Assembly: GCA_030264375.1 (NCBI GenBank)
Contig: JASCQW010000043.1
Coordinates: forward strand, 73,880,680-73,944,679
Reading direction: 5' to 3'
Length of the DNA stretch: 64,000 nucleotides
Source: Carcharhinus longimanus
Lineage: Eukaryota
In this document: positions 1 through 64,000 of the stretch, piece by piece
How the letters are laid out: each line of letters starts with the position of its first letter
Position numbering within the stretch: position 1 is the first letter of the stretch
Position numbers and translations under genes: made by a program
The notes under the pieces: generated by a model
What the model saw: the letters and a program-made list of their open reading frames with translations, nothing else
The model's database searches: none
What the model was told of the DNA's origin: nothing

Positions 1-235
1 AAAAGATACAAAAGTCTGAGGTCATGTACCAACCGACTTAAGAACAGCTTCTTCCCTGCTGCTGTCAGACTTTTGAAAGGACTTGCATTAGGATGATCTT
101 TCTCTACACCCTAGCTATGACTGTAACACTACGTTCTGCACTCTCTCATTTCTTCTGTATGAACAGTATGCTTTGTCTGCAAGAAACAATACTTTTCACT
201 GTATGTTAATACATGTGACAAGAATAAATCAAATC
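1..235 (+). mobile_element. Rex1/Babar-type LINE 3' end
   Basis: Translates to RYKSLRSCTNRLKNSFFPAAVRLL, followed by a 3'UTR ending aataaatcaaatc. Confidence 0.75.
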
Positions 236-660
236 AGAGCTCTGACAAAGAGTTTGAAGTTTATTTATTAGTGTCAAAGTAGGCTTAACACTGCAGTGAA
301 GCTACTGTGAAAATCCCCTATTTGTGGGAATCCCCACATTCCGGCACCTGTTTGGGTACACTGAGGGAGAATTTAGCATGGCAAGTGCACCTGACTAGCA
401 CATCCTTTGGACTGCGGGAGGAAACCCATGCAGTCACAGGGAGAATGTGCAGACTCCGCACAAACAGTGACCCAAGCTGGGAATGGAACCCGGGTCCCTG
501 GCACTGTGAGGCAGCAATGCTTGTCACTGTGCTGCCCAAGTCAGTGTTCTGAAACATTAGCTCTGTTTTCTCTCCACGGATGCTGTTAGACCTGCTGAGA
601 TTTTTCAGCATTTTCTGTTTTTGTTTCCGATTCCAGCAAATGCAGTAATTTGTTTTTATC
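235..660 (+). mobile_element. Penelope-like terminal-repeat remnant (family 2), split by the SINE at 257-537
   Basis: cagagctCTGACAA...GAAACATTagctctg followed by gatgctgttagacctgctgagatttttcagcattttctg, shared with copies at 16251, 17971 and 38522. Confidence 0.65.
257..537 (-). mobile_element. V-SINE (HE1-like body), tail type B
   Basis: tRNA-like head with A/B boxes, V-domain, tail ...ttttcacagta...gacactaataaataaac. Confidence 0.85.
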
Positions 661-1289
661 TTACTGTTTATTTACAACTTATTTCATAACACACCGGATT
701 AACTGCATTTTGAATTTTTATTTATCTTTGTTAGGTGTGGATAACAGAAAATAATTATTTTACATTATACATTAATTGTGTAACTGAACTGCCTCTGTCG
801 ACACTTTGAAAGCCTCAGCATTTGTTATACCTACAGAGCTGTTTCCATTCTGCTTTGATGATAAAATGTAAATGTTTTCTAAGAAGGAAGATGGGGCCAA
901 AAGATCACTTTTCATGTTTAGTTGATGCCAAGCTTGTAAATTATCCTGACAGCACAGAGGAGAACTATAACATGCAACATTAGGGAAAAAAGAATCAAAA
1001 TAATCTTATTCATGTAAAACATTTGCTCAGTGGAAATTTATTTTCCTGATGCTAAGTGATCATAACAAACTTCGTTACAGGTTGAAAGAGAAAATATTTT
1101 TCAAAAAGGGGCCAGGAGTTAATCTTTCATTAAGGGATGGTGTAAGTTTCATAAAGTGCAATTCTATGTACCTTTCTGAAGCCAGTTGTCCTTCGATTTA
1201 AGTTTGGTTCTGATATTGTTTTACTCATAATAAGCGACATAGGAGAGGGCCAGTTAGCTCAGTAGGTTAGATGGCTACACTTGCCACTG

Positions 1290-1495
1290 CCTCAGAAAAG
1301 CAGCCAGCATAATCGAGGACCCTTGCACCCTGGGCATAATCTCTTCCACCACCTTCCATCAGGAAGAACATACAGAAGTTGAGGACATGTACCAACCAAC
1401 TCAAGAACAACTTCTTTCCTGCTGCCATCAGACTTTTGAATGGACCTACCATTTACTAAGCTGATCTTTCTCTACACCCTAACTATGATTCTAAC
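1290..1495 (+). mobile_element. Rex1/Babar LINE 3' fragment
   Basis: Near-identical to 1-130 (accaaccaactcaagaacaacttctttcctgctgccatcagacttttgaa). Confidence 0.75.
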
Positions 1496-1496
1496 A

Positions 1497-1630
1497 TGTG
1501 CTAAATTGACCCTGGTGTGGAGGGGATTAGCAGGGTAAATGTGTGAGGTTATGGGAATAGGGCCTGGGTGGAATTATGGTTGATTCGTTGAGTCAAATGG
1601 CCTCCTTCTGTACTATAGGGATTCTATTCT
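1497..1630 (+). mobile_element. V-SINE 3' half with CR1-type tail A
   Basis: ctaaattgaccc...ggcctccttctgtactatagggattctattct. Confidence 0.75.
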
Positions 1631-2621
1631 GAGTCCACCTAACATGCACATCTTTGGACTGAAGAAGAAAGCTGTGTAGAACAGTTGAGTCACAGAGACC
1701 AAAAGCATTTGAGACTCAAGTCCGTTCTCACACTGTTCTGCTTTAATACAAGTGTGAGGATGCCTTTTGATGGGACTGGGCTTAGCTATGATGCCCTCAA
1801 GAGAATAACCTCCTGACTGTCACTGTCAAGGCCCACATTGCAAGTACAGTAATAATTATTTCTGGGAGTTGGTGGATCATATTGATCTCTGTGAATCTGT
1901 ATGCCAAGAAGATGTCAAAACATGAGAATTCCTGTGGGGAAAGGAGTGTTCCTAATTTAAAGCCATTTCACTCTTTGCCCTGTTTCTATAAAATCAGAAA
2001 ATTTTGTTACTAACTGTACGTGGGTGAAAAGGTTCCAGGTGAGAGATTTAAAAACTGAAATGAGTAGAATATTTGGAATACAGAATGGGGAGTGAGTGAG
2101 CACTTTTGCCTTAGACCCGCAGAATGGGTTCAGAATTGTGATTTTAAAGTTTCTTTCGCAGGTTTTCAGGCATTTTCTGTGAGCTAGTTGTTTGAGGATG
2201 TCTCAGCAAAGTCTATGGACTATACCCAGTCATTATTGCATCACTGCAGTACAATGCTGTTCATATACTATGGTGCAACACAAGTTGGACCTGTTCTGTT
2301 GCACATCAACACTGTCAGCAGACAACAGATTGTGAGCAAACTGTTGAAACTGGTCATTTTGTAAGCCAGATTCAGTTGCCTTTTTAGTCCTGGAATCTTA
2401 AGATTCTACTCTGCAGATCTCTGAGCTTTACAAGTAACAAAAATTTTGGCTATTTCTCCATTTTCCTGTCCTGAACCTATGCGTACAGCATCGCAACTCC
2501 CTAGCTGAAGGACGTAAAAGGATTCATTTGTGGCAATCAGAAGCCTTGTGCCGGAGGGGGTTATGGAAGGGGAAAATATTTGTGAGGGAGGGTGAAACCA
2601 GAACTGCTTTTCTGATTGTGC

Positions 2622-2821
2622 ATGATGTGGAGATGCCACGGTTGGATTGGGGTGGGCACAGTATGAAGTTTCACAGCACCAGGTTAAAGCCCAACTGGTT
2701 TATTTGGTGTCACATGCTTTCGACTCCTTCTACATCAGCTGATGATGGAGCACTGCTCCAAAAGCTTGTGATACCAAATAAACCTGTTGGACTTTAAGTT
2801 GTGTTGTGAGACTTTTTATTG
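2622..2821. mobile_element. Penelope-like fold-back element (family 1)
   Basis: gatgtggagatgcc head; inverted arms caccaggttaaagcccaactggtttatttgg / ccaaataaacctgttggactttaa. Confidence 0.75.
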
Positions 2822-2845
2822 ACATTTGTGCAGTTCAGATTCCAA

Positions 2846-3124
2846 ATGACTGCCATCCAGGAACTGGTTCCTTTGACTCAGGAACAAAATCGTGGACCCG
2901 AAGAAATCTGGATAAGTCGTCGTCATCGAGCATCAATTGACAGTGTAAACTTGGGCAGGCGGTCCATGGGCGCCAGCTGCCTTGAATCTATACTGAAAAA
3001 CGCCAGTGTGAACATGACGCAAATGATGGACTATAATCACCTCAGGCATCTTACATTGCAACTTCAAAAAGAGTTTGTGTTAATGCCAAGACCACACAAG
3101 TACCTTGGCAAGATGGGAGAATAA
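2846..3124 (+). other. Unassigned 92-codon ORF / candidate exon (MTAIQELVPLTQEQ...PHKYLGKMGE*)
   Basis: Stop-free, 9 CpGs in 279 nt, no recognisable repeat, preceded by tandem AG acceptors at 2833 and 2838; no homologue recognised. Confidence 0.3.
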
Positions 3125-3646
3125 CATTGGAACTATCTAAACTAAATTTGACTATTTTTAATGGAACAGAAACATCGATGGCCTTTAAATCATTAATGCC
3201 GTAGGTTATGTTGAAAATAATTTGTTTTAGAAGAAAGTTGCTGTGAAGTCTAAAGTTAAGAGTGAAAGAAAGTCATGCCCTGCAACTTTAGAATTGTGCA
3301 TTAGAATTGTAACTTGATATCGCAACCCGTACAAGATCTTCACTGAAAAACCATCGCTGATTTTTCTAATAAGGCTTGTACAAGCCAAGATTTCATAAGG
3401 CAAGCAATTATGTTGCATAATGGATTAGTTTATGACCTGCAGCAATGATCTCCCCCCCACCCCCACTTTTTTTTTTGCTGACAATTTTGGAGAGACTGGT
3501 ATATTTCCCCTAATATTTGTACATGTACTGCAGGCTCAATATGGTGAAAATTAGCATGAATTAGTGAACAAAACCAAGGTGTGGCATTCAGGTTAACCCT
3601 GTCTGTTTAGACTGAATTGAACAGCTGTTGCTTTTCCTTTTAAGTA

Positions 3647-3906
3647 GGTTTATTTAGTAAGGCAGGCTTCCATTAGCACTGCAATGAAGTTAGTGTGAAA
3701 ATCCCCCATTGGCCACACTCCGCCACCTGTTCAAGTCTACTAAGAGAAAAATTAGCATGGCCGATGCACCTGACCTGCACATATTGTGAGAGGAAACTGG
3801 AGCACCTGGTGGAAACCCATGCAGATTCTGCGCAGACAGTGACCCAAGCCAAGAATCGAACCTGGGTCCCTGGCACTGTGAGGTGGCAGTGCTTGCCACT
3901 GTGGCA
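3647..3906 (-). mobile_element. V-SINE, tail B
   Basis: Same consensus as 257-537. Confidence 0.85.
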
Positions 3907-4296
3907 TATCTTAACACATCTTTGTATTATAAATGCATTGGTTCGTGAAATGTTTTAACCTGGTGATCCAGAGGTTCTGATTGAAGAGGATTTAATAAGA
4001 AAATTACTAATTTCACTTTTTTATTAAGTATCTGAAGTTGATCATTATTATATGCCACATTGCATATTCAGCTTCTACTTTTATACTTAGTCTGTGATAA
4101 ATGTATGTTGCATGTTATAAACAAGTTATTCGTGGTTTGTACTTCCTAGTTTTTAACATTTTTGAGGAAGTATAAAAAGACTTGTGGATGAATTTTTGGT
4201 CTTTTTGAACTATATGGTTCAATTCATAAATCTGAAATAGGGAAAACAATCCAGTTCTGCTTAGGATCTGTGCAATTATTGTACTGCAATTATTTA

Positions 4297-4775
4297 TAGA
4301 ATCATAGAATCCTAACAGTGCAGAACAGGCCATTTGGCCCATTAAGTCTGCCGCAACTAGAGTATCTCACCCAGGCCTTCTCCCCCGCCCTTTAACCTAC
4401 TCAGTTATCATGGCTAATCCATCTAACCTGTACACCTTGGGACACTAAGAGGCAATTTAACATGGATAATCCATCTAACCTGCACACCTTTGGACTGTGG
4501 GAGAAATGTGTGGAGATGCTGGCGTTGGACTGGGGTAAACACAGTAAGAAGTCTGACAATACCAGGTTTAAGTCCACCCGATTTATCAAATAATCGGTTG
4601 GACTTAAACCTGGTGTTGTCAGACTTCTTACTGTGGGAGAAAACCAGAGCACCCAGAGGAAACCCATGCAGACACAGTGAGAATGTAGAAGCTCTGCACA
4701 GACTGTCACACAAGGCCAGAATTGAACCCGGTCCCTGAAGCTGTGAGGCAGCAATGCTAATCACTGTGCCACTGT
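4297..4775 (-). mobile_element. V-SINE, tail A, with an internal tandem duplication and a nested Penelope fold-back (4507-4629)
   Basis: atagaatcatagaatc tail; V-domain interrupted at actgtgggagaaa. Confidence 0.85.
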
Positions 4776-4835
4776 ATCGCAAATTGATTTTGTTAGTATC
4801 CCCATGGAGACTGATAGTGTTTAGAAAATTAAGAA

Positions 4836-6120
4836 AATAGGAACAGGGAAAGGCCATTCAGGCTGTCGTGCCAGCTTTGCCATTCAATTAGGGCACAGTC
4901 AATCATCTACCTCAATGTTACACTCCTGCCATTTTCCTGCACTATCTCTACATCCATTAATGTCTCCAGAAATCTTATTGATTTCTGTCTTGAATATAGT
5001 GAATGAGCTTCCACAATCTCTTGGATAGAGAATTCCAAAGGTTTGCCACCTTCTGAATGAAGAAATTCCTTCTCATCTCAGTTTTAAATGACCTGCCCTT
5101 ATTCTGAGATTACATCCTCTGGTTTTGGGCTCACCAGCCAGGCGAAGCATCTGTGTCATGCCCTGTAAGAATTTTAAGTTTCAATGAAGTCACTCCTCAT
5201 TCTTCAAAGTTTTTAAGACATAGAGACCCAATCTCTTCAATTTCTCTTCATTAGCCAGCCCCTGGCATCCCAGGGATTAATCTGGTGAATGACCATTGCA
5301 CTGTCTCTGTGGCAGATATATCCTTCCTTGGATAAGGAGATCAAAACTGTGCACAATACTCCAGATGCAGTTCACTAAGCCTTTCTGCAGCAAAACACCT
5401 TTACTGCTGTGCTCAAATCCCTTGCAATAAAAATCAACATACAATTTGACTTCCTAATTGCTCGCTATTAGGAATATGCTAACTTTTTCTAACTTTGTGA
5501 TGCATGAACAAGGATCCCCAGGTCCCTTTTAAACACTCTCACTTTCCAACCTATTGCTATTTAAGAAATATTCTGTTTTTGTTTCGTCAACCAAAGTGAA
5601 TACCTTCACATTTTTTCCATCTGCCACATTCTAGATCATTCAGCTATCCAAGTCCTCTTGAAGCCTCCTTGCATCTGCTTCACAACTTTTGATCTCACCC
5701 TGTTTGGTATAATTAACAAATTTGGAAATATTATAATCGTCCCCACTTCTAAATCATTGATACAGATTGTGAACGGTGGACCTAGCAAGTACCCTTACAG
5801 TACCCCAATAGTAACAGTCTACTATCCTAAGAATGATCATTCACTCTTTGCTTTTTTTAATTTGCTAACCAATTCTCAATCCATTCTATTGATCTCCTGT
5901 ATGAAACCTTATCAAAAGTCTCCCGAAAATCCAAATACACATCCTTTTATCTGTGCTACAATTAGCATCATTAACTTTCATAAATCCCAGTTGTACCATT
6001 AATTTCTAAATGTCCACATCCTTTATAATAGTCTATTGCTGACATCAATACTTATCCATTTTCCCTCTTCCTCCCTCCTTTAAATAGTGGGGTTACACTT
6101 GCTATTTTCCCTTCCGTAGG
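4836..6120 (-). mobile_element. Degenerate CR1 LINE 3' region
   Basis: Reverse complement of a CR1 RT C-terminus and 3'UTR (aggaacagggaaaggccattcagg...agagaattccaaagg...gaagaaattccttctcatctc). Confidence 0.7.
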
Positions 6121-6597
6121 ATGCTTGGCATTTAAATTCCCAGTGGTTGATGGGAAGAGTCACATGTCAAGAATTCAAAGATCTTTAATGTAATAAATGA
6201 AAAGGCACATTGTCTAAATGTTCTTCGGTAGGCAACTTGTATTTAAAACTACAGAAAAGATCCACCTTTTCATTTTTAAAATGGAAAATCTCTCTCCATG
6301 TTTTACTTTACACTGTCCTATAATTGGACTTATCATTCTCCAGGAATTGGTCCAAAGCTATTCTTAGCTCTAATGGCTTGCTGCATTTTTATTTTTCTAG
6401 TCTGATAGCTTCAAATCCCATTCACGATGAGGTTACCCACCGTCTAGTCAAAGCTAGGCAAATCTTCCAGCCTCGTTTTAAATCCTCACAAACTTGGTAT
6501 CTTTAATTTGCGCATTCACTTCTAACTCGTGGTGAGCAATAGAGATTAGCTGCTTCTCGCGCTCACTCTCGGATTCTTGTAGGCTGACATGTTGGGG

Positions 6598-6900
6598 CTG
6601 TTTTCCTTAGAAAGACGGAGATTGAGGGGGGATCTAATAGAAGCGTATAAGATAATGAAGGGTATAGATAAACAGTGGCAGGCCTTTTCCTAGATTGGAG
6701 ACAAATATCACGAGGGGCCACGAGCTTAAGGTGAGGGGGGAGAGGTATAGTTGGGATGCTGCAGGGAGGTTTTTCACACAGAGGGTCATGGGAGTATGGA
6801 ATGCACTGCCAAGTAAGGTAGTGGAGGCAGGCACTCTGGACTTGTTTAAGGTTTACTTAGACACATGAGCAAAATAGGGATGGAGGGTTATAGGAGACTG
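6598..6900 (+). mobile_element. CR1 LINE 3' fragment
   Basis: LFSLERRRLRGDLIEAYKIMKG and TRGHELK motifs. Confidence 0.8.
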
Positions 6901-7048
6901 TTTTAAATAAGGATCAGAGCCTCGGGACATTCCTGGAAATCAACTGTTNNNNNNNNNNNNNNNNNNNNNNNNNNNNNNNNNNNNNNNNNNNNNNNNNNNN
7001 NNNNNNNNNNNNNNNNNNNNNNNNNNNNNNNNNNNNNNNNNNNNNNNN

Positions 7049-7245
7049 CCAAAGATGTGCTCTTAGGCTGATTGGTGAAACAAATTGTCCCTAAATTATT
7101 CTCCACTTAATCGTGTTTCCAACGGGGGTACCATAAGCATAGACATGGGTCAAGGGTGGAGGAGGAAAAGTACATTAAGATGGCGGCACGGGCTCATTGG
7201 ACCGAAGGGACTGTTTCCCGTGCTGTGTTGTTCTTTGTTCTTTGT
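7049..7245 (+). mobile_element. V-SINE 3' part with a different CR1-like tail
   Basis: ccaaagatgtg...gattgg...aaattgtccct, ending gggctcattggaccgaagggactgtttcccgtgctgtgttgttctttgttcttt. Confidence 0.6.
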
Positions 7246-7964
7246 CTGAAAGTTTCAGTAATCCTTTAAGAAAAACTTGCAACCCAATCCTACAAAGCCA
7301 ATCTCTATGACAACATGAGCTACATGGGCCTTGTATCCAGGTCAAAATGCTAATGAGCTATAATTTGGATCCCAGCTCCATTTCCATCTTCAAATTAGAT
7401 AGAGAATTTAAAGTATAACCATTCCCAAAACTGCCATTCCTAACACTTGTCACTTGGAGACTCTAACAGTGTATTCACCACCAGCACAGCTGTTGTGGTC
7501 ATTGTTGACAAGTGTGAACATTTCACACAGCTTTCTTCGCAATAAAGACACACATGCTGTCAGGCAGAATCAAAATGGCTCAAGTGCCCAACTGTTCTTA
7601 TGTACACTTGAATGTGCTGTCTCAAAGTACCAATCATTGAAACATGTAAAACCTTTCCCTATCATTGTGGAATTAATATATATTAACCTGCAAAGCTCAC
7701 AACTTACGTACAGTCTAAATACCGCTCCATTAGAAGCCAAGGCTACTGAATAAGTCAAACCTTGTATTGACTTTCATGATAATGTTATGGGATTGCATTC
7801 ATTTCTGTCAAAACTAAAATCCAAATAGTCACACCAGGAGAGCAGTGGGGCATGAATTCAAGTTCCAGTTGCACCCAATTATCTAGCAGTTCTATTATTG
7901 GAACAAAATTCAGTATACCTTTTGTATGGGTACGGTTTAGAAATGTTTGAAGAGACAAATTAGC

Positions 7965-9110
7965 TTGAATCATAGAATGACACAGCACAAAAGGATACCT
8001 GTGCTGGTTGTTTGAATGAACCATCCAGTTAGTCCTCTCCCCTACATTTCCCATAGGCTTTCAGATTTCTCTCCCAAGTATTTATCTTTTTTTGGAAGTT
8101 GCCATGGAATCAGTTTCCACCATTCCATCAGGCTGTGAATTCCAAATCAACTTGCTGTGTTTATTTAAAAAAAAATCATCCTATCCCTAGTTCTGTTGCC
8201 AATTGTCTTAAATCTTTGCTCTGATCACCAACCCTTCTGCCACTATAGATTGTTTCCTCCTTTCATCAAAATCCTTCACAACTTTGAGCACCTTCATCAA
8301 ATCCCCGCTTGATTTTCCATGCAGTAAAGAGAATAAACCCAGTGTCTCCATGTAACTGGGATCTTTCATAACTGGTACCGTTCTAGTAAATCTTTGATTT
8401 GATTTATTATTGTCACACATGTATAGAATGAAAAGTATTAGCTCTTGCATGCTACACAAAGTGTACTGACGGAAAGGAGAGAGTGCAAACTGTAGTGTTA
8501 GTCATAGCTAGGATGTAGAGAAAAATCAACTTAGTGCGAGGTAGGTCCATTCGAAAGTCTGATGGCAGCAGGGAAGAAGCTGTTCTTGAGTCAGTTGGTA
8601 TGTGACCTCAGACTTTAATATTCTTTTCACGGCGGACAAAGGTGGAAGAGAGAATGTCGGCGGCACGTGGGGTCCTTGATTATTCTGGCTGCTTTTTCGA
8701 GGCAGTGGGAAGTGTAGACAGAGTCAATGGATAGGAGGCTGGTCTGCATGATGAACTGGGCTACATTCATGGCCTTTGGTAGCTTCTTGCAGTCTTGGGC
8801 ATAGCAGGAGCTGTACCGAGCTGTAAAACAACCAGAAATAATGCTTTCTATGATAAATTTGTAAAGTTGGTGAAGTCTAATTTTGACGCTTAGAATTGGT
8901 CACAATTCTTCAACTGAAGCTTGACCAGTGTTTATAAAGATTTGAAATAACTTCTTTGCTTTAGTACTCCTGTGTCTTGTTTTTCAAATTCTCACGAGAT
9001 ATTTGACTTTAAACGTCTTTTCAACTTTTCTTACACCTTTAAGTCTTGTGAACGTATGCTACCGGATCTCTCTTCCTATCTCCTCTTTAAAATGTGCTAT
9101 TTAGTTTATT
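7965..9110 (-). mobile_element. Degenerate CR1 LINE with a nested Rex1/Babar fragment at about 8393-8875
   Basis: The - strand reads LGLFSL...GDLMKVLKVVKDFD; the nested piece begins tttgatttgatttattattgtcac and includes gatggcagcagggaagaagctgttcttgag. Confidence 0.7.
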
Positions 9111-9714
9111 TTGCAGTTCCTAATGATTTAAAATGTATTGGAGAAGATTGGTGGGCCTTGAGGGGGCAGGACCTAAAGGTAGCACATCTAGCACTATACT
9201 GCAATAAAGCGTTAGCTCTAATTGTTTGCTTGGTCTTTGATGTCTCCTGTAACATTTATACAGGGAGAAAGTTCATTGTATGTTGTAAGGATATAACTTC
9301 AGTTAATGATTTCTAAACCGAACCAGTGCTGCTGTGATGATTTGTCATTGTTGCCTTAATTCCTGAAGGAAGCAGCTTTGTGTGGTGGCCGTGTGAGGAG
9401 GGATAAATATTACTTCCCAAGTTTACCACACCAAGTCTGACTGTAGCAGCTTTTTCGTGAATTTGGAAGGATGAGGATTTATACTCAATGACTGATCTTC
9501 ACCAGTTACATGCTGATTGCAAAGAAACAAATCTAGCTGGCTTTCCTCAGTTTCAAATAAAAAGGGATTACTTTTTACTGGGTTTAAAAAAAAATGCAGC
9601 TAAAGATATTTTTAAAAATTTAATAAGGTAAAACCCATGTCTCAACTTTTACAATCCATATTCACGCACACAGCATGCAAAACTGACGAGTTCTACTGTA
9701 GATAGTTATTATTT

Positions 9715-10190
9715 GGCTGGAGTCTGACAACTATGATGCTGGGGACCTCCAGAGGAGGCCAAGATCATTCATCCACTTGGCACTTCTGGCTGAAGATTGT
9801 AGTGAATGTTTCAGCCTTATCTCTTGCACCGATGTGCTGGGTTCCTTCATCATTTAAGACCCTCCTCCTTCAGTGTGTTGTTTAATTGTCCACCATCATT
9901 CATGCCTGGATGTGGCAGGACTGCAGAACTTAGATCTCACCTGCTGGTGTGGGATTGCTTTGCTCTGTCTGTCGCCTGCTGTTTTCACTTCTTGGCATAG
10001 AAGTAGTCCTGTGTTGTAACTTCACCAGATTGGCACTACATTTTTAGGTATGCCTGCTGCTGCACCTGTTGTGTCCTCCTACACACTTCATTAAGCCGAA
10101 GTTGATACCTTGGCTTGATGGTAATGATAGGGTGGTGGATATGCTGGGCCCTAAGGTTACAGATTGTGATTGAGTTCAATTCTGAATAGG
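9715..10190 (-). mobile_element. LINE ORF2 fragment (endonuclease-RT linker)
   Basis: The - strand ORF ITIKPRYQLRLNEVCRRTQQVQQQAYLKM resembles the degenerate PW-containing linker of CR1/L2-group ORF2. Confidence 0.55.
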
Positions 10191-10385
10191 GCAGTGGGGA
10201 CACAGAGGGATGAGGGTGGTGGTGGTCGTTGCGATTTCTTAACTCCAAGCTTATTTGAAGTGTGTAAAATTTTGAATTTGTATACTGTAGACCTTTACAC
10301 ATCATTTAAAATAGTTTGGTATTTCTCTCCTGTATATTGTGTCCATCCCTCTTTTTACACTCGTCTTTTCCCTAGTGATTTGTTT

Positions 10386-10670
10386 AAAGTTTATTTATTT
10401 GTGTCACAAGTAGGCTTACATGACGTTACTGTGAAAATCCCCGAATCGCCACATTCTGGCACCTGTTCGGGTACACCGAAGGAGAAATTAGCACGGCCAA
10501 TACACTGAACTAGCACATCTTGCGGACTGTGGGAAGAAACCAGAGCACCTAGAGGAAACCCATGCAGACACGGAGAGAACATGTGCACTCCGCACAGACA
10601 GTGACCCAAGCTGGGAATTGAACCCAGGTCCCTGGTGCTGTGAGGCAGCAGTACTAACCACTTTGCCACC
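10386..10670 (-). mobile_element. V-SINE, tail B
   Basis: Full head, V-domain and tail B. Confidence 0.88.
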
Positions 10671-10820
10671 CCACGGCTGAAGTCATTTTACTGTTTATAA
10701 CTTGAATCCCTAAAGCTGTAATGATCCTGGTCACTTTTCTCCTTTCTCAACATCCATTTATTTCACTTGCCGTCAGGCAAACCAACCAACCAACCTGTCT
10801 GCCTTGCTGCCGAATTGATT

Positions 10821-11209
10821 TCGCCATTTGATCAGTACGTTGTTGGTACATAATTCTTTCTGACTAGTACTCCAATAAACCCTGTATTCAATTTGCCTTA
10901 TTAAGTTTTGAAAGAAAGTTGCACTCGGCGACATTATTTAGCTGCCGCATTAATGTGAAAGCAACAATTGATGGTTACATAGTGTAATAAATCTGTTGGA
11001 AGAGCCCCTTCACCAAAATCCCTTTATTTATAAACTCTAATAGCAGTCCATAGACTGCTCGCAGTCAATCTCCGGGAGTGTCAGAGAAACTGATATTCCC
11101 GGATAAGTCCAAGGCAAAGACTCCCTGATTGGCCCATCAATTCATTCGTAATCAGGGATTTCATACTCCAATAGGCCAACCCCAATAGCCTGATTGAAGT
11201 CATTATACA
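10821..11209 (-). mobile_element. Probable LTR remnant with a PBS-like TGGCGA
   Basis: TG...CA ends (10829-11209), CCAAT/TATA-like motifs, tggcga 2 nt beyond the end on the - strand. Confidence 0.35.
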
Positions 11210-12887
11210 CAGTGTATGTAATTATTTTCACTTCGGGGTGATCCCTGGAGTGGAAATGTTTTACTATATTAGGATAATTAATGTTTAATTTCAACAGCAG
11301 GTCTGTAACATCTACTTTTATATCTAAAAGTTCAATTCAAATACAGTCAGGCATCACCAGAGGTTTTTTGCTGAAACTTACAGGTATAAAATTCAGAAAA
11401 CAGACAAATGAAGACACAAAGACATCACATGTAAAGACCCTTGAAGCTTTTGCTGTAAGGCCTTTACCTGAAAGGGTGTGTTTCCTCTCTTTAGATGTGA
11501 CCTATTACTTTGCTTTCATTTCTGATTTTGGGTGGAATCTTCCCAGAAATGTACAGAGTGTTGCCCGCAGGCTTGCCAGCCAGCTTTTCTTACTGTATTA
11601 AACACCCTGTGCATTTTAAAAGGAGAGCGAAATTCACACAGTCAGCTGGAGGGGTGGGGCCTAAAAACGCCAGCAAGACCCAGAATCACAAGATCGTGGT
11701 GCTGTTTTTAAATGGCACCCCAACCTCCAACTTACTTAAAAATTCTCCCCCCCCCTCCCCGCTCCTCCTTNNNNNNNNNNNNNNNNNNNNNNNNNNNNNN
11801 NNNNNNNNNNNNNNNNNNNNNNNNNNNNNNNNNNNNNNNNNNNNNNNNNNNNNNNNNNNNNNNNNNNNNNNNNNNNNNNNNNNNNNNNNNNNNNNNNNNN
11901 NNNNNNNNNNNNNNNNNNNNNNNNNNNNNNNNNNNNNNNNNNNNNNNNNNNNNNNNNNNNNNNNNNNNNNNNNNNNNNNNNNNNNNNNNNNNNNNNNNNN
12001 NNNNNNNNNNNNNNNNNNNNNNNNNNNNNNNNNNNNNNNNNNNNNNNNNNNNNNNNNNNNNNNNNNNNNNNNNNNNNNNNNNNNNNNNNNNNNNNNNNNN
12101 TCACCAAACGGGAAGTGTACTTATCTCAGGACCGCCCAGCGTGGTCATCACATCTGGTTTTGCTTGCGAAACAAGTAGTGATTTCACGCCAATTAGGTGG
12201 GAAGATAAGGTGTGGGTGGTCGTCTTATCGTGAAAGCTGGTAAATGCATGTTAATTTATTAAAATGTATGGCATGAATCTGATCATGTCCCATTGGAAGG
12301 GGGGCAAGGAAGAGCTCAAACTGAGAATTTGCTGCTGCAAATCCCATTTTTGACTTGCAAAATTTAGTGGCCGTTATGAGATGTGTGCCAGCGGCTAGTG
12401 TGCGCACTGCATCATGGCTTTTGCTTTCTCATCATTTGATGAGGTATCTCCTGAGTCAAACCCCTTATTGCAAGCTGTAAATGTTTCACCAGACAGGTTT
12501 TAATGATGAGATTAGGAGGTGTTTTGAAAATTGTCATGTTTTTCCCAAGTACACAAGAATAGATAGGCAACTTGCCTGTTGATTGGTGAACACCCAATGT
12601 TATGTTTAACATGACTAGCCAAGTAATGATTTGCTTATTCCTGTACAATTATACATAACTATTAAATAGGTTGGCTGTTTCTCAAATATTTATTCATAAT
12701 ATGCATCTGAATTTTCTGAAGATTAACACATATTCCATGTATGATGCCGAAGTATCAGGAAATTATAGCGTGAGTGAGTTCTACCAACACCACGTCCACC
12801 ATAATCTGGTATGCAACCAAAATGTTGAACTGCTGATTGTCGAACCTCTGCCCTAATGTCACTGTAATCACACAGTGAAAGAAACAG

Positions 12888-12945
12888 AAGACTTGCATTT
12901 ATATAGCTCTTTTCACAATCCTGGATACCTCAAAGTGCTTTACAG
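12888..12945 (-). mobile_element. L2-type 3' tail (as found in DeuSINEs and L2 LINEs)
   Basis: Reverse complement gtaaagcactttgagg...gctatataaatgcaagtc. Confidence 0.6.
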
Positions 12946-13499
12946 TCAATGATGTACTGTTTTTTTTTGACCACTTAGTTAGCATTGGTATTCAATCACT
13001 CGGCAGACTGCCCGAGGGTGATCATTTTACTGGCTCGTTCTAGATACCTTATTGAAACATTAAACCTCAATAATTAGAGTTTTGACAACCAGCCTGATCG
13101 TTTTATATTGAGCTCTTGTGCTAAGCATAGATTGCTACCTGTAATGAAATATGGCTGGCAATGGTAGGCAGTGAGAGGGAGAACCTATACAAACAGCCTC
13201 TTCTTTGTCATTTATAGTACTTCAATACAAACTTACTAATCAAAGTAAATTAAATTCTATCTGTGCAATGTACATAGAGACCTATCCCCACTTTACAAGT
13301 TTAGAATCACTGTGGATTGTATAAATAGTCCATAGTTACCTTCCAGATTTCTAATGTGAACCAGACTTCTGTGTGACCTATGGTATAAGGATTTAAAGGA
13401 GATCCACTGCGCCGTTTTATACTTAATTCATCAGTTTATGTAATGCATTCATTGTTGATCATGTGTGGTGTTTTCAGTAGTGCAGGGGGAATAGAAAAT

Positions 13500-13990
13500 C
13501 ACCAACCCTCTCTGCCAGTATTGCTATATAACTCACCCTTTTATCATTCAACACCTTCAACAGAATCAAACACATCCTCCCCTGCCTTCCGCTTTCCAAA
13601 GGAACTATTCATTTCTTGATATCCTAGTTCAGTTTTTCAACACCCACCCTACCTCCTTTCCCATGACAGTCTCATACAAACATAGGTGATGCAGTACCCA
13701 CCTGTTGACCTTCATATGTCACTGTCCATGACCCAGGCACAATTCTTCTGAATTTGGCAGCAGTTTGCTTCCTCCAAACTAACATGAGGCATTCACACCC
13801 AACTGTATGGCCTCTTCCAAGTTCAGATGGCTACTCACAGATGAGGTGACTACTTTGTGAAATAATTCTGATTTTGTCCACATGTATGAGCTAAGGTCCC
13901 CTCTGATTGCCACATTATCAATTCTCAATACAAACACAAGAAGATGCTTCAAACTCAGACTATCCCTTTATCCCAGCAATGTCTTTACCG
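13500..13990 (+). mobile_element. Highly decayed Penelope-like ORF 3' region
   Basis: Remnants of the PSPPLSAFRR and GIY-YIG-adjacent segments, many stops. Confidence 0.4.
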
Positions 13991-14289
13991 GCACATAAAC
14001 CAGTGAAGAGTTACCATAAGCTTGACACACACGCTAGTACAGTTGCAAGCTGTTTTCTTTCAGAGAATTTCTTGTAGATTTTTTTTATCAGAGAGCTTAA
14101 AATTCCTGACCTCTCTCCCTGACTGAAGTCTCCTTTTTTTGTTCCGGTCTTTTCTCTGTGTTGATGTCATTTGACCACTGTCACTGGGCAACAATAAAGT
14201 TTATCTACTTTGATTTTTTTTCCCAGAAGCACTAAATTTTAACCTCTTTTAACTCATCTCTTTAAAAGGTTAGGACTTTAAAGTTTATC

Positions 14290-14580
14290 TGGCACAATGG
14301 TTAGCACTAGTGCCTCATAGTGCCAGGAACCCAGGTTCAATTTCTGGCTTGGGTCACCGTCTGTGTGGAGTCTGCACGTTCTCCCCATGTCTATGTGGGT
14401 TTCCTTTGGGTGCTCTGGTTTTCTCCCACAGTCCAAAAGACCTGCTGGTTAAGTCTATTGGCCATACTAAATTCTCCCTCAGTATACCTGAATAGACGCC
14501 AGAGTGTGATGACTAGGGGATTTTCACAGTAACTTCATTGCAGTGTTAATGTAAGCCTACTTGTGACACTAAATAAACTG
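14290..14580 (+). mobile_element. V-SINE, tail B
   Basis: ggcacaatggttagcac head through cctacttgtgacactaaataaac. Confidence 0.88.
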
Positions 14581-15923
14581 AAACCTTTAGACAACAAATT
14601 AGAGCCTTTAACCTACAGTTGGTAATCATGTCATTTAATTTAGTCTTTGTCGGTAGAAGAACCTGAAATGGAACCTTTCACGTTGTTCGTATTTCTGTCA
14701 GTGAAAGAACTGTTCACCCCATTAGTCTCTGTTTTCTGTTCCTTTGCCATTTTGTATTGACGCTCCTACTTGCCTCTTTAAAGAGGCTTTAAATTTGCAA
14801 ACAAGTTTAGGGAGATATTGACAATGTGGGCCATCAATGCAGAATATGTGACAGCATTCTGAGAGGTGGGGGAAGGAGATAAATGCTTGCAGGGTGGAAG
14901 GATACTCTGCTGGAGCACGATGTTGGTGAGCTAGTCTGAATGAACCCTTGATGCCAATTGAAATTATTTTCTGCCAGGCTTCATGGTATATTTTTTCACC
15001 TCGTTCCAAGCAGTGGAATCAGAAGGTACTGCCTGTGCTTCAAGGTGGGAAAACTAGCCTATGGAAACAAGCTTTCAGTGGAACAGACCCCTGAGGGAGA
15101 TGGTTGATGCAGTTAGTAGTGATTCGTTCAAACACAAATTAAATCGAATTCTTTCAAAAAGTAGCATTTGTAGGATATCAGCAGCTGTGTAATTTGAGGC
15201 ATGATATGTTTAGCATGTTTGGAAAGGAAAGGCTAATCCTGGACCTCTGATTCATGAAACTCTCCACTACCTGTATTTTCTGTTATTTCTGAGTTTGTGT
15301 GGATTGATTCCATTAATTAGTGGAGTATGGCAATATTCTTCTATCATGTAACTACCAGGATGGATAAGGGAGACTGGATGGATTTGATCTTTTTAGGTCA
15401 AGTAATTCCTTTGTCTCTAGGAGCCTGTTCCATTTTCTCAGTTTGTAATGTTCAGCTTTCTGTGTCAATGCCCATCTTATATAACCATTCACACATTCTA
15501 TGTCTTGAATACACCTTTCTGAAAAAATAATGCCTCTTATTGGCTCATGCTATTATCACTTCAACCATTTTAGCCACCTCCTATTTCTGACTTAAGCATT
15601 TCACAAGCCATTCTATTTCCTCACTGAGCTGTTTGTGCTATATTTCCACCTTTCCTGCTTGGCTTTGCTCTATTTATTTTTAACCGAGTTTATTACTGAT
15701 ATCGTCCCGTTTTCACAAAAGATCCACATCCCAAATGTCAAATTGGTTGCTGTTTATCACAGCTCTGCCTGACCTGTTGAGTGTTTCTGGAGTTGATTTC
15801 CATCACTTGCAGTTTTACTTTGTTTCCAGCCCATTTGATTTGATTTGGTTTATTATTGTCACATGTATTCCACTATTGTCATAATTTCCATGATGACACT
15901 TGTCTGTGTCTGGATGGCAGCAG

Positions 15924-16010
15924 TGATGTGGAGAAGGGGCAGTGCTCCGAAAGCTTGTGCTACCAAATAAACCTGTTGAACTTTAACCTGGTGCTGTGAG
16001 ACTACTTACT
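15924..16010 (+). mobile_element. Short Penelope-like element (family 1)
   Basis: gatgtggag + ggggcagtgctccgaaagcttgtgctaccaaataaacctgtt; flanked by 14-bp direct repeats. Confidence 0.75.
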
Positions 16011-16096
16011 CTGGGTGGCAGCAGCCACGTATCTCATGACCTCTGTCATGACATTTTACTGAATTACTTCAACAGTCACGAAGCAGTTCCATAAGA

Positions 16097-17430
16097 TTTG
16101 ATTTTATTTATTACTGTGACGTGTATTAGTATACAGTGAAAAGTATTGTTTCTTGCACTCTACACAGACTAAGCATACCAAACATAGAGAAGGAAAGGAG
16201 AGAATGCAGAATTTAGTGTTATAATCATAGGTAGGGTGTAGAGAAAGATCCCAAAAGAGAAAACAGAAAGAGAAAATGCTGGAAAATCTCAGCAGGTCTG
16301 GCAGTATCTGTAAGGAGAGAAAAGAACTGATATTTTGTGTCCGATGACCCTTTGTCAAAGTAGTGAAAGATCAGCTTAATATAAGGTAGTTTCGTTCAAA
16401 GGTCTGATGACAGCAGGGACGAAGCTGTTTTTGAGTCAGTTGGTACGTGACCTCAGACCTTTGTATTTATTTTCTTGACAGAAGAAGGTGAAAGAGAGAA
16501 TGCCTGGAATGTAGTTCCTTGCAGTCTTGGCTAGAGCAAGAACCATATTAAGCTGTGATACAACCAGAAATAATGCCTTTTGTGGTGCATCTGTAAAAGT
16601 TGGTGGAAGTCATAGCAGACACGCCAAATTTCATAAGTCTTCTGAGAAAGCAGAGGCATTGCTGACTTTCTTAACTGTAGTGTCAGCATGAGGGGACCAG
16701 GACAGGTTGTTGGTGATCTGGACACCTAAAAGCTTGAAGCTCTTGACCATTTCCACATCATCCCCATTTAATGTAGATAGGGGCATGTGCTTCCTGAAGT
16801 CGATGACTTTCTCCTTCATTTTGTTGACATTGATGGAGAAATTATTGTCACTGCAGCAGTTCACCAGATTCTCTATTTCCCCTGTACTCTATCTTGTCAT
16901 TGTTTGAGATCCGACCCACCACGGTGGTGTCATCAGCAAACCTGAAAATTGAGTTGGAGGGAAATTTGACCACACAGTCAAAGGTGTATAAGGAGCATAG
17001 TATGTGGCTGAGGACACAGCCTTGTGGGGCGTCAGTGTTGAGGATGATTGTGGAGGAGGTATCGTTACCTGTCCTTACTGATTGTGGCCTGTTAGTTAGG
17101 AAGTTCAGGATCCAATTGCAGAGGGAGGAGCCAAGCCACTGAGTTTGGAGATGAGTTTCATGGGAATAACGGTGTTAAAAGCTGAACTGTAGTCGATAAA
17201 TAGAAGTCTGGCATAGGTGTATTTGTTATCTACATGTTAAGGGGTTGATTGTAGGGTCAGGGAGATGGCATCTGCTGTGGTTCTGTTGTGGCAGTGGAGG
17301 AATTGTAGTGGATCCAGGCAATCTGGGAGGCTGGAGTTGATTCATGCCATGAGTAACCTTTCAAAGCACATCATAATGATGGATGTCAGAGTCACAGGAC
17401 GATAGTAATTAAGTCGTGTTGCCTGCCTTT
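16097..17430 (-). mobile_element. Rex1/Babar LINE RT and 3' end, with a nested Penelope piece at 16251-16359
   Basis: The - strand reads [25 protein letters not shown] and FKLLGVQITNNLSW; frameshifted. Confidence 0.85.
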
Positions 17431-17970
17431 GAAAACTGAAATCACCACGAACATGGTTTGTTTAAAACGTGCTTTAACCCTTGCGTACTGTGTGCAAGTT
17501 ATCCAGCTGAGTGGAACTGCATTCTGTGCACTGGGGATGAGAAAGCCCATCCTCAGAAATATTCACTGATTGTGTCACAGTTCTGACGCAGGACTAGTTT
17601 TAAAATAAGCGTTTGGCCTTTACAAAAGAGGTTTACCTTAAAATGAGATGGAGAAATTAAGACAAATGGGTAGATTTGCATTATTTATTTCAACTTTTTT
17701 CCTTCATACTAAGCAACAAAATGAGAAGGTTTTACATGGTTAAATTTCTCATACATATTCAAATATGCAAGGAGCTTTATTACTTAATATGCCTAGTTTA
17801 AGTCAGTGAAATGCGTTTAAAATAACCTGCTTAGCCATCTACCTCCAGTACCAAATACTGAATTATAAAGAAAGGATTGTTTGTGTTTTTTGGACTGAAG
17901 ATCTGCAGGAAAGTAGGAAATAAACAGAGTGACCCAAAATCAGACCATTCTCACACAACAAATTTTAAAA

Positions 17971-18097
17971 CCCTGAGGAAGAGTCAAAGGATTCGAAATG
18001 TTAATTCTGCTTCCTCTCCTGATAGATGCTGCCAGACCAACTTGACATTTTTCCAGCATTCTTTGTTCTTGTTTCAAATTCCAACATCTGCAGTATT
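17971..18097 (+). mobile_element. Penelope-like terminal-repeat remnant (family 2) with a hammerhead-like core
   Basis: CTGAGGA-A-GAGTC-aaag-GATTC-GAAA-tgtt, followed by gatgctgccagacc...ttccagcatt. Confidence 0.65.
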
Positions 18098-18148
18098 GAA
18101 TAGATTGATTTTATTATTGTCTCGTGTTGGGGTACAGCGAAAAATATT

Positions 18149-18439
18149 GGGAAGTGATTCTCCCAAAAGTGCTGAATTGGTGGGAAAACTGTTGTAGGTC
18201 ACGACTGTTTTTTTCAGTGCAGCTTCACATCGAATCTCTGCACTGTCTGCAATGCTGAGGTCCCAGTTGTGAATCTCATTAAAACCCGGGGGCATGAGGT
18301 CTGTTCGCACCAGAGTCTGACAGTTCTGGAACTCTACGCGTGCACAGTGGTCCCTATCTGTTGGCCTCCCCATTTGCTGACCAGCTCGATCACTGGCCAG
18401 CCTGGGACCTGTGCAGTGCTGCCCCTTTAGTCTTCTTCT

Positions 18440-18486
<47 letters not shown>

Positions 18487-18586
18487 NNNNNNNNNNNNNN
18501 NNNNNNNNNNNNNNNNNNNNNNNNNNNNNNNNNNNNNNNNNNNNNNNNNNNNNNNNNNNNNNNNNNNNNNNNNNNNNNNNNNNNNN

Positions 18587-18649
<63 letters not shown>

Positions 18650-19152
18650 ACACACACACACCCCGATCACGGCCCCCACAACAATTCCCGGACCAGCCCT
18701 GATCACTGGCCTCCCTCCAGCCCAGACCAATCTCGGTGCAGAATGGCAGCGGGATCCCCTCCATCCTCGCCAGTTGCCCCTAGGCCCTGCCCGGTGCCCC
18801 CTGAGCATGGGAACTTTGCCGGCACAGCCAGGATGCCCATGCCCAGGGAGCCCTGATTGCCTCCCCTTTATTCCGACGGGGTCTCCTGCTAGTTCCCCAA
18901 ATGTGGGGAGATTCTATCAGGACTAGCAAGTTCCTGATAATTACATGCAAAATATATTTAAACCAAATTTTTAAAAAAACTCAAATGACTTACTTCTCTT
19001 CCTGCCAGTTTCTGGACTCCGACTATTTCCGGGTGTGGAAGACGCGCATGCGTTCCAAGTGCATGTGCAAGTCCCGGAAAAAGACCACGGACGCGATTCT
19101 CCCGACCAGACTTGCCAGGAAAGTTGCGGGTCGCGGTGGGAGAATTAGGCCC
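18149..19152. mobile_element. GC-rich non-autonomous element with imperfect terminal inverted repeats (MITE-like)
   Basis: gggaagtgattctccc ... gggagaattaggccc ends; CpG-rich interior. Confidence 0.5.
18443..18660. repeat. Compound microsatellite (CT)n-[gap]-(CT)n-polyC-(CA)n
   Basis: Directly visible. Confidence 0.95.
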
Positions 19153-19324
19153 AGTTTCTTGCAAGCTGTTACAGATAAAACATACAGTTAGAAGATAGAA
19201 CTATACAGCACAGTACAGGCCCTTGATCCTCAATATTGTGCTGAGCTATGTCCAAACCCAAGATCAAGCTATCCCACTCCCAATCATTCTGGTGTGCTCC
19301 ATGTGTCTATCCAATAACCCTTGA

Positions 19325-19690
<366 letters not shown>

Positions 19691-22467
19691 TAAGTAAATC
19701 CTTGCATATTGAAGTTGCTCCATCCTCAGTGTGGAAGTGTGCTGAAAAATCATTTCCCCTTTGAGTGGACAAATGTATTTCCCAAGCGTTGCTGAGAACG
19801 TCGTGGATCATAATTCATCTGAGCTAATTGATGTAAAATGCGCAGGTGGTGGCACAGCTTGTGTGCATAATGAAGGAACCTGTTACTGTACCTCATGAGA
19901 ACGAGCGACAGCAAAGTTGGAGCATCGGTCGCCCTTTTTGTGATGCGTGATATTATAATGCACATCAACTAAATTAATTGTGATATTTCAAATAATAGTA
20001 AAGTAGTGTTTGATTTGAATTGAGATCTCTGCAAACCACCCGTAAACATTCGGAACACAACTGTTTCTGGTGCATCTACTCCAAGTGGAGGATGTGCGTA
20101 ACCTCTCAAAACCACAGAATCAACAAATATTTGACAGTACATGTCTGCATTGTGATTAAGTGAGCATCTGCCTGTGCCAATTTCCATTTTTCAGTTTTTG
20201 AAGGAAGTGGATCATAAACAATCAAAATAAAATCTGTTTCCTGATGGAGAGCTTGGTTTTTCTATTTAATCATGAAGAAGACAGAATCTTTTGACATTGT
20301 GTCATTGAGATGTTATTGCCCTGCTTTTATTCAGTACTGCAAAGTGCTTATTTCTCTGCCAACCAATATATAGTTTGCAGGGTATTGACATCCATTGAAA
20401 TTAATCAGGAGAAATAACCTCATGAGAACACAGTACAAATTCAGAAGCCATTTTGTCCTTTGTATCTGGCTGTTGACATGTCAGCCCCTTTGTCCTAGAG
20501 AATTGTACAAAGGACCGAGAGGAGATCGAACTGTCCAACCACATTGATCAATATTTTACTGGGTTAGTTAAGTCATCCAAACCTGCATAGCAATTTAATT
20601 GCATCTGTAATCGAAGAAAACCACATATTTTTGCATAGGCAGTAATAAATAGACACAAATAAAATGGCAGATCTCGATGAGGCACATTATTTCACTTGAA
20701 AGATCTGGTTCAAACCACAAGCTAATTCAAGCTAATGTTGCAGTTATTCACTGTAAATGTGATACATGAATTTCTTCACATAGCATTGGACTCTTATGGA
20801 GTGCTATACTAATTCCCAGCATAAATCGCTAAACTGAGAATTACTCTTTCCATTCATCTGCTAGCCTGATGGTATCCTGTTCTTCTCTTAGAAGCTAAGC
20901 TGTTTTAAAAAGAAATGTAAAGGTAAATTTGCAATTAGTCAAAACTGTCAATTGAAATAAATTTCAGAGCTTCATAAGATCCTAAGAAAATTCAGGGTGA
21001 GAAAAACCACATTCTAACAATCAATTTCATTGTATCCAGAAACCATATTTTGATTTATCCTCTTACTTCATCTGACACTGCATGTTCTTTTTTTGAGAGA
21101 TGTTAAATTCATTTCCCTTGGTCGAAAATAAATGAAACTGTGTGCTTAATAAGTCTATATCCTTCAATTCCATTGCAACAGATACCAACAGGTGCCAGTT
21201 GCTACCAACCCAACTTTGAATCATCTTGCAGACTTGTAGCATTTCTTTTGCCAACTGGAAATGTTTGAGCATATCTTCAGAACTTTAGAATTCTTAGCCT
21301 AGAATCTCTCTTCAGTAAACTCTTTCTATTTATCTGCTTCATTTATGATGACAAAAACTTTGTATCATATCCCAGAAATGGCCTCCCCCTGCCTCTACAA
21401 CTTATTCTGACATGATATGCAGTTACACTCCATTATCTAATGTGTTTTGCCATAGCCAAGTACTCTGAGCATAATCAGTGATCACTCCCAATATATTCTC
21501 ATTTTAAGCTTTTGTCATTTATGATCCTTTGTGTACTGTTATATGTACAGCATTACCTTACATTTATTCACTTTAAAGTACATTTGCCTATCTCAGCGCA
21601 AGTAAATAACCAGTCTCTCTATCTGTAAAGATAATTGACTTTATTCATACTCCTTACAGACCCACACAGTATTGTATTATCAAGCTTATATTAAGCTACT
21701 GCAGGCACCCTGCCCCACATAATTCACTGATCGTTTAAATGAGAGCCCAGAACAAATGCTTGTGAAATCCCACTGCTTATTTAATCCCAGATGGAACATT
21801 TTCATTTAGCACTGCTTGGAAGTAATTTCAGCTTGTTGGCCAAATTCTCTGGTCTTGTCCATGGCGGGACCCATTGCGAGCGAGAACAAAAAACTTGGTG
21901 TGTCAGCCAAAACTCTTTCAGCCTGGCCGGAAAATCCCAGCCACGAGCGACGACAGAAAATCTCGGCCTGTGTCTTATACTCCCCTCCCAGTTTGGTTCT
22001 GCGACTGATTGGAATCTCTGAGAAACCTCCCAGCGAACCTGTTTTTAGAATTTTGCCAATAATTTATTTAGTTTTTAACTACTGCCAGGCAAAATTTTAC
22101 ATTCTTTAGTTTTCTTGGATGAAGCAAGTATGTTAGATATTGTAAATAAAAATTAATGCCACGAGGTGACTGTAAGTTATTAAAAACCTTTTTGACGTTG
22201 AGTTTCTAAAATTTGATTTGTGCAATTTAAATGTTTTAACGAGACAAACAAAAGCTACTTGCCAAAATGCTGAAATGTTAAATGATGCGAGCTAAGTTGC
22301 ACCACATTGGCTGTTGGCCTGTGTTATCAAAACTATCAGCGTCACGCATGACAAATGCAGTTAGCATTAATTCCATGTGTTTAGATGGAGCATTTAATTT
22401 GAGTGAGCTTAAAATTGAGTTATAGCTGAGCAAATCGTTTTAAGCATGTTGGTACCAAACTTACTGA

Positions 22468-22668
<201 letters not shown>

Positions 22669-23831
22669 TAACTTCTTAGCAAAGGACAAATAAGAAGAAT
22701 TAATTTTATACAATGCATAAAGAATAACAATTACATGTAATCATGCTTGAATTTCAAAATAGTAATTCAACTGGTCTTTCTGTTGTGATACAGTAGTTGG
22801 GACATATAGTTATTAAAGTAGGGATGCGATTGTTAAATAACTGCATAAAACTTTCTGTTGCCATAAGCTACAAAATGATACTTTTCTGGTTCCCCATTTT
22901 AAGCTTATAATAGTGAGTGGCTCATGGTCCCGTATTAGTTAAGTCTTTTCTATTATAGCTCTGTGTGCAGGGAGCTTCCATTTGCATATTACTGTTAGTT
23001 CACGTTGTCTTTGTACTATCAAATGGGGAGACAGGCAGATTTATCCCGTAGCCAGGTATACCGGATCATTATGAAGGTCTGTGAAATACGGTGGTGTGCT
23101 TTCTCGATTAATCTCTATTTTACTTATTTATAAGGATGATTGTGGATAAAGTCAATTTTTGGTCTTAAATTCTTTAACACAAAATTAGTAGAATTAAAAA
23201 CATTCCACTTGTTAAGGATGAGCTCGGAATACGAGGAATACTATACTAGGAATATATTTAAATTACAGTTAAAAAACCTCAGAGCAAAATATACAAATGT
23301 ATTGCAAATCAAATTAGTTTAGGATATCAAGTTTCCTTTTTTAAGTATTTAATTTTCTGTATCGCTTTCAGGAAATGGTTTTTCCACGTAAGTGAGAGAG
23401 AAACTCCACAGAAAAATGTTTCATCAGCTGTAGAAGACGGATGAATATCAGTGATATTTTGTTCTATAGATCATTTTCAACCACAATAATTGGGGTTGGT
23501 TGAGTTTTACCCTAACCTCTTTCCCCAGTCATCCCCTTCTCCAGACTCTGCCCACGAATAGTTTTAATAACAATGTAATTTAAAATGAAGGAATATAATG
23601 CCTGAAAGAATTCTTGTAAGCTTGCCAACTCTGGGAAGTTCACATCCGATCTGGGTTCCAATCCAGCACAGACTAGTGGATGGAAATAATTGATTTTGCT
23701 GTAATTAAAGTAGAACAGGTTTCTTGCAGTCTTAACATGGTTTTTATGAGTTTAGACCCACAATGTTAAGTTGCTTCATGAGTAGTTAGTAACTTTTTTA
23801 ATTTGTCAGTACAAAATTGGTTCGATCATTT

Positions 23832-24125
23832 GGACAGCATGGTGGCACAAAGCGCCAGGGACGTGTGTTCAACTCCCGGCCTGGGTCACTGTCTGTGTGG
23901 ATTTTGCACATTCTCCCTGTGTCTGCATGGGTTTCATCTGGGTGCTCCGGTTTCCCCTTGGGGTCCAAAGGTGTGAGTAGATAGCTTGGCCATAATAAAT
24001 TGTCCATTCGTATCAGGGAGGTTAGCAGGGTAAATATATGGGGTTACAGAGATGGGGCCTGGGTGGGATCATTGTCGGTGCAAGTTCAATGGGCCAAATG
24101 GCGCTCTTCTGCACTGATTCATGAT
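23832..24125 (+). mobile_element. V-SINE, tail A
   Basis: V-domain plus gggcctgggtgggat...ttctgcactgattcatgatt. Confidence 0.82.
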
Positions 24126-24249
24126 TTTGTGATTTCCTTTAGGTTTACAACAAGCACATAAGCAAATTTATTTTACCCTTGAATGGCTGGTTCAATGTTA
24201 CATCGGTGGCATTACTATTGGCAAAGTGTGAAATGTGTTTACCTGTGTA

Positions 24250-24452
24250 GTCCTGTCAGTTGCTTGGGCGGCTGGTTTGTGATGCAGAGGAACTCCAGCA
24301 ATGCAGATTCAATTCCCGTACTGGCTGAGGTTATGCATGAGGGCCTCGCATTTCCAAACTTGCCCTTCGCCTGAGGTGTGATCCTCTGGTTAAATCAGCT
24401 CAGAGGGAAAAACGGCCTGTGGTGATCTGGGACTGTGACAACTTTACCTTTC
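24250..24452 (+). mobile_element. tRNA-derived SINE of another family
   Basis: B-box-like gattcaattccc; tail ggtgatctgggactgtgacaactttacctt. Confidence 0.5.
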
Positions 24453-24619
24453 TAATCAAATGTGCTTTAAATCACTGCTGCTAGCAACTCGAGAGAAAAT
24501 TAGTGCTTAGCACCTGTGGTTTGCACTTCGGCAATTTACTTGCCTCCCAATTGTCAAATTTCCTGCTATAAATTTATTAAAAATTGCCAAGTTATGTAAC
24601 CTATTTATCTAATGGATTT

Positions 24620-25220
24620 TGGAATGCATAATTATGCTTCACTTGTACAGAAGCTTGGTCAGATCCTCTTTGGATGACTGAGTTCAGATTTAAATGTTGA
24701 AACCCAGAGGATATATTGACTTTGAAAGGGATACTGCACATGTTCACTAGGATGCTGCCTGGGATGGAACATTCAAGTTATGAAGTGAGGTTGGGTCGGC
24801 TTGGGTCATTTTCATTGGAGCTGAGAAGACTGAGGGGCGACCTGATGGAGGTGTACAAGATTATGGGGACATGGACAGAGTGGATAAGGAGCAGCTGTTC
24901 CCGTTGGTTGAAGGGTCAGTCACGAGGGAACATAGGTTTATTTTGAGAGGCAGGAGGTTTAGGGGGGATATGAGGAAATGCTCCTATCCCAGAAGGTAGT
25001 GATGGTCTGGAAAGTGCATACTGGAAGGGTGGTAGAGGCAGTTTGCTTCACATCCTTTAAAACATACCAGGATGAGCACTTGGCACATCCTAAGATTCAG
25101 GGCTATGGGCCAAGTGCTGGCAGATGAGATTAGGTGAGAGGTCAAGTGTTTTTCAGATGTCGGCGCACACTCAATGGGCCGAAGGGCCTCTTGTACACAG
25201 TATGGTTTTATGATTCTGTA
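24620..25220 (+). mobile_element. CR1 (HER1-like) LINE 3' end
   Basis: FTRMLPGMEHSSYEVRLGRLGSFSLELRRLRGDLMEVYKIM; tail ending atgattct. Confidence 0.85.
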
Positions 25221-27636
25221 ACAGGGTTTAAAACTTTAAGTTTTAGGGACAGGTTGTACAAACTTGGCTTATGTTCCTCTCAGTTCAGATAGATGAGTGG
25301 TGATCTGAAATACTTGGAAGTCCAAATAGGATAGAAACAGTGAAACTACCTCTTTTGGTGAGGGAATCCCTAACAGTGAAGGAAATCAGGAAGCACTTTT
25401 TTCCTCTCAAAGGGTAATGAAAATGTGGAAAAGGCTTTGAAAAGGCTGTGGCTGTTGAGTCAATTAACAGGTTCAAGATTGCACATGATGCGGTTTTGTT
25501 TTTGGTAAGAAGGATGGAGCAAAGACAGATAAATGTAGTTGTGATGTCACGCAGTCATAATCTAATTGAATGAGAGAGCAAATAGACTTGAAGAGTAAAA
25601 TGTATGTACCAATAACAGCTGGCACAAAACCATGAGTAACGATAGTCAATTACAGGGGCCTCAACCTTTTAATATTTGCTAAGTGGGCATATAAGATATA
25701 ATCAAATGTTTTATGATCAAACATCCAGGAATACTGGATGGCACCCCTGTATTGCATCAGCTGGTGTATCTGGAGATTTCATATTAATGGTATTTCTGTT
25801 TTAAATCGTATTTAATTTTTTACTTTTTTAAAAAAAAAGTAACCCATGTATGAGCAAATCAAAAGGCTGTTGTGGCTTGGACAGTCCTTGTAAAACATGA
25901 GAACCCCACTTGTCCCAGTTCTTTTGAAAGGTATATTTTGTAGATTGTCAGAATGTTTTTATTTCGGTTATCGATCAAATTGTGGTAATTAGGCTGATGC
26001 CATTAGAAAACTGATGGAGAAATAGCACAGGTGTGAGAATATAATGAGCTGATTGAGTAATGGGAACTATTGTATGTGTTTCCAGTTAGATTACTGGAAA
26101 ATAAAAGACATGTGTTATAAGACTAATATGTATGTAAAAGGATATTGTGCAAATTTGTTTGTGTGTTCTGACCTGCAGCCAAATCACCTAAATCAATATG
26201 GAACTGTTGCTCTGGAAATGTTTGTTTTTCCACTAGTCACATGGTGCATCCTGCCATTGAGTATCTAGGAAGTACAAGTGAGAGCGTGTTACCACTTCTA
26301 CTGTACAAGCTGCTTCTATTGTATTAGCTGCTGCTTCACGCTGCACAAGCTGCTGAGGGAAGGAATAAAGAAGTGGTCAATTTACCCAAGAACTAAAATC
26401 ATTTAGTAATCATACTGTACTATCTGTACAGTTCTAAAGTTTAATGCTATTTTTGTCGAAGAGTAAATTATTAAAAGTAGAAGAAATTCGCTCAAACCAT
26501 GGTTATAAAACACAATCAGTAATCTGCTGTGGATTTTGAATTTAAAGAAACAAGCTTGTAATTTGGGAGAAAATACATCCTCATTTTAGCCTGTTTAATT
26601 TGAAATGTGCAGGAAACTATACATCTGAATGTATTAACAATCTAAATGCTCCGCATGAGTAATTTCGCTGCTGCTGCTGCAGACCCTTATCCTTTTATCA
26701 AAGGTTTCAATGTGTATATTGCATTTTTGCCAAAATTACATGTATTCTGTCAAAAAATCCAAAGTCAAATTCAGTCAAAACAGATTTAAAGAAAAAGATG
26801 TGCAAAATGCTGAAGAACTGAAGCAAATTACACCAAAATGGAAGTGCATATGGTACATATCAACCTTGATTAATTGAATGGCAGAGCAGGTTTGAGTGGC
26901 TGAATGGCCACTGGGTGTTACCAAGTCCCTGTTTGGTTAACAAAGATCTAAAGGAGAAGAATGCGTTTGTCAGGTTGTAACCTTTCAACAAGTTGTGCGA
27001 TACTGTGCTATATGTTGCAGAAAGAGGTATTGTCGTGTATAGTACTGAGTCTTGCTCTACTTGGGAGGTCCAGATTTAACCTGTGTCGACTGAGTGTTTC
27101 AGTCAGAGCAGAGATAGCACACAATTTGGCTTAGCGGTTTTGATCAATGGAGGGGGTGACTCTTTCTGTTGCCCAATGAACCATGCTGAAGTGCATTATG
27201 TGGATGCAAGATGAGGACTGAATTGGGCAACACTGCCACTATCCCTCCCATAGAGCAGTACAATGGCGATACTGTCTGACTCTTGTGTGTAAAGATAGTG
27301 GATTGAGTGAAGTGACGGAAAGCTGCTGCTGCCATTGCGAGAATCATACCCAGAAACTGTTATGTTTAATGCAGGAAAAAAAATCAGTGCATTCTTTACA
27401 TGTGCTGATCAGCCAGATGGATTTGTGATGGTAGCACATAACTACTGAGAGCTGTTTAAAAAAAGTATCTTGCAAAAAGCAGGCAGTTTTTTTTTGAAGT
27501 AGTGTTAGTCAGTTAAGAACTGATAAACAATTTATTTAACCTTTCTGTTCATATTTGAATAAACTGTTAACTTGAAATGAATTAATATTATGTTGAATAT
27601 CAAGCTTTCATGATGCATTTTCTAATACCATTCTAA

Positions 27637-27867
<231 letters not shown>

Positions 27868-28854
27868 TAATCAACTTGGTTATTTATAGTTTTGAATACT
27901 CGCTCTTCACTGGTTGTAGACTGCTATGTTTTATTTTCTTTGCCGTACATGTATTTTGTGGGACTGCTGTGCGGTTTTACCACTGTGTTTGCAGGACGAT
28001 TATATTCTTCAGTGGAGTTGATGGCACTGGCAAATGCTGAGAACAACCTACTGATTGGGGATCAGCATAGTTTAGCTGAAAGTTAAAACCTTAGGTTCAA
28101 GAGGGTGAGGCTGGTAACAATGCCCCCATCTCTTTGCAGCTAATAGTGAGAGTTGTGCTGGTTTTGTGCAGGAAAGAAATGGACTCTGTCCTCCCAGCCT
28201 GCTGCCTGGAATGCAGGGATATGACCAAAGCCCTACCAACATTAACCATTCAAGTTTTGGCGGACGTTGTTAATCATCTGTGTGATCAAGTGTGCTCGGT
28301 TTATTACAGTGAGCATGCTCTTCTGCATTCTGCCATAGAATTTAGTTGTCAGGTTGTACATGCATATTTCTGTGCATTCTGCCTGTTATATGATGTGTCC
28401 TCCTTTACACTTTGTTATATTGTACTTGACATGGAGGCAATCATGAACACCGAAAATTTCTGTCCAGACTTAGTCTCCTGTAGCTTGTTAAAACCCCAAG
28501 ATGAAATGCCATAGTAGTTGATGAGCTCCATGCCATTGTTTAAAACCATTCCTTTGCATAGAGTTGGAGAAGGAAAAAGACTAGCTGCAGATGGAAAATA
28601 GCAGTGGTGGAGCCATACTTGGCTTTCATGCTCTTAAGCTAGCAAGGGAATGAAAATCAGTGAATGAGAATGGGAAGTTTCCATGATTGGCCTGCTGTAC
28701 TTCACTGTCTGAACTCACCCATGGATGACAGCCAGTGATCAAGATACTGTTTGAGTTGTTTAGCATCAATCCCACAAAGCAGGTAAGAGATGGTACATTT
28801 TGGTAAGACGAATAAGGAGGCCAGATACTCAATAGCAAATAATTTCTAAATTAA

Positions 28855-30095
28855 GTAGAGGAGCAAAGGAATCTGGGGTACAGATCCACACTTCACCAAA
28901 AGTAATGACACAGGTTCATAAGACTATTTTTTAAAAAAACTAATCACTTGGGTTCATTTATAGTGGGATAGAATAATAAGGCAGAAAAGTTATGTTAAAC
29001 TTGTACAGAACCGTATAAGACTCCATTTGGAATACTATGAACAATTCTGGTCATCTTATAATGAAAAATAATACAAAGACTGTGGTAGAGAAGATGATGA
29101 TGTGGGTATGCCGGCGTTGGACTGGCATAAACACAGTAAAAAGTCTGACAACACCAGGTTTTAGTCCAACCTNNNNNNNNNNNNNNNNNNNNNNNNNNNN
29201 NNNNNNNNNNNNNNNNNNNNNNNNNNNNNNNNNNNNNNNNNNNNNNNNNNNNNNNNNNNNNNNNNNNNNNNNACCCCGAAAGCTTGTGAGTCTATTATCA
29301 AATAAATCGGTTGGACTAAAACCTGGTGTTGTCAGACTTTTTACTGTAGAGAAGATGAAACAGGAGATTTGGGGTGGCATGGTGGCGTAGTGGTTAGCAT
29401 TGCTGCCTCACAGAACCAAGGACCCGGATTCAAATCCAGCCTTGGGTCACTGTCTGTGTGGAGCTTGCACATTTTCTGTCTGTGTGGGTTTCCTCCCACA
29501 GTCCAAAGATGCGCAGGTTAGGTTGATTGGCCATTCTGAGTTGCCCCTTAGTGTCAGGTGGACTTGCAGAGTAAATATGTGGAGCTACAGGGATAGGAGC
29601 TGGATGGGATTGTTGTCAGTGTAGACTCGATGTGCTGAATGGCCTCCTTCTGCACTGTAGGGATTTTGCGATTTACCAAAATGATACCAGAAATGAATGG
29701 TTATGACTATTAGAAAAAATGGAACAGGCTGGGACTGTTTACTCCAGGAACAAGACTGAGGAGAGGTCTTCAAGATGAAAAGACTTGATGGAATAAATGT
29801 ATAGAAGACCTTGGGAGACCAGAATCAGGATCAGAAATATTAGGTCCTCACTAATTAATCTGATGGGGGGGCTTCAGGAGAATTTTATATCCAGAGAATG
29901 GTTTGAGTGTGAAACTTGAAATAGGAGTAGGGAGATGACTATCATGAGATGTATTCCAGGGAAAACTCAGTAAACATATGAAAAAGTGTAGAATAGAAGG
30001 ATGCGTTGATTGGTTTAGTAATGAGAGGACTTGTATGGAGCATTAATACATGGATCTGTTGGCCTGAATAGCCTCTTTCTATGCTGTAAAAACTA
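28855..30095 (+). mobile_element. Decayed CR1 LINE hosting a Penelope fold-back (29098-29345) and a V-SINE with tail A (29371-29666)
   Basis: CR1 RT C-terminal motifs continue on both sides of the two insertions. Confidence 0.7.
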
Positions 30096-30474
30096 TGTTC
30101 AAATTCTTCATTTGGGAAGGGCCATTGTTTCATAATTTCCCCCCCAAGTTAATTTTAAAAATGAATTTTCTTACAGAAGCACAATGTTTCCAAGGGTTTT
30201 TTTAAAAAGTAATTTTGTATTTGATGTAATATTTATCTTAAATTTCTATAATTTTGTGAGTTTAGGGTTGGAGAGTGGGCCTAGGTGGGACACTCCTTCG
30301 ATGAGTTAGTGCATGCTTGATGGACCGAATGGCCACCTTCTGCACTGTAGAGATTCTATGGACCTGGCTTTGAAAGATTTGTGAGGACAGCTCTATCAAA
30401 AGGGCAATTGCATTAATCTCAGGGTTGGGAGGGAAGAGAGGGAGAGGCAAGGAACACAAATGCACTTATCAACT

Positions 30475-30733
30475 AAAGTTTGTTTATTAATCACAAGTAA
30501 GGTTTACTTTAACACTGCAATGAAGTTACTGTGAAATTCCCCTAGTTGCCACCCTCTGGTGCCTGTTCGGGTCAATGCATCTAACCACTATGTCTTTCAG
30601 AATGTGGGAGAAAACCCACACAGACATGGGGAGAATGTGCAGAGCCTGCATGGGCAGTGATCCAAGCTGGGAATTGAACCCGAGTCCCTGGCGTTGTGAG
30701 GCAGCAGTGCTAAACACTGTACCACTGTGCTGC
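30475..30733 (-). mobile_element. V-SINE, tail B
   Basis: Matches the other tail-B copies. Confidence 0.85.
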
Positions 30734-30896
30734 TCCATTTGATAAGAATTCTGCTGATTGTAGAATAGTCCCACCTTGCCAGCTAAAAGAGAAAAATGAG
30801 AAATGGCAGTCGTGAGACTCGATATAGAATGAAAAAGAAATCCTGTTGACCATAACGTGCAATGTTTTAGATCTTGAGGTTTCTTTTATTTTTAAG

Positions 30897-30945
30897 CTCC
30901 TGAGATCGTGAACTACGAACCCCTTGGTCTCGAGGCTGATATGTG
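30897..30945 (+). CDS. DAPK1: DAPK1 exon 6 equivalent: (A)PEIVNYEPLGLEADM(W)
   Basis: tttaag acceptor, gtgagt donor, 49 nt; APE motif. Confidence 0.96.
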
Positions 30946-31039
30946 GTGAGTGCAGAGAAACTATGTCAGCAGAGCTTTTGGATGTGGTTTTTAAACAATT
31001 TGCAGAAATGTATAAGCATTGTTGTTTCATGTGTTTCAG

Positions 31040-31066
31040 GAGCATTGGTGTCATAACCTACATTCT
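31040..31066 (+). CDS. DAPK1: DAPK1 exon 7 equivalent, 27-nt micro-exon: (W)SIGVITYI(L)
   Basis: tttcag acceptor, gtaagt donor; completes DMWSIGVITYIL. Confidence 0.95.
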
Positions 31067-31495
31067 GTAAGTATTACATTTTTAAACAGATATTCCTTTT
31101 CTTGCAGTTGTCAGTGTATTGTCATGAGGAAAGTACCTGGCAAAAACCACTGTGCTGCATTCAAAACTCTGACACAGCGCCATAACTGGAGATGAGATAA
31201 TGTCAGCACCTTGAAGTATCTGAAATTGCCCTAACATCACACTTCAGGAATATTTTTTGAAAATGTGTATATAATTCTTTGGAATTCTCTAAAGACCCAC
31301 TCCAGATTTGTGACTGAGTTATGGATTTTTTTCCTATGTAGTTGGTTAAAGGGCTAAATAAACAGAAGTTCCCAAGTATAATTAAATTTTGTGGTAACTG
31401 TAATTCCTTTTAAAACAGTAGGTGCTGCAGATCTGCAGTCCAGTAGTGCAATGGGCGATTCAGCATTGCTTCCAATTAAATTATAGGCTGAGTTG

Positions 31496-31811
31496 ATAGA
31501 ATCCCTACAGTGCAGAAGGAGGCTGTTCAGCCCATCGAGCCTGCACCAACCACAATTCCACCCAAGCCCCATGCCCATAACCCCACATATTTACCTGCTA
31601 ACCCCCCTGACAGGAGGGTCAATTTATCATGGCCAATCAACCTAACCCAGCACACCTTTAGACTGTGGGAAGAAACTGGAGTACCCGGAGGAAACCCACG
31701 CAGACACAGGGAGAACGTGCAAACTGCACACTGACAGTGACCCGGGCTGGGAATCGAACCTGGGTCCCTGGTGCTGTGAGGCAGCAGTGCTAACCACTGT
31801 GCACTGTGCTG
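31496..31811 (-). mobile_element. V-SINE, tail A
   Basis: atagaatccctacagtgcagaaggagg...gctaaccactgtgc. Confidence 0.88.
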
Positions 31812-33362
31812 TCTTTTTTCATAAGCTACAGCTTTCACTATTATTTAAGGGAGGAAAGTGTGGAGAGAAGCAAGAGCATAATGGAAAGACTGTGTGATCT
31901 TGTAAAGTGTGAAGCCTATATGAATTGCAGCAGCAGAGGCCTGAAAACAGTTCCCTGCCAACACTTCTTGGATGTCTGTGTGCTAGTGACTTAGAGCAAT
32001 GAAATTAATGGAATTTTTAAAATTGGATGACTGATCATAGTCTGCAGTACATAACATGAGTTTGTATTGCACCTTTTTAATGTAAAAATTTCACACTGTG
32101 CAGGGCGGAGGTTCAGAACAGAATTGAGTCACTCAGTAAGATTTAGGAGAAAAGTTACCGAAAGTGAGGCCAGAGATGAATTTTGAATATGAAGACAGGG
32201 TGAGAAATTCCAGAAAATAACATCACAGTTGTTGAAGGCCATGCTGCTGGAAACATGGGGGAAACGACAAAGACCGAGTAGCCCAAATTCTCAGAAGAAA
32301 GGAGGTTGTGAGCTGGGGCAGGAAACTGGTATCGCAAGAATATGGCTGGAATTTGAGCTTGGCACAAAAGTTTTGAAGTCCTTGCATTGAAGACAGTTTA
32401 TAAATGAATCAAGTAATGAATGTTTTCACAGCTTGACTGCATTAATTCTTTGTGTCCCATGTAAAAACAATTTATTTTATGCAGAAGGTTAAAACTGCTT
32501 TCTCGGGTAACTAAACAAAAGTATAAAATATATTGTGCCATACTTCTCCTTTTGCATGATCAACTGGTTAACGCTGTGAATAACTGAGCTGTACAGATTA
32601 AGGAGGTCCCAGATTCAGTTCTCTGGTTGTTTTAATCTTGGCCAGGTGATCTCGAGAATGTTGCTGTTGGTCACAATGCTGTGAATTAGTAAAGGAAATT
32701 CTTCCCTGGATTAGTGAAGGAAACTCAGCCCTGCTTCTGGAGGCTGATTATTTACTCAGCGATCCTTGCTGGAAACTACCCAAGGGTGACCATCTGGTCA
32801 GCTGTGGTGCTTCCCACATTTCGGCAGTCAGCCAGTGTTTGCTGTCTAGACTCACAGATGAAGAATTACCACTTGGGCAAGATACCAGGAACCCCCAGTG
32901 TTGTGAACTGTACTCCAGTAAGGAATGAGAAATCGGTACCTCCAGGAAGGAGGACAACAGCTGGGAAAAAAAGGATAAACAAATCTTCTTGGCTGATCAA
33001 TACTGTGAAATATTTTTCTGTCCTGTTGGAGTGTTTCTATAATGTAAAAGAAAAAGTTTAGCTGGCAATGTTGCCATTTCTAAGCAGATTTGCATGATAG
33101 AACTGTTTATTTCTGATTTGGGCTAATTCAAATGAATATACAAGAGCTGATATTTTGATTTGAAGTGAATGCTGCTTTGGGGACAGCATAAATATGAAGC
33201 AAAATATACAACACTACTGCAATATAGATTACGCCATGTTTTTGAACGACTAAGCGAGATGCGAGAACTAGATCTTGTGGAATTGGTCTCGTGAAGAGCC
33301 TTTTACAGGAAATGTCAACAATTGGTTTCATGATAAAATAAATGTTCTCTTTATCAGTGGAA

Positions 33363-33669
33363 GGCACGGTGGCACAGTGGTTACACTGCTGTCTCACAGC
33401 GCCAGGGTTTGATTCCCAGCTCAGGTCACTGTGTGGAGTTTGCACATTCTCCCTGTGTCTGCGTGGGTTTCCTGCGGGGGCTCCGGTTTCCTCCCACAAT
33501 CCGAGGACGTGCAGGGTTAGGTGGATTGGTCATGATAAATTGCCCCTTAGTCTCAGGGGGACTCACTGGGGTAAATGCGTGGGGTTTTGGGAATAGGATT
33601 TGGGTGAGATTGTGGTCAATGCAGACTCGATGGGCCAAATGGCTTCCTTCTGCACTGTAGGATTCTATG
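33363..33669 (+). mobile_element. V-SINE, tail A
   Basis: ggcacggtggcacagtgg head through ctgcactgtaggattctatg. Confidence 0.88.
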
Positions 33670-33914
33670 CAACATTGACAGTTATATTTCTTGTGCTAAA
33701 CATGTAGGATTTCTTCTTGGGATACAGAGTTAAACTTGTGTCCCTCAGAAACAAAGCCTCTACATAAATAGCAAAATGGTGCAGATGATTTCCTGTCCTG
33801 TGGAGTTGGGCTCAAACCTTTACAGTGATGGCTGACAAGAAAAGCAATTCTCCCATTTAGTTTACTCTTGAGTGTGTTTTATCTACAGCATTTATCACCT
33901 AATACATATTCTAA

Positions 33915-34094
<180 letters not shown>

Positions 34095-34460
34095 TAGGCC
34101 TTCCATGTATCTTTTTAAAATGTTATTTTATTGTATTTTAACTGTAGATGCATTCTGAGTTTTAAAAATTATATTAACATTGAAGATGCTAATTGCTTAG
34201 CTGTGTGATGTGTTAAGATCGAGGCCTGAAACTCCAAGGTGATTTGTGAAGTTAGCTGAGACCCTGTGTTTTATGTTTGATTTGGGCATTGGTGAGCATA
34301 AGCTGTTCCACTCCGGGTATGATTCAAATGACCCACTAAGAAGCTTTTATCAAACAAAGTTTATTTAAGAACACAGTTGGAATATAACAAAAAGAATCAG
34401 CATAACTTTTAACAATTACAAGACTTAAACATGACACAGTATAACTCTTACCAGTTAAAT

Positions 34461-34542
34461 GAGAGGTCACACAATACCGGGTAATAGTCGAACAGGTTTA
34501 TTTGAAATCACAAGCCTTCGGAGCAGTGCTCCTTCATCAGGT
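34461..34542 (-). mobile_element. Penelope-like terminal fragment (family 1) with a hammerhead-like core
   Basis: Reverse complement acCTGATGAaGGAGCactGCTCCGAAGgcttgtg. Confidence 0.7.
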
Positions 34543-35801
34543 TAATAGCTAGTTATCTCGGTTGTTCCAATGTAAAACAATATCCTACAGATATACACCC
34601 TTCTTCAGACTTGGTTAGCGCAAACACAAGTATGTTCATGTGATGCTAGGTTTTCAGCTTTTTAACCCTTTAGCAATTTTCAGAGAAGGATATATTATCC
34701 GAACAACAAAAGCTCAGTGTTGCACAAGACAGTGAAATTATCCTTCTCAATTTTTATTGATTTTCTTTGCAAATTTCATGTAATAAATGAATGATATTGA
34801 CTTGAACTCCTTTGGGGAGCCTGACATTGAATCAAAGAAAATGAGAGGTTACAATTGGACAGGGTAAAATTCTTTTGCTTGGTAATTTTGACAAAATAAA
34901 GTCCTATCAATCACTTTGTAATTTGGTTTTGTGGTTGGCATCACTGAATAAGGAACTGTTCTTTCCCCCATGTATAAATTGTAGCATATTTTAGAGCAAC
35001 CATTTTGATGAAAATCCTGGAATTTGCCTCACTCTTATATTCACATACCAGAAGCCCTGTATGTGCGTTNNNNNNNNNNNNNNNNNNNNNNNNNNNNNNN
35101 NNNNNNNNNNNNNNNNNNNNNNNNNNNNNNNNNNNNNNNNNNNNNNNNNNNNNNNNNNNNNNNNNNNNNAGAAGCCCTGTATGTGCGTTTAAACTTGCAG
35201 TATTTAGAATAAGTACAGTGCACTGTGATTTTATAATACAAAACTTCACATAACCTTCATGTATATGTTTATTTTGCTGAACTGAAAACTGAGCTCAACT
35301 TAGTCAAAGGCTGCACTGATTCACTTACCTGCATTCTCAAAATGGCTTAACTAGAACCTCTGGAGATTCCACAGCCAGATTGCACAATGTTAGAAATGAG
35401 CTGTTGCATTCAGACCAATGCCCTACCAAGTTATAGATTTACAATAATGGCAATTCATATTTTCAACCACTCCACCCTCAGAAAGAAAGAAAAAAGAAAC
35501 TAAAGATGGATGAAGAGAAAAAAGCATCCAATAGTTGCTATATTTAACCACCATTGTGTGAAGAACAATTTTATCCTGTTGACTTAAGTCCAATTTTCAG
35601 ATCATGTTTATACACCACACGATGCTTAATGCTACATTTGAAATGATCTTACATAATCTTGTAAAATAAACTAAAGGACCCTCAAGACAGCCTGAAAACA
35701 GCAGATTGAGATGCTTGTGTAGGTAGTAGGGATTTGTTTTCTATTTGATTGCTGCAGTGTTTTTAATTGTATATTTTACTTTTGTAATGTGTCTTTAATA
35801 G

Positions 35802-35847
35802 GAAAAGAATGACAATTCAAGATAGTTTACAGCATCCATGGATCAAG
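35802..35847 (+). CDS. DAPK1: DAPK1 exon 9 equivalent: KRMTIQDSLQHPWIK
   Basis: aatag acceptor, gtgtgc donor, 46 nt; end of kinase domain (HPWI). Confidence 0.95.
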
Positions 35848-36933
35848 GTGTGCTTGTCTATGTTTATCAAAGACTTCAGTATAAAAATATAAATGTGGAA
35901 AAGTGCATACACTTCAGACGCCTTTGTTTGAATCAATTGGGTCATCTAAATTTAAAGAAATCCTTGACCTCATTCATTTGTCTGTTTTCTACACAAAACA
36001 AGTCTCGTGAACCACTATTTTAATCTGAAATCATTTTTCCCCTGGATTAGGAATAAACCTTTAGCCCATGTTTATCCAGTCACAATATTGCATTCGGGCA
36101 CATTCATGTAAGAAATCTGGGGGTGGAATTTTCCAGCCCTTCCTGTTGGCAACATCTTCCAGTTCCCCTGTAGCGGAGGGTAAAAGCCATGCAAAAGATC
36201 CCATCACTGGCCAATGGCAGGCTGCCTCGCTCCGAAAAACACGGCGCAGGAGGGCCCACCCGGGGAAGCTAATTAGTTGAGTGCAATGATATATTTCTAA
36301 TCAAGGACCTTTCAATATCTTATTCCCTCGATTTAAAAACTTTTTTTTGAGACTTTGCAATGTGAGGTGCATCTGAGTGTCAGCCAGTTGTTTAATTGCA
36401 TTAAAAACCATGCCTTCTCAAGTATTAATCGAATGGTGTCTGTTTAATGTCTCGATAAGATAACCTAAAATTAAATCACATTATTAACATAAACTTTAAG
36501 TGCATATTCAGATAATTTGTGAAGAGATGATATGATTCAGCCAGGCTCTGGGGTTAAAAAATAAAATCAGATATTATTTTGGTAGTCCTGCTGATCAAGA
36601 AAACATGGCACTCGTTGGCTGGAACCTGAACTAAATGTGTGCTTAGACTCCAGCTCTTATCAGGGGATGGGTTTTCCTAGTCCCGGCTTCATGAGCTACA
36701 GAAAGGAAGAAGGGAATCTTGTGTGGATCCTGCAATGTCAGCAGAGGAATGGCATTGGTATTTGTACCACTGTCCACACCTTTGCTGTTCCAACTGGCCA
36801 GAAATGGTTCCAGTGCCTATCCAGATGTATGTCAATGCTGTGCCGAAATTACAGTATAACACGTATGTGTGTTTATTTTTGACTCACAAAAGCCAGGATG
36901 TCTTTAGTAACATTTGTTTTTGTGACATTTCAG

Positions 36934-37023
36934 CCAAAGGACAGTCAGCAGGCTCTCAGCAGAAAAGCGTCTGCCGTAAATATGGAAAAGTTCAAAAAGT
37001 TTGCAGCCCGCAGAAAATGGAAG
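36934..37023 (+). CDS. DAPK1: DAPK1 exon 10 equivalent: PKDSQQALSRKASAVNMEKFKKFAARRKWK (autoregulatory/CaM-binding segment)
   Basis: tttcag acceptor, gtatga donor, 90 nt, phase 0-0. Confidence 0.96.
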
Positions 37024-37323
37024 GTATGAGGATTTGTAACAGCATTCAATATTGACTTGCTTAACTTCATTAGGTCACTTTAGCATCCGTTAAAGGTTTG
37101 TGGGCTTCAGAATTCAACATTAATTGACAGATGAATCTGTGTCCAGTCAGTGGGTCCATTATTGTACAATTAGAAAGGGAAACGATTTTGAGTAAAGGAA
37201 GATATTTTAAATGTGTCCATTTTGCTGGCGCAGGAGGAGAAGTTATTTTAGAAGCTGAAATTTATACAATAAAGAACGAGACAATATTAAACACTTATTT
37301 TTGTAAGCGAAACTTAATAACTT

Positions 37324-37648
37324 GGGTGGCACAGTGGTTAGCATTACTGCCTCATAGCTTCAGTGACCTGGGTTCGATTCCTGGCTTGGGTCATTGTTTA
37401 GGTAATGTTTGCACATTCTCCCCATGTCTCTGTGGGTTTCCTCTGGGTGCTCCGGTTTCCACCCAGGCTCCAAAAGTATGCAGGTTAGGTTGATTGGCCA
37501 TGCTAAAGTGTTCCGGGATGCATAGGTTAGGGGGATTAATGGCATAAATACGAGGGGTTATGGGGATAGGGCCTGGATGGGATTATTGTCAATGCAGAGT
37601 CTATGGGCCAAATAGCCTCCTCCTGCACTGTAGGGTTTCTATGATTCT
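37324..37648 (+). mobile_element. V-SINE, tail A
   Basis: Full-length match to the other copies. Confidence 0.88.
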
Positions 37649-38521
37649 AACCCCTTTCAGATCCCTGGCATATCCTAAAGTACTTCATTGACAGTGAAGA
37701 TATTTTGAAGTATGGTCAATTCTGTAATATTTTTCCTTTGAGGATTGAGGTTTGAAGAGATTTAACTTCAAAAAGGCTGTGTGATACTTTAATAGAAGTA
37801 TTTAACATTGAGGGGCCTAAGGAATGTGGATTAGGATAGCTTTTTCTGGCGTCTGTTAAATTCAGAATCAAGAGGTCATCAATTCAAGTTAAGAATGGCA
37901 AAATAAAATGATGTATTCAAGTAAACAGATATTGAATAAGTTATTAAACAGTTGGAGTGAGTGTCAGTAAGGTGCAAGACCGGAAACTATGGTGGACTTT
38001 AACTGAAGAGTAGATAAGCCCTGGTCAACAAATATGGTTCACTTTTAAAGTGTGAAAATGCATCAAAGAATTCTTGTATGAAGTTTGATCCATCTTGTCA
38101 ACCCATGAACTTCTGCTTGAGAATTGTCATGTTTTACTTTCACTGAGGGACAATTTTATTGCTGGAGATTGGATACTGTTTATCAGTTAAGAGCTTTGAT
38201 CAACATGGGTCAAGTATTAGTCAAGCTTCCTTAAGTCTTCCCCTCACAATCTACTTTTGAGTCCAACTTCAGACAGTTCTGCTGCATCCTGCCGACAATC
38301 ATTGAATTTCTGACTGCGTTAACAATGTAATGCATGCACTTGCTCAATAACACTTCAACTGGGGGCTGTACTCACTTAGATATTGGTATGTGTTGTTAAC
38401 ATATAACCCACAATGGTACCGATAAGGTTTTTTTGGTCATCCAGTCAATCTAAGCGAATTAAAAACTCATGTCTCAAAAGTAGAAAGACATTATTAATCA
38501 ACTACATCACCTGTTTAGCTT

Positions 38522-38664
38522 CAAGATAAAAGCAAATTACTGTGGATGTTGGGATCTGAAACAAAAACAGAAAACGCTGGAAAATCTCAGCAGATCTGAC
38601 AACATCCGGTCCCCACAGATGCTGTCAGACCTGCTGAGATTTTCCAGCATTTTCTGTTGTTGTG
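38522..38664. mobile_element. Penelope-like fold-back element (family 2)
   Basis: Inverted arms aacagaaaacgctggaaaatctcagcagatctgaca / tgtcagacctgctgagattttccagcattttctgtt; 13-bp flanking repeat. Confidence 0.75.
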
Positions 38665-39318
38665 ACCTTTTTAGCTTTGACACTCTTAACAGGTCATTTG
38701 GAATTAGTTTTTACTTTGCTGTATCTCCAATCTCTTTGACTCTCTTTAAGTCATTTTATGTCACTGAGAATTGTCATCAGTTCTGCTACTTTTATGCTTT
38801 TTCCAGTTTTCTCTTAAGAGGATTTTTTTAAACTGGCAGAGTTGAGAATTTAATTGAAATTGCAGTTTTAAGGAATTATTAATCTATCATTCTGAATTAG
38901 CATACAGATCAAATAATGGAATTGCTGAAGTACCTTAGTCTATTACTAGTGTCTCTCCACAGGGGTAGTTCCCTACTCAGACAAATCATTTCTGGCAAGG
39001 CATCAGTAAAAATATTCACATGTACAGATAAGTTGTTGTTTATACATGTGGGAAAATGTTCCTAACTTTAAAAAATGCTGGTGACCAAATCATTAAATAA
39101 TTATCTCATGTAGCTGTTAAATTCATCCAAATAGAAAAGAAAGTTATTTTAATCCCTATGAATAAGGTTAAACAAGTAAATATGACCCTGCCTAAAATAT
39201 TTAATTAATTTAAAATTTGTTCTTCGTATCATTGCTTAATTATAAACTGTTAGATATTTTATGAGCTGGACGTTTACACTTAACTGCAAGTTATTTTATT
39301 AAAATATATTTTCTTTAG

Positions 39319-39411
39319 CAATCAGTACGGTTAATATCATTGTGTCAACGGCTATCAAGATCATTCCTCTCTCGAAGCAACATGAGTGTTGCTAGAAGTG
39401 AGGACACTTTG
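39319..39411 (+). CDS. DAPK1: DAPK1 exon 11 equivalent: QSVRLISLCQRLSRSFLSRSNMSVARSEDTL
   Basis: ctttag acceptor, gtaagt donor, 93 nt; includes the Ser308-equivalent residue. Confidence 0.96.
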
Positions 39412-39931
39412 GTAAGTACCTGGACAAAAATCCAATCAATAGCTAAAGAATTTTATGTCCATTCTTGACAGTAGAAATTGGAAGAGTTGTGTGTGTTTGT
39501 ATAAATACGTGCTGGCTGTGGACTGAGTCAAAGTTGGCCATTGTAACCCTTCCCCCATAATAAAGTAGCTTACTGTTGCACTGTGGTTCATTTGGTAAGC
39601 ACTACCAAGTCTGAACCTTAATGTAACAAGGGATGGAAGAATTTTTTAAAAAGATAATCACACTTTAATTTTACATTTGTACCAATGTTCTCCTCCAAAG
39701 GGGAGGATTCTTACTGTGGTATCGACTCCCTGTGTGCTCCTCATCTTCTATCATTCAACGGGCTATTTTAACTTATGATATTGCAGCCTATTCTGTGCAT
39801 AGGACAAAAAAAAGGAGCCATTCTGCTATTCCATTTCTTTAAACTCTCCTCTTTGATCACAGTTTTCATCTGTGTTGATTATTTTGTCAAATTATACTCT
39901 ATGAAGAACCTTGCAACATTACCTTGTTGTT

Positions 39932-40272
39932 GGGAGAGGCAGTGACCTAGTGGAATTGTCACTGGCCAAGACCAAGAGTAATGTTCTGAGGACCCAGGTT
40001 TGAAACGAACCACAGCAGATGATGAAATTTTGAACTCAATAAAAAATACCTGGAATTAAGAGTCTGCTGATGACCATGAAACCATTGTCGATTGTCATCA
40101 AAATCCATCTGGTCGCTAATGTCCTTTAGGGAGGGAAATGTGCCATCCTTACTTGCCTGGCCTATGTATAATTCCACAGTATTGCAGTTGGCTCTTAAAT
40201 GCACTCAGGGATGGGTAATAAATGCTGACCCAGCCAGTGACACCCACATCCCATGAGCGAATCAAAACAAAA
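39932..40272 (+). mobile_element. tRNA-derived SINE, second family (non-V)
   Basis: ggcagtg head, ggacccaggtttgaa B-box, gatgaccatgaaaccattgtc core; other copies at 53151, 58868 and 60561. Confidence 0.75.
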
Positions 40273-40678
40273 TTGTAGTGGCCTAACTGTTGCCTTGGCT
40301 GATATCAGCTAGTTCAGCATGGAGCAGGGTTGAATACAGCCTTGTCTGTATGATGTAACTGCTCACTAAATTAACTTACTAATCAGCCTGTAGAGCCCTT
40401 GAATTTTAATTTCAGTGTAGCTCCCAAGAGCTATAGCTGGACACAGTTCTGTCACCATTACTTAAAATGCACTATTTTAAAATAAAATTTGAAACAAGAT
40501 TTCCGGAGGATTCAGAATAGTTGACAGAGTATTTTATCTATGTATAAATTATGCTATTTTTGAAAAAAGCGTAAATAGTCTTTCCTCCTCCTATCCATAT
40601 GTTCAGTAGTCTTTGACCAGCCATTTGCTGGTTAACTTCCAAAAGTGATTAGTTTATTTTTTGTCGTCTTTTAATAAG

Positions 40679-40798
40679 GATGAAGAGGATTCTTTTGTAA
40701 TGAAAGCAATTATTCATGCCATCAATGATGATAATGTTCCCGGCCTACAGCACCTTCTTGGATCCCTTGCCAATTATGACATAAACCAGCCTAACAAG
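40679..40798 (+). CDS. DAPK1: DAPK1 exon 12 equivalent: DEEDSFVMKAIIHAINDDNVPGLQHLLGSLANYDINQPNK
   Basis: aataag acceptor, gtaacc donor, 120 nt; this segment is specific to DAPK1 (DAPK2/3 lack ankyrin repeats). Confidence 0.96.
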
Positions 40799-41630
40799 GT
40801 AACCTTTTTTTGCATCCTTTGGTATGTTTTGTTAATGAATTGAGAATTATTTCCTGCCTAGATTTCAGAATAACGAGTGGCTAATGTATTCATCCTCACA
40901 TAATCCAACGATTGAATAATAGGCAGACTATGCAAGATGATGAATTAAAGTCACCTTATTACAGTATATGTTACAGAAAATTATATCACCTTGCACACTT
41001 GCATAACCAAGGCATGTATGTCTTCTGAAGCATGATAATGATAGTTGTAAGTAATTTCATGTTATCAAGGTAATCAAAATTGGTACAATGATATCAGCTG
41101 ACTGATTCATTAACATAAAGCCTAGGGCAAATTTTATATTCCTGACAGAGGAAACGCTGTCTGCTGCAGATGTCGAGTTTCTAGTAATTTTATTATCATC
41201 AGGCAATTGAGCAGATTGAAACAAATAAATCCTCTTGTAGGAGGGAAATTTTACAAAATTAGTGGTCTCTTTTAATCCTCCCCCACCCCCACAACGACAT
41301 TCATCATGAGGAAATATTTGGATTTCTGAGGGCAATAAGGTTGAGTTTTGTGGGAGTTCAGAGTTGAAAATGATGAGAGCTTACATCCTTGCTCACACTG
41401 CTTTAGATTTTGAATCTACTATTTCTTGTATACTGGGCTCTAAAGTGCTTTATTAATAATAACATTATTTGGTAAGAACAATTTTATATTTGTCTCAGTT
41501 TTGTTTTTAAAAACATTTACCTTCTAGGTGCTTGACGACTGCTCAGTAAAATTAAACCAATATTTCTGCAGTGGACTAAGCAGACAGATGTATGACCAGT
41601 TCATGATTGTTCTCATATAAATCCTACAGT

Positions 41631-41934
41631 GAATCATAGAATCCTACAAGAAGAAAGAGGCCATTCGATACATCAAGTCTGCACTGACTGCAATCCCACC
41701 CAGGCCCTATCCCCATAACCCCATGCATTTATCCTAGCTAGTCCCCCTGACACCAAGGGTCAATTTAGCATGGTCACCTAACCCCCACACATTTGGACTG
41801 TGGGAGGAAACTAGAGCACCGGAGGAAATCCACATGGAGAACGTGCAAATTCTGCATGGTGACCCAAGCCAGGAATCGAACCTGGTTCCCTGGCACTGTG
41901 ATGCAGTAGTGCTAACCACTGTACCAAAGTGCCA
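41631..41934 (-). mobile_element. V-SINE, tail A
   Basis: Matches the other tail-A copies. Confidence 0.85.
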
Positions 41935-42290
41935 TCCATAAGATGTAATGAAAAACACAACAGTCTTTCAAACTTGTTTTAACAGAGGTGAATTGTTTCA
42001 CTTAATTTTGTAATGTCACACATATTTAGTAAAGTAAATTTCATAGGATCAATCATAGAATAGATNNNNNNNNNNNNNNNNNNNNNNNNNNNNNNNNNNN
42101 NNNNNNNNNNNNNNNNNNNNNNNNNNNNNNNNNNNNNNNNNNNNNNNNNNNNNNNNNNNNNNNNNATTTAGTAAAGTAAATTTCATAGGATCAATCATAG
42201 AATAGATACAACACAACAGGAAGCCATTCAGCCCATTCTCCTCATGCTGGCTTTGTCAGAGCAACTCGCCTAGTCCCACTCCCCTTTTCC

Positions 42291-42551
42291 CTACAGTGAA
42301 GAACAGGCCATTTGGTCCATCGTGCCTGCACCAACTCTGACAGGGCCTCTCCCCCACCCCATTCCTGTCACATTTACCGTTGCTAAGGTGCAATTTAGCC
42401 TGGCCAATCCACCTAACCTGCGCATCTTTGGACTGTGGGAGGAAACTGGAGCACCCGAAGAAAACCCACGCAGACAAGGGGAGAACATGCAAACTCCACT
42501 CAGTCACCCAAATCTGGAATTGAACCCGGGTCCCTGGAGCTGTGAGGCAGC
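42291..42551 (-). mobile_element. V-SINE, tail A, head truncated at the duplication breakpoint
   Basis: Ends abruptly at tgtgaggcagc. Confidence 0.8.
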
Positions 42552-42560
42552 TTCGGTGAT

Positions 42561-42944
42561 GACAACTGTTCTTACCTCTAAACCATCACTCTAGAAGTTT
42601 ATCAAGAATTTATGCATGGCTCTCCCATTGTAATGTACATCGTGTTCCTTGGTGATTATCTGAGAATGAGGGGTTGCAATCCCGATATACAGTCACCCGG
42701 CTCTTCTTGCCGTTAGTAGACTTTCCACTGCCTATATGCCGTCAGACTACTTGCCTGGTGTCCAATTTTGGATGAGTCTCAACTTCATCCAACTAAAGGT
42801 TGTAGGGTAGGGATTTTCAGTTGGCAGGATTTCTCACTTTACCACATGAGTTCACGGAGAAAGCATTTCCCCCAAGGAATGTTAATTGGCTGGAGGTGAG
42901 ACTTCCATCCCTCACTCGGGCAAAGTCCAGCCTCAGTGGTGCCA
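42561..42944 (+). repeat. Local direct duplication, copy A (partner at 44225-44606)
   Basis: Collinear over about 380 bp, roughly 90% identical by eye. Confidence 0.92.
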
Positions 42945-42989
42945 CTACCCTCCTGTCCCTGATGTAATCTACCTAGCCTAAGAGATGTG

Positions 42990-43105
42990 ACTGCCTTGTG
43001 GGTATATCGCAGTGTTGAAGCTCAGACTCCAGCTCATCCACTCTAAATGAAAGCTCCTCGAGCTGCAGACACTTGCGGCAGATGTAGTTGCCATGGATTG
43101 CACAA
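42990..43105 (-). mobile_element. CR1 ORF1 zinc-finger/leucine-zipper fragment
   Basis: The - strand reads IHGNYICRKCLQLEELSFRVDELESELQ. Confidence 0.65.
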
Positions 43106-43223
43106 TTGGCCCTTGAGCTGAGCATCCTTCAATAAGTATTCAATTTAAACAAAGGAGGAAAATTAAGACACTTGAGTTTCCATTTCCCACCATGGTTCTT
43201 GAATTTATTTAATCTTCCTGCAG

Positions 43224-43322
43224 CATGGAACACCACCCCTGATGATTGCAGCTGGCTGTGGAAACATCCAGATTCTGAACTTGCTCATCCTGAAGGGAGC
43301 AAAGATTGACGTACAGGACAAG
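43224..43322 (+). CDS. DAPK1: DAPK1 exon 13 equivalent, ankyrin repeat: HGTPPLMIAAGCGNIQILNLLILKGAKIDVQDK
   Basis: cctgcag acceptor, gtttgt donor, 99 nt. Confidence 0.96.
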
Positions 43323-43702
43323 GTTTGTACTGAAATTCTCCAAAAGCAGTGTTTATATCTGAAAATATTTGATTTCTTGTCACTGAATTGCCATATGTAA
43401 TGGATATTTGTTGCGTATATGCATTACTTAACCGGAAAGTCTCATTTTGTCTTAAGCTATAGAAAATAAAAGTGGCCATTTGCTATCCATATAATTTTCC
43501 TAAAGTTCCTGCAATTTTAAGTTTTATATAAGTTACTGTTTATGCCGACATGTCAAATAAATATTTATTTAATTGACAGGGAACTCAGGTGGTTATTATT
43601 GAGACCAATAAAGTTCACTTCAAAGGTTACCTGAAAACTATGATCTTTGTGCATCACACGCTTGAGATGGTTTTTCACTGAATTAATCTCATTTGTCCCT
43701 AG

Positions 43703-43801
43703 TCTGGCTCAAATGCACTTTATTGGGCAGCAAGACATGGCCATACTGAAACATTAAAGTTCTTGCATCAGAAAGAATGTCCACTGAATGTACAAGATAA
43801 G
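43703..43801 (+). CDS. DAPK1: DAPK1 exon 14 equivalent, ankyrin repeat: SGSNALYWAARHGHTETLKFLHQKECPLNVQDK
   Basis: ccctag acceptor, gtaagc donor, 99 nt. Confidence 0.96.
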
Positions 43802-44224
43802 GTAAGCAAAATGTAAAATTAATGTTCATAATGTAAGCAAATAGTCTTAAATTAGATTATTTAGAAATGGGTTTATTTGGATGGAGTTATATTTTTTATG
43901 ATTTGAGTTGGTGGTGAGGGGCTCTAGAACTTTTGTTTTGCCTGTTGATTCAACCAAATTTGCAAAGTACTTAGAATTCATAAACTTCAACAGAAAAGTT
44001 ATATATAAGTTGTGATTTCAGGGAAATAGCCAGCTTTGGCAGCATCTCCAGGACAATCTCAAATTTTAAAAGTTACTGCTGGGTAACAAATATGTTTTAT
44101 AGTTAGCTGTGAGTCAATATTCATTGTGATGTAGCCACCGAAATGTTCAACCATGCCATCCTCTTGCCTAGCTTTGTGGGACTACCATCATTTAGTTCCA
44201 CACTGACTCTCTGATAGTGGGCAG

Positions 44225-44606
44225 GACACCTGTTCTTACCTGTAAACCATCACTCTGGAAGTTTATCAAGGATTTATCCATGGCTCTCCCACTGTAAAGT
44301 ACACCCTGTTCCTTGGTGATTATCTAAGAATGAGGACTTGCAATCCCGATATAGTCACCCTGCTCTTCTTGCTCTTTGTAGTCCATCCACTGCCTATATG
44401 CTGTCAGACTACTTGCCTGGCATCCAATTTTGGATGAGTCTCAACTTCATCCAGCTAAAGGTTGTGGGGTAGGGATTTGCAGTTGGCAGGATTTCTCACC
44501 TTACCACATGAGTTCATGGAGAAAGCATTTCCTCCAAGGAAGGTTAATTGGCTGGAGACGAGACTTCCATCCCTCACTCGAGCAAAGTCCAGCCTCAGTG
44601 GTGCCA
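44225..44606 (+). repeat. Local direct duplication, copy B (partner at 42561-42944)
   Basis: As for copy A; copy B continues into a GC-rich element to about 45050. Confidence 0.92.
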
Positions 44607-45199
44607 ATCAATTTGATTGGCCAGTAGCTCTGAAGTCTCAGCAATGCCAGCACGAGGACTACATCCAGTCCCCAGTCCCGGAGACCTGGCAAGTGGCGAG
44701 AGAAGTGTGATGGAGAGGATGGTGCTGGGGCTGGGGAGAGGACTAGGTCGGGAAAGGGGGTCCTTAAGGAAGTTCCTACATACCCGAAGCTCAAGCTGGG
44801 TGGCCAGTGGGCATCCTTTATGCCCTGAACTCCTGGCAGGCTGAAAATTGAGACTGGGCTGACAGCAGCCTGTTGGTAACTCATGATTGGCTGCTTGAGG
44901 GTCTCATTTGGGGCAAGGGCTGACAGGCCACCCTTGGCCTCACCTGCCTAAATAGATGAGGAACAGGTTGGGAAAGAGGTGATGAGGAATTTTAAAGTGG
45001 CATCTGCCCACTGCCTACAAACCTGCTGGCAGGACTCTCAAACTCTGCCAATGAAGACTGAAACCATTGTTTTTTTTTGCCCATGATAAACGGCACTCCT
45101 TGTTATTGATTTCTTCTCCCTCCACAGCCACTGTTCCAAGCTGAGTCCAATTCTTCAAAATCACAGCAGCCTGTTCAACCTCAAATTATTTTTCATCTT

Positions 45200-45810
45200 G
45201 TACCCTCATCCATGTTACCACCTCAGTCCCATCCACCTTGTTCATGACTTTGTCACCTTCAGATTCAATCATTCTAGTGCTTCTTTTGCATCCTTATCCT
45301 TCATATGCCATTGAAATTTAATTTATCAGAAACTCTGCACTCAAGTTTTATCTTTCACCAAGTCCCACTCGCCCATCCCATCATTCCCATCTGGCTGCAT
45401 GGCATTGATTCTCACATCCCCAATAACTTCATTTTTTTTCAGATCCCATTTTTCATGGGCCTCTTGAAATTTCTAAATGGTCTGATTGAGCTAATTTCCT
45501 GCAACTCTCCAGCCTTCAATCATTCCGTTCCTGAGTCAGTCTCTCATGCGTGTCTCCTTCCTCCGCTCCATTACTCATAACTCTGTGTTCAACTGCCAGC
45601 TCCTCACATTGTCTGGAATTTCCTCCATAATCTTTCTATGTTTTACTCCTTTAAGACTCTCCTTAAAATCCGCGTGTTTAATCAAACTGCGGGTCATCTT
45701 CCCATAATAATATTTGCTCCAGTATCTCGGTGGCTATTTTCCGCATGTCACTGTTAAGTTCCTTGGAATATTTTTCTATGTTGATGGGATTATATAAATG
45801 TATGTTCCTC
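45200..45810 (+). mobile_element. Decayed L2 LINE 3' end
   Basis: LVHDFVTFRF.. (LVHAFVTSRLDY-like) and a tail ending tatataaatgtatgtt. Confidence 0.6.
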
Positions 45811-45849
45811 ATTCTTTCTTGTGATTCTTTATCGTAATCTTCCTGCAAC

Positions 45850-46800
45850 ACCAGAGCCTGTTCAGCCCATCAGGACAATGCTGGTGCTTCTAAAATGTTA
45901 GTCCCAGTGAGGCTTACAATAAGTCCAGCAGCTCTACTCTTTCCCCATTGCCTTGCAGATTTTCCCCCTTCAGCCATTTATCCAGTTCTCTTTGGAGTGT
46001 TTTTATTGAACTGCTTTTGTCACCCTTTCAGGCAGTGCATTCTAGACCATGCCAGCTTATTATGTTTGCTCATGTCACCTCTGATCCTTTTACCAGTGAC
46101 AATAAGTCTGTGTCCTCTGGTTACTATTACTATATGCAGTTCCTTGTTATTTACCATTCATGATTTTGAGCACTTCTATCAAATCTCCTACTAAGCTAAG
46201 GAAAACAGCCCCAGTTTCTTCAGTTCCTCCGCATAAGTGAAGTCTTTCATTCCTGGTACCAATTGAGTGAATCTCCATCCTCTCTGAGGCCATGAATATC
46301 CTTTCAATTGTGTTGTGCTCAGAATTGGCCTCAGTACTCCTGTTGGGGCCGAACCCGAGTTTTGTAAAGGTTTTGCAATNNNNNNNNNNNNNNNNNNNNN
46401 NNNNNNNNNNNNNNNNNNNNNNNNNNNNNNNNNNNNNNNNNNNNNNNNNNNNNNNNNNNNNNNNNNNNNNNNNNNNNNNACCCGAGTTTTGTAAAGGTTT
46501 TGCAATAATTTCCTTACTTTTGCAATCAAGATGTGGAGTTGCCAGCGTTAGACTGGGGTAGGTACAGTAAGTAGTCTCGCAACACCAGGTTAAAATCCAA
46601 CAGGTTTATTTGGTAGCACAAGCTTTTGGAGCATTGTCCCTTCATCAGGTGATGAATGCTCAATGCTCCATAAGCACATACTACCAAATAAACCTGTTGG
46701 ACTTTAACCTGGTGTTGTGAGACTACTTATTTGCAATCAGTGCTGCTGTTTATAAAGTTGAGGATTCCAAATGCCTTAATTGTCTTGTCCACAAGTATTC
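45850..46800 (-). mobile_element. Decayed CR1 LINE with a nested Penelope fold-back at 46529-46729
   Basis: The - strand reads RFTQLVPGMKDFTYAEELKKLGLFSL. Confidence 0.72.
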
Positions 46801-48434
46801 TACTTCTGCTTTAGTCTTTTAAATAGATAAGTATTAGTGCCTTTTTACATCTTTTATATTCGTAGAACCAGACTGCAAATCATTGTGATTGCCTCTAATT
46901 AGCACATCCACAATACAGCTTAAAGCTAAGCTGACAGAACAGGTTGATGGCAAGAAGATGCTGGGGAGGAGGTAGAAAGCCAAACAGTGTATATAAGAGC
47001 AATGGGCTGGTAGTGTGCAGTTAGGTCCGAGTGGGCTCAGTTTTGTAGCATAGGGGAGCTGTGTTTCTAATAATGAACCTGAGGAGGGAAGAGGTTTAGC
47101 GGAAGGGATAGGGTTAAGTTACTGATCAGGAGAAAGCAGCAATTTGGGGCCATGCTTGTGTTGTCAGGAATGTGGAGTAAAGCAAAGAAGTGCGATGCTG
47201 AAGCTGTCAAGAAGCATTGTGGTTTTTTTATATTTGTCCAGTTTGTTATTGGCCAGATAGGCCAGACTGAGTAAGGATGGCAAGGTTTCCTCTCCAAAAT
47301 CAGTTTGTATGACAATCTGATGGCTTTGGCTAGTTTTACTGTTGCCCACTTTTTATTTCCAGATTTAAAAAAATTGAAATCTCCTGTTGTCATGGTGAGA
47401 CGTTGTTTACTAGCTGAGTTAGCACGTTCAATACATCAATATATCTATTATGGTTTGTTAAAGCTTGGCATTTTGTTTTTCTGCTTTTGTTGCGATGGGA
47501 GTGGGGATCGAATAGAAAGCTGTCATGGCTATTGTATCTTGGAAAATATTTTCTCTTAAGAGAATTGACCCTTTTGTAGGAGGTGGTTAGCTTTATCGTG
47601 CTTTGCTTATCTCAACAAAGGAATGCGAATAAATAGTCGGGAAAAAATATATTTAGAAACCACTGAACAAATGATGGGACATGTGGTAATAAACAAAATG
47701 CAAATATTTAAACCAAAATCCAGATTTGCCTCTGTGTTGAACATTTCAGTTTCGGCTGCACTGTTATTCTTAAGCATCAAAGCCATCATCTTTACTGTAA
47801 CTGGACATTTTCCTGCCTGTCTGTCAGTTGAGTTACACAAAGTTAAATTCAAAATGCGGACAATACGAAACTGCATAAGTGCAAAATATATGCCAAAATA
47901 GGATGGTGACTGCAAATAATTGTGAATTATTCACCCTGTAAAAATGTATATACAAACCCACTTGCAAACTGTTGCACTTGTTTAGGTTTTCATATCAAGT
48001 CTTCACCAATCAGCCAGTCACCTCCTATAGGAAGGTGTGTTTTCCTGTGCGAAAACATTCTCCAGGATATCCAATTTTCTGCTTTTCTCTGCTTTCCTCT
48101 CCCCTACCTAAATCTCCACACTCCCACCCTACATTTTAGGATTTTTCCAATCTTCATTTTGACTTCCTGCACTTTAAACTACATTCGATAAAAGCTGCTG
48201 GATGACTGCTGGACTAACTTTTCACTTGTCCAAAGATATTCTGTTTCTGCTTTAATGTTTTAGTAGCTAAATACTGGGAAGTTTTAAAATGCTTTGCGTT
48301 CTGAAAACGAGACTGTAAGTGCCTTTGCGAAATGTATCCTTTATATTATTATTCAGAGTTGATATTTGTTTATAATGAATTTTAGTTTGTGTGGAGTGTT
48401 TTGAAATCTTAGTTTTGTTTGTATTTCGCTGCAG

Positions 48435-48532
48435 TCTGGTGAAACTGCCNNNNNNNNNNNNNNNNNNNNNNNNNNNNNGAAGTGGTACAGTACCTCTGCA
48501 ACGTTGGGATTAACCCAAACCTTCAAGATAGG
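48435..48532 (+). CDS. DAPK1: DAPK1 exon 15 equivalent, ankyrin repeat interrupted by an N gap: SGETA-[gap]-EVVQYLCNVGINPNLQDR
   Basis: ctgcag acceptor, gtaaga donor; 29 Ns at 48450-48478 where 30 nt are expected. Confidence 0.9.
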
Positions 48533-48679
48533 GTAAGACTTATAAAACTTACATTTCAATTAAATCACAATTCAATACTGTTATCAGACAATTCAGTTTG
48601 GATTTTTTGAGTCATCTGTTGTATTGATACTTGCACGGAATCAGATAATTGATGATCACAGTGAATATGGATTAGGACT

Positions 48680-49310
48680 AAACTTGATAAATCTCTGGAT
48701 CTGGCGATCAACATGCCAAAGTGTTGAATGAGATGGCTGTAGAGATAGCAGATGCACTGGTGATCATCTTTCAAAATTCTGTGGATTGGAAAGTAGCAAA
48801 TAGAATCTGACTCTTTAAGAAAGGAAGGAGAGTGAAAATAGGGAACTACAGAACTGTTAGCCTGGCATCCGTAGTAGGGAAAATATTAAAAAAGATGTGA
48901 TAATTGGGTATTTAGAAAACAATGGTAGGAATGGGCAGAGTCAAAATGGATCTATGAAAGGTAAATCATGTTTGACAAACTTGTTGAAGGATGTCACTTT
49001 GCAGGCTAGATAAGGGAGAACCAGTGGATGTAGTGTATTTGGATTTTCAGAAGGCTTTTGATGAGGTTAATAAGCAAAAATAGAGCATGTGGGGTTGGGT
49101 GTAATACACTGGCATGGATTGAGGGTTGGTTAAAGGATAGAAAGCAGAGGGTAAGAACAAACATGTCACTCCCAGGTTGGCAGGTTGTTATCAGTGGGAT
49201 ACTGCAAAGATCAGTGCTTGGACTTCAGCTATTCACAATATATATTGAAGATTTGAATGTGCAGACCAAATATATTTCCAAGTTCACTAATGATACAAAA
49301 CTTGGTAAAC
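48680..49310 (+). mobile_element. CR1 RT fragment
   Basis: GNYRTVSLAS, VDVVYLDFQKAF, SVLGLQLFTIYI and KFTNDTKLG motifs. Confidence 0.85.
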
Positions 49311-49689
49311 AGCAACTTCTGCTACATGAGAAAACAGGTGCTGTTTGGTTGTCAAGTGGACTCCAGTGATGATGTTGCCATGGAGAATGCACCAAACAAT
49401 AGCTTATCCCCAGTGCTTTGTTTGATTTGAAAAAAGCACAATGTCTGGATATAGTCTTCCTATTTGTCAAGGACAGACCCAAGAATATGAAGGTATATAG
49501 CTTCTAGCAAGCATAAATGAACTGTCTTGTGAGCTCCACTGATAATCTTAAATTGGTTGTTAGTGTAATTCTTAGCTCATGCAGGATGGTTTACCAAATG
49601 CTGTCCGATCGCAGAGTCCTAGCTAATGATGGACACTACATAATGAGCTCTTCTCTACTCAACCAGCCTGTGAGAAAGGTGGGAATTAT

Positions 49690-49811
49690 GAGGTCAGGCC
49701 ACCAGAAGTTGGGTGTCGTACTTGCAGACGGAAAGATGTGGTGTGCCTCAGGGATCTGTTTTGGGGCCACTGCTGTTTGTAATCTTTATTAATGATCTGG
49801 ATGAGGGTATA
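49690..49811 (+). mobile_element. CR1 RT fragment
   Basis: [21 protein letters not shown]. Confidence 0.8.
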
Positions 49812-50029
49812 GNNNNNNNNNNCTTTTTTTTGGTCCCAAAAATCATGTTTTTTGTATACATTAAGTGTACAAATTGCCAATCTCCTGCTTTTCTGGAAGA
49901 GTATACTGTAACCCTGTTAGTAATCGGTCTCCATTCTTCAATCCACAAATGTATATTTTACTCACCAGGACCTTTTATAATTGGGTTGAAGATATTAAGT
50001 AGACAATACAGGCTGTGTTGTGGAAATAC

Positions 50030-50312
50030 CAGTGGTTAGCACTGCCAGCTCACTGCCAGGGACCCAGGTTCGTTTCCGGCCATGTGTAATTGTGTGTGTG
50101 GAGATTGCACGTTTTCCCTGTGTCTGTGGGTTTCGTCTGGGTGCTCCGGTTTCCTCCAACAGTCCAAGGATGTGTAGATTGAATGGCTTAGCCATGGGGT
50201 TAGGGGGAGAGGGTAGGACTCTGGGCCTCGGTAAGATGCTCCTTCAGAGAGTCGGTGCAGACCTGATGGGTGAAATGGCTTCCTCCTGCACTATAGGGAT
50301 TCTGTGGTTCTA
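50030..50312 (+). mobile_element. V-SINE, tail A variant
   Basis: Head, V-domain and CR1-type tail. Confidence 0.8.
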
Positions 50313-50647
50313 TACGTGGGAGTTTAATTCATACCCACTTTGCACTGGATACTGATGGCATTTCAAAATTGCAACTACCCATGCCCAATCTGGCAGACAG
50401 TTCACTTTGTACTTGGTGATTAAGTCGAACACAATCTTTGGAGGGATTTTTCGAGGCTTCAAAGGCCAACTTGTACGTCAACATCCATGGAACCCATAAC
50501 TCGCTGCTTCACGTGGAAGGAGTGTTTTGAATGATTGGCAATAGGAGATAAAAGGGCAAATGTTACATATTCTGCATTTGGATGGGAAGAGGACAAATGT
50601 AGGGAGTAACAATCTTCGATCGTATCAGTATTCTGCTTTTCAATTAT

Positions 50648-51130
50648 TCATAACATAAGAAATAGGAGCAGGAGTAGGCCATCTAGCCCTTTGAGCCTAC
50701 CCCACTATTCAATAAGATCATGGCTGATCTGAAGTGAATCAGTTCCACTTTCCCATTTTCTCCCCATAACCCTTAATTCCCTTGTCTATCAGAAATCTAT
50801 CCACCCGTGACTTAAATATATTCAACGAGGTAGNNNNNNNNNNNNNNNNNNNNNNNNNNNNNNNNNNNNNNNNNNNNNNNNNNNNNNNNNNNNNNNNNNN
50901 NNNNNNNNNNNNNNNNNNNNNNNNNNNNNNNNNACACTCAGCCCCCTCCTCCAGATCATCTATATAAATGGTAAACAGTTGAGGCCCCAGCACTGATCCC
51001 TGCGGCACTCTACTAGTCACCAACTGCCAACCAGAATAGCACCCACTAATTCCAACTCTCTGCTTCCTGTTAGACAACCAATCCTCAATCCACGCTAACA
51101 CCTTACCCCCAACTCTGTGTACCCTAACCA
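50648..51130 (-). mobile_element. CR1 LINE RT and 3' end spanning an N gap
   Basis: [15 protein letters not shown]...[18 protein letters not shown]; tail cataacataagaaataggagcagg. Confidence 0.88.
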
Positions 51131-53150
51131 TGCTACCTGTTAGGTGAATTCCCACCAATGTTACTTGTTTACAGGAAATGAATTCAATATCTTATGTTAG
51201 AATGTACACTATATTTTGCTTTATTTTAGCAAAAGGAAGCACTTAACAGCTACAAGAGATGTACAAAAAATATATAGGTTTAAGGAGCAAAAGGAGAGCA
51301 GTTGTGTTCCTGCCTGTCAAATGAGATATCTAGCATAATCCCACCTTCCAGCTCTTGGTCCATAGCCCTGTTAGTTCCAACCTTTTGGTGCATATCCAAG
51401 TGTTTTTTGTAAATGCAATCAGCGTTTGAAGCTTCCAACATCAATGAGGAGAACAGTGTCAAAACAAGGCATTATAAATGACAAATGGTGGTTGGCCTTT
51501 TATAGAAATAATACAAAATAACTTTCTCTTCAAACTACTTGCAGTCGAGGATTCAAGTATGCTTAAACTTGTGGCAAGCAATCCTGTTAGAAATACACAA
51601 GTTGATTTACAACAGTACCAGTAAGGAGATAGAGCCCACTAAAATGATATGTGATATTAATTTGCCTGTAACCATAAAGACATCCACTGATAGGGTTTGA
51701 ACAATGCAGATTTAGCCAGTGCTGATTATTTAGCCGATGGGAAATAAAAATAAAGAATGATAAATGTCAGCAAAGGCCCTTGACATTTATGGAACACTTA
51801 GCAGAACATAAAAACTCTTACTTTGCTATTGCAGTTTGAGTTCACAATCATTTTAATTATGAACAGTTGCAGCTCAGGTACGTAAGAACAGGTTAAATAA
51901 TCTTGCAGAATTTTTTTAGTGTGTCATTCAATGACAGTGTGAATGAATGTTCTTGTTGGAGGTTGTTTCCTTCCCCTAATTACTCTTGGTGCTGATATAT
52001 CAGGAATGGTGTATTTGTGTGCAACCCACTTAACATTTGTCAGCAGGCTGTTGACCTGTAGGGACCACCACACCCAAACCTGATTCTGCCGCTGAGCAAT
52101 ATCCACATACTTGCACATGAGAAAGGGTCACTAGATACATGGAAGGAGAGGAGATCTGGGTGATATGTTCTTCCCACTGCAGTGGCCTTGGCTGAGAGCA
52201 GCTATCTGAACAGAGAGCCAGAATCCAACCTAGAACTCTGGAGCCTTGTGTCACACTTTGCAGTTGCTAGTTCAGTCACTGGAGGAGCTCGTTCATGCTG
52301 TCATTTTCCCATTCTTTGAAAATAAATCAGAAACTTAACAGTAGAATATCACCATTGGATACAGATGGGCAGTGTGGGCCTATTCAGCTCATCGTAACTG
52401 ATCCACCCAGAATTCCTCCAACACAACAACCAACTCTTAAATCCATTGCTTGGGTTGATCATTCCCTTGTCTGATTAGAAACATTCTGGCATCTATTTAA
52501 AAATAATCACGTCTCACTTCTGAAAATGGTGAATCAGTGCCACTTAAATAGCATTGCAAGATTTAGTATATTGAACCAATTTGTCAACCAGTCAGACTGC
52601 TTGATTCCATGAAACACATGATTGAGTTCATATTTCTGCTAACAGCCTCACTGAACCTAAAAGACTAATTTTATAATTGTGGAAAATCATTTTAATTCTG
52701 GTGAATTCCAAGTTTTTAATACCTTTTAGAAAGTACATGATGTTTCAGTTTGTACCTTGATCCCTTTTGCATGTGATCATTTATTTTGTTCTCTACAAAA
52801 GTTCATTAAATCTGAAGGATATTCAGGGCATTTTACTTCCTGATTTATTGTCTGAGAATACTTACCTTGTCTGATGACATTATTGCTGGATGCCTGGAGA
52901 TTCCCTTGAATTGACACCAAGTTAAGAGTAATGTCAAAAAAGGGGAAATCCACACTAAATCTTTCTGAGTAGTTTCCTTCAAGGTCATTGGCAAGTGCCA
53001 TCATTTGTGATCACAAACACCTGAGCTAATGTTGCTTTAATCTGTTTATTTCTGTGTGTTTTAGTACTTGAAATATTCAATTGTTTCTGCTATTTAGATA
53101 TGGTCTGATTATAACTTTAACTGCATTCACACGGTTGGTAAGTACTTTTT

Positions 53151-53500
53151 GGGGAGGCAGTGGTATAGTGATATTGTCACTGGACAAGTAATCCAGAGAC
53201 CTAGGGTGTTACTTTGGGGACCCGGGTTTAAATTCCAGCACAGCAGATGGTGAGATTTGAATTCAATGAAAATTTGGAATTTAAAATCTAATGATGACCA
53301 TGAAACCATTGTCAATTGTTGCATTAACCCAGTTGGTTCACTAATGTCCTTTAGGGAAGGAAATCTGCCAGCCTTCCCTCATGTGGTCTACATGTGACCC
53401 CTGATCCACAATGTGATTAACTCTTAAATGCCCTCACAGATGGACAAAAAAATGCTGGCCCAGTTAGCGACGCCCACATTCCATAAATTAATAAAAAAAA
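53151..53500 (+). mobile_element. tRNA-derived SINE, second family
   Basis: Matches 39932-40272; A-rich end. Confidence 0.78.
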
Positions 53501-53584
53501 GTTGATTCATTGCCTTAGAGAATTTCTCATATCAATACTTGAATAAAATTAATAAACTTACAACACTGTACTGGAGAGGTTTTT

Positions 53585-53888
53585 AAGTTATTTATTAGTG
53601 ACACAAGTAGACTTATATTAACACTGCAATGAAGTTACTGTGAAAATCTCCTAGTCGCCACACTCCGGCACCTATTCAGGTACACCGAAGGAGAATTTAG
53701 CATGGCCATTGCACCTAACTCTCACGTCTTTTGGCCTGTGGGAGAAAAGCAGAGCACCCAGAGGAAACCCACGCAGACACGGGGAGAACGTGCAAACTCC
53801 ACACAGTCAGTGACCCATGCAGGAACCAAACCCAGGTCTCTGGCACTGTGAGGCAGCAGTGCTAACCACTGTGCTGCCGTGCTGCCCC
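53585..53888 (-). mobile_element. V-SINE, tail B (well preserved)
   Basis: Full-length match to the other copies. Confidence 0.9.
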
Positions 53889-54202
53889 TATACAATGAGG
53901 TTCAATGCAATGGACAATTTATACTAGACATTTAACATACTACTTCATTTTCTAGTCATTCAGCCAGCCTGTTAGTTGGCACGGTAACATGTGAACAAAT
54001 CAGAGGTGCTGGTTGCATTACAGGAGCCCCAGCTAGCAGTTCAGCTTCTGCTCCTATACTAGACAGCCCCGTGCAATTGCACAGTTGCTTCATCCCGGCA
54101 CTCTGGTGCAGCATTTGTAGTTGTTACCTCTTAATATTTTATTTTTGTTAATATGTCCATTTTTTAAAAAATTTTAATCCTTTTTATTTTTCATTGTTCT
54201 AG

Positions 54203-54400
54203 GACCAAGAGACTCCTCTGCATTGTGCAGCTTGGCATGGTTACTATGCTGTGGCTAAAGCACTCTGTGAAGCTGACTGCTCTGTTCATGTGAAAAATAA
54301 AGAAGGAGAGACTCCCCTCCTGACAGCAGCAGCAAGAGGCTATGTGGATATTGTGGAGTGTCTGATAGAACACAATGCCGACATTGATGCAGTTGACACG
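54203..54400 (+). CDS. DAPK1: DAPK1 exon 16 equivalent, two ankyrin repeats: DQETPLHCAAWHGYYAVAKALCEADCSVHVKNKEGETPLLTAAARGYVDIVECLIEHNADIDAVDT
   Basis: ttctag acceptor, gtaaga donor, 198 nt. Confidence 0.97.
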
Positions 54401-56834
54401 GTAAGATTGGAATGTGTGGCACGTTGAAATTTCCAGCTTCACAATATTGCAAATCATTTCCTTTCAAGGATGTTTGATTCTCATGTGCACTGTGTACTGG
54501 ATGTGTCTATCTATATGCTTTTCTGCTGGCTTTGGAGCTGTTTGTTTGGAATCTTAGTTATGTATAATTGCTGTTTTAGCAGCAAAGCTAGTAAAGATCT
54601 TCTTTGCCACCAGTGACTGCTAGCTTATAGTGCTGTCTTTTTTTCAGTATCCCAATAGCCCTATATCTTGCAAAAGTGATATTACAACATTAGTCACGTT
54701 GCTCTGTTCTTGACACATACAGGATTTAAGCACATGAGTCATTTCCCCTGCTGAATATCATTCTGAGAGAACAGATCTATTCTTCCCAGATGATTAAGAT
54801 GCAATTATGATTACTTCAAGCAAAATTTCTGCCTAAGGACGATAAGCACATTTACATTGACACTTGTTTAGCTGGAGACTAGCAACCATGGTGTAGGTTC
54901 CTGTGTTTACATTGTTAAATCAGGTGCTCATCCCAGCATCAGAATGTAAATGCGCAAAAAAGTGGATTTACATTTCTGATGCCAGGGCGAAGGCAAGATT
55001 ACAACAGAAATACATGGAGTGGTGGTAGATGCTGATATCTTGCAATCCAAAGTAAATAACTGACATTGTAAGAGTGTGCTTTGATTCTGCTCTCAGCTAA
55101 CATCACTAAGTAGCTAGCGATGATTGAGAATGTGCCAGATTTTCAGAAAATGGACAATGCAAATGTAACACAATGCACTGAATTTGACATTTCTGCAACC
55201 ATTGAATTATTCCACACAAATGTATGCATATGGGTTGAAAGCATATGACGTTAATTGCCACAATTCCCAAAATAAGCAGAAATGACTTAGAAATTGCAGA
55301 AGTCTTAGTTTGTCAAATGGTACGTTTGGATTTTGAAACCTTCACACCCGGTGAGCAAGTGCAGGTCATCAAACCACTGAGGAACCAAGAGGACAGTTTT
55401 AGATTCTTCGTCACGCATCAGATGGAGGAATTAAAACAAATCCTTGTGATGTTTGCTGCAGCAGCGAGAAAGAAAAGGCTTGGTTAAATTCTAAATTACA
55501 TTTACATTGTGTTTCCTTTCCTCCAAACGTGCATGTGACACCTTTTAAGCAAGGTATGGCTGTAAACCACATAGATGGAGAAGAACTTAGTAGCAATCCT
55601 TGCAAAGCAGAAGTTGCATTAGGATATGACCAGGTTCCGCTGCCAACTCCTTCCCAATGTGCGTGTGAATATGCACACATACGGTCACCGGTACTTTCCG
55701 TCGAACCTCGTCTATCATAGATAGAGCAGGCAACTGGAATCCTAGCCCAGATAAGATATCACTGCTTTTGACTAATTCACGCTGTCAGATAGGCAAGATG
55801 CTAAATTTAATCACTGATCTGTGCTGATCTACATGTGCTGGAGTCGTAGTGCTACAGTTGGTTGCAGCATATCTGGTCATGGTGTTGAAAATTAGTCAGC
55901 ATTCCTGTTGCTAATAGCTGGAGCTTGGGCAGAAAGCAAAGCAAAAACTCTGGGATCATGGCCCATCATCAGGAGAAATCTGCAAAGGGGGTTGGAGGGA
56001 AGAAAAGTTACTGAGCTGGAAAAAGAAATGGAGTAAGTTGGGAAGGGAAACTGGTGAATATGGATGCTTTGAAGTCTTTGTCCTCGAGGACTAAAAATGA
56101 AGTTAAATCACAAAGATTCCGCACGGAGATTAGAGACACAGACATAAGATCATTATTTGAAAATTGAGCTTGAATTTGCCTCCCATTTGCTATTTCCACT
56201 AAGTTTCTAAGGTAACACTTGGGTTATATTTGCAAGACATTCTTGCTTTTGCTTCAGAATTTCCCAATTGTATGAGTTAATTCCCATTGGTTTTAGCAAG
56301 TGGCACATCAATTAAAATAATCATCTAATGCTGAATATGATGTGATGTTCCAGTGGTGTGACTTGTTCCCCCACACGCAGCTGCCACGTTCAGAGCATTC
56401 TTTGTTGCAAGTTTCTTAAACTTTCACCAAGTGCATCATTGACTGTGAGCTGCTTGAGAGCCTGAGTTGGTGGAAGTTAGGCTGCCATTTCATTTGGGTT
56501 CTTCCTAGGTTGTTCCCAAACAAGGGACATTTTTCTATGTTAGAATCATCCTTTTACTAGCTATTTACTACTTCACATTGGGTTAGATTGTTCCGAGTCC
56601 ATTTTTAAACTAAAGACTGAGGATGTGGAGGCATGTCCCCTACTGAGCTGGGGGAAGACTCTTGCAGGATACAGGGAAAGAATTCACCTTCTAGGCAGGG
56701 GCCACTCAAGAATCGTGAATGGTGCAAACTTGTCTGCTACTCCATTTACAAGTTAACGGGTTTGTCAAAAGGACCATTGAACATATCTCAGTGCCCTAAT
56801 TTATATATCAAAGGGGTCTGGTGCTTTTTTTAAA

Positions 56835-57539
56835 GATGTGGCGATGCCGGCGTTGGACTGGGATAAGCACAGTAAGATGTCTCTTAACACCAGTTAAAGT
56901 CCAACAAGTTTATTTGGTAGCACAAACCACAAGCTTTCCAAGCGCTGCTCCTTCATCAGGTGAGTGGGAGTTCTGTTCACAAACAGGCATATAAAGACAC
57001 AATTCAATTTACAAAATAATGGTTGGAATGTGAGTCTTTACAGGTAATCAAGCCTTAAAGGTACAGACAATGTGAGTGGAGAGAGTGTTAAGCACGGGTT
57101 AAAGAGATGTGTATTGTCTCCAGGTCGGACAGTTAGTGAGATTTTGCAAGCCCAGGCAAGTCATGGGGGTTACAGATAGTGTGACGTGATCCCGGTTGAG
57201 GCTGTCCTCATGTGTGCGGAACTTGGCATTCAGTTTCTGCTCAGCAATTCTGCGCTGTCGTGTCGTGAAGGCTGCCTTGGGGAACGCTTACCCGAAGATC
57301 AGAGGCTGAATACCGTGACCGCTGAAGTGTTCCCCAACAGGGAGAGAACAGTCTTGCTTGGTGATTGTTGAATTCACCGGGTACACGGTCATACTCTTGC
57401 AATTCGGCCAACATTGTCTACCTGAAACGCTGCAGGAAAGGATGACCCGAGACACAGTACAGTGGGGAGACCGTGCAGATGCTATGACACATGGATGAAT
57501 GAACCCCGTTCAACAATCACCAAGCAGCAGTGTTCTTTC
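56835..57539 (-). mobile_element. Penelope-like element 3' part: terminal repeat and GIY-YIG endonuclease remnant with an inverted 5' segment
   Basis: The - strand reads TITKQDCSLPVGEHFSGHG...RRIAEQKL..KFRTHEDSLNRD; the + strand at 57374-57539 reads YSCNSANIVYLKRCRKG*PETQYSGET. Confidence 0.85.
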
Positions 57540-57542
57540 AGT

Positions 57543-57785
57543 GGCTTGGTTCACTGTCTGTGCAGAGTCTGCACGTTCTCCCTGTGTTTGTATCGTTTAT
57601 CTCTGGTGGCTCTGGTTTACTCCCACAGTCCGAAAAACATGCAGGTTAGAGGCATTGACCATACTAAATTCTCCTTCAATGTACTCAAAAAGGGAACGGA
57701 GTGCGGTGACTCAGGGATTTTCACAGTAACTTCATTGCAGTGTTAATGTAGGCCCACTTACGACTCTAAAAAATAAACTAAGCTA
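57543..57785 (+). mobile_element. 5'-truncated V-SINE, tail B
   Basis: Starts within the body, immediately after the Penelope inversion. Confidence 0.82.
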
Positions 57786-57934
57786 AACTCTTGCTTTCTC
57801 TTTACTCATTGGTCTATCAAATCTTCCCACATTTGATCCTTTGCCTCCACTGTGTATTTAAAGCCCTCTTTACCTTCTTATTTACGCGGAACATTACAAT
57901 ACCAGCTCCAATATGGTTCATATATAAACTTTAC

Positions 57935-58412
57935 AGGTTTGATTCCAGGGATGGAGGGACTGATGTATGAGGAGAGATTGACTAGATTAGGATTGTTTTC
58001 ACTGGAGTTCAGATAAATGAGGTGGGTCTCATAAAAATTCTAAAATTCTAACAGGACTAGACAGGGTAGATGCAGGGAGGATGTTCCTGTTGATGGGTGT
58101 GTTCAGAACCAGGGGTCACAGTCTGAGGATTTGGGGTAGACCATTTAGGACGGAGAGGATGAGTCATTTTTTCATTCAAAGAGTATTGAGCCTTTGGAAT
58201 TCATTACCACAGGAATTAGTTGATGCCAAAACATTGAATGTACCCAGGAGGCAGCTAGTTATAGCACTTGGAGTGAATGGGATCAAAAGTTATGGGGAGA
58301 AAGCAGGATTAGGTTATTGAGTTGGACAATCAGACATGATCATGGTGAATGGAGGAGTGGACTCAAAGGGCAACATGGCCTCCTCCTGCTGCTATCTTCT
58401 AAGTTTCTATGT
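57935..58412 (+). mobile_element. CR1 LINE 3' end
   Basis: LIPGMEGLMYEERLTRLGLFSLEF...TRGHSLRI; tail ending tttctatgt. Confidence 0.85.
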
Positions 58413-58733
58413 ATTAGGTTGTTTGGGAGTGTGAGGGTTAACATGGGTCTGGGGGAACAGTACCAACTGCATTATGATGTTGAGAGTCACATGGGAGGAG
58501 TGAAGGTTGTAGTAAGTCCAATAGAAGTTTGCATAAAAATAGCACCTATCTGTATCCTGTATATATGTAAAGAGTTATGTGTAATTAATAAACACTTATT
58601 GTTCAACCATACAAACCTCTAGACCTTTTCACGAGACTATAGGCAATCTTACAATAGCTTGAAAAGCTGGAAACATATTGATGAAGAGATAGCTCAGTTT
58701 TAAATCAAAAAAGCTCTTGGGCTGTTGAAAAGC

Positions 58734-58822
58734 AGCAAAACCAGACAATGCTATCAAGAAGGTAGCAAAACCAGACAGTGCTATCAAGAAGGTAGCAAAA
58801 CCAGACAGTGCTATCAAGAAGG
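58734..58822 (+). repeat. 30-bp tandem repeat, 3 copies (agcaaaaccagacagtgctatcaagaaggt)
   Basis: Directly visible; one substitution in the first copy. Confidence 0.95.
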
Positions 58823-60560
58823 ACATCAAGAGGCAAGTGTAGTTAAAAAGGAGATGTCAGGATGTCAGGTGGTGGCATAGTGGATTATTATTCTCAAGAT
58901 CCATTACAATGCTCTGGGGACCTGGGTTCAAATCCCACTACGTCAGATGATGATATTTGAATTCAATAAAATCTGGAAGTTAAAGTTTAATGAATATCAT
59001 GGATAGATCAACGAGGCCCTGACAAAGTAATATCCTGTCCACTATTAAGAAGAAAACTTATGTACATACAAGAAGCTTTTAGGGGAACGTCTTTATTGGA
59101 GATGATGAATGAACCCAACTGATCATGGAAGGAGTACTGCAGCCATGGGAACAAATTCACTGAAGGAGCTTGGCAGTCAAAGAGGAAACTTGACTCACTT
59201 TCCGAAGTATATTTAAGGGAACTCCAATCATTTTTGGAAGAATATTAAGGGAGCATGACTCTTTGACAAGCGAATGTTTAAAGGACTGATTGTCAGAAGG
59301 ATCTCTACAATCAAAAGGGGTTTGTCTCTTGGAGATGATTTAATGGCTGTGTACTTATATTTGCATATGCATTTAATGTGCATATGGTTTAATGGGCTGC
59401 ACGCCCAAACTTGCTGGCACTTCCCCCTTTACCACCGCGTTCGTCCATCCAGATTCAGTATGAAACAGATATAGTCTACAAAGGTCTGAATTGGGCGCTC
59501 CAGCTTCTGAGAAGGCGAGAAGGTAAGTTCTAAGCATCTGGTGGCTCTCTGCATCAAATCAGCTGGGGGTAGAGGGGTGGGGGGGGGGGGGAGATGGCTC
59601 CACTCAGATCGGTTGGGGGTGTGTCCAGGGGATGTGGGGGGTGCTTGTTCCACTGCCACACTGCCTCTGCTCAGTGAGGCGGAAGGGGAGTTCCACTGCA
59701 TGTGATCGGTGGAGAGGAAGGGCGGCAGGGGGCCATGATCGGTCTGGGTGGCAGGGTCTTGGGGGATAAGGGATTAATGTTAGAGGGATGGGGCAATGTC
59801 TGTGGGGGCCAGGGGGAGGCATTATCCAGCGATGTGGCAGGGGATTGTTTTTCTTTTTTTTTAACTGTGCATGCACAGTTAGTGGTGCCAGTCAGAGCTG
59901 CAGCGTTTTGGGCATGTTAAGCCCCACCCACAGCCTTCTGCAGTACGATTCAGACTCGCTGATATTTTTTCAAGCAGAATGTGTATGGGGGAACCTGAGA
60001 AGAGGTCTAAAAGTCAGATCTGAAACAGTCCCAGTTTCAAATCTGCCCAGCACTTAGAACCAAAATGGTAAAATAGGACCCATAGAGTAACATATGAAAG
60101 GTAGGAGGTTAAGCCCTACAATATCTTCTCACTGCTGGGAGAAAATAATTTAACTGCTGGAGAGATTCAGTAATAACCTTTTCAGTATTTCTTGTCATTA
60201 GTTTAAATAATGCAGAATATACAATAGAAAATATTTCAAGACATTGAATGAGTGCTAATACAATGCACCATTTTTTTTCACGTCAGAGGTTAGTCAGGTT
60301 GTGGTGATAAGAAAATATGCTTGCACCTGAATATATTCCTCGATCGTGCTGCAGAGAAAAAACCCATCTGATTTTCAAATCTTTTCATTTTTACTTAGCA
60401 TGTTCCCAATACATGATACAAACTGGAGTGGAAAACTGATGAAGGGGAAGGGCTGTTTCTGGGCAAGTGCAGAAATGTGATAGTGCTTTTCCACAAGGAG
60501 ACAGTTCCGTTTGCCATTGGCTTCATTCTGCTTCTGCTGGAGATTATTGTTTTTGAGAAA

Positions 60561-60910
60561 GGGAGGCAGTGGCCTATTGCTAAACTATTAATCCAGAAAC
60601 TCAGCTAAAGTTCTGAGGACCCGGGTTCAAACTCTGCCACAGCAGATGGTGGAATTTGAATTCAATAAACAAATACTTGGAATTAAGAATCTACTGATGA
60701 GCTAGAAATCAGTGTTGATTGTCAGAAAAATCCATCTCGTTCACTAATGTTCTTTAGGGAAAGAAATGTGCTGTCCTTACCTGGTCTGGTGTACTCCAGA
60801 GCCACAGCAATGTGGTTGGCTCTCAATTGCTCTCCAAGGGTAATCAGGGATAGGCAATAAATGCTGGCCAAAATCAGTGACATCCATGTCCCATGAAGGA
60901 ATTTAAAAAA
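60561..60910 (+). mobile_element. tRNA-derived SINE, second family
   Basis: Matches 39932 and 53151. Confidence 0.75.
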
Positions 60911-61282
60911 AGATGGGATCCTGAAGGAGTAAAAAGGCATCCCTTTCTCTGAGAATGCTTTGAGAATCATATTGAAGGCAGCAACAGAAAATGAAGGCTA
61001 CCATTGTTAGTTGTAAAAGGCACTTTCCTCTGAAAACCCATTGTCTGAGCTATCTGTATGGAGGGTTCAGAGCAAACAAACACATGATTTCCAGTAAAGA
61101 GGTCATAAGGAATTCAACATTTTGAAGAGGTTTGCCAAGATGCTGTTGCTCTTTTTCAGTATCACAAAGATCTCATAAAAATTTTTGTGCAGCATTACAT
61201 AAGGACAGATTTGCCTCTAAACCACAATCACAGCTTTAAAATAATTGGCAATGTGATTAAAAACTTTTTCACACAACGAGAT

Positions 61283-61620
61283 GACACGGTACTACAGTGG
61301 TTAGCACTGCTGGTCCACAGCTCCAGGGACCGGGGTTCGATTCCCGGCTTGGGTCACTGTCTGTGTGGAGTTTGCACATTCTCCTCGTGTCTGCATGGGT
61401 TTCCTCTGGGTGCTTCAGTTTCCTCCCACAGTCCAAAGATGTGCAGGTTAGGTTGATTGGCCATGCTAAAAATTGCCCGTTAGTGTCCTGAGATGTGTAG
61501 GTAAGAGGGATTAGCAGGTAACTATGTAGGGATATGGGGGTAGGGCCTGGGTGGGATTGTGGTCGGTGCAGACTTGATGGGCGAATGACCTCTTTCTACA
61601 CCGTAGGGGTTTCTATAATT
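61283..61620 (+). mobile_element. V-SINE, tail A
   Basis: Full-length match to the other copies. Confidence 0.88.
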
Positions 61621-61873
61621 TCTTTGTTTCTGTGATATTCCTGACCTTTCATTCACTATCTAATCCCTCTATCTTTCACAAGTCAAGAGCTGCTGTGACC
61701 ACAGGTGAGTTATAAATTTCTGAGGAGGAGGAGGGAACTTTATACGATGCACCCTTGACACAAAAATCTGTGGGACTGACATCCCATAAGCCTAGGGATT
61801 AGGAAGAGAAACAGGTTGCAATATGAATGCACTTTTTAAAATTAATAATTGACACTAATAACAATAGATAGTC

Positions 61874-61879
61874 TTTATT
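61874..61879 (-). terminator. Possible polyadenylation signal (AATAAA) downstream of the antisense LRR exon
   Basis: tttatt on + strand, about 660 nt past the in-frame TAA that follows the LRR exon; this hexamer is common in AT-rich DNA. Confidence 0.25.
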
Positions 61880-62539
61880 TTTATATCAATAACAGTACTT
61901 AAAATATACTGTTAAATATTCAGTTATTATAAATGTACCCAGAATTTTACATTGCTCGGTAGGGCACGTCCCTGACCTGGTGCAAATCATGATGTCATAT
62001 TGCACTTTCAGTATTTCAATCAGCAGATGTTCATTAAGAGTCGGAAGTGCACACAAGAGTCGAGCTAACAATTTAGCCCAAACTAATACAATTTTACAGG
62101 TGCGTCTGTTTGTGTCAAGTGGCTCAATTGGTCAAACAGCCTTTACGTTTTAACTGAAACCTTGATCCAGGGAGGAATGAAAGGTTGGGGCTAAAATAAA
62201 AATTAACTGTTGTGTCAGTACTGTGATTAGTGCTTAAAATGTGCAGCTCAGACATTGTGAGCAACGTTACTCCATTGCAATGTAGATTTTACAGGGTGCC
62301 AGATACCTGTAGCTGAGCCAGCTTCACAGCAACAGTCCCAAGGGGGGACATAAATGCAAACACGTGCATTACTTTCTCTCAGTGTCCGCCCTTTGTCTCG
62401 TTTCTTGAGTAACGTTGGGCTTTTTCAGTGCACATTTCACACTGTTATTTAGTCGACAGCCAATGTGAATAGGTCCATCAGGCAAACGTGCCTGACAAGT
62501 GAAAATTTCGGACTATATTTCACACAATTTGGTACTTAC

Positions 62540-62710
62540 TCAAGTTTCCGTATTTCACAGTCCGGGCTCCTCAGAGCTTCAATCAGAAGTTTCAGTCCTG
62601 AATCTCCAAGTTTATTCCAACCTAGATTCAGGTCTTTTATTATCCAGTTTGCACAGAGAGCAGAGGTAAGATCTTCGGCACAAGAATCCGTGAGATTGTT
62701 ATCACACAGA
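62540..62710 (-). CDS. Leucine-rich-repeat exon of NLR (NACHT-LRR)/ribonuclease-inhibitor type: LCDNNLTDSCAEDLTSALCANWIIKDLNLGWNKLGDSGLKLLIEALRSPDCEIRKL(E)
   Basis: On the - strand: ttttttctctctcatctccag acceptor, gtaagt donor, exactly 171 nt, phase 2-2, no stops; RI-like motifs NxLTDSC and LxLxxNKLGDSG. Confidence 0.88.
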
Positions 62711-62831
62711 CTGGAGATGAGAGAGAAAAAAGTAACTAAAATCAGATTAAATCTCCAGTATTTTAAAGAACATGATTAATAACAGGAATAATGCACATTG
62801 TGAAACATTCAAAAAATACAACTTTTAAGAA

Positions 62832-63038
62832 CATGGCACAATGGTCAGCATTGCTGCCTTACAGCGCTAGGTACCCAGGTTCAATTCTAGCCTTGGGTCA
62901 CTGTCTATGTGGAGTTTATATGTTCTCCCCATGTCTGTGTGAGGTTCTTCCGGGTGCTCCAGTGCAGGTTAGTGGATTGGTCATGCTAAATTGCGCGTAG
63001 TGTCCAAAGATGTATAGGTTAGATGGATTAGCCATGGG
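62832..63038 (+). mobile_element. V-SINE, 3'-truncated
   Basis: Head and V-domain present. Confidence 0.8.
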
Positions 63039-63854
63039 GAAACATCAAATACACATGACGCCGTAGATGTGAAAAAAACTATTCTGGAAATGTCATTACA
63101 TCAGGCAGTACCTGAGAAAGGAGAAACAGATTAATGAGCTTGCATAAGAACAGGTGGCAAGGAAAGAACAAAAAGAAAGTGTACGTGTAATTAAAGTGAT
63201 ATTGATGATGGAGCGTTCCACACCATAAACCTGTGTCACAACATGACTGATGGTTAAGGAATGGAGTTTAAGGTCAAGACAAAGATAATGGCTGAGAGTA
63301 CAGCATATAATTTAAATGCGTTATATGTGAATAAAAATGAAAATAGCTGAAACATCATTCCCCAGCCAGTGACAATGCTCAGGCAGCAGTACTGGCTGTT
63401 CGACATATGACAGCCTGTCTGTGGAGGGCTCCAGAGTTGATGCTTACACTACTGTGACTGATACATGAGGTATCCATTTGCTAGGATAGACTAATGTGTG
63501 GCTTTGATGGGTGAATTGCAATGAAAAAATATGGCCTGAATGTTTTGCCCATCGGGTGCACGCACTGACAAGCCCAAAATCTGCCGTGAAATGCACTTCC
63601 GCTCATAATTGGCCCTGGAATGTAATTTCACATTGGCTGGCTAACTAATAGGTAGCCAGCGTAAATGCATACTGAGGAAGCTCAGTGGTACTGTGGAGGA
63701 CAGAAAGAGGGTGGGCACAGAGTAAAGGGAGGGAATGGTATGGCACTTCTGCACAGCCTTCTGGTGAGGGAATGTGCACATTGGTACCAACAACATAGAT
63801 AAACTAAGAGATGAAGACCTGCAAGCTGTGTATAGGAAGTTAGATGGAAATTAG

Positions 63855-64000
63855 ATGGAATTAAAATTCAGAACATCAAATATAGTAACCTCAGGAATAT
63901 GTGCAAACAAAAGCAGGAATAAGATGTTAGACCTACGAATGACTGGAGAGGTGGTACATCCAGGAGGGATTCAGATTCTTGAGGTACTGGGACTGGTTCC
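63855..64000 (+). mobile_element. CR1 ORF1 esterase-like fragment
   Basis: LKFRTSNIVTSG...LERWYIQEGFRFLRYWDWF. Confidence 0.6.

Follow-up and report, generated by a model that had tools for sequence, protein, structure and literature searches.

The last part of a 64,000-nucleotide window of the Carcharhinus longimanus genome (the whole stretch of DNA analysed here) carries on its minus strand an intact exon of an NLR gene. The exon (62710-62540) encodes one pair of leucine-rich repeats (LRRs) of the ribonuclease inhibitor (RI) type, and it lies opposite the host gene DAPK1. We see about an even chance that it belongs to a 3'-truncated copy that was dispersed from an NLR cluster and is tolerated because it is antisense. 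The element is a new member, and probably a truncated piece, of an expanded family that is already known. An earlier note, made from the letters of the window, had posed the choice between a nested gene and an orphan exon, and that was the right question to ask.

Results

The exon is 171 nt long and has phase 2-2. On the minus strand it is preceded by a pyrimidine tract with an AG acceptor (62731-62711, the AG being 62712-62711) and followed by a GTAAGT donor (62539-62534). One base finishes the codon begun in the preceding exon; 56 complete codons follow, none of them a stop, and two bases are left. The stop-free 171-nt phase 2-2 exon reported in the earlier note, with its acceptor and donor, was thus confirmed. 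The note had also called the plus-strand frame meaningless, and the corresponding ORF (62453-62776) indeed has no Pfam match.

The RI-like LRR content of the exon is well supported too. In a tblastn search the shark NLR protein P0004 matched the exon with 88% identity (108 bits, E 2.7e-26). In a search of PDB, 51 sequences were found at E<=0.001, with RI and NLRP structures at the top, and the exon covers whole repeat pairs of these structures. Pfam LRR_6 gave an E-value of 0.0011 only, which is under the family cut-off. The LRR identity is far beyond chance, and the exon is a genuine NLR-gene exon. It has the length (171 nt), the two LRRs and the symmetrical phase of the RI-like LRR module, in agreement with the definition of the 171-nt two-repeat NLRP module in the accessible text of Hoss et al. 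2019 (PMC6642158); the note had named the same module. RI heads the PDB list through summed repeats only. The best single RI repeat has about 31 bits versus 108 bits for the shark NLR, and the identification of the exon as ribonuclease inhibitor (RNH1) was rejected. By blastn with the exon and its flanks, the window has no further copy of it. Between the exon and the upstream end of the window lie 1.29 kb, in which tblastn, HMMs and sliding profiles detected neither NACHT nor LRR.

A database search for longer proteins with this exon resulted in 18 candidates. The exact exon is absent from all of them, and eight match it; all of these are "NLRP3-like" NACHT-LRR proteins of sharks or rays. The best match is P0004 (Mustelus asterias, 952 aa, 88%), whose penultimate LRR unit is identical to the exon in 49 of 56 residues. 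A search with P0004 gave 1407 relatives, the best 120 of which were listed, and 123 proteins were examined in all. Among the 577 repeat units of these proteins, the eight best matches to the exon share 42-49 of 56 residues with it, and every one of them carries an NW..K mark. This mark and a second one, LGWNK, are found in the penultimate LRR unit of P0004, P0006, P0007, P0137, P0158, P0173, P0174 and P0221. Within the 123 proteins (the best 120 of 1407 matches listed), the NW..K subfamily is restricted to Mustelus and Scyliorhinus; white shark and basking shark have no NW..K protein among the matches listed. A 50%-representative library of 149 proteins includes no NW..K protein, and its closest unit shares 39 of 56 residues with the exon. 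In a tree of 81 units, based on 56 columns only, the window exon is sister to P0004 (97/87) within the NW..K group (93/65). Judged by these similarities, the exon is a member of the expanded NACHT-LRR family of cartilaginous fishes and would be a penultimate-LRR exon of the carcharhiniform NW..K subfamily. The window would accordingly stem from a carcharhiniform shark.

Six of the eight subfamily proteins are encoded on three chromosomes, the other two on short scaffolds. Among the matches listed, these chromosomes carry seven NLRs in Mustelus (103.5 Mb), 11 in S. canicula (226 Mb) and seven in S. torazame (376 Mb). The pyrin Pfam accession, which we presume to be the correct one, is listed for none of the 123 relatives (precomputed Pfam families, the best 120 of 1407 matches listed), and by this measure the shark relatives are probably not NLRP3 orthologues; the N-terminus that belongs to the window exon would lie outside the window. 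The accessible part of Tan et al. 2021 (PMC8455134) describes the shark expansion as NLRP-related, standing beside and not within the true NLRPs.

Two observations concern the history of the family. A FastTree tree of the NACHT region splits the NW..K proteins, which do not form one clade there (3 changes). The LRR-exon and NACHT histories may differ, and this tree hints at an exchange of LRR exons between paralogues. P0204 is an NLR of Mustelus asterias flagged as low-quality and located on a 148.8-Mb contig; the main Mustelus cluster is on another chromosome. It is possibly another dispersed copy. It was rejected as an orthologue of the window exon, having no NW..K exon and grouping elsewhere.

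After the NW..K unit, all eight subfamily proteins continue for 84-85 residues. According to the repeat register, from which we took the exon borders of the relatives, these residues would stem from a further LRR exon and a short terminal one. We searched for both by tblastn with eight NLRs, by three HMMs (last LRR exon, terminal exon and whole subfamily) in six frames, and by 18 sliding 12-column profiles of the last 85 residues. Neither exon was found in the window, and this includes the gap-free 8.1 kb between the LRR exon and DAPK1 exon 16. The intact nested antisense receptor gene proposed in the earlier note is thus disfavoured. A terminal-exon-like stretch at minus 60542 was rejected, as its 11.5 bits equal the background maximum.

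The note had found no further LRR exon downstream. This is true of intact exons; there is, however, the decayed start of a last-type LRR exon on the minus strand (61791-61751), 750 nt downstream of the exon, which is a new finding. This stump is preceded by a pyrimidine tract and AG (61812-61792). One extra base after the acceptor shifts the frame, 39 nt with 13 LRR-like codons follow (LWDVSPTDFCVKG, part of ORF 61676-61798), and then the similarity ends. BLAST and HMM do not see the stump. Of 127,918 positions in six frames, the stump (10.1 bits, the next having 6.5) is surpassed by the intact exon only. It scores 16.2 on the last-exon-start profile, where the background top is 7.8, and 13.9 on the inner-unit profile, where the background top is 14.1. 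With thresholds chosen post hoc, 0.47 such sites are expected by chance in the whole window, 0.03 in the 8.1-kb stretch and 0.0004 at its 114 acceptor-like sites. The stump and the intact exon are identical in 26 of 39 nt.

The start of the stump is of the LWDV type, and the last exon of the subfamily starts with LYEN or LYNN (7 of the 7 shown). V-G at positions 4-5, as in the stump, occurs in 30 of 69 last exons of the wider family. The stump is probably an older relic within the intron that follows the exon and was probably dead long before, in which case it would not date the exon copy. An old relic of this kind is predicted to occur also in the corresponding intron of intact NW..K genes. 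Since it has an acceptor and an exon of its own, the element is a multi-exon, intron-bearing piece of genomic DNA, neither a retrocopy nor a lone exon. The "orphan shuffled exon" of the earlier note was therefore close to the truth but too narrow. A processed pseudogene was likewise rejected, since the acceptor, the donor and the second exon stump are all present.

On the plus strand, DAPK1 exons 3-15 follow in order at 19469-48532, exon 15 being broken by 29 N, and exon 16, which encodes ankyrin repeats, lies at 54203-54400 with an intact GT donor in phase 0. The exon numbering is the one we assume for the human gene. All 14 exons (3-16, 19469-54400) are open, have canonical splice sites and are close to those of the white shark. 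An NLR-type LRR exon antisense to DAPK1, as claimed in the note, is thus what the window contains. Exon 16 is the last DAPK1 exon in the window, from which exon 17 (residues 543 onward) is absent. As the exon 16 donor at 54400 is intact and exon 17 would lie beyond the window, it is plausible that the LRR exon is nested in DAPK1 intron 16, and DAPK1 would resume beyond 64000. Intron 16 would then be at least 9.6 kb long, versus 95-5671 nt for the other 13 introns; intron 2 already exceeds 19 kb. The shortest intron, of 95 nt, separates exons 6 and 7 (30896-31067) and is tiny for this locus. A synteny look-up in the supplements of PMC13188829 found no row for DAPK1, and a literature search for reports of an NLR within DAPK1 introns of sharks gave no such paper.

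The window has ten gaps and contigs of 1-13 kb, a pattern that marks a short-read draft. The gap of 29 N in exon 15 (48450-48478) stands where 30 bases are needed, and an annotator would see a frameshift there. The flanks of the 100-N gaps at 35070, 42066 and 46380 overlap by about 20-40 nt, so no DNA is missing; one more gap is a microsatellite. There is no N from 50934 to 64000, so DAPK1 exon 16 and the LRR exon are on one contig. The gap nearest to the LRR exon is 11.6 kb off, beyond exon 16.

Upstream of the LRR exon there is an interspersed repeat (62825-63039), presumably a SINE, overlapped by up to 16 matches to other parts of the window; a repeat of the same family (61280-61620) lies just downstream of the stump. 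Three repeat remnants, for which we likewise have only presumed element names, pile up at 56833-58400, where the T-A skew switches sign. This pile-up is a candidate junction between DAPK1-intron DNA and NLR-derived DNA. In unmasked DNA, the skew of DAPK1 introns is +0.03, and beyond 58 kb it is -0.076. Block shuffles gave p from 0.0005 to 0.003 for the tail, with the cut chosen after looking, and an unbiased change-point test gave p from 0.08 to 0.31; unmasked repeats can cause such a shift. The segment is not bracketed by a target-site duplication or a terminal repeat among the repeats listed, and no breakpoint signature was found. The repeats of the interval are 64-91% similar to their other copies in the window. 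The pile-up region also shows a 30-nt unit repeated three times (58729-58822) and a 31-nt inverted repeat with its arms 136 nt apart (57342-57539). Of the 60 ORFs of at least 95 aa in the window, only the DAPK1 kinase exon and one reverse transcriptase remnant had Pfam matches. The remnant lies in DAPK1 intron 2 (16851-17174, minus strand) and matches RVT_1 with E 6e-6, below the cut-off.

The note had allowed for a terminal exon, citing a GAG TAA on read-through of the donor and an AATAAA downstream. Both exist: the TAA is at 62538-62536, and the AATAAA (61879-61874) is 657 nt from it, in the former intron between the donor and the stump acceptor. The stop is uninformative because any phase-2 donor beginning with GTAA reads NNG TAA. 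The minus strand has 73 AATAAA, and the probability of one within 700 nt is 0.56, i.e., chance level. The evidence for a terminal exon was therefore rejected. If the exon were spliced to the stump acceptor, 16 out-of-frame residues would follow before a stop.

The intactness of the exon is no proof of function either. In a neutral simulation with 10% indels per substitution, a copy diverged by 3-5% keeps its frame and splice sites with a probability of 0.46-0.26. The exon has kept four CpG (observed/expected ratio 0.52; 0.47 in DAPK1 exons and 0.27 in introns), as is equally expected of a coding exon and of a young copy. Nor can relaxed selection be taken as proof of a pseudogene. The exon has two private changes (V39L and K52E) at columns invariant in the other seven distinct subfamily units, four residues unseen in the other units, and an end branch of 0.25 versus 0.087 for its sister. 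The functional-looking P0158 is equally deviant, with two changes at invariant columns and six unseen residues, and thus the signs of relaxed selection are suggestive only.

Discussion

In the explanation that we favour, the move, the breakpoint and the loss of function are inferred as follows. An intron-bearing piece of a carcharhiniform NACHT-LRR gene would have come from an NLR cluster, by copying or by a move, and settled antisense in DAPK1 intron 16. Its 3' breakpoint would be upstream of the true last LRR exon and the terminal exon, probably in the repeat pile-up near 57-58 kb. Such a copy would be unable to make the normal C-terminus and would be a young pseudogene fragment, its exon looking intact because little time has elapsed since copying. 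It would persist because antisense splice sites go unrecognised on the DAPK1 pre-mRNA. Read in phase 0, the exon has a stop at codon 3; DAPK1, whose intron 16 has this phase, would be terminated there by a spliced sense copy, so only an antisense copy would be tolerated. The explanation is favoured by the 84-85 residues of the subfamily proteins that are untraceable here save for the stump, by the clustering of the relatives, the private changes, the longer end branch and the skew, and by the outcome of the neutral simulation. For zebrafish, the accessible part of 10.1101/022061 describes 37 pseudogenes as well as single NLR genes that are dispersed. What speaks against it is that the exon has no lesion, that decay has gone much further in the stump than in the exon, that P0158 is equally deviant, that the skew cut was post hoc, that no breakpoint signature was found, and that one misjoin of the assembly accounts for the same absences.

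Misassembly, which the earlier note named only as a refutation, is indeed a serious rival. The contig with DAPK1 intron 16 would cross at the 56.8-58.4 kb repeats into an ordinary gene of an NLR cluster, and nothing would be nested. We regard such a misjoin as possible but rather doubtful, and the same holds for its corollary that DAPK1 and the NLR gene are both intact elsewhere. A single join would explain at once why exon 17 and the NLR 3' exons are missing and why the skew flips, and it agrees with the long intron 16, with the lesion-free exon and with a draft whose gaps include three with overlapping flanks and one within an exon. In zebrafish, NLR locations moved with better assemblies, according to the same accessible text. 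None of 16 lamniform NLRs among the best 120 of 1407 hits lies on the DAPK1 chromosome of white shark (205.6 Mb) or basking shark (228.6 Mb), which is weak evidence in the same direction. However, there is no gap between exon 16 and the LRR exon, the repeats in the interval look old and should be resolvable, and a long intron is unremarkable in a gene with such an intron 2. A real rearrangement that broke DAPK1 in intron 16 and fused it to an NLR cluster would also leave exon 17 out of the window. It is the least credible of the readings given here, since the 14 DAPK1 exons show no damage and four other cartilaginous fishes have full-length DAPK1.

The NLR might alternatively be functional. 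A C-terminally shortened gene nested antisense in intron 16, with its NACHT and first LRR exons beyond 64000, seems unlikely, and equally unlikely are its two conceivable ends, at the exon by donor read-through or after the 16 out-of-frame residues via the stump acceptor. Its merits are that the exon and both splice sites are intact although the next exon is ruined, that CpG and most LRR core residues are retained, and that an AATAAA is present downstream. But the stop and the AATAAA carry no information, and a young copy predicts intactness and CpG retention equally. None of the eight subfamily proteins ends at this exon, and neither the 18 candidate proteins nor the 149 representatives include it. 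An LRR solenoid is normally less stable when its capping repeat is lost. It is very improbable that the NLR is complete and interleaved with DAPK1, with the two final exons hidden further down the minus strand in gaps among the DAPK1 exons. Multicopy LRR exons typically fall into short-read gaps, and there are ten of these; yet the nearest is beyond DAPK1 exon 16, three are overlaps, one is a microsatellite and one is within exon 15, and both missing exons would need to be hidden.

Mammalian papers, in their accessible parts, link DAPK1 to activation of NLRP3 and the inflammasome. This would add to the appeal of a functional reading, but NLRP3 orthologues are not to be expected among the shark proteins, and a coupling of DAPK1 with an NLR is hypothetical here. 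We find it improbable that an NLR left its cluster, settled antisense in DAPK1 intron 16, lost the capping LRR and the terminal exons and is a still-expressed putative sensor with its transcription tied to DAPK1. If true, the locus would provide a worked example of how dispersal and C-terminal trimming can give rise to an immune receptor within a cell-death gene; if the trimmed receptor is really expressed within DAPK1, the evolution of LRR length and the antisense coupling of two immune genes become testable. On the likeliest reading, a dispersed and truncated copy, the element is another by-product of the birth-and-death expansion of shark NLRs and marks how cluster genes scatter. It also warns that NLR counts from draft genomes of sharks are inflated by lone LRR exons. 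The subfamily with the NW..K penultimate exon provides a handle for tracing orthologues in a family that has so far been described as a bulk expansion only.

Intron-nested antisense genes of vertebrates lie on the strand opposite to a long host gene. The window differs from them in that the 3' end of the guest is absent and the continuation of the host is unseen. With the mammalian NLRP/RI module (accessible text of PMC6642158) the exon shares the 171 nt, the two repeats, the symmetrical phase and a border in the beta strand; in sequence this module is far more distant from it than shark NLRs are. The zebrafish NLR-B30.2 genes, according to the accessible part of Howe et al. (10.1101/022061), likewise form clusters under birth-and-death evolution, shed single copies and pseudogenes and are prone to misplacement. 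They are a separate expansion, and B30.2 is not in the Pfam lists of the shark relatives. The closest known system is the shark NACHT-LRR family ("NLRP3-like" in RefSeq; accessible part of PMC8455134). As far as the window shows, the exon lies beside DAPK1 and not among NLR paralogues; compared with P0004, its nearest member of this family, the locus is without the following LRR exon and the terminal exon and has four private residues, and the exon bears the same NW..K and LGWNK marks.
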